Positions 1 through 32,000 of a stretch of DNA of 32,000 bases are shown piece by piece. This DNA comes from Clostridia bacterium (GTDB lineage Bacteria; Bacillota; Clostridia; UBA1381): assembly GCA_036307445.1 (NCBI GenBank), contig JAXJXP010000045.1:5587-37586 (forward strand). Direction: 5' to 3'. Position numbers and translations under genes: made by a program. The stretch's first letter is position 1. Every line of letters starts with the position of its first letter. The notes under the pieces are model-generated. The model ran no database searches. It was not told where the DNA came from and saw only the letters and a program-made list of their open reading frames with translations.

Positions 1-1
1 T

Positions 2-1105
2 TGCGAAAAGTGCGGATGGGTACCCGTTCCGGAAGAGCAGCTACCTTTGGAGCTTCCCGAAATTGACGAATTTGAGCCTGGCGAGAACGGTGAATCACCG
101 CTTGCAAAGGCAACAGATTGGATTAACACAACTTGTCCTCATTGCGGAGCACCTGCTAAGAGAGAGACTGATACAATGCCACAGTGGGCAGGCTCAAGCT
201 GGTATTTCTTAAGATACATTGACCCGCATAATAAAGAGGCACTTGCGTCAAAAGAAGCTCTTGATTATTGGACACCGATTGACTGGTATAACGGCGGAAT
301 GGAGCATACAACACTTCATTTGCTCTACTCTCGTTTCTGGCATAAGTTCCTTTATGATCTTGGCATTGTTCCGACTAAGGAGCCGTATATGCGCAGAACA
401 TCACACGGTATGATTTTGGGCGAGAACGGAGAAAAGATGTCCAAGTCAAGAGGAAACGTAGTAAATCCTGATGAGGTAGTAAACGATTACGGCGCTGATG
501 CAGTTCGTACATTTGAAATGTTTATCGGTGCATTTGACCAGTCAACCCCGTGGTCTCAGGACGGCCTAAAGGGTTGCTATAAGTTCTTGGAGCGTGTATG
601 GAACCTTCAGGATATGATGACAGATGAAGAAGGTTATAGCAAGGAGCTTTGCTCGAATGTTCACAAGACCATCAAAAAGGTCGGCGAGGACTACGAGAAG
701 ATGAAGTTTAATACAGGTATCGCTGCACTTATGAGTCTTGTAAATGATTTCTACAAGGCTGGCAAGGTTACTAAGGGCGAGTTCCTGACACTTATTACAC
801 TTCTTAACCCTGTTGCACCGCATATGACAGAAGAGCTTTGGGAAATGTATGGCAAGGGCGGACTTCTTTCTGTATCGCCGTGGCCTGAATATGATGAGGC
901 TTTAACTGTTGACAGCGAGGTTGAAATTGTTGTACAGATTAACGGTAAAATCAGAGACAAGATGATGGTATCTGCTGACCTCGACAGAGCAGGCATAGAA
1001 AATCTTGTTACAGAAAGTGATGCTGTTAAAAAGCTTGTAGACGGAAAGACAATAGTTAAAACAATAGTTGTCCCCGGCAAGCTTGTAAATATTGTAGTGA
1101 AGTAA
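2..1105 (+). CDS. leuS: Leucyl-tRNA synthetase, C-terminal part (5' end lies outside the window)
   Basis: The frame is open from base 2 (CEKCGWVPVPEEQLPLELPE...), so the TTG at 47 in the ORF track is not the true start. It has the class-I aaRS KMSKS motif (GEKMSKSRGN) and a LeuS-type C-terminal anticodon-binding region. A hairpin terminator follows directly. Confidence 0.95.
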   Translation, partial: CEKCGWVPVPEEQLPLELPEIDEFEPGENGESPLAKATDWINTTCPHCGAPAKRETDTMPQWAGSSWYFLRYIDPHNKEALASKEALDYWTPIDWYNGGMEHTTLHLLYSRFWHKFLYDLGIVPTKEPYMRRTSHGMILGENGEKMSKSRGNVVNPDEVVNDYGADAVRTFEMFIGAFDQSTPWSQDGLKGCYKFLERVWNLQDMMTDEEGYSKELCSNVHKTIKKVGEDYEKMKFNTGIAALMSLVNDFYKAGKVTKGEFLTLITLLNPVAPHMTEELWEMYGKGGLLSVSPWPEYDEALTVDSEVEIVVQINGKIRDKMMVSADLDRAGIENLVTESDAVKKLVDGKTIVKTIVVPGKLVNIVVK

Positions 1106-1107
1106 AA

Positions 1108-1138
1108 AAACAAGGTGAGATTTAATCTCACCTTGTTT
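1108..1138. terminator. Bidirectional intrinsic terminator between convergent leuS and the ABC exporter
   Basis: Perfect 11-bp stem ACAAGGTGAGA (1110-1120) / TCTCACCTTGT (1126-1136) with a 5-nt loop. It is flanked by an A-run upstream and a T-rich tract downstream, so it reads as hairpin plus U-tract on both strands. Confidence 0.7.
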
Positions 1139-2964
1139 CATTTTATGTCACTTAATTTTTTCAACTCGTAGAAATGTCCCTTCATTTCCATAAGCTCATC
1201 GTATGTTCCAATTTCTACAATTCTGCCTTCGTCCATAACAACAATCCTGTCAGCATCACGGATTGTAGAAAGTCTGTGTGCTACAATGAAGGTTGTCCTG
1301 TCTTTAAGAAGAGAAGAGATCGCCTTCTGAACGTGATGCTCAGATATATTATCAAGAGCAGAGGTTGCTTCGTCAAGGATGAGTATGCTGGGGTCTCTTA
1401 TGAGTGCTCTTGCAATAGAAATTCTCTGCTTCTGCCCTCCTGAGAGCTTGTCGCCGTGTTCGCCGACTATTGTATCTATGCCGTTTGAAAGCAGTGGCAG
1501 AAACTCACGTATATTTGCCTTATCAATAACGTCCTGAATCTGCTCCTCGGTAATACCCACCAAGCCGTATGTGATGTTGTCCCTTATTGAACCTTTAAAG
1601 AGAATGGAGTTCTGGGGAACAACAGAAATGTGATGTCGATAGGTGGGGAGGCTAAGCTCGTCGATAGACTTTCCGTCAACCTTAAATACACCTGAGGTTG
1701 GCTTGAGAAATCCTATAATCATATTCATAATTGTAGATTTGCCCGAACCGGATGCACCTACAAAAGCAATACACTCGCCTGGATTTACTTGAAGAGTGAA
1801 ATCCTTGATAGTGTCTTTATCAGCACCAGGGTAACGATATGTAACATTCTCAAAGGATAATGAGCCGTGTACATAACGAAGTGGTATCTTATCACTATTG
1901 TCCTCGATGTTGTCCGAAAGAACAATCTCCGAAACGCTTCGCACAGATTCCAGTCCTTTTGCAAGCTCGGGATATATGTTTACAATAGACTGAACGTTTC
2001 CGGAAATATTGTTAAAATATGACTGGAATACGACAATATTGCCTACACTAATCATTCCCTTTAATGCCAGTAAGCCCGAGAATACAAGGCAGACGCCGCT
2101 CATAATCTGACCGACAACCCACACAATTGAGCCGAAATAGGCATTGGTACGGTCAACAATATAGCCCTTTTCTTTAAGCTTTTTGATGTTAGACTCAAGG
2201 CGAGCAATTTCTTCGTTTTCAAGTCCGTGAGCCTTTGTAACGGGAATCATTTCAATCATCGTTGTCAGGTTTGCCGACATTGTTTCATTTTCTTGTCTGA
2301 ACATAAAATTGTTGGCGCGCATTTTCTTTCTGAAAAAGTTTACCAACAACACGTTAACAGGGACAATTAAAGCATAAAATATTGTTATTTCTCTGCTTTT
2401 AGATAACGAAATGAAAACCGAAACAATAATGTTAATAAGCGCAACGAGAACAGTTTTGACAAAGTGGCTGTTAAAAAACTCAATTGCTTCTATATCACGC
2501 AGAAACTTTGACTGAACACGTCCCGATTCGATTTCCTTATAATATGTAATCGAAAGCTGCTGAAGCTTTCTGACCATAGTATTACGAAGACCGGCACCAA
2601 TATTTCTGAGCATTGTATCGGTGTATTTAGCATAAAGAGTGTGAGTCGGTATGTTTTGAATAAAAACAATAAACAGCAACACAGCATTTATTGCAATAAT
2701 CTTATACACGTCTTCGGCTGGATTGGTAACCGCATCGATAATGTTGGCTGTAATAATCGGAAGAATCCATATACCCAAAGCTTTTACAATGTGGAGGATA
2801 CAGGAAACAAGAATCTTAAACCAGTTCGCTCCTAAAATACTCACCAGAATTTTAATTGGTTTCTTACGAACTTCGTCTACATTTTCATTAAACAAAGGCT
2901 CGTAATCGGGCAAAGGTGAATTTGCCTGTGAGTGTTTTGTTGTGTGCATATACATCACCGCCAT
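1138..2964 (-). CDS. ABC transporter, fused permease/ATP-binding protein (type-1 exporter, MsbA/MdlB-like)
   Basis: N-terminal six-TM-type hydrophobic region plus a C-terminal NBD with Walker A GASGSGKST, signature LSGGQKQR and Walker B ILILDEATSALD. No SD precedes the first ATG. GGTGA-N5-ATG suggests the start may be the third Met (MHTTKH). Confidence 0.9.
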   Translation of the reverse strand: MAVMYMHTTKHSQANSPLPDYEPLFNENVDEVRKKPIKILVSILGANWFKILVSCILHIVKALGIWILPIITANIIDAVTNPAEDVYKIIAINAVLLFIVFIQNIPTHTLYAKYTDTMLRNIGAGLRNTMVRKLQQLSITYYKEIESGRVQSKFLRDIEAIEFFNSHFVKTVLVALINIIVSVFISLSKSREITIFYALIVPVNVLLVNFFRKKMRANNFMFRQENETMSANLTTMIEMIPVTKAHGLENEEIARLESNIKKLKEKGYIVDRTNAYFGSIVWVVGQIMSGVCLVFSGLLALKGMISVGNIVVFQSYFNNISGNVQSIVNIYPELAKGLESVRSVSEIVLSDNIEDNSDKIPLRYVHGSLSFENVTYRYPGADKDTIKDFTLQVNPGECIAFVGASGSGKSTIMNMIIGFLKPTSGVFKVDGKSIDELSLPTYRHHISVVPQNSILFKGSIRDNITYGLVGITEEQIQDVIDKANIREFLPLLSNGIDTIVGEHGDKLSGGQKQRISIARALIRDPSILILDEATSALDNISEHHVQKAISSLLKDRTTFIVAHRLSTIRDADRIVVMDEGRIVEIGTYDELMEMKGHFYELKKLSDIK

Positions 2965-2981
2965 ATATATTTTTCAAGGTT

Positions 2982-3009
2982 ATTGTACCTAATTGAAAGT
3001 AAAAGTCAA
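2982..3009 (-). promoter_or_regulatory. Sigma-A type promoter for the ABC exporter
   Basis: On the minus strand: TTGACT (3009-3004), 16-nt spacer, TACAAT (2987-2982), just upstream of the CDS. Confidence 0.45.
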
Positions 3010-3051
3010 TACCATTTAATAAAATAAATTATTACTTTTCTGTTACGTAAA

Positions 3052-3077
3052 AGAACCACCGAAAAATCGGAGGTTCT
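3052..3077 (-). terminator. Hairpin downstream of proA (possible terminator)
   Basis: 10-bp stem AGAACCACCG / CGGAGGTTCT with one mismatch and a 6-nt loop. The U-tract is only TTT on the proA strand and better (TTTGTGTTTTT) on the plus strand, so the assignment is weak. Confidence 0.4.
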
Positions 3078-3085
3078 TTGTGTTT

Positions 3086-4333
3086 TTATATTCTTATTTG
3101 ACCGTTGCCGTAGATAATATTTTTTGTCGTTGTAAGTGCGTTTAAGCCCATAGGACCTCTTGCGTGCAACTTTTGTGTGCTTATTCCGATTTCTGCACCA
3201 AACCCGAATTCATAACCGTCGGTAAAACGAGTAGAAGCATTTACATAAACTGCGGCGGCATCAATCTCATTTAAAAACCTTTGAGAATTTTCATATGAGT
3301 TGGTTATTATTGCCTCGGAATGCCCTGTGTTGTAACAGTTGATGTGTTCAATTGCTTCATCTATATCCGATACAATCTTGCAGGAAATTATAAGGTCTAA
3401 GTATTCCGTTCCCCAATCCTCATCTGTTGCCGGGGTTGCGGAGGAAACAATTTTGCACGTCTTTTCACAACCGCGTATTTCCACACCCTTCTCAAGAAGC
3501 CTTTCTGCGATGGCGGGGAGCAGATGTGTTGCTTTTTCGTGTATTACAAGTGATTCCAAGGCGTTACATACACCTGTTCTCTGAGTCTTTGCATTTTCTA
3601 TAATATCAGCCGCCATTTGTAAATCAGCAGTTTCGTCAACAAAGATATGACAGTTTCCCGTACCTGTTTCAATTACGGGGATAGTGCTGTTGTTAACAAC
3701 TGTAGAAATCAATCCTGCACCGCCTCGGGGGATAAGCACGTCAATATATTTGTTAAGCCGCATAAGCTCGGTTACTGTTTCTCTTGATGTGTCTTCAATC
3801 AAAATCAAAGCATCATCGGTGATGCCGTTTTCTTTTAATGCTTCACATAACACCTTGCAGATTGCTTTGTTAGAATTGATTGCATCACTGCCGCCTCGGA
3901 GAATTACTGCATTTGATGTCTTAAAACAAAGACCGAACGCATCTGCGGTAACATTCGGGCGTGATTCGTAAATAATCCCGATTACACCTAAGGGTACACG
4001 TTTTTGCCCGATGATAAGTCCGTTCGGACGCTCTTTCATTGATATAACCTCGCCTACAGGGTCGTCAAGAGCGGCTATGTCGGTAAGGCCGTCAGCCATT
4101 GCTTTGAGTCTGTCGTCGGTAAGGCGGAGTCTGTCAATCAAAGAATCCTTTACACCTTTTTCCTTTGCAAGAGTAATATCCTTGTCATTTTCGGCGAGAA
4201 TAAAGTCCTTGTTGGCAATAAGAGCTTTTGCGGCAGAGGTAAGTGCGTTGCTTTTTTCGCTCTTTCCAATGAGTACAAGCTCTGCTGCAGCTTTTTTTGC
4301 TCGTTTTCCTATATTATCAAGATATTCCATCAT
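3086..4333 (-). CDS. proA: Glutamate-5-semialdehyde dehydrogenase (gamma-glutamyl phosphate reductase)
   Basis: 415 aa, the typical ProA length. It has aldehyde-dehydrogenase-like motifs IYESRPNVT and catalytic-Cys context [11 protein letters not shown], and is full length with no internal stops. Confidence 0.93.
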
Positions 4334-4342
4334 ATAAGCCTC

Positions 4343-4774
4343 TTATTTATCTGTGATTGCTACTGTGTTTGTGTCTTTTATCCATTCAACCTTAGCGCCA
4401 AGCTCCTCAATAACAAAGTGGAGCGGAACCATGGTTCTTCCGTTTGCGATTTCGGCAGGAACTTCAAGCGGTTTTTCTGTTGAGTTTACAAATGCAGTAG
4501 CCTGTCCAATCTGAAGAAATATAAAGTCAATTTTTGTGCCGTCATCCTTTATAATCATAGCAGTCTGAGTGTCGTTGTCCCAACCAACATTTGCGCCTAC
4601 AGCCTCAAAAACACCGCGAAGAGGAACCATTGTGCGATTGTTCTTGTAGTATGCGCCTGTGTCAAGCACGAGCGGAGTACCGTTGTAGGTGATGGTGATG
4701 TCATTTGCAAATGCAACGACGGTTGAAAATACAGCTGCAGTGCAAAGTACTGCAGAAATTAGTTTTTTAAGCAT
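4343..4774 (-). CDS. Small secreted protein with copper-amine-oxidase N-terminal (stalk) domain repeats
   Basis: N-terminal signal peptide (MLKKLISAVLCTAAVFSTVVAFA). It carries two copies of the Cu_amine_oxidN1-type motif (RTMVPLRGVFEAVGANVGWD and RTMVPLHFVIEELGAKVEW). The stop is 9 nt upstream of the proA ATG. Confidence 0.75.
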   Translation of the reverse strand: MLKKLISAVLCTAAVFSTVVAFANDITITYNGTPLVLDTGAYYKNNRTMVPLRGVFEAVGANVGWDNDTQTAMIIKDDGTKIDFIFLQIGQATAFVNSTEKPLEVPAEIANGRTMVPLHFVIEELGAKVEWIKDTNTVAITDK

Positions 4775-4853
4775 AGTAATACCAACCTTCCGTATGTAGT
4801 TTTCTCTATTATAACAAATGTTTCGGGATATTTCAAGTATAAATACGTAGAGG

Positions 4854-4882
4854 TTGACTATGAAATTTTTTGATGATATAAT
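4854..4882 (+). promoter_or_regulatory. Sigma-A type promoter upstream of the PQ-loop gene
   Basis: TTGACT (4854-4859), 17-nt spacer, TATAAT (4877-4882). Confidence 0.55.
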
Positions 4883-5006
4883 TATTTTATAGAAGAGAAA
4901 ATCTATGAATTGCTTGTGGTTGATTCATTAAATATGCTTGGTATCCAAATCGTTTGGTATTTTTACGGTGGAAAGCATATAATGTCAGAATAAAGGGAGA
5001 GATACT

Positions 5007-5306
5007 ATGGAATATTATGAAATTTGTGAAATGATGATGATTATTAGCTTTGGTGCTTCGTGGCCTTTGAATGTGATTAAATCATATAAGTCAAGAACAG
5101 CTAAAGGGAAAAGCCTTGGGTTTTTATGTTTAATTCTTTTAGGCTATGTTGCAGGAATAACGGGCAAGTTTATAAATAAAAAATATATGGGCAGTTTAAC
5201 ATCAAATTGGTATGTGTTATTTTTCTATTTTCTCAACTTTATTATGGTATTCATAGATTTTCTGTTGTATTTTAGAAATAAACAGCTTGATAAATTAGAT
5301 AAATAG
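5007..5306 (+). CDS. Small 3-TM PQ-loop / SemiSWEET-like membrane protein
   Basis: 99 aa with three hydrophobic helices. The motif FGASWPLNVIKSYKSRTAKGKSLGF sits at the position of the PQ-loop motif of single-repeat PQ-loop proteins. SD AAAGGGAGAG precedes the ATG. Confidence 0.6.
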   Translation: MEYYEICEMMMIISFGASWPLNVIKSYKSRTAKGKSLGFLCLILLGYVAGITGKFINKKYMGSLTSNWYVLFFYFLNFIMVFIDFLLYFRNKQLDKLDK

Positions 5307-5453
5307 GTTCAATATATTTAATCTTTCCAATGAACCGATTTGGTCTAATCGTAAATGCTGAGCCTACTCTTTATAACGGAAAGATGTCGAAAACTGCAAA
5401 AAATAATGACAGTATATGTTCCTTATTTAGCTAATATTTTTCGACAAAACCAC

Positions 5454-5482
5454 TTGACAAAATTCGTATATAGTGTTAGAAT
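5454..5482 (+). promoter_or_regulatory. Sigma-A type promoter of the carAB leader
   Basis: TTGACA (5454-5459), 17-nt spacer, TAGAAT (5477-5482), with an extended -10 TG (TGtTAGAAT). Confidence 0.6.
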
Positions 5483-5514
5483 ATATAAAAATTAAGAATT
5501 GAGGAGCAAGTGTG

Positions 5515-5589
5515 ATGGGTGTACTATACGGTAAAATGAATATGATGCCTGACGCATTTGGTTTTTCTTTTGACAAATTCAGACGATGA
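5515..5589 (+). CDS. Candidate 24-codon leader peptide (MGVLYGKMNMMPDAFGFSFDKFRR*) upstream of carA
   Basis: GAGGAG (5501-5506) lies 8 nt before ATG 5515. The ORF ends AGA CGA TGA, and those last codons form the 5' arm of the downstream terminator. Too short for the ORF track. Expression is not demonstrated. Confidence 0.3.
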   Translation: MGVLYGKMNMMPDAFGFSFDKFRR

Positions 5590-5624
5590 TTGAAAGTAGT
5601 TGCTTTTATCATTGTCTTTTTTTT
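5582..5624 (+). terminator. Intrinsic terminator / attenuator in the carAB 5' leader
   Basis: Arm GACGATGAT (5582-5590) pairs with ATCATTGTC (5608-5616), including one G-U. An inner extension pairs 5592-5596 with 5603-5607 with one bulged nucleotide. Eight T (5617-5624) follow. It lies between the promoter and the carA ATG at 5653. Confidence 0.7.
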
Positions 5625-5652
5625 GGACAAAATACAGCAAGGAGGAAAAGGT

Positions 5653-6705
5653 ATGAAAGCTGAATTGATTTTGGAAAACGGTATGCGCTTTGCCGGAGAG
5701 CTTTTCGGTGATGAACGTGAGGTTGTCGGCGAGGTTATTTTCTCTACAAATATGGCAGTAGGCTATCAGGAAGCTATTACAAACCCTGCAGCAGCAGGTC
5801 AGATTGTTGTTACAACATTTCCGCTAATAGGAAATTACGGTGCAAACACTATTGATATGGAGTCGGATAAGGCTGCAATGACAGCATTGGTTGTTCGTGA
5901 AAAGTGTGATTTTCCGTCTAATTTCAGATGCGAAAAAACACTTGACAGCTTTATGAAAGAGAAGGGCGTTGTGGGTCTTTGCGGTATAGATACAAGAGCA
6001 CTTACAAGGGTTATAAGAGATAACGGTACTATGAAGGGTGTAATCGCTTTGACTGATATGTCAGACGGTGATGCAGAGGCTAAGATGGCAGGATTTGATG
6101 AATCCAAGCTTGTTATGAGTGTTACAACAAAGGAAAAATATACTTATACAGACAAGGGCGACAGAAATGTTGCAGTAATTGACCTTGGTGTAAAGAAAAG
6201 CACATTAGAGGAGCTTGCCAAGAGAAATGCGAAGGTAACAGTATTCCCGGCAGATGCTTCTTCGGAGGAGATTATGGCAATAAAGCCTGATGTTGTTTTC
6301 CTTTCAGGTGGTCCCGGAAATCCGGCTGACGCCCTTGCGCTTGAAGCTGTAAAGGCACTTCTCGGCAAGGTTAAGGTTTGCGGAATCGCATTAGGACATA
6401 TGGTTATAGCACTTGCGCTCGGCTGCAAGGTTGAAAAGCTTTCATTCGGACATCACGGCGGAAACTATCCTGTTAAGGATATAGCGAGCGGCAGAGTACT
6501 TATTACTGCTCAAAATGATAATTATGTTATTACAGGGCTGGCAGACGGTGTTTCGGAGACGTTCAAGAATGTAAATGACGGAACAATTGCAGGCTTTGAA
6601 TGTAAGGATAAGAATGCAGAGGGAGTGCTCTTTACACCCAATGGCGGAGAAAGCGTATTCCAGGACGGATTTGTATTTGACAGATTTTTAGGTAAGGAGG
6701 ACTAA
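5653..6705 (+). CDS. carA: Carbamoyl-phosphate synthase small subunit homologue with a degenerate glutaminase active site
   Basis: Start re-set to the ATG at 5653 (GGAGGA SD), giving [10 protein letters not shown]..., which matches CarA N-termini. The ORF-track TTG at 5590 lies inside the terminator. CarA hallmarks [12 protein letters not shown] and ITAQN are present. The triad motifs read GIALGHM instead of GICLGHQ, and FTPN instead of (Q/F)HPE. Confidence 0.9.
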
Positions 6706-6709
6706 GAGT

Positions 6710-9700
6710 ATGCCACTTGATAAAAGCATTAAAAAGGTACTAGTAATAGGCTCGGGTCCTATTGTAATCGGTCAGGCAGCTGAGTTTGACTATTCGGGAA
6801 CGCAAGCTTGCCGTGCCATTGAGGAAGAGGGGATAGAGGTTGTACTTGTAAACTCAAACCCTGCTACAATTATGACAGACAGAGGTATGGCATCTGAAAC
6901 TTATATAGAGCCTCTTACAATTGAGTATATCGAAAAGGTAATTGAACGTGAGCGTCCGGACAGCGTAATTGCAGGTATGGGCGGTCAGACGGGACTTAAC
7001 CTCACTTGTGAGCTTTACGATAGAGGAATCCTTGATAAGTACAATATGAAGGTTATAGGTACCTCTATTGAATCAATCAAAGAGGGCGAGGACCGTGATA
7101 GCTTTAAACAACTTATGGAACGCACCAATCAGCCGATTGCACCGAGTGCTATTGTTACCAATCTTGAAGATGGTTTCAAATTTGCGAGCGAGATTGGCTA
7201 TCCTGTAATTGTTAGACCTGCATACACTCTGGGCGGAACAGGCGGTGGAATAGCAGAGGACGAAACTCAGCTTGAAGAAATTCTTGCACAGGGACTTCAC
7301 CTCTCGAGAGTCGGTCAGGTACTTCTCGAAAAGTCTATCAAAGGCTGGAAGGAAATCGAATTTGAGGTGATTAGAGACGGGACGGGTAACTGTATCACCG
7401 TCTGCAGTATGGAAAATGTAGACCCTGTCGGTGTTCATACAGGCGACTCTATCGTAGTTGCGCCGGCACTTACACTTGCTGAAAAAGAGTATAATATGCT
7501 CCGTACAGCTGCACTTGATATAATCAGCTCGATTGAAATCAAGGGCGGATGTAACGTGCAGTTTGCACTTAATCCGGACAGCTTTGAGTATGCAGTTATT
7601 GAGATAAACCCGAGAGTTAGCCGTTCGTCAGCATTGGCGTCTAAAGCGACAGGCTATCCTATTGCAAAGATTGCATCTAAGATTGCACTCGGCTATAATC
7701 TTGACGAAATTAAAAATGCTGTTACAGGCACAACCTATGCGTGCTTCGAGCCGACAATTGACTATGTTGTAACCAAAATACCCAAGTGGCCGTTTGATAA
7801 GTTCTTTGGTGCTAAGAGAAATCTTGGTACAAAGATGATGGCAACCGGCGAAGTTATGGCTATTGGAAGCACATTGGAGGCATCGCTCTTAAAAGGTGTG
7901 CGTTCACTTGAAATAGGTCAGTACACTCTTGAGCATAAGGCGTCAAAGGAAAGAAGCTTAGAGGAGCTTATAAACAGAGTTGCAACGCCTGATGATGAAA
8001 GACTCTTTGATTTGGCTGAGCTTATTCGCCGTGGTTATCCGCTTGAGAAGATTGCGGAAGTTACCATAATGGACAAGTTCTTCCTTAAGAAGATTAAGAA
8101 TATAGTAGATGCAGAAGAAGCAGTTAAAAAGCTAACTCTTAAAGACTTTGATGCTGATACAATGCGTTATTATAAAAAGCTGGGCTTTTCTGACAGAGGC
8201 TTATCTCAGCTTTTGGGAGTATCAGTTCCTGAGGTTTATAATCTCAGAAAGGAGCTTGGTGTAATTCCGGTATACAAGAAGGTTGACACTTGTGCGGGTG
8301 AGTTTGAGGCAGTGTCGCCTTATTACTACTCTACCTATGATGCGGAAAACGAAGCAACTCCTTCTGACAAGAGAAAGGTAATAGTAATCGGCTCAGGACC
8401 AATTAGAATCGGTCAGGGTATTGAGTTTGACTACTGCAGTGTTCACAGTGTATTTGCTCTTAAGAAAGCAGGCATTGAAACAATTACTATAAACAATAAC
8501 CCCGAAACTGTAAGTACAGACTTTGACACCTCGGATAAGCTTTATTTTGAACCTCTTACAGAAGAAGATGTATATAATATTATTGAGCTTGAAAAGCCTG
8601 AGGGTGTTATACTGCAGTTTGGCGGTCAGACTGCTATTAAGCTTGCCAACTTCCTTGATGAGATGAAGGTTCCCATTTTGGGCACTCAGCCAGAACAGAT
8701 TGATGAGGCTGAGGACAGAGAGAAGTTTGACGAAATTCTCGAAAAGCTTGATATAAAGAGACCTAAGGGTAAGGCAGTGTGGAGTGTTGAAGAGGGTGTT
8801 GCTGAGGCTAATAAGCTTGAATACCCCTTGCTTGTTCGCCCTTCATACGTTCTTGGCGGTAAGGGTATGGAGATTACTAGAAACGAAACAGACCTTGTAA
8901 ACTACCTCACAAACGCGTTTAAGAATGATAAGAAGAACCCTGTTCTTATCGACCGTTATCTCGGTGGTAGAGAGCTTGAGGTTGATGCTATCTGTGATGG
9001 TGAAGATGTTCTAATCCCTGGTATTATGGAGCATCTTGAAAGAGCGGGTGTGCACTCCGGCGACTCAATTTCTATCTATCCTCCGCAGAATATCAGCGAT
9101 AAGATTATTGGCGAAATAATGGACGTAACATACAGAATAGCAAGAGAATTGAAGGTTATCGGTATGATTAACATTCAGTTTATCGAATATAGGGATGAGC
9201 TTTACATTATTGAGGTAAATCCGCGTTCGAGCCGTACTGTTCCGTATATAACAAAGGTTACAAATGTACCAGTTATAGATATCGCGACAAGAATTATGCT
9301 CGGTGAAAGCTTAAAGAGTATGGGATTTGAGTCAGGTATTGCACCTGTCACCAAGACGGTGGCTGTTAAAGTGCCCGTATTCTCAACAGAAAAGCTTCCG
9401 AGAGTTGAAGTCAGCTTAGGACCTGAAATGCGTTCGACAGGAGAAGTTCTTGGCGTTGGTAATTCATTTGTTGAGGCTATGTATAAGGGCTTTGTTGCGG
9501 CAGGTACCACCATTCCTTCGGCAGGCAGCACTATCCTTGTAACTGTGCGTGATATTGATAAGGAAAAATTCCTCCCGATAGCAAAGCGTTTTGCTGCACT
9601 TGGATGCAAGTTCATATCAACTGCAGGAACGGGTAAGCTTTTGAAGGATAATGGCATTGAAGTACAAATTTCAAAGAAGATTTCTGAAGGTGTACCCAAT

Positions 9701-9922
9701 GTCCTTGATGTAATCAGAAGCGGAATTGTTGACCTTATAGTAGATATTCCCAAGAAGGGTAATGACGTACATTCAGACGGCTTCAAAATCAGAAGAACAG
9801 CAGCAGAATGCTCTGTATCACTTATGACAAGCCTTGATACCGTTGCCGCTATGGTAGAGGTTATGGAGTCGGGTTATAACACAGACAAGACTTCAATTAT
9901 CAAGCTTTCAGACGTTAAGTAA
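6710..9922 (+). CDS. carB: Carbamoyl-phosphate synthase large subunit
   Basis: 1070 aa with a duplicated ATP-grasp architecture ([21 protein letters not shown] and [20 protein letters not shown]) and a C-terminal MGS-like allosteric domain. It starts 4 nt after the carA stop. Confidence 0.97.
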
Positions 9923-9941
9923 AAATATATAAACTTTTTTC

Positions 9942-9973
9942 AAAAATCCCCTTGACATAAGGGGATTTTTCTT
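9942..9973 (+). terminator. carB intrinsic terminator
   Basis: AAAAATCCCCTT (9942-9953) pairs with AAGGGGATTTTT (9959-9970) around a 5-nt loop, and a T-run follows. Confidence 0.65.
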
Positions 9974-9980
9974 GTATAAT
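9952..9980 (+). promoter_or_regulatory. Sigma-A type promoter of the ylxM-ffh operon, overlapping the carB terminator
   Basis: TTGACA (9952-9957, in the terminator loop), 17-nt spacer, TATAAT (9975-9980). An 8-bp 5'-UTR hairpin follows: CTGTAAAG (9986-9993) / CTTTACAG (10002-10009). Confidence 0.55.
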
Positions 9981-10031
9981 AGCAACTGTAAAGTTTTTTG
10001 CCTTTACAGGTAAGGATGGCGGTAGAGTAAA

Positions 10032-10346
10032 ATGAGTAAAAATCTTACTATGACCGTATTGCTCGATTTTTACGGCGAGCTTTTAACCGACAAGCAAAGA
10101 CAGGCACTTGTTTCTTATTATGATGAGGACTGTTCGCTTTCTGAGATTGCCGAAAATATGAGTATTTCGCGTCAGGGCGCGAGGGATTTTATCAAAAGAG
10201 GAGAAGCGCAGCTTTTGGAATTTGAAGAAAAACTTGGCTTAGCATCAAGGTTTATGAAGATAAACCAGTTGGTAGACGAGCTTGAAAAATCAAATCTTCC
10301 CGAAAATGTGCAAAAGCTGATTGATGAAATCAAGAACAACCTTTAG
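10032..10346 (+). CDS. ylxM: YlxM/UPF0122 helix-turn-helix protein (sigma-70 region-4-like) upstream of ffh
   Basis: 104 aa. The motifs LLDFYGELLTDKQR and ISRQGARDFIKRGE are typical of YlxM. It occupies the conserved position immediately 5' of ffh in Firmicutes. Confidence 0.88.
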   Translation: MSKNLTMTVLLDFYGELLTDKQRQALVSYYDEDCSLSEIAENMSISRQGARDFIKRGEAQLLEFEEKLGLASRFMKINQLVDELEKSNLPENVQKLIDEIKNNL

Positions 10347-10361
10347 AAAGCGTGGTGCAAA

Positions 10362-11714
10362 ATGGCATTTGAAAATCTCGGCGATAAGCTGCAAGACGTA
10401 TTTAAGGGCTTAAGGTCCAAGGGAAAGCTTACCGAAAGTGATATTAAAACAGCGATGCGTGAGGTTAAGCTTGCACTTTTGGAGGCTGACGTAAACTTTA
10501 AGGTTGTTAAGGATTTTGTAAAATCTGTGTCCGAAAAGGCTTTGGAGGCAGGAGTTTTGGAGTCGCTGACTCCGGGGCAGAATGTTATAAAGATTGTCCG
10601 TGATGAGCTTACTGCTCTTATGGGTTCTGAGAACGAAAGAATTAAATTTGCCAATACTCCGCCTACTGTAATTATGATGTGCGGTTTGCAGGGCGCCGGT
10701 AAAACGACTGCTTCGGGAAAGCTTGCACTTTCTATAAGAAAGCAGTTTGGTAAAAGACCTCTTATGGTAGCCTGCGACGTTTACAGACCTGCGGCTGTTA
10801 AACAGCTCGAGGTGCTTGGTGCGCAGATAAATGTTCCTGTTTTTTCTCTCGGTACAGATATAAGTCCTGTTGAGATTGCAAAGAAGGCAGTTGAACATGC
10901 GAAGGTTCACGGCAACGACCCTGTTATCATAGATACTGCTGGTAGACTTCATATTGATGAAGCGCTTATGCAGGAGCTTAAAGATATTAAAGAAGTAACA
11001 AGACCTGACGAGATATTGCTTGTTGTTGATGCAATGACCGGTCAGGATGCAGTTAATGTTTCGGAAAGCTTTAATCAGGAGCTTGATGTTACCGGTGTTA
11101 TTCTTTCAAAGCTTGACGGTGATACAAGAGGCGGTGCGGCATTGTCTGTTCGCGCTGTTACCAATAAGCCGATTAAATATGCGTCTATGGGCGAAAAGCT
11201 CTCCGATCTAGAGCCTTTCCACCCCGAGCGTATGGCAAGCAGAATTCTCGGAATGGGCGATGTACTTACTCTTATTGATAAGGCACAAGAGGTCATAGAC
11301 GAGGAAGAGGCAGCTGCGCTTGAGAAAAAGATGCGTGAGCAGAGCTTTGATTTGGAGGATTTCTTAGGCCAGATTCAGCAGATAAAAAAGCTTGGCTCAT
11401 TTGGTCAGATTTTAGGAATGCTTCCGGGAATAGACAAAAAGGCAATGGAGCAGATAAATACCGAAGAAACTGAGAAAAAGATGAGGCACACCGAGGCAAT
11501 TATCCGTTCAATGACTCCTGCTGAAAGAAAGAAACCGCAGATTATTGCGGCAAGCCGAAAGGTCAGAATTGCCAAGGGAAGCGGTACAAGAGTTCAGGAT
11601 GTAAATGAGCTTTTGAAGCAATTTGACCAGATGAAGAGGATGATGAAAGAACTATCAGGTCCAAAGCAGGCGAAGCTTCTTAAGAGAATGCAGAAGATGA
11701 AAGGCAAGATATAA
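10362..11714 (+). CDS. ffh: Signal recognition particle protein Ffh
   Basis: SRP54-type N and G domains (GLQGAGKTT, DTAGR, KLDGD) and a Met-rich M domain at the C-terminus. Confidence 0.97.
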   Translation: MAFENLGDKLQDVFKGLRSKGKLTESDIKTAMREVKLALLEADVNFKVVKDFVKSVSEKALEAGVLESLTPGQNVIKIVRDELTALMGSENERIKFANTPPTVIMMCGLQGAGKTTASGKLALSIRKQFGKRPLMVACDVYRPAAVKQLEVLGAQINVPVFSLGTDISPVEIAKKAVEHAKVHGNDPVIIDTAGRLHIDEALMQELKDIKEVTRPDEILLVVDAMTGQDAVNVSESFNQELDVTGVILSKLDGDTRGGAALSVRAVTNKPIKYASMGEKLSDLEPFHPERMASRILGMGDVLTLIDKAQEVIDEEEAAALEKKMREQSFDLEDFLGQIQQIKKLGSFGQILGMLPGIDKKAMEQINTEETEKKMRHTEAIIRSMTPAERKKPQIIAASRKVRIAKGSGTRVQDVNELLKQFDQMKRMMKELSGPKQAKLLKRMQKMKGKI

Positions 11715-11767
11715 CAAGTCCAAAGGGCTTTTATATACAAAAGAAATTATTTTGGAGGTGAAATAAA

Positions 11768-12010
11768 ATGGCAGTTAAAATCAGACTTAGAAGAATGGGT
11801 GCAAAGAAGGCTCCTTTTTATAGAGTTGTAGTTGCTGACTCAAGATACCCCAGAGATGGCAGATTTATCGAGGAAATCGGAACATACAATCCCTTGACAG
11901 ATCCCGCTACTGTAAATATTGATTCAGAGCTCGCTAAGAAGTGGCTTGGTAACGGCGCTCAGCCGACAGATACAGTAAAGTCTCTCTTGAAAAAACAGGG
12001 AATTATGTAA
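11768..12010 (+). CDS. rpsP: 30S ribosomal protein S16
   Basis: [26 protein letters not shown] is the canonical S16 N-terminus. SD GGAGGTG is present. Confidence 0.97.
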
Positions 12011-12041
12011 TCTTCCTTGATAAGAAAGGAATGTTTCTTAG

Positions 12042-12269
12042 GTGAAAGAGGTTTTAGAGCTTATTGCAAAGTCTCTAGTAGATAACGAGGACGCCGTTTC
12101 TGTTACAGAAGTAGAGGGCGAAGACTCAGTTATTCTTGAGCTTAGAGTGGCAGAAGGAGATATGGGCAAGGTTATCGGCAAGCAGGGCAGAATTGCCAAG
12201 GCTATCCGTACCGTTGTCAAAGCAGCAGCAAGCCGTGAAAACAAGCGCGTTGTTGTTGAGATTGTATAA
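12042..12269 (+). CDS. KH-domain RNA-binding protein (YlqC/UPF0109 family)
   Basis: 75 aa with a GTG start. It has the KH GXXG loop (VIGKQGRIAKAIR) and the conserved position between rpsP and rimM. Confidence 0.88.
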   Translation: MKEVLELIAKSLVDNEDAVSVTEVEGEDSVILELRVAEGDMGKVIGKQGRIAKAIRTVVKAAASRENKRVVVEIV

Positions 12270-12333
12270 GCATACTCTATGAGGCGACTCTTGATAAAGG
12301 GTCGTCTTTTTGCTTATAGAAAGGAAGGATTAT

Positions 12334-12834
12334 ATGAGCTTACTCGAAGTGGGTAAAATTGTGAATACACACGGACTTCGTGGTGAGGTCAAGGTTGTAC
12401 CCTGGACCGATTACCCTGAGGTTTTTGAAGATATAAAAAAGGTTTCTCTTGCCGATGGCAGAGAGTTTAATGTTAAGAGTATAAAGTACCAAAAAAATAA
12501 TATTATAATTAAGTTTCAAGAGCTTTCGGATATTGACGAGGCGATGAAACTTAAGGAAAAGGTTCTTTATGCCGAAAGAGACCAGCTTGGCGAGCTTCCG
12601 GAGGGCGTGCATTACGTCGCAGACTTGATTGGAATGACGGTTGTAACCGAAGAAGGAGAAAAGCTTGGAGAAGTAGCCGACGTTTTGCAGACAGGTGCAA
12701 ACGATATATATGAAGTGAAAAGAGAAGGGAAAAAGCCGCTTTTAATCCCTGTTATTGACAGTGTTGTGCTTAGCATTGATATGGACAATTCTTTGATAAC
12801 AGTACACCTTATGGACGGCTTGATTGATTTGTGA
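12334..12834 (+). CDS. rimM: 16S rRNA processing protein RimM
   Basis: Start re-set to the ATG at 12334 (AAGGAAGG SD). MSLLEVGKIVNTHGLRGEVKV is the canonical RimM N-terminus. A PRC-barrel C-terminal part is present. Confidence 0.92.
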   Translation: MSLLEVGKIVNTHGLRGEVKVVPWTDYPEVFEDIKKVSLADGREFNVKSIKYQKNNIIIKFQELSDIDEAMKLKEKVLYAERDQLGELPEGVHYVADLIGMTVVTEEGEKLGEVADVLQTGANDIYEVKREGKKPLLIPVIDSVVLSIDMDNSLITVHLMDGLIDL

Positions 12835-13574
12835 TGAAGTTTGAAGTTTTAACACTATTTCCGGGTATGTTTGAAGCGGTGCTTGGGGACAGTATCATTG
12901 CCCGTGCAGAAAAAGCGGGTATAATTGAAATGAATTTTATCAATATTCGTGATTTTTCAACCAATAAGCATCGCAAGACCGACGATTATCCCTACTCAGG
13001 CGGTGGCGGAATGCTAATGACACCGCAACCGATTTATGATGCGTATAAGAGTATAGAGAATAAAGCGGATAAGAAACCGCATACAATATATATGACACCG
13101 CAGGGTAAGACCTTTACTCAGCAAAAAGCAAGAGAGCTTGCGGAGCACGAGCATATTGTAATACTTTGCGGTCATTATGAGGGTGTCGACCAGAGAGTTC
13201 TTGATATGATAGTAGATGAGGAGATTTCTATCGGCGACTTTGTATTAACAGGTGGCGAAATTCCTGCTATGGCAGTTATTGACTCGGTATCGAGAATGCT
13301 TCCGGGCGTGCTGTCAGGAGAAGAAAATTTCACTAACGAAAGTCATTTTTCGGGACTTTTAGAACATCCTCAGTACACAAGACCTGAGGAGTTTATGGGA
13401 ATGAAAATTCCTGAGGTCCTTCTTTCCGGTCATCATAAGAATATCGAGGAATGGAAAAGACAAAAGTCGCTGGAAATAACATATAAAAAGCGCCCCGAAC
13501 TTCTTGATACAGCGGAACTTAGTGAAAAGGACAGAAAATATATAGAAAAATTAAAGAAAGGAGAGGTACTGTAA
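12834..13574 (+). CDS. trmD: tRNA (guanine37-N1)-methyltransferase
   Basis: MKFEVLTLFPGMFE is a typical TrmD N-terminus. The ATG overlaps the rimM stop (gTGATG). The ORF-track GTG at 12831 is one codon upstream. Confidence 0.95.
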   Translation: MKFEVLTLFPGMFEAVLGDSIIARAEKAGIIEMNFINIRDFSTNKHRKTDDYPYSGGGGMLMTPQPIYDAYKSIENKADKKPHTIYMTPQGKTFTQQKARELAEHEHIVILCGHYEGVDQRVLDMIVDEEISIGDFVLTGGEIPAMAVIDSVSRMLPGVLSGEENFTNESHFSGLLEHPQYTRPEEFMGMKIPEVLLSGHHKNIEEWKRQKSLEITYKKRPELLDTAELSEKDRKYIEKLKKGEVL

Positions 13575-13576
13575 AA

Positions 13577-14521
13577 ATGTATGTTGGTATTGATTTAGGC
13601 GGTACAAATATAGCGGCAGGTGTTGTAGATGAAAATGGGGAAATTTTAACAAAGGCATCGGTGCCTACTAAGGCAATCCGTCCTAATGAAGAATATGCAG
13701 AAGATATGGTTATGATAGCAAAGAAGGTAATTGCAGATGCAGGACTTCAGGTAAGTGATATTAAGGCAATCGGTGTCGGTGCACCAGGCTCTATTGATAG
13801 TAGAAACGGCAGAGTATATGACGCGGATAATCTTGGTATGGATAATTTTCCTCTTGCGGAATATATCCAAAAGGGAATAGGGCTTCCTGTCTATCTTGAA
13901 AATGATGCCAATGCAGCTGCGTTCGGAGAATACTCCATTAACGGTAATGGTGCAGAGAGCTTTGTGTTAGTAACCCTCGGTACAGGAGTTGGCGGAGGTA
14001 TTGTAATTGACGGAAATATACTTCGTGGGTTTAACTCAACAGGTGCTGAAATCGGTCATACTTGCATTGAGATGGATGGCGAAAAATGTACCTGCGGCAG
14101 AGTGGGGTGCTGGGAGGCATATGCATCTGTAACAGCACTCATCCGTCAGACTAAAAAAGCAATGGAAGAAAACCCCGACAGTCTTATGCACGAGTTTTCA
14201 AAGAAAGAGGGTAAGGTATCCGGCAAAACCTCATTTGATGCTGCGAAGCAGGGTGATGAGGCGGCTATGGTGGTTGTCGAAAACTATGCAAGATATGTCG
14301 GTGTCGGAGTTGCTAATATGATTAACATATTCCAGCCCAACAAAATTGTAATAGGTGGCGGCATAAGCAAAGAGGGAGATTATCTTCTTGACAGAGTACA
14401 GAAATATGTTGACTCATATGACTACAACAGAAGTCAGGAAAAGGCAAAAATTGAAATTGCCACACTCTTTAATGATGCAGGAATAATCGGTGCGGCATTT
14501 GCGGCCAGGGCAAGAGTATAA
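13577..14521 (+). CDS. glcK: ROK-family glucokinase
   Basis: N-terminal DLGGTNIAAGVVD ATP-binding motif and the ROK zinc motif CTCGRVGCWEAYAS. The length (314 aa) is typical. Confidence 0.85.
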   Translation: MYVGIDLGGTNIAAGVVDENGEILTKASVPTKAIRPNEEYAEDMVMIAKKVIADAGLQVSDIKAIGVGAPGSIDSRNGRVYDADNLGMDNFPLAEYIQKGIGLPVYLENDANAAAFGEYSINGNGAESFVLVTLGTGVGGGIVIDGNILRGFNSTGAEIGHTCIEMDGEKCTCGRVGCWEAYASVTALIRQTKKAMEENPDSLMHEFSKKEGKVSGKTSFDAAKQGDEAAMVVVENYARYVGVGVANMINIFQPNKIVIGGGISKEGDYLLDRVQKYVDSYDYNRSQEKAKIEIATLFNDAGIIGAAFAARARV

Positions 14522-14522
14522 C

Positions 14523-14551
14523 AAAATGCAGTCCTATGACTGCATTTTTTT
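14523..14551. terminator. Bidirectional terminator between convergent glcK and the flippase gene
   Basis: Perfect 11-bp stem AAAATGCAGTC (14523-14533) / GACTGCATTTT (14538-14548) with loop CTAT and T-runs on both strands. It overlaps the last codons of the minus-strand CDS. Confidence 0.75.
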
Positions 14552-16162
14552 GCTGCCTAATGTGATTGTAAAGCTGTTGTTTTTTCGAAGAAGTACAGTT
14601 GTCAAAATATACCCGAAGCTACCAATAAAACAGCTTGCAAGAAAAGCTGCTTTTTCGTTTATGTATACGGACAAAGCGGCATTGAACGGGCTCATAAGCC
14701 CGACCATAACACACGATGCAGCAAAAGGTACTGAAAGGAGCTTTGGAAAGCTGACGAATCCTCCAAAATTTCTTTTGAACAAATGTGCAAGTGCAAGAAA
14801 TATCACAAATGACGATATACAGGTTGCAATTCCCGCTCCGATTATATTGAGGTAAGGTATTCTTACTAAAACTGCCGAAAGGATTATTTTGATAATAAGC
14901 CCTGCTGTAAGAGCGATAAACGGCTCAAATATTTTCCCTGCAAGATGCAAAGCGCAAATAAGCATATTGCTTGATGAGAGAAATATCAAGGCTGGTGCTA
15001 ATGAACGCAGCATATCTGCAGAAAATCTGTTGCCAAACAGAAGATTGAGAATGCTTTCGGGGAAGAAAAAACATACTGCGGCTGATGGAAGCGCTAGTGA
15101 AAGAATAAGGGATAAGACACGTTCTGCTGCTTTTGCTGTGTCCTTGCCTACATTGATTGCAGATGCAAACATAGGAGTAGCTGCTGCGCTAACAGTTGCT
15201 ATTATGCCGACAGGCAGATTGAATACTGTTTGAGCATAGCCTGAAAATGCGCCGTACAGCTTTCGCACTCCATCAGGTGTGAGAGTCAGAGAAAATGCTA
15301 ATTTATCAAAAACATCGGTGTACGCAGAATATTGTGCTAAAAATTGCTGTGCACTTTCGGCGGAAAATATGATAGATGACAACGAGTGCCTTATTACTGC
15401 AACCTCAGCCATACCTAAAAGACCTGTTGCGGCACCAGTCATAAGAAGTGGTATTGCTACTGCGAAAATTGCTCTGAGTTCCTTACTGTCCGATTTCCCG
15501 GCTGGAAGCTTTCGTACCCGAAATCGCCATACCAAAACAAGCAATGTTGTTGCAAAAGCCTCGCCTATTGTAACGCTCCAAACTGCGCCTTCAGCGGCTT
15601 TAAATACTGAGATGGACGCAAACTTGTAGGCGAGAAATAGGCCTAAAAACAGCTTCACTGTCGCCTCGGACACCTGTGAAAAGGCTGTTGGGAGTAAGTC
15701 GGAAAGAGCTTCATTAGAGCTTTTGATAACGGCTCCGATACTGACTAAGACAACAGAGAAAGAAATAGCACGAATTGCACCGACGGAGCCTGGCTCACGC
15801 ATAGAAAGAGCAAGATGCGGTGCAAATATATACATCATACTGCTTGCAGCAAGCCCTACAAGAAGCAATACTGTACCTATGCTCTTTACAACGGGACGAA
15901 TTCTATCCTCTTTACCTAATGCGTTGTATTCAGCCAAAAGCTTTGTTACTGCAAAAGGAAACCCGCTTGTAACCAATGACAAAAACATCATATAAACCGA
16001 AAAGGCTGTCTGATAAACCGCCATACCCTCTTCGCCCAATATATATGTAAGGGGAATTTTGAAAACCGCACCGAGTATTTTTGCTATTGCATTTGCACAT
16101 ATCAAAATGACTGTGCCCTTAATAAATTTACCGCGCTCGGTCAAAAAAATCACCCCAATCAA
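14534..16162 (-). CDS. MOP-superfamily polysaccharide/lipid-II flippase-like protein (SpoVB / YabM-like)
   Basis: About 540 aa and polytopic (about 14 TM). The N-terminal motif KGTVILICANAIAKILGAVFKIPLTYILGEEGMAVYQ is typical of the SpoVB/MurJ-related family. The true start may be a few codons downstream of the ORF-track start. Confidence 0.8.
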   Translation of the reverse strand: MIGVIFLTERGKFIKGTVILICANAIAKILGAVFKIPLTYILGEEGMAVYQTAFSVYMMFLSLVTSGFPFAVTKLLAEYNALGKEDRIRPVVKSIGTVLLLVGLAASSMMYIFAPHLALSMREPGSVGAIRAISFSVVLVSIGAVIKSSNEALSDLLPTAFSQVSEATVKLFLGLFLAYKFASISVFKAAEGAVWSVTIGEAFATTLLVLVWRFRVRKLPAGKSDSKELRAIFAVAIPLLMTGAATGLLGMAEVAVIRHSLSSIIFSAESAQQFLAQYSAYTDVFDKLAFSLTLTPDGVRKLYGAFSGYAQTVFNLPVGIIATVSAAATPMFASAINVGKDTAKAAERVLSLILSLALPSAAVCFFFPESILNLLFGNRFSADMLRSLAPALIFLSSSNMLICALHLAGKIFEPFIALTAGLIIKIILSAVLVRIPYLNIIGAGIATCISSFVIFLALAHLFKRNFGGFVSFPKLLSVPFAASCVMVGLMSPFNAALSVYINEKAAFLASCFIGSFGYILTTVLLRKNNSFTITLGSKKMQS

Positions 16163-16174
16163 ATAAAAAAATCA

Positions 16175-16203
16175 TTGTTATGTTAATATATTTGTGCTAT
16201 ACT
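16175..16203 (+). promoter_or_regulatory. Sigma-A type promoter of aroA-mazG
   Basis: TTGTTA (16175-16180), 17-nt spacer, TATACT (16198-16203). Confidence 0.45.
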
Positions 16204-16236
16204 TAAAATATGATATATTTTCCTTCGGAGGAGATA

Positions 16237-17511
16237 ATGATGACCGAACTAAAGAAAATGAAAAGAATTAAGGGAGAGATAACGGTTCCCGGTGATAAAT
16301 CGATATCGCACAGAGGTGTTATGCTTGGTGCACTTGGTGAGGGAATTACCGAAATAGATGGGTTTTTAAGAGGTGCGGATTGTCTTTCAACAATAGATTG
16401 CTTTAGGAGCCTTGGTATAGAAACAGAGATTTCTGGTACGCACGTCGTTGTGCACGGAAACGGTATATACGGACTTAAAAAGCCTGATAAAATCCTTTAT
16501 ACAGGAAATTCGGGAACTACTACAAGGCTTCTTTCGGGAATACTTGCAGGTCAAAGCTTTCACAGTGTGATAACCGGTGATGCATCTATATGCAAGCGCC
16601 CTATGTCAAGAGTTGTAAAACCGCTGTCTATGATGGGGGCGGATATTGAGGGTGAATACTGCCCGCTGACAATCAAAGGCTCAAAGCTAAACGGAATTAA
16701 ATATAATATGCCTGTTGCATCTGCTCAGGTTAAAACGGCAATCCTTTTAGCAGGGCTTTATGCCGAAGGTGAAACCGAGGTTGTTGAAATAGAAAAAAGC
16801 AGGGACCACACAGAACGTATGCTTTCTGCAATGGGTGCGGATATTAGTGAGGACGGACTGTCGGTAAGGGTAAATAAATGTGATAGGCTAAACGGGATAC
16901 ATATAAGTGTTCCGGGTGATATTTCATCTGCAGCGTTTTATATTGTCGCTGCAAGCGTTATGAAAGGCTCCGAGCTGCTTATTAAAAATGTTGGGGTTAA
17001 TCCAACCAGAACAGGTATTCTGGATGTGGCACGTAATATGGGTGCAGATATAACAGAACTTAATTATCGGTTTGAGAACAATGAGCCTGTATGTGATTTG
17101 CTTGTTAAGAGTGCGGATTTAAAAGGCGTACGCATTGACGGTGCAATAATTCCAAGACTTATTGACGAGCTTCCGGTTATTGCGGTAATGGCACTGGTTG
17201 CTGATGGTGAAACGGTCATTACAGATGCGGCTGAGTTGAAAGTAAAGGAAACAAACAGAATAACTGCAGTTTGTACCGAGCTTAAAAAATGCGGTGCAGA
17301 TATTACCGAAACGGAAGACGGTATGATAATAAGAGGCGGCAAAAAGCTAACTGGCAGCAATTTTGCAAGCTATGGCGATCACAGAATGGCAATGAGCTTG
17401 ACAGTTCTTGCTCAGCTTACAGACGGTGCGTGTAGCATAGATGATATAAGCTGTTGCGCTATCAGCTACCCTGAATTTTTTGACGATTTTTACGGTTTGG
17501 AGGATAAATAA
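16237..17511 (+). CDS. aroA: 3-phosphoshikimate 1-carboxyvinyltransferase (EPSP synthase, class II-type motif)
   Basis: Start re-set to the ATG at 16237 (GGAGGAG SD). It has PGDKSISHR and GNSGTTTRLLSG motifs, the latter being the class II EPSPS form usual in Firmicutes, and is full length. Confidence 0.95.
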   Translation: MMTELKKMKRIKGEITVPGDKSISHRGVMLGALGEGITEIDGFLRGADCLSTIDCFRSLGIETEISGTHVVVHGNGIYGLKKPDKILYTGNSGTTTRLLSGILAGQSFHSVITGDASICKRPMSRVVKPLSMMGADIEGEYCPLTIKGSKLNGIKYNMPVASAQVKTAILLAGLYAEGETEVVEIEKSRDHTERMLSAMGADISEDGLSVRVNKCDRLNGIHISVPGDISSAAFYIVAASVMKGSELLIKNVGVNPTRTGILDVARNMGADITELNYRFENNEPVCDLLVKSADLKGVRIDGAIIPRLIDELPVIAVMALVADGETVITDAAELKVKETNRITAVCTELKKCGADITETEDGMIIRGGKKLTGSNFASYGDHRMAMSLTVLAQLTDGACSIDDISCCAISYPEFFDDFYGLEDK

Positions 17512-18300
17512 ATGGAGCTTAAAGAGCATTATACTATTGAAGATTTGTTGGAGATAATGCGAATACTGCGAGGGGAAAACGGCTGTCCGTGGGATAGGGA
17601 ACAGACTCACGAGAGTATTAAGAAAAATCTTATAGAAGAATGCTATGAGGCGATTGATGCCCTTGACAGCGGCGATGACAAGGCCTTTGCAAATGAATTG
17701 GGAGATGTATTATTGCAGGTTGCATTTCATGCAACGATTGCGTCGGAAAGGGACGGTTTTGATTTTGATGATATACTGTATGAGCTTTGTACTAAACTGA
17801 TAACTCGTCATACGCACGTTTTCGGTGAGGATAGGGCGCTTTCGGGTGCGGATGCTCTGGAAACATGGGAGAAGAACAAGAAAAAGGAAAAGGTTAATAA
17901 AACCTGTACGGATACAATTTTGGACATACCGCACGGATTCCCTGCACTTTTGCGTGCACAGAAGGTTTCAAAAAAAGCTGCGGCCGCAGGTTTTGAATGG
18001 GAAAACATTGACGGTGTTATAGAAAAGGTTGCAGAGGAAGCAAAGGAGCTTCAATGTGCCAAAACGCAGGAAGAAAAAGAAGAGGAATTTGGCGATCTAA
18101 TATTCACAATGGTCAATGTTGCAAGGCATATGGGAATAGATGCGGAAACTGCTTTGGGAAAGGCAACGTCAAAATTTATCAACAGATTTTCGCGTATGGA
18201 AAGCGCAATAATTGCCGATAATAAGGCGTTGGAGGGGCTTTCTCAAGCCGAAATGGACGTTTATTGGTGTAAAATTAAACAAAATACTGACAAAAAGTAG
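17512..18300 (+). CDS. mazG: MazG-family nucleoside triphosphate pyrophosphohydrolase
   Basis: Tandem MazG domains (EECYEAIDA...ELGDVLLQV and EEAKEL...EFGDLIFT). The ATG abuts the aroA stop (TAAATG). Confidence 0.9.
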   Translation: MELKEHYTIEDLLEIMRILRGENGCPWDREQTHESIKKNLIEECYEAIDALDSGDDKAFANELGDVLLQVAFHATIASERDGFDFDDILYELCTKLITRHTHVFGEDRALSGADALETWEKNKKKEKVNKTCTDTILDIPHGFPALLRAQKVSKKAAAAGFEWENIDGVIEKVAEEAKELQCAKTQEEKEEEFGDLIFTMVNVARHMGIDAETALGKATSKFINRFSRMESAIIADNKALEGLSQAEMDVYWCKIKQNTDKK

Positions 18301-18329
18301 TTAAATTTGCTAAAAAATACAATAAATAC

Positions 18330-18358
18330 TTGACAAGACAATAGAAATAATATACAAT
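18330..18358 (+). promoter_or_regulatory. Sigma-A type promoter of hup
   Basis: TTGACA (18330-18335), 17-nt spacer, TACAAT (18353-18358). Confidence 0.55.
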
Positions 18359-18416
18359 GAACAAAGGGAAATCGAGGGTATAACCCATTTTAATTAAATT
18401 ATAGGAGGATATCATC

Positions 18417-18692
18417 ATGAACAAATCAGAATTGATCGCAGCAGTTGCTGAGAAGGCAGCTCTTTCAAAGAAGGATGCTGAAAAGGCAGTAAACGCAGTA
18501 GTAGCAGCAGTTACAGACGCACTTGTAGATGGAGATAAGGTACAGCTTGTAGGCTTTGGTACTTTTGAGACAAGAGCAAGAGGTGCTAGAACAGGTAAGA
18601 ACCCTAGAACAGGCGAAGCTATCAAAATCGCTGCTTCTAAGGTTCCCGCTTTCAAGGCAGGTAAGGCTCTTAAGGATGCTGTAAATAAATAA
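18417..18692 (+). CDS. hup: HU-family DNA-binding protein
   Basis: [14 protein letters not shown]...[26 protein letters not shown] is the canonical HU sequence with the beta-arm. Confidence 0.97.
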
Positions 18693-18704
18693 GTTTACAA
18701 AGTA

Positions 18705-18736
18705 AGGAGTCCTCTTGAGAGGACTCCTGTTTTTTT
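18705..18736 (+). terminator. hup intrinsic terminator
   Basis: Perfect 10-bp stem AGGAGTCCTC (18705-18714) / GAGGACTCCT (18719-18728) with loop TTGA, followed by GTTTTTTT. Confidence 0.85.
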
Positions 18737-18749
18737 ATCGGAGGGGAAA

Positions 18750-18992
18750 ATGAGATTAGATAAATACCTTAAGGTTTCAAGACTGATAAAACGCAGAAGC
18801 ATTGCTAACGATGCCTGTGATGCAGAACGTGTAAGCGTAAACGGCAGAGTTGTAAAAGCTTCATACGATGTTAAGGTGGGAGATATACTTGAAATCCGTA
18901 TGGGAGAACGTGTCATAAAGGCAGAAGTTCTTGTAGTTACTGAGCATGCACCTAAAAATGATGCACCTCTTATGTACAAAGTTCTTTCTTAA
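18750..18992 (+). CDS. S4-domain RNA-binding protein (YabO / Hsp15-like)
   Basis: 80 aa. MRLDKYLKVSRLIKRRSIANDACDAERVSVNG is a typical S4 alpha-L motif. B. subtilis has the same yabM-yabN(mazG)-yabO neighbourhood. Confidence 0.85.
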   Translation: MRLDKYLKVSRLIKRRSIANDACDAERVSVNGRVVKASYDVKVGDILEIRMGERVIKAEVLVVTEHAPKNDAPLMYKVLS

Positions 18993-19108
18993 GACTAAAA
19001 TAAGAGGGAAAACAATCCAATTTTTAATAATTTTTAATGCTCAAATTTATGCAAGTATACGATTTTTAAAAAAAATCAAAAAAATGTCAAAAAAATAACG
19101 TTATCCTC

Positions 19109-19137
19109 TTGTATATTTTTGGATTTTGAGTTAAAAT
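19109..19137 (+). promoter_or_regulatory. Possible sigma-A promoter of gap
   Basis: TTGTAT (19109-19114), 17-nt spacer, TAAAAT (19132-19137) in an AT-rich intergenic region. Confidence 0.35.
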
Positions 19138-19191
19138 ATAGAGGTAAGCGTAATTTAACGCAAAATTATATTATAATGGAGGAATTTCAAA

Positions 19192-20229
19192 ATGGCAGTT
19201 AAAGTTGCAATTAACGGTTTCGGACGTATCGGTCGTCTCGCATTCAGACAGATGTTCGGTGCAGAAGGTTATGAGATTGTTGCTATCAACGACCTTACAA
19301 AGCCTTCAATGCTTGCAGACCTTCTCAAGTATGATACAGCACAGGGCGGTTACTGTGGCAGAATAGGCGAGAACCTTCACACAGTTGAGGCTGATGATGA
19401 AGCTGGTACAATCACAGTTGACGGAAAGACTCTTAAGATTTATGCAATGGCTAACGCAGCAGAGCTCCCCTGGGGCGAGTTGGATGTAGACGTTGTTCTT
19501 GAGTGTACAGGTTTCTACTGCTCAAAGGATAAGGCAATGGCTCACGTTAATGCCGGCGCTAAGAAGGTAGTTATTTCTGCTCCTGCAGGTAACGACCTTA
19601 AGACAATTGTTTACTCAGTAAACGAGAAGACACTTACAAAGGATGACCAGATTATTTCTGCTGCATCATGTACTACAAACTGCTTGGCTCCTATGGCTGA
19701 TGCTCTTAACAAGTATGCTCCTATCCAGTCAGGTATTATGTCAACAATCCACGCTTATACAGGCGACCAGATGATTCTTGACGGTCCTCACAGAAAGGGC
19801 GATATGAGAAGAGCAAGAGCAGGTGCTGCTAACATCGTTCCTAACTCAACAGGTGCAGCAAAGGCTATCGGTCTTGTTATCCCCGAGCTCAATGGTAAGC
19901 TCATCGGTTCTGCACAGAGAGTTCCTGTTCCTACAGGTTCTACAACAATCCTTACAGCTGTTGTTAAGGGTGACAACGTAACAGTTGACGGCATCAACGC
20001 AGCTATGAAGGCAGCAGCTTCTGAGTCTTATGGCTACAACACAGATCCTATCGTTTCTTCAGACGTTATCGGTATGAAGTACGGTTCACTCTTTGATGCA
20101 ACTCAGACAATGGTTTGCGAGATTGGTAACGGTCTTTACGAGGTTCAGGTTGTTTCTTGGTACGACAACGAGAACTCATACACAAGCCAGATGGTTAGAA
20201 CAATTAAGTATTTTGCTGAATTGAACTAA
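19192..20229 (+). CDS. gap: Glyceraldehyde-3-phosphate dehydrogenase
   Basis: [11 protein letters not shown]-binding motif, catalytic SCTTNCLAP, 345 aa. Confidence 0.97.
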
Positions 20230-20241
20230 TTGCATTTTAAT

Positions 20242-20272
20242 AGGCGGTGCTTTTAAAAGCACCGCCTTTTTG
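20242..20272 (+). terminator. gap intrinsic terminator
   Basis: AGGCGGTGCTT / AAGCACCGCCT forms an 11-bp stem (20242-20267), followed by TTTTT. Confidence 0.85.
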
Positions 20273-20288
20273 TGTATTGGGTAAAACA

Positions 20289-20314
20289 AAAGCTTCACAT
20301 TATTGTGAAGCTTT
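20289..20314 (-). terminator. yajC intrinsic terminator
   Basis: Stem AAAGCTTCAC (20289-20298) / GTGAAGCTTT (20305-20314). On the minus strand it is followed by TTGTTTTA. Confidence 0.65.
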
Positions 20315-20323
20315 TAACTTTTA

Positions 20324-20734
20324 TTAACCGTGAATAGTTTCAACTGCTTTGATTGCACTGCGCTCAAACTTAATTACAGACTTTTCATCGGGAGTGCCGA
20401 TGTTACCTGTTTCGATGAACACATATTCGTCCTTAATTCTTGCAACCTTACCGCAGATACCGCCGATGGTTACAACCTTGTCGCCAACCTTCATAGCATC
20501 AATCTGGGCTTTAAGTTCCTTTTCCTTTTTGCGCTGAGGTCTTATCATAATGAAGTAAAGCAATACGATAACCAGCACCATCGGGAGCATAGATGTAATC
20601 ATTGCAAGAACACCGCCTGCACCTGCTGTTGCGCCTGCTGTATCAGCACCTGCTGCGCTTGTTGCAGCAGCTCCTCCGCCCACAACTGCTACGCCCTCTG
20701 CTGCAGAAGCCAAAACCTTAGTAAATCCAAACAT
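20324..20734 (-). CDS. yajC: Preprotein translocase subunit YajC with an Ala/Gly-rich N-terminal extension
   Basis: The core LPMVLVIVLLYFIMIRPQRKKEKELKAQIDAMKVGDKVVTIGGICGKV is canonical YajC. Start set to the ATG at 20734 (MFGFTK), preceded by AAAGGAGAA-N7. The ORF-track start at 20755 is 7 codons upstream. Confidence 0.88.
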   Translation of the reverse strand: MFGFTKVLASAAEGVAVVGGGAAATSAAGADTAGATAGAGGVLAMITSMLPMVLVIVLLYFIMIRPQRKKEKELKAQIDAMKVGDKVVTIGGICGKVARIKDEYVFIETGNIGTPDEKSVIKFERSAIKAVETIHG

Positions 20735-20783
20735 AACAATTCTCCTTTGTTCCATTGTAGTCGCTATTTAAAGCATATAAATA

Positions 20784-20812
20784 ATTATAGCAAATATTGG
20801 TATTTATTGCAA
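20784..20812 (-). promoter_or_regulatory. Sigma-A type promoter of yajC
   Basis: Minus strand: TTGCAA (20812-20807), 17-nt spacer, TATAAT (20789-20784). Confidence 0.5.
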
Positions 20813-20815
20813 GAG

Positions 20816-21388
20816 TTATTTTAACTTTTTTATACCGTCAGCCATACTTACGAGCTTTTCGCCTGATGCAATATGCCTCGCGTGCTCAGATAAGAATATA
20901 TCATTTGTGCCCAATGCAGTAATTCTGTCGGAAAATTCGTGAATATAGCTATCCGAAACAGTTGACACGATAAAGAAGGAGTCCTTATAGGAGTATAGCT
21001 TCATATCGAGCAGTTTGTTTCTGTCTGCTAAAATTAAGTATGATGTAAGTGCACCAAAATCAGTAAAACGGAATAACTTCTTGGAATTTTCTTTTTTCTT
21101 TGCTTTTACAGTGCAGGGGTCAATTTTAACAGTTTTTCTTTCGGGTATTATCTTGGTAACAGTAAGAACAACACCGCCGTCAGCAGGAGAAGCCTCAATA
21201 ACTATCTGCCCGCTTTTTGCATTAAAGCCTGTTTCTTTATTTATATAATCCATAACTTTATACAGAAAGCCTGTAAGCTCCGGCGAATCGGAGGTAAGAG
21301 TCCGTATATTTATGTTCATTTCTGTTAAGTCATTTTCAGTGAGAAGAACACGCACCTTGCGATTGCCCTCAACCCTTTCGATTTTCAT
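20816..21388 (-). CDS. mecA: MecA-family adaptor protein (short form)
   Basis: The N-terminus MKIERVEGNRKVRVLLTENDLTEMNI matches the MecA N-terminal pattern (MKIE..N.I.V.L...DL). At 190 aa it is shorter than B. subtilis MecA. Confidence 0.7.
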   Translation of the reverse strand: MKIERVEGNRKVRVLLTENDLTEMNINIRTLTSDSPELTGFLYKVMDYINKETGFNAKSGQIVIEASPADGGVVLTVTKIIPERKTVKIDPCTVKAKKKENSKKLFRFTDFGALTSYLILADRNKLLDMKLYSYKDSFFIVSTVSDSYIHEFSDRITALGTNDIFLSEHARHIASGEKLVSMADGIKKLK

Positions 21389-21434
21389 TTATGATACCTG
21401 CCTTTCAAAGACAACAGATGTCGCCTGCAATTGT

Positions 21435-21463
21435 ATTATACTATACATTATGCAGTTTGTGAA
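21435..21463 (-). promoter_or_regulatory. Sigma-A type promoter of mecA
   Basis: Minus strand: TTCACA (21463-21458), 17-nt spacer, TATAAT (21440-21435). Confidence 0.5.
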
Positions 21464-21472
21464 TAGATTTTT

Positions 21473-22465
21473 TCAATTTCTTGAAATTTCCTCTAATGCT
21501 GCTCCAATCAGCTCCTCTGCATCACTAAGACTGTTTACTAAAAACAGCTTTACCTTAAGTGTTGATGAACCAGGTAATCCCTTAATGTACCACGCAAAAT
21601 GCTTTCGTGCTTCCTTTATTCCTCTAAGCTCGCCCTTTTCGGCACATAACCCGCGTGCGTGAATAAGAGCCATATTAAGCCGTTCTTCAGGAGTGGGGAG
21701 GGGTATGGTAGTACCGGTTTCAATAAGAGCATTTATCTGACTGAAAATAAACGGATTTCCCTGTGCTCCACGACCTACCATAACAGCATCACAACCTGTT
21801 GTGTTAAACATATCAACCGCATCCTGAGCCGAGAATATATCACCGTTTCCGATAACGGGGATTGATACAGCTTTTTTGACGGCAGTAATGATACTCCAGT
21901 CAGCTTTTCCACTGTAAAACATCATACGTGTTCTCGGATGAACTGCTATTGCAGAAGCACCGTTGGCTTCCAGTATTTTTGCAACCTCGACTGCATTTAC
22001 TAAATTATCGTCCCAGCCCGCACGGATTTTTGCAGTTACCGGCGTTCCGTTAGCACCTTGCACTGCGGCACGCATAATATCACCTGCAAGCTTTGGATTC
22101 TTCATAATCGCACTTCCGTCACCGTTGTTGACGATTTTAGGTGCAGGACAGCCCATATTTATATCAAGAATGTCCGAACCGTAAGATAAGGCCTTTTCGC
22201 ATATTGATTCTATAATATCCGGTTCACTGCCGAAAATCTGTGCAGCAGACGGTTTTTCGTTATCTGTAAGTGCAAGCAGCTCCGGGGTTTTCTTGTCGTT
22301 GTAGTAAAGTCCCTTTGCGCTTACCATTTCGGTGTAGGTGAGTCCTGCACCGTGTTCGCGGCAGATTTTGCGGAAGGTCATATCGGTAATACCTGCCATT
22401 GGCGCTAAAAATATATTGTTTTTGATTTCTACATTTCCGATTTTCATTATTTCACCTGTCAGCAT
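21473..22465 (-). CDS. dusB: tRNA-dihydrouridine synthase
   Basis: FLAPMAGITD, catalytic NMGCPAPKIV, and a TIM-barrel FMN-binding pattern. The true start may be the MKIGNVEIKN Met at 22447 (AGGTGA-N4-ATG). Confidence 0.92.
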   Translation of the reverse strand: MLTGEIMKIGNVEIKNNIFLAPMAGITDMTFRKICREHGAGLTYTEMVSAKGLYYNDKKTPELLALTDNEKPSAAQIFGSEPDIIESICEKALSYGSDILDINMGCPAPKIVNNGDGSAIMKNPKLAGDIMRAAVQGANGTPVTAKIRAGWDDNLVNAVEVAKILEANGASAIAVHPRTRMMFYSGKADWSIITAVKKAVSIPVIGNGDIFSAQDAVDMFNTTGCDAVMVGRGAQGNPFIFSQINALIETGTTIPLPTPEERLNMALIHARGLCAEKGELRGIKEARKHFAWYIKGLPGSSTLKVKLFLVNSLSDAEELIGAALEEISRN

Positions 22466-22564
22466 TTAATTTAAGCTTAATTATAACAAATTCAGATGAT
22501 TTTGTAAAGGTTTGAGTTGTAAGAACATATAATATAAAGAAAATATAAATGCGGAGGTATCTTT

Positions 22565-22813
22565 ATGAAAGATGATATAATGGCAAAGCTTAATCAAGCA
22601 TTAAGCGGTGTTGATGAAAAAAAACTGAAAAGTATGCTGTCAGGTGTTGATACAGCTAAGCTGAAGAATAAATTTTCAGATGCGGATATGCAAAAGCTTG
22701 CGAACGAGGTTTTGAAAATGGACACAGGTGAGCTTAAGAAAAAACTGCAGGGTGCGGATTTAGCAAAACTGTCAAAGCTTGATATTGATAGCATTATCAA
22801 AAAATTGAGGTGA
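22565..22813 (+). CDS. Small Lys-rich repeat protein of unknown function (82 aa)
   Basis: GGAGGT SD lies 6 nt before the ATG. About six degenerate tandem units of the form (G/D)xDxxKLKxxxS follow. No TM segment, and I do not recognise a family. Confidence 0.6.
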   Translation: MKDDIMAKLNQALSGVDEKKLKSMLSGVDTAKLKNKFSDADMQKLANEVLKMDTGELKKKLQGADLAKLSKLDIDSIIKKLR

Positions 22814-22819
22814 GATTTT

Positions 22820-23122
22820 GTGGCAGATATGATGGATACCTTAAAGCAGGTTCTCGGAGATGATGCCGAGGACAAGATAAAATCTGTTTTAAGTTCGCTG
22901 TCAGGCTCAGAAGGGGAGAGCAAACAGGAGGATAATAGCGGTATTGATATAGGGGAGCTAATTAAGCTCAAAAGCATTGCAGAAGAGCTTTCTAACACAA
23001 ACGATGCAAGGTCTAATCTGCTTTTATCTCTTAAGCCTTTTATGCGTTCAACAAGACAAAAGGGCATTGATAATGCGATTAGACTTTTGAGCTTATCAAA
23101 GCTTGGGGGATTATTCCAGTAA
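22820..23122 (+). CDS. Small acidic protein of unknown function (100 aa)
   Basis: GTG start 6 nt after a GAGGTGA that overlaps the stop of the previous ORF. The N-terminus (DAEDKIKSVLSSLSG) repeats the unit of the upstream ORF. The C-terminus reads LKPFMRSTRQKGIDNAIRLLSLSKL. Confidence 0.55.
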   Translation: MADMMDTLKQVLGDDAEDKIKSVLSSLSGSEGESKQEDNSGIDIGELIKLKSIAEELSNTNDARSNLLLSLKPFMRSTRQKGIDNAIRLLSLSKLGGLFQ

Positions 23123-23128
23123 AGGAGT

Positions 23129-23404
23129 GTGCAGGAATTGTACCGCAAATATTACAGCTATAACGATATGCCGGAACCGATAAAACCCTCAAAACCAACA
23201 AACATACCAAAGCCTCAACCTCCAAAGGTTGAGAACCAGAAGGAGATTATTCCCGAACCCAAAAGGAAAAACACAAATTTTCTATCAAGGTTTGAAAAGG
23301 ATGATTTGATATTAGCGGCGGTTTTATTAGTACTGCTTATGGATGAGTGTGATGACTGGCTGCTTATTGCTGTAATTGGCGGGTTGTTGTTCTTTGATAA
23401 ATGA
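23129..23404 (+). CDS. Small Pro-rich protein with an acidic hydrophobic C-terminal segment (about 88-91 aa)
   Basis: In frame directly after AAGGAG (23122-23127). The GTG at 23129 is only 1 nt from the SD, so the TTG at 23138 (10-nt spacing) is a more plausible start. The C-terminus is LILAAVLLVLLMDECDDWLLIAVIGGLLFF. Confidence 0.5.
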   Translation: MQELYRKYYSYNDMPEPIKPSKPTNIPKPQPPKVENQKEIIPEPKRKNTNFLSRFEKDDLILAAVLLVLLMDECDDWLLIAVIGGLLFFDK

Positions 23405-23405
23405 A

Positions 23406-23427
23406 AAGCGACGGAATTCCGTCGCTT
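23406..23427. terminator. Bidirectional terminator between the small-ORF operon and the DtxR-family gene
   Basis: Perfect 9-bp stem AAGCGACGG / CCGTCGCTT with loop AATT, flanked by AAAA upstream and GTTTCTT downstream. Confidence 0.65.
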
Positions 23428-23432
23428 GTTTC

Positions 23433-23807
23433 TTAGTTGATTTTGTGTTTTTGAATAAAGGCTTTCAACTTTTCAAAGGTTTGTTCGCTTATGTCGTGCT
23501 CAATTTTGCAGCTGTCCAAGTACGCCGTTTCTTCATCGACACCGATTGCTATTAGTGCGGCTGCAATTGTGCGGTGGCGCTCATATACACCTTCTGCAAT
23601 CTTAAGCCCCTTTTCAGTAAGAGCTATTCCGCCATCATCACCTATTGTTATAAAGCCGTCTTCGCGGAAATGCTTCATTGCGACAGAGACACTGGGCTTG
23701 GTAACGCCAAGCTCATTTGCAACGTCAATACTTCTTACATGCCCTTTTTTATTCTTTAACATAAGTATTGATTCCAAATAGTTTTCAGCAGATTCCTTTA
23801 TTATCAT
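23433..23807 (-). CDS. DtxR/MntR-family metal-dependent transcriptional regulator (no SH3-like domain)
   Basis: Start re-set to the ATG at 23807. MIIKESAENYLESILMLKNKKGHVRSIDVANELGVTKPSVSVAMKHFREDGFI is the typical winged-HTH N-terminus of the family, followed by the dimerisation/metal-binding helix region. Confidence 0.88.
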   Translation of the reverse strand: MIIKESAENYLESILMLKNKKGHVRSIDVANELGVTKPSVSVAMKHFREDGFITIGDDGGIALTEKGLKIAEGVYERHRTIAAALIAIGVDEETAYLDSCKIEHDISEQTFEKLKAFIQKHKIN

Positions 23808-23840
23808 AAAAAAATACCTCAAAAATCATTCTTTTGAGGT
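23808..23840 (-). terminator. copA intrinsic terminator (its 3' arm contains the SD of the regulator gene)
   Basis: Minus strand: ACCTCAAAA-gaatgat-TTTTGAGGT (23840-23816), followed by ATTTTTTT and then immediately ATG 23807. Confidence 0.7.
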
Positions 23841-23869
23841 ATTATATCATACAATTTTCAGTTTGTCAA
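23841..23869 (-). promoter_or_regulatory. Consensus sigma-A promoter for the DtxR-family gene
   Basis: Minus strand: TTGACA (23869-23864), 17-nt spacer, TATAAT (23846-23841) with an extended -10 TG. It lies between the copA stop (23877) and the hairpin. Confidence 0.6.
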
Positions 23870-23876
23870 AGTAAGA

Positions 23877-26384
23877 TTAGTCAACCACCTTGTAGCCCTG
23901 ATCTTCAACAGCTTTTTTTAGAACTGAGTCGGTTACGTCCTTGGAAAGCTTTACAACAGCTGAGTTTTCTTCGTGGCTCACAATTGCTTCTGTAACACCA
24001 TCAATTGCCTCTAATACCGACTTTACTCTGCCTGAGCAATGACCGCACATCATACCTTCGATTTTCATTGTCTTTTCCATTGTTTTTCTCTCCTTATTTC
24101 TCGTTTTTTTATCTTTATTTGAGCTGTATATATTAAACAGATTAAGCCTTAAAGCATTTGAAACTACGCAAAAGTTTGAAAGACTCATTGCAGCTGCGCC
24201 GAACATCGGGTTAAGCTCAAGCCCGAATACTGGTATAAACACACCTGCCGCTAAGGGTATTCCGATAGTGTTGTAGATAAACGCCCAGAAAAGATTTTCA
24301 TAAATATTTTTTAATGTTTTGCGGCTTAATCGCAAAGCAGCTGGAACATCTGAAAGCTCGCTTTTCATAAGAACAATATCTGCCGCATCAATTGCAACAT
24401 CTGTACCTCTGCCGATTGCTATGCCTATATCTGCACTTGTAAGAGCGGGGGCGTCGTTAATTCCGTCGCCGACCATTGCAACAGTACCCTTTGATTTAAG
24501 CTCCATTATTATGCTTTCCTTACCCGAGGGCAATACACCTGCATAAACCTCATCAACACCGGTTGCCTTCTTAACAGCATTGGCGGTAAGCTCGTTATCG
24601 CCTGTTAGCATTACAACCTTTATGCCCATATTTTTTAGCTGACTGATGGCATCTGCACTGTCTGATTTTATGGCATCAGCTACAGCGATTATACCAAGCA
24701 GGGTTTCGTCTTTGCTGAAATATAAAGGTGTTTTGCCGTCTTGTGCAAGCTCTTTTGCCGTTTCTTTCATTTCCGTGGAAATGTCAGTCTTTTCTGATAT
24801 AAACCTGAAGTTGCCACCTGAAAGGACAACATTATCAAATCTTGCAGAAAGACCGTTTCCTGCAAAGGTCTGAAAATCTGTGGTTTCATAAATTGTCAGA
24901 TGCTCTTCCTCTGCCTTTTTGACTATTGCTCTGGCGAGGGGATGCTCGCTTTTTGACTCTAAAGAGTATGCCAGTTGTAAAAGCTCATTTTGTGTTAAAT
25001 CGGCGGACGGTATGATATCTGTAACAACAGGCTCACCGCTTGTTATAGTACCTGTTTTGTCGAGGGCAACTATCTGTACCTTGCCTGATTGTTCAAGAGA
25101 GGCTGCATTTTTAAACAGAATACCGTTTTTAGCACCTACTCCATTGCCTACCATTATTGCAACAGGTGTTGCCAAACCTAAAGCACACGGGCAACTTATG
25201 ACAAGAACAGATATTCCCCGTGAGAGAGCAAAGCCGAGGCTTTCGCCGCACAACATCCAGATAATTGCTGTAATAACTGCAATCGCAATTACTATTGGCA
25301 CAAACACTCCCGAAACCTTATCAGCAACCTTTGATATCGGTGCTTTTGTTGCTGCAGCATCGCTTACCATTTGTATGATTTGAGAAAGTGCTGTGTCATC
25401 ACCTACTTTTGTTGCTTCACATTTTATAAATCCCGATTGGTTGATTGTAGCTGCACAAACTTCATCGCCGACAACTTTGTCTACGGGTATGCTTTCGCCG
25501 GTTAAGGCTGATTCGTTTATTGCACAAAAACCGTCAATAATTACTCCATCTGCAGGGATAGCCATTCCAGGCTTAACTATAAATATATCGCCCTTTTTTA
25601 CATCTGTTGCAGTAATTTCAATTTCCTGACCGTCTTTTAATATGAGCGCTGTTTTTGGGGCAAGGTCCATAAGGCTTTTGATTGCGTTTGTGGTTTTACC
25701 CTTGGAACGAGCCTCAAGCATTTTGCCGACGGTAATGAGTGCTAAAATCATCGCCGCAGATTCAAAATAGAAATTGTCGTGCATATATGCAGTAAGCATA
25801 TCGGAGCCTATAACACCCGAAACTTCGCCAATATGCTTTGCGGAAGTCATCATAAAGAGTGCATAAGTGCTGTATAAAAATGCCGCACCTGAACCTAACG
25901 CAACAAGCGTGTCCATATTTGGACTGCGGTTAATAAGTGCTTTAAAGCCACTTGTGAAAAATTTGCCGTTTATAATCATAACCGCAATTGCAAGGAGCAT
26001 CTGCAAAATTCCCACGCCTATAGGGTTATTACTAAAGAAAGACGGCATAGGGAAACCCCACATCATATGTCCCATCGAAACATACATTAATATAATAAGA
26101 AATAAGAGAGAGCTTAAAAGTCTACGTATTATTGCAGGAGTTTCTTTATCCTCGAGGGACTTATCGTCAGACTGTTTTTTGCCTGCACCTTTTTTGGCTG
26201 CACCGTAGCCTGCTTTTGTAACGGCGGTTATTATATCTTTCTCGGTTGCAGTACCTTCTACGTTCATTGAGTTTGTCAGAAGATTTACCGAACAGCTTGT
26301 AACACCGTCAACGCCTGAAACCGCCTTTTCTACCCTTGAGCTGCAGGCGGCACAGCTCATACCTGTAATGTTATATTGTTCCAT
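23877..26384 (-). CDS. copA: Copper-translocating P1B-type ATPase with N-terminal and C-terminal HMA domains
   Basis: N-terminal HMA (GMSCAACSSRVEKAV), TM CPC motif (SCPCALGLATP), DKTGT, GDGINDAP. A second HMA domain sits at the extreme C-terminus (GMMCGHCSGRVKSVL). Confidence 0.95.
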   Translation of the reverse strand: MEQYNITGMSCAACSSRVEKAVSGVDGVTSCSVNLLTNSMNVEGTATEKDIITAVTKAGYGAAKKGAGKKQSDDKSLEDKETPAIIRRLLSSLLFLIILMYVSMGHMMWGFPMPSFFSNNPIGVGILQMLLAIAVMIINGKFFTSGFKALINRSPNMDTLVALGSGAAFLYSTYALFMMTSAKHIGEVSGVIGSDMLTAYMHDNFYFESAAMILALITVGKMLEARSKGKTTNAIKSLMDLAPKTALILKDGQEIEITATDVKKGDIFIVKPGMAIPADGVIIDGFCAINESALTGESIPVDKVVGDEVCAATINQSGFIKCEATKVGDDTALSQIIQMVSDAAATKAPISKVADKVSGVFVPIVIAIAVITAIIWMLCGESLGFALSRGISVLVISCPCALGLATPVAIMVGNGVGAKNGILFKNAASLEQSGKVQIVALDKTGTITSGEPVVTDIIPSADLTQNELLQLAYSLESKSEHPLARAIVKKAEEEHLTIYETTDFQTFAGNGLSARFDNVVLSGGNFRFISEKTDISTEMKETAKELAQDGKTPLYFSKDETLLGIIAVADAIKSDSADAISQLKNMGIKVVMLTGDNELTANAVKKATGVDEVYAGVLPSGKESIIMELKSKGTVAMVGDGINDAPALTSADIGIAIGRGTDVAIDAADIVLMKSELSDVPAALRLSRKTLKNIYENLFWAFIYNTIGIPLAAGVFIPVFGLELNPMFGAAAMSLSNFCVVSNALRLNLFNIYSSNKDKKTRNKERKTMEKTMKIEGMMCGHCSGRVKSVLEAIDGVTEAIVSHEENSAVVKLSKDVTDSVLKKAVEDQGYKVVD

Positions 26385-26409
26385 TTAAACACTCCTTTCG
26401 GATACATAT

Positions 26410-26438
26410 ATTTTATTCCCGTGCCAAGAATTTGTCAA
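26410..26438 (-). promoter_or_regulatory. Sigma-A type promoter of copA
   Basis: Minus strand: TTGACA (26438-26433), 17-nt spacer, TAAAAT (26415-26410). SD AAAGGAG precedes ATG 26384. Confidence 0.5.
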
Positions 26439-26454
26439 TATTATGCGGATATAA

Positions 26455-26472
26455 TAATTTTTATAAAAATTA
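26455..26472. repeat. Perfect 18-bp AT palindrome between the divergent copA and feoA promoters
   Basis: TAATTTTTATAAAAATTA is its own reverse complement. It lies 9 nt upstream of the feoA -35 and 16 nt upstream of the copA -35. Confidence 0.8.
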
Positions 26473-26481
26473 AAAAAAGTG

Positions 26482-26510
26482 TTGACAAACCCAATATGCT
26501 ATGGTAGAAT
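26482..26510 (+). promoter_or_regulatory. Sigma-A type promoter of feoA-feoB
   Basis: TTGACA (26482-26487), 17-nt spacer, TAGAAT (26505-26510) with an extended -10 TG. Confidence 0.6.
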
Positions 26511-26518
26511 ATTACAGA

Positions 26519-26554
26519 GTTAGTTAAGACTAATTTTTGTTAGACGAAACTAAT
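26519..26554. promoter_or_regulatory. Two tandem GTTAG-N6-CTAA palindromic operator-like boxes at the feoA transcription start
   Basis: gTTAGTTAAGACTAA (26520-26533) and gTTAGACGAAACTAA (26540-26553). The starts are 20 bp apart, and the first box begins 10 nt after the -10. Confidence 0.55.
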
Positions 26555-26586
26555 TCGTGAATTTATATAGAAATCAGGGGATTTAT

Positions 26587-26799
26587 ATGAATTTAAGTGT
26601 TGCAGAAGAAGGCAAAGAGTATATAATCAAAAGTATTGAAACTGATGATGAAGAGCTTGATGCATTTTTGTTTTCGTTAGGTTGTTACAGCGGTGAGCCT
26701 ATTACGGTGATTGCACACAGAAAGGGCGGATGCGTTGTTTCAATTAAGGATGCAAGATATAGTATCGACACTCAGTTGGCAGAAGCAATAATAATTTAA
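26587..26799 (+). CDS. feoA: Ferrous iron transport protein A
   Basis: Start re-set to the ATG at 26587 (AGGGGA SD). It is a 70-aa SH3-like FeoA (LSVAEEGKEYIIKSIETDDEELDAFLFSLGCYSGEPITV). Confidence 0.9.
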   Translation: MNLSVAEEGKEYIIKSIETDDEELDAFLFSLGCYSGEPITVIAHRKGGCVVSIKDARYSIDTQLAEAIII

Positions 26800-26826
26800 G
26801 ATTGGTTTTCTGCCAATTTCTTTTTG
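26776..26826 (+). terminator. Hairpin plus T-tract spanning the feoA stop (possible partial terminator or processing site)
   Basis: Perfect 9-bp stem TTGGCAGAA (26776-26784) / TTCTGCCAA (26808-26816) with a 23-nt loop, followed by TTTCTTTTT. The large loop makes terminator efficiency doubtful. Confidence 0.35.
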
Positions 26827-26833
26827 TAAACAG

Positions 26834-26849
26834 GTTAGTCTAAGCTAAC
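26834..26849. promoter_or_regulatory. Third GTTAG-N6-CTAAC box, between feoA and feoB
   Basis: GTTAGTCTAAGCTAAC has the same half-sites and spacing as the two boxes at 26520-26553. It lies 23 nt upstream of the feoB ATG. Confidence 0.5.
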
Positions 26850-26871
26850 TAAATATATGGAGGGGTAAAAA

Positions 26872-28887
26872 ATGAGAATAGCGTTAACAGGTAATCCGAA
26901 TAGTGGTAAAACCACTATGTATAATGCGTTGACCGGTCAGAACGAAAAGGTCGGAAATTGGGCGGGTGTTACGGTAGAGAAGAAGGAACATATAATAAAA
27001 AAGAGCTTGTGTCCTGATGGGAGAAATCTTGTGGCAGTTGACCTGCCGGGAGCATACTCAATGTCGCCATTCACATCTGAGGAGAGTATAACAAGCTCTT
27101 ATGTCAATAATGAAAATCCTGATGTGATTGTAAATATTGTCGATGCTACCAACTTAAGCAGAAGCTTGTTCTTCACAACGCAGCTTCTTGAGCTTGGTAT
27201 TCCTGTGGTTGTAGCACTCAATAAATCAGATATAAACGAAAAGAAGGAAACTGAGATTGATGTTACTGCTCTTTCTGAAAAGCTTGGATGTCCGGTCGTG
27301 GAAACTATATCCACATCTGCAGACGGTCTTAAAGAGGTTATCAAGACTGCTGTTTCTTTAAAAGGAAAAACACAGACAGCCCCATATGTTCAGGGAGATA
27401 TTGACCTTTCTGATAAAGCAGCGGTAGAAGCTGCTGACAGAGAGCGTTTCGGCTTTGTTAATAAGATTGTTTCTAAGGTAGAAACACGCAAGGTACATAC
27501 AAACGAGAAGAATTTTCAGGATAAAATCGACGCAGTCCTTACAAACAAATGGCTTGGTATTCCGATATTTGCAGTTGTTATGTATGCTGTGTTCTGGATT
27601 TCTCAGGCGGGACCGGGTGTTTGGATTGCAGATTGGCTGGTTGGATTGCTTGAAGGTGTACAGGGTTGGATTGGAGAGTTTTTGGGCGATGCAAATCCGC
27701 TTTTGTATGCGCTTTTGATCGACGGTGTAATAGGTGGAGTTATTGCGGTAATTGGTTTCCTGCCGCTTGTAATGGTGATGTATTTCCTGATTGCACTTTT
27801 GGAGGATTGCGGTTATATGGCGCGTGCTTCAGTTGTGCTTGATCCGATTTTCAAAAAGGTTGGTCTTTCTGGTAAGTCGGTTATTCCGTTTGTTATTGGT
27901 ACAGGTTGTGCAATACCGGGTGTAATGGCTTGCCGTACCATCAGAAATGAACGTGAACGCAGAGCGACAGCGATGCTTGCTCCGTTTATGCCGTGCGGTG
28001 CTAAATTGCCGGTCATTGGACTTTTTGCCGGTGCATTCTTTGCTGATGCTTCGTGGGTAGGACCTCTTATGTATTTTGCAGGAATTGTAATAATATTCTT
28101 CGGTGCATTGCTTATAAACAAAATAACAGGCTACAAGGCAAGAAAGTCATATTTTATTATTGAGCTTCCTGAATATAAGCTACCGAGTCTTATGCGAGCT
28201 TTGGGTTCAATGTGCAGTCGTGGCTGGGCATATATAGTAAAAGCGGCTACAATAATTCTTCTTTGTAATACTGCTGTTCAGATTATGCAGACATTTGATT
28301 GGAGCTTTGCTGCTGCAGAAAGTGCAGATACGTCAATTCTTGCATCAATCGCAGGACCATTTGCATATTTGTTAGTGCCGGTTGTGGGTGTGCTTTCGTG
28401 GCAGCTTGCAGCGGCGGCTGTTACAGGCTTTATAGCTAAAGAGAATGTAGTAGGTACTTTAGCAGTTTGCTTTGTTGGTCTTGAAAATCTTATTGATACA
28501 GAAGAGCTTGTTCTTATGGAAGGTGCAGGTGCTGAGGTTGCAACAGCATTCGCTATTACAAAGGTAGCTGCTCTTGCATATCTTATGTTCAACCTCTTTA
28601 CTCCGCCTTGTTTTGCGGCAATCGGTGCTATGAATGCTGAAATGAAGAGTGCGAAGTGGCTTTGGGGCGGCATAGGACTTCAGCTCTGTGTTGGATACAC
28701 TGTAGGGTATATGGTATATCAAATTGGTACACTTATCACAACAGGTGCTCTTGGTGCAGGATTCCTGCCCGGTCTTATAGCGGTTTTGATTATGGCGGCG
28801 GTTTTGGTATATCTTTGTGCAAATTCTGACAAAAAGCTTAAGGCAGAATATGCACTTAATGGCTCAAAGGCAAAACAGAAGGTGTGA
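26872..28887 (+). CDS. feoB: Ferrous iron transport protein B
   Basis: N-terminal GTPase (GNPNSGKTT, DLPG, NKSD) followed by a polytopic permease domain. 671 aa. Confidence 0.97.
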   Translation: MRIALTGNPNSGKTTMYNALTGQNEKVGNWAGVTVEKKEHIIKKSLCPDGRNLVAVDLPGAYSMSPFTSEESITSSYVNNENPDVIVNIVDATNLSRSLFFTTQLLELGIPVVVALNKSDINEKKETEIDVTALSEKLGCPVVETISTSADGLKEVIKTAVSLKGKTQTAPYVQGDIDLSDKAAVEAADRERFGFVNKIVSKVETRKVHTNEKNFQDKIDAVLTNKWLGIPIFAVVMYAVFWISQAGPGVWIADWLVGLLEGVQGWIGEFLGDANPLLYALLIDGVIGGVIAVIGFLPLVMVMYFLIALLEDCGYMARASVVLDPIFKKVGLSGKSVIPFVIGTGCAIPGVMACRTIRNERERRATAMLAPFMPCGAKLPVIGLFAGAFFADASWVGPLMYFAGIVIIFFGALLINKITGYKARKSYFIIELPEYKLPSLMRALGSMCSRGWAYIVKAATIILLCNTAVQIMQTFDWSFAAAESADTSILASIAGPFAYLLVPVVGVLSWQLAAAAVTGFIAKENVVGTLAVCFVGLENLIDTEELVLMEGAGAEVATAFAITKVAALAYLMFNLFTPPCFAAIGAMNAEMKSAKWLWGGIGLQLCVGYTVGYMVYQIGTLITTGALGAGFLPGLIAVLIMAAVLVYLCANSDKKLKAEYALNGSKAKQKV

Positions 28888-28892
28888 TTAAA

Positions 28893-29045
28893 ATGACAGA
28901 TATAATTATAATTGCAGTTGTAGTTCTTATACTTGTGCTGGCATCGGTATATATTTATAAAGCTAAAAAGAGCGGTAAAAAATGTATCGGATGCCCAGGT
29001 GGCTGCTCGTGTGATTGCAACGGCGGTTGCAGTTGTAACAATTAG
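28893..29045 (+). CDS. FeoB-associated Cys-rich small membrane protein (50 aa, not in the ORF track)
   Basis: MTDIIIIAVVVLILVLASVYIYKAKKSGKKCIGCPGGCSCDCNGGCSCNN: one TM helix plus a Cys-rich tail. SD AGAAGGTG lies 8 nt before the ATG and overlaps the feoB stop. A strong terminator follows. Confidence 0.75.
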   Translation: MTDIIIIAVVVLILVLASVYIYKAKKSGKKCIGCPGGCSCDCNGGCSCNN

Positions 29046-29047
29046 TA

Positions 29048-29082
29048 ACAATCTCCCGATTTTGTATCGGGAGATTGTTTTA
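29048..29082 (+). terminator. feo operon intrinsic terminator
   Basis: Perfect 13-bp stem ACAATCTCCCGAT (29048-29060) / ATCGGGAGATTGT (29066-29078), followed by TTTTA. Confidence 0.8.
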
Positions 29083-29107
29083 TGAGGATAATATTTACAG
29101 AAATTGA

Positions 29108-29136
29108 TTGACTAATTACAAAAAAAATGTTATAAT
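29108..29136 (+). promoter_or_regulatory. Sigma-A type promoter of the SNF-family transporter gene
   Basis: TTGACT (29108-29113), 17-nt spacer, TATAAT (29131-29136) with an extended -10 TG. The leader to the ATG is about 115 nt. Confidence 0.55.
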
Positions 29137-29256
29137 CTGTAACTAATGGCATAGAAGATGCGAAAAGACACTTATCAAAAAGACTTTTAAAGAATAAATA
29201 ATACTCTTTATTTTGCAAAAGCTATAAATAATAATGATAGGAAAAGGTAAAAGAAT

Positions 29257-30645
29257 ATGAACGAAAAGAAACGAAGCAGCTTTACAGGAGGAATAGGCTT
29301 TGTGCTTGCTGCGGCAGGCTCGGCGGTAGGACTCGGTAATCTTTGGAGATTTCCATATCTTGCGGCAAAAAACGGTGGAGGAGTATTCCTTTTAGTTTAC
29401 ATTATACTTGCATTAACATTTGGATTTGCACTTATGACCACCGAAATTGCAATTGGAAGAAAAACTAAAAAAAGTCCCATTAAGGCATATACAGCACTTA
29501 ATAAGAAGTTTGGATTTTTAGGAGTATTATCGGCTATAGTTCCGTTTTTAATATTCCCGTACTACTGTGTAATCGGAGGCTGGGTAACAAAGTACACAAC
29601 AGACTTCCTAATAGGAAACGGTATGCAAACTGTAGCTGACGGATACTTTACCGGTTTTATCACATCACAGTGGTCGCCTATTATCTGGACTGCAATATTT
29701 ATGGCGGCTACGGCATTGATTGTACTGGCGGGTGTTGATAAAGGTATAGAAAAGTTTTCGAAGGTTTTGATGCCGATTTTGTGCGTGCTTATAGTAGGTA
29801 TTGCGATTTTCTCCCTGACCATTAAGGGAACTTACGGCACAGCGTTGGATGGACTTAAGATTTATCTCATTCCTGATTTTACCAATATGACAGTCGGCAA
29901 ATTCTTCAAGGTTCTGCTTGATGCAATGAGTCAGATGTTCTATTCAATGAGTATTGCCATGGGAATACTTATAACCTACGGCTCTTACACAAGAGATGAT
30001 ACGAACCTTGTAAAATCAGTTAATCAGATAGAGCTTTTCGATACTCTGATAGCTATTCTTGCGGGTTTGATAATGGTTCCTGTTGTTTATGCATTTCAGG
30101 GTGCTGACGGCCTTGAAAAGTCAGGCCCGAGTTTGCTTTTTGTATCTTTACCTAAGGTGTTTGAGGCAATGGGTGTTGCAGGACATTTTGTGGGAGCTGC
30201 ATTCTTTGTGCTTGTAGTATTTGCTGCCATAACATCGTCTATTTCAATCCTTGAAGCTATAAATTCAGTTGTTATGGATAAGTATGGATGGGACAGAAAG
30301 AAATCCTGCCTTGCAATACTTGTTGTATCGGCTGTAATTGCACTTGTAACCTGCCTTGGTTATAATGTATGGTACTTCGAACTGACACTTCCCAACGGTG
30401 CGGTTGGACAGATTCTTGATATTCTTGACTATCTTACAAACAATATTCTTATGCCGATTGTTGCTTTTGCCACCTGTATTCTTATCGGTTGGGTAGTAAA
30501 GCCAAAGACTGTTTCTGATGAGGTTAAGAGAAATGGTGAATCTTTTGGCAGAGAGGCACTTTACAATGTGATGGTTAAATTTGTGGCACCGATTTGTCTT
30601 GTGCTTATATTCATATCAGCATTTGGTGTATTTAATAGGTTATAA
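29257..30645 (+). CDS. Sodium-dependent transporter, neurotransmitter:sodium symporter (SNF) family
   Basis: Signature GLGNLWRFPYLAAKNGGGVFL near the N-terminus and about 11-12 TM segments. 462 aa. Substrate is not deducible. Confidence 0.9.
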   Translation: MNEKKRSSFTGGIGFVLAAAGSAVGLGNLWRFPYLAAKNGGGVFLLVYIILALTFGFALMTTEIAIGRKTKKSPIKAYTALNKKFGFLGVLSAIVPFLIFPYYCVIGGWVTKYTTDFLIGNGMQTVADGYFTGFITSQWSPIIWTAIFMAATALIVLAGVDKGIEKFSKVLMPILCVLIVGIAIFSLTIKGTYGTALDGLKIYLIPDFTNMTVGKFFKVLLDAMSQMFYSMSIAMGILITYGSYTRDDTNLVKSVNQIELFDTLIAILAGLIMVPVVYAFQGADGLEKSGPSLLFVSLPKVFEAMGVAGHFVGAAFFVLVVFAAITSSISILEAINSVVMDKYGWDRKKSCLAILVVSAVIALVTCLGYNVWYFELTLPNGAVGQILDILDYLTNNILMPIVAFATCILIGWVVKPKTVSDEVKRNGESFGREALYNVMVKFVAPICLVLIFISAFGVFNRL

Positions 30646-30650
30646 TCATA

Positions 30651-30678
30651 AGGGACAACGAAAGTTGTCCTTTTTTTA
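30651..30678 (+). terminator. Intrinsic terminator after the SNF transporter gene
   Basis: GGACAAC-gaaa-GTTGTCC stem followed by TTTTTTT. Confidence 0.8.
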
Positions 30679-30689
30679 TTTACAAACTC

Positions 30690-30718
30690 TTGAAATGAAC
30701 AAAATTTGGTGTTATAAT
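30690..30718 (+). promoter_or_regulatory. Sigma-A type promoter of the SWIM-domain gene
   Basis: TTGAAA (30690-30695), 17-nt spacer, TATAAT (30713-30718) with an extended -10 TG. Confidence 0.55.
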
Positions 30719-30747
30719 TATAGGATACAAAGAGGGGAGGCGACGGT

Positions 30748-32000
30748 GTGAAAATCACAGAAGAAGAAATCAAAAGAATAAGCTCCCAGACGATTTATCG
30801 CCGTGGCCTTGAATATTTTAAAGAGGGCAGAGTGCATCTTTATGTGCGTGATAATAACGAGCTTGTGTCTGTTGTAGACGGAGAAGAGGTTTATAATGTC
30901 AGCATACATTTGGATGATGAGGGAAAGGTAACGGATTTTCTTTGTACTTGCCCGTATTACACGACAATGGATTGTGCTTGTAAGCACATTGTTGCGACCT
31001 TGAAGGTAAGACAAAAAGAGCTTTTGGATGGTGCGGAGTTTTCGGATGAAAATGACCGTCTGGCAAAAGAGCTTTGCAGTGAGTATGAGAGCGAAGCCCA
31101 CGAGAAAAAGCGTCTTAATTTTGCCTTTACAATGAAAATAAATGAAACACCTAGTGGCGAGGTCAGGTACAGTGTATCTGTTGCTACGGGCGAGGGTGTG
31201 CCCGAAGCTGTTACCGGTGTTGAAAGGTTTTTGTCTGCTTTTGTGGGTGATGGCGAATATAAGCTATCTAAGTTTAAGAGATTTAATCCGGAAGAGTATA
31301 TAGTCTCTGAAAATGACAGAAAAATTCTTGAGGTGCTTGCCGAAAGCTGTCAGAATAAAGAGTCTTCGATATCTTATGTACAAAAGATTTCCTCAACGGA
31401 AATTGGTGCTTTGACTGCAAAAAGACTGATGCCATACCTGATAAATGCACGATGCGATTTCATAATAAACGATATGCGCCTTGATGATATGCAGATACTG
31501 GACGAAAACCCTGATATACAGATTGATGTACGAGCCACCGATAGCAGCGTGTCGGTAACGGTAACAGAAAGCGGTTTTGCAATTGTGCCGGATGGCAGTT
31601 GGTTCTATTTCGAGGGAGATATTTACCACACAGATGAAAACTGGCGGAAAAGCTATATGCCCATATACCGTACGTTAAACGGCGGTACAAGGACACAACT
31701 TGAATTTGCAGGTGAAAACAGAATTGCATTTGCAACATATGCTCTGCCTGCACTTAAAAATCTCAGCGGTGCAATCTTTGACGGTGTTGATGATGTGGTA
31801 GTAAATGAAAAACCTGAGTTTGATATATATTTCGATTGCCCGGGAAGAGCTGTGACAGCCGTTGTTATGGCAAAATACGGTAATATTAACATCAGAATGC
31901 CGCAGGCGCAGACATCACATTCGGAAAAGATTGTATTAAGGGACCCTGTAAGAGAAAATGAAGTGTTAAAGCATTTTGCAGCATTCAGGCTTTTGGACGG
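30748..32000 (+). CDS. SWIM zinc-finger protein, N-terminal 417 aa of a large protein (probably SNF2-family helicase of the YwqA type); 3' end outside the window
   Basis: Absent from the ORF track because it has no stop in the window. I translated frame 1 from the GTG at 30748 (GGGGAGG SD 7 nt upstream) to base 32000 and found no stop. SWIM CxCxnCxH is at 30943-30987 (CTCPYYTTMDCACKH). The long region after it resembles the SNF2-helicase-associated N-terminal domain. No helicase motifs are visible yet. Confidence 0.6.
   Translation, partial: MKITEEEIKRISSQTIYRRGLEYFKEGRVHLYVRDNNELVSVVDGEEVYNVSIHLDDEGKVTDFLCTCPYYTTMDCACKHIVATLKVRQKELLDGAEFSDENDRLAKELCSEYESEAHEKKRLNFAFTMKINETPSGEVRYSVSVATGEGVPEAVTGVERFLSAFVGDGEYKLSKFKRFNPEEYIVSENDRKILEVLAESCQNKESSISYVQKISSTEIGALTAKRLMPYLINARCDFIINDMRLDDMQILDENPDIQIDVRATDSSVSVTVTESGFAIVPDGSWFYFEGDIYHTDENWRKSYMPIYRTLNGGTRTQLEFAGENRIAFATYALPALKNLSGAIFDGVDDVVVNEKPEFDIYFDCPGRAVTAVVMAKYGNINIRMPQAQTSHSEKIVLRDPVRENEVLKHFAAFRLLD

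Follow-up and report, generated by a model that had tools for sequence, protein, structure and literature searches.

Reviews give glutamine as the physiological nitrogen donor of every bacterial carbamoyl phosphate synthetase (CPSase) and ammonia as a substrate of animal CPS I only (PMC6245113, PMC4655335). In Escherichia coli, Cys269 and His353 of the small subunit, CarA, are essential for glutamine hydrolysis, and the large subunit, CarB, can use ammonia to make carbamoyl phosphate (PMC6245113). Blocking the ammonia tunnel in E. coli variants abolishes the use of glutamine but not that of ammonia, and CPS1 of ureotelic vertebrates, whose CarA-homologous moiety bears a dead amidotransferase domain, uses free ammonia taken from outside via an alternative path (PMC4655335). 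Here, we report a bacterial carAB locus in which CarA has lost all three residues of the glutaminase catalytic triad. It lies in the window (the whole 32,000-nucleotide stretch of DNA analyzed, from a Clostridia bacterium).

The small-subunit gene starts at ATG 5653, with AGGAGG upstream at 5640-5645, and its product is ~36% identical to E. coli CarA. The protein scored above the curated cutoffs of NCBIfam NF009475 (359 bits; cutoff, 221) and TIGR01368 (339 bits; cutoff, 307), and Pfam placed a CPSase_sm_chain domain (PF00988, residues 5-131, 156 bits) ahead of a class-I GATase fold (PF00117, residues 175-345, 104 bits), which makes it a member of the CPSase small-subunit family and, as the preliminary description had it, a full-length one. 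The gene and its two domains are as follows.

5653..6705, + strand: carA, CPS small subunit of 350 aa with an apparently inactivated glutaminase site (pseudo-glutaminase; profiles, alignment, and model)
5653..6162, + strand: N-terminal CarB-interaction domain of CarA, residues 1-170 (Pfam PF00988)
6163..6702, + strand: class-I amidotransferase-like domain without the catalytic triad, residues 171-350 (Pfam PF00117)

CarA was aligned with the E. coli CarA structures 1t36_B, 1a9x_B, and 1c30_B using phmmer (E of ~1e-65, gapless across both motifs) and with 120 homologs using MAFFT, and the columns were the same in both. Against E. coli PVFGICLGHQL, Ala246 falls on Cys269 and Met250 on Gln273; TAQNDNY pairs with TAQNHGF, placing Asp289 on His312, and LFTPNGG pairs with FQGHPEA, placing Thr328 on His353 and Asn330 on Glu355. 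Ser47 is replaced by Ala46 (MAFFT, 120 homologs). The preliminary description had read Cys to Ala, His to Thr, and Glu to Asn in CarA, and this column assignment was upheld by pairwise and multiple alignment alike; its codons for these residues were correct, and the Gln-to-Met change four residues past Ala246 and the altered glutamine-binding His in the QNDNY motif were likewise borne out. The replaced positions are listed here.

6388..6390, + strand: Ala246 codon GCA, replacing the nucleophile Cys269 of E. coli (alignment)
6400..6402, + strand: Met250 codon ATG, replacing glutamine-binding Gln273 (alignment)
6517..6519, + strand: Asp289 codon GAT, replacing His312 (alignment)
6634..6642, + strand: Thr328-Pro329-Asn330 (ACA-CCC-AAT), replacing His353-Pro354-Glu355 (alignment)
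6643..6660, + strand: GGESVF, replacing the canonical A-x-P-G-P segment (E. coli Ala356-His361) at the small-subunit end of the ammonia tunnel (alignment)

The triad columns are invariant C/H/E in 93/93 canonical relatives of the same alignment. The same 93 relatives all have Gly359 and Pro360, both of which vary in the clade to which the window sequence belongs, a single monophyletic group of about 20 relatives. CarA of the window has neither the Cys-His-Glu triad of a glutamine-hydrolyzing small subunit (EC 6.3.5.5) nor the glutamine-binding Ser47, Gln273, and His312, in place of which it has Ala46, Met250, and Asp289. Because the nucleophile, general base, partner acid, and several glutamine-binding residues are missing, the protein can, as far as alignment tells, no longer hydrolyze glutamine. 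We considered whether hydrolysis might persist via noncanonical residues, since a Cys, Cys243, stands three residues before the lost nucleophile (VCGIA) and had been named in advance as one that, placed in a functional triad with other His/Glu residues, would overturn the preliminary reading. This is very improbable: Cys243 falls on the preceding strand, in the column of E. coli Phe266; it occurs just as much in canonical relatives with an intact Cys269 (PVCGICMGHQ) and varies within the clade (C/T/F/S), so that the alignment rules it out as a substitute nucleophile. Moreover, positions 353 and 355 carry neither His nor an acid, the glutamine-binding Ser47, Gln273, and His312 are gone as well, and a comparison of clade and canonical alignments found no newly conserved Cys, Ser, or His in clade CarA.

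A glutaminase site lost in a metagenome-assembled genome might be an assembly or sequencing artefact, or the mark of a recently inactivated pseudogene heading for loss. Both are refuted, leaving this the least credible of the alternatives, by an identical CarA protein in an independent assembly (Logan SRR24599392), by the same Ala/Thr/Asn in a 92%-identical ortholog in MAG JAHAZB01 (L002), by intact, full-length, frameshift-free reading frames in 20 relatives, and by selection and structure. Since dS was saturated (>1) for most clade pairs, reliable dN/dS values come from the comparison of the window with L002 alone, which gave 0.10 for carA at a dS of 0.39, with 0.09 (0.090) for the GATase half and 0.115 for the N-terminal domain. 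An AlphaFold2 model of CarA was confident (pLDDT, 91.8; pTM, 0.92) and in Foldseek matched E. coli CarA 1a9x_B (TM, 0.92) and the N-terminal, inactive portion of human CPS1 (TM, 0.88); the model thus shows a retained CarA-like fold. A pseudogene in decay would be expected to show frameshifts or early stop codons, a dN/dS close to 1, and scattered occurrence; carA shows none of these, belongs to a monophyletic clade with conserved synteny, and is under purifying selection, in line with the earlier proposal of a retained pseudo-glutaminase. Relatives carry the same or further-degraded motifs.

Of 141 positions conserved among canonical CarA proteins, 93 are kept, 54/68 in the N-terminal domain and 39/73 in the amidotransferase-like domain, where the losses are located at active-site and tunnel-exit residues. 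The lost constraints comprise Ser47, Cys269, Lys287, His312, Gln351, His353, Glu355, Ala356, Pro358, Gly359, and Pro360, and relaxation is restricted to the former active site and tunnel exit. Within the clade, the triad columns decayed stepwise (C-R-E to C-R-x to A/S/D-x-x), starting with His353, followed by Glu355 and finally Cys269, as would be expected after glutaminase activity became dispensable. Basal members keep Cys269 and have His353 replaced by Arg; residual glutaminase activity is possible in these. The ratio of CarA to CarB protein distances is 3.2 to 6.4 in the clade (2.4 for the closest pair, the window and L002) and 1.4 to 1.8 among canonical relatives, a baseline of three loci only, so that CarA evolves, relative to CarB, ~3 times faster in the clade than in these three canonical loci.

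The large subunit shows none of this decay.

6710..9922, + strand: carB, intact synthetase large subunit of 1070 aa, presumed site of NH3-dependent carbamoyl phosphate synthesis (NF003671, 1535 bits)

Its start lies 4 nt past the carA stop, as originally reported along with its intactness, and the spacing is 1-4 nt in every clade member, which suggests that the two genes are coexpressed. CarB aligned with E. coli CarB over its full length, its dN/dS is 0.029 (window versus L002), and it keeps all 26 catalytic or tunnel residues that were checked, among them Cys232/Ala251/Ala314 of the ammonia gate (as defined in PMC8674909). Only seven changes, all conservative (269, 382, 426, 496, 524, 593, and 594), separate clade from canonical CarB, and none is at a catalytic or tunnel residue; the comparison thus revealed no clade-specific change that would lower the Km for NH3 and offers no structural explanation for such a decrease, which counts against the ammonia-dependent reading given below. 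The allosteric domain aligns with that of E. coli and retains Lys954, Thr974, and Thr977, residues of the UMP/IMP site in E. coli CPS structures. Downstream, the order carAB-ylxM-ffh-rpsP is common to the window and the canonical locus L046, which makes the window locus a positional ortholog of ordinary carAB.

With canonical bacterial CarAB (CPS II type, as in E. coli), the window enzyme shares the two-gene operon, domain architecture, fold, and conserved CarB, but the canonical enzyme hydrolyzes glutamine with Cys269/His353/Glu355, and the window CarA is without this triad. As in enzymes of the CPS I type (EC 6.3.4.16), an inactive glutaminase-like moiety is retained with the synthetase (dN/dS of ~0.09), and in both CPS1 and the window enzyme the ammonia tunnel that leads from the inactivated site seems dispensable or blocked. 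However, CPS1 is one fused polypeptide of ~1500 residues and the window has two separate open reading frames; CPS1 requires N-acetylglutamate, whereas the allosteric domain of the window CarB looks bacterial; and human CPS1 lost only the Cys (to Ser), whereas the window CarA lost all three triad residues, independently in origin from CPS1. The window enzyme is thus probably analogous to CPS I in function, outside the CPS I lineage. The natural Cys-less state of CarA also resembles that of engineered E. coli CPS, namely, enzymes with Cys269 changed to Ser or, reportedly, Gly, those with Gly359 changed to Phe or Tyr as tunnel blocks, and CarB alone, said to go back to Rubino 1986/1987 and Huang & Raushel 2000. 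These are single laboratory mutations, unlike the window state, which is natural, ancient, multiresidue, and maintained by selection. According to PMC6245113 and PMC4655335, the engineered variants have lost glutamine use and kept NH3-dependent synthesis. NH3-dependent NAD synthetase NadE similarly dropped glutaminase function where ammonia is available (PMC3376133), but families of that type usually lack the glutaminase domain or subunit, which is retained here as a pseudoenzyme.

We favor, with reasonable though far from full confidence, the reading that carAB encodes a two-subunit, CPS-I-like, ammonia-dependent synthetase in which a pseudo-glutaminase CarA survives as a scaffold. That NH3 is the nitrogen substrate is suggested by the triad loss together with an intact CarB. 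CarB would make carbamoyl phosphate from bicarbonate, two ATP, and the free NH3 of an ammonia-rich gut, with NH3 entering without passing through the former glutamine site; CarA would form a complex with CarB and be kept as a structural or allosteric partner that CarB needs. The pair would be the cell's main source of carbamoyl phosphate, and the likely benefit would be one ATP saved per carbamoyl phosphate, because the glutamine synthetase step would be unneeded.

Some Bacillota have two sets of CPS, such as Bacillus with pyrAA/AB and carAB, and the genome might likewise encode another CarA, of canonical type, or a whole additional CPS, leaving the pseudo-CarA/CarB pair auxiliary or pathway specific, for example, arginine specific. 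The last two codons of the leader peptide in the clade are both for Arg, a possible sign of control specific to arginine. We regard this alternative as unlikely: the 32 kb of the window, part of a ~143-kb contig in a MAG with further contigs, contain a single carA-like gene, as does each of 47 related loci covered over at most +/-10 kb, and the downstream gene order is that of a canonical carAB of a related lineage. A general enzyme also fits better than an arginine-only one with a full-length CarB that has a dN/dS of 0.03 and keeps its allosteric domain with Lys954/Thr974/Thr977. Even if a second CPS were real, the CPS of the window would still be ammonia dependent.

Beyond a scaffold, the dead domain might have taken on a new role, as a ligand-sensing or regulatory site or as a docking surface for another ammonia-producing enzyme. 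Some clade-specific replacements are themselves conserved (Ala for canonical Glu at residue 313 in 17/20, Phe for canonical Ile at 315 in 16/20, Leu326 for Gln351 in 16/20, and Ala297 for Pro in 18/20), which could reflect a pocket repacked for a new function. We nevertheless hold such a role to be improbable, given that the former triad columns are highly variable in the clade (T/A/N/S/I/V/R; N/H/C/G/T/K), that no partner gene is conserved beside the operon in clade loci, and that 82 independent Cys-less representatives have no new motif in common at the old site, which is simply relaxed. A scaffold for an ammonia-dependent CarB remains our preferred reading of the retained domain.

Triad loss is not confined to the clade. 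CarA proteins without the triad make up 88/150 of the nearest cluster representatives, and carriers include Akkermansia spp., Opitutales, Thermosyntropha, and Paenibacillus, with Thermosyntropha lipolytica DSM 11003 and Paenibacillus sp. IITD108 as cultured carriers. The 82 Cys-less cluster representatives convergently show the same pattern of lost constraint, with Gly at position 269 in 67/82, and Gly359 and Pro360 are lost too, Gly359 being replaced. The canonical Akkermansia group of 385-386 aa (A. muciniphila type) keeps C/H/E, so the loss is limited to other species clades of Akkermansia and does not extend to the whole genus. CPS I had been put forward as the sole precedent; it is the sole characterized one, but not the sole occurrence, triad loss being widespread in bacterial sequence data. 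No description of a bacterial ammonia-dependent CPS or pseudo-CarA was found in the open-access literature, which agrees, within that literature, with the view that a triad-less CarA was undescribed for bacteria.

It is in our judgment evenly balanced whether bacteria living in anaerobic, ammonia-rich habitats have, repeatedly and independently of one another, turned their housekeeping, glutamine-dependent CPS into a CPS-I-like, ammonia-dependent enzyme, with the CarA site dead and the scaffold kept. If so, a large unrecognized class of enzymes, misannotated as "glutamine-hydrolyzing," would exist in lineages of Clostridia, Akkermansia, and Opitutales, in Thermosyntropha, and in some Paenibacillus; textbooks, in which every bacterial CPSase uses glutamine, would be contradicted; and the transition from CPS II to CPS I would be convergent in bacteria. 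Such proteins would be natural experiments on the external route of ammonia to the CarB active site and on noncatalytic roles of the small subunit. Metabolic models for anaerobes of the gut and rumen would need other assumptions on nitrogen flux, because one ATP and one glutamine would be saved per carbamoyl phosphate. A systematic annotation error would also be exposed, because proteins without the nucleophile bear the name "glutamine-hydrolyzing."

Upstream of carA, a search for known RNA regulators (PyrR site, T-box, and others) gave no Rfam match at the gathering threshold or at an E of <= 1. The region contains three elements.

5454..5482, + strand: promoter-like site ~170 nt ahead of carA, made up of TTGACA, a 17-nt spacer, and TAGAAT, with the TG of an extended -10 (consensus scan, 11/12 matches; pattern match only)
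5515..5589, + strand: leader open reading frame of 24 codons, MGVLYGKMNMMPDAFGFSFDKFRR and a stop, with its own GAGGAG ribosome-binding site (conservation; regulatory function presumed)
5581..5624, + strand: terminator-like hairpin, AGACGAUGAU...AUCAUUGUCU, then U8 (RNA fold)

A TTGACA...TAGAAT/TACAAT pair also lies upstream of carA in related loci. The leader open reading frame, which includes a U-rich run of codons for FGFSF and has AGA-CGA-TGA as its last codons, is kept with synonymous changes upstream of carA in 9/9 clade loci, and the 5' arm of the hairpin spans its last two Arg codons and stop. The hairpin is a putative ribosome-mediated attenuator. The fold of 5485-5655 has a minimum free energy of -39.3 kcal/mol (z = -2.2). 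The hairpin is present in 11/12 loci, including the canonical L046 and L047 (the canonical L042 is without it), and its 3' arm and U8 are identical across the 11 loci that bear it.

The product of 5653-6705 is CarA by all sequence criteria, scoring 359 bits against NCBIfam NF009475 and 339 bits against TIGR01368 (both above cutoff) and containing the Pfam domains CPSase_sm_chain and GATase. The carB gene, at first described from the sequence as intact, does encode a complete CarB (1535 bits, profile search).

5653-6705, forward strand: carA, 350 amino acids, preceded by AGGAGG at 5640-5645, a strong ribosome-binding site
6710-9922, forward strand: carB, 1070 codons, starting 4 nt past the carA open reading frame

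Window CarA aligned without gaps across both catalytic motifs with the E. coli CarA PDB chains (phmmer, E ~1e-65), placing Ala246, Met250, Asp289, Thr328, and Asn330 at E. coli Cys269, Gln273, His312, His353, and Glu355, respectively. When 120 database homologs were aligned with it in MAFFT, the column assignment was identical, with Ala46 additionally in place of Ser47. The two alignments concur and confirm the loss of the glutaminase triad claimed in the preliminary description, whose codon coordinates (6388-6390 for Ala246 and 6634-6642 for Thr-Pro-Asn) are exact. Both sequence and fold make the protein a CarA family member, and the triad that defines the glutamine-hydrolyzing enzyme is absent from it.

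An assembly artifact was ruled out, as an identical 350-amino-acid protein came from an independent assembly of run SRR24599392 and a species-level relative (locus L002; MAG Eubacteriales bacterium MB2.42) encodes a 92% identical CarA with the same Ala/Thr/Asn. Window CarA is also deposited as MEE0945056.1 (Clostridia MAG, contig of 142,658 bp). For the window-L002 pair, whose synonymous sites are not saturated (dS, 0.39), dN/dS was 0.10 for carA (N-terminal half, 0.115; amidotransferase half, 0.090) and 0.029 for carB. An AlphaFold2 model of window CarA was confident (mean pLDDT, 91.8; pTM, 0.92) and superposed on E. coli CarA (TM, 0.92) and, in human CPS1 (the ammonia-dependent synthetase of ureotelic vertebrates), on the N-terminal portion, which is inactive (TM, 0.88). 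The low carA ratio and the confident predicted fold rule out a dying gene, so the earlier view of a retained subunit stands, including for the amidotransferase half.

A survey of relatives found His353 missing in all 20 closest homologs (59 to 100% identity), which formed one clade in a neighbor-joining tree built with the catalytic columns masked. Their states were nested: basal members carry Cys-Arg-Glu, the next-branching members carry Cys-Arg-(Lys/Asn/His), and the crown group, including the window, has also lost Cys (to Ala, Ser, or Asp), with one additional, separate Cys loss in homolog P0017. The former triad columns are highly variable within the clade (T/A/N/S/I/V/R at 353; N/H/C/G/T/K at 355). 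Cys243 was rejected as a substitute nucleophile; it aligns with E. coli Phe266, occurs also in canonical relatives (those keeping Cys269, His353, and Glu355), and is replaced elsewhere in the clade by T, F, or S.

The carA-carB gap is 1 to 4 nt in all nine clade loci with DNA retrieved, and the neighborhood, where contigs reach far enough, reads proA, a Cu_amine_oxidN1-domain gene, carA, carB, ylxM, and ffh. Downstream, the canonical, triad-bearing locus L046 is arranged identically (carAB-ylxM-ffh-rpsP-KH-rimM), so by position the window operon is orthologous to an ordinary carAB. In two clade loci, a glutamate dehydrogenase gene (ELFV_dehydrog; L037, 6587-7933; L038, 2068-3414) lies two genes upstream of carAB, beside proA, which is consistent with, and not evidence for, ammonia assimilation of the glutamate dehydrogenase type.

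Within the clade, CarB is 90 to 97% identical and CarA only 57 to 92%. The CarA/CarB protein-distance ratio is 3.2 to 6.4, except for the closest pair (window versus L002, 2.4), compared with 1.4 to 1.8 among the three available canonical loci. Of 141 CarA positions near-invariant in 93 canonical relatives, the clade retains 93 (54/68 N-terminal; 39/73 amidotransferase). Constraint has been lost at Ser47, Cys269, Lys287, His312, Gln351, His353, and Glu355 and just after the last of these, at Ala356, Pro358, Gly359, and Pro360. CarB keeps all 26 catalytic and tunnel residues checked, among them Glu217, Arg265, and the ammonia gate Cys232/Ala251/Ala314 (gate residues as defined in PMC8674909), and only seven conservative substitutions separate clade from canonical CarBs. 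Lys954, Thr974, and Thr977, the UMP/IMP-site residues of the E. coli structures, are present. Some clade CarBs (L036, L037, L043, and L045) carry Arg265 to Lys and Tyr261 to Cys or Phe; window CarB keeps both residues. Arg265 is one of the tunnel-wall residues reported to be changed in the E. coli enzyme engineered to have a "perforated tunnel."

The simplest interpretation makes the window enzyme a functional analogue of CPS I built from two subunits, in which CarA would act as a scaffold or activator and CarB would use free NH3 as the nitrogen source. Glutamine hydrolysis requires Cys269 and His353, synthesis from ammonia is catalyzed by CarB alone, and the ammonia reaction of the E. coli enzyme needs very high concentrations (PMC6245113). 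E. coli variants with a blocked or perforated ammonia tunnel lose glutamine use and keep ammonia use; in CPS1, the glutaminase domain is dead, the ancestral tunnel is blocked, and a different route is proposed for the entry of external NH3 (PMC4655335). Gly359, Pro360, and Asp362 are under relaxed constraint in the clade and in other Cys-less lineages, a hint that the tunnel may have fallen out of use at its small-subunit end. No change improving the ammonia reaction was seen between clade and canonical CarBs, and no second carA-like gene was found in the window or in 47 related loci (one per locus). Although proposed to work like CPS I, the window enzyme falls outside that lineage because its subunits are separate, its loss is independent, and it has a bacterial-type allosteric domain. 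Reviews hold that all CPS types but CPS1 use glutamine (PMC4655335), and no account of a triad-less bacterial CarA emerged from full-text searches of nonsubscription literature.

The genome scan that yielded L002 also gave nucleophile-less CarA genes from several other groups, including a Defluviitaleaceae MAG, a Clostridiaceae MAG, UMGS775, and a goat Clostridia MAG. Related loci (L handles) were as follows.

~10001-11134: Akkermansia Cys-less CarA (L020, L021, L023, L025, L027, L028, L030, L031; proteins P0125-P0160)
Order carB-carA: Opitutales/Verrucomicrobiota Cys-less CarA (L012-L014, L017-L019, L022, L024, L026, L029, L032-L034)
8384-9520 (L006, Paenibacillus sp. IITD108) and 10001-11137 (L009, P. 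nanensis MAG): Paenibacillus CarA (GISLGHQ)
7653-8687 and 8704-11913: carAB of L035 (Clostridia MAG from goat duodenum; not in the window clade)

Akkermansia spp. showed the motifs AMGLGHQ...FLPV; in one clade of Akkermansia species, represented by gut MAGs of human, roe deer, and goat origin, Cys269 is Gly and HPE is LP(V), and a group of 385 to 386 amino acids stays canonical. Among the best 120 matches to an Akkermansia sp. protein, 58 were canonical and 62 noncanonical. Cys269 is Gly (GVGFGHQ) in many gut MAGs of Opitutales and other Verrucomicrobiota, with 353 and 355 variable. Both Paenibacillus genomes have the Cys-less carA within a pyr operon (pyrR-pyrB-pyrC-carA-carB-pyrF), with Cys269 to Ser and His353 and Glu355 kept; human CPS1 carries just this one substitution too. 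L035 CarA (GIGLGHR...FTPN) is just 52% identical to window CarA and its CarB 80% identical, a further case of a fast-evolving pseudo-CarA next to a slow-evolving CarB. A full-length carB adjoins carA in nearly all Cys-less loci (downstream in Clostridia, upstream in Opitutales); only at the Akkermansia loci was none found within 10 kb.

When window CarA was searched exhaustively with HMMER against 1.84 billion cluster representatives, only 62 of the 150 best matches had intact C/H/E, and 82 of 147 near-full-length matches lacked Cys (Gly in 67). This census is biased, as it started from a pseudo-CarA query and rapidly evolving sequences fall into more 50% clusters; it nevertheless shows loss of the triad or Cys in many independent lineages. 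Across the 82 sequences, constraint was lost at Ser47, Lys202, Asn240, Cys269, His353, Glu355, Ala356, Gly359, Pro360, and Asp362, and the N-terminal domain and fold-determining glycines were still conserved. The Cys-less set includes a cultured anaerobe, Thermosyntropha lipolytica DSM 11003 (WP_073092557.1, SHH06535.1; P0282/P0404), a possible experimental system; its CarA has Cys269 to Gly and His353 to Asp and is nevertheless named "glutamine-hydrolyzing" by NCBI, as is P0159 of the Akkermansia Cys-less clade.

The carA 5' leader (5454-5624; no Rfam match) looks like a ribosome-mediated attenuator, judged from three putative elements.

5454-5482: promoter-like site
5515-5589: leader open reading frame, 24 codons (MGVLYGKMNMMPDAFGFSFDKFRR, then stop), with a U-rich FGFSF codon run
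5581-5624: terminator-like hairpin and U8, its 5' arm holding the final AGA-CGA-TGA of the leader frame

The leader frame is conserved with synonymous changes, and Arg immediately precedes the stop in 9/9 clade loci (Arg-Arg in 8/9). The hairpin is also present, lacking the Arg-Arg ending, in two of three canonical relatives (L046 and L047). The signal read by the putative attenuator may be arginine (via the Arg codons), UTP (via the U-rich tract, as in E. coli pyrBI), or both.
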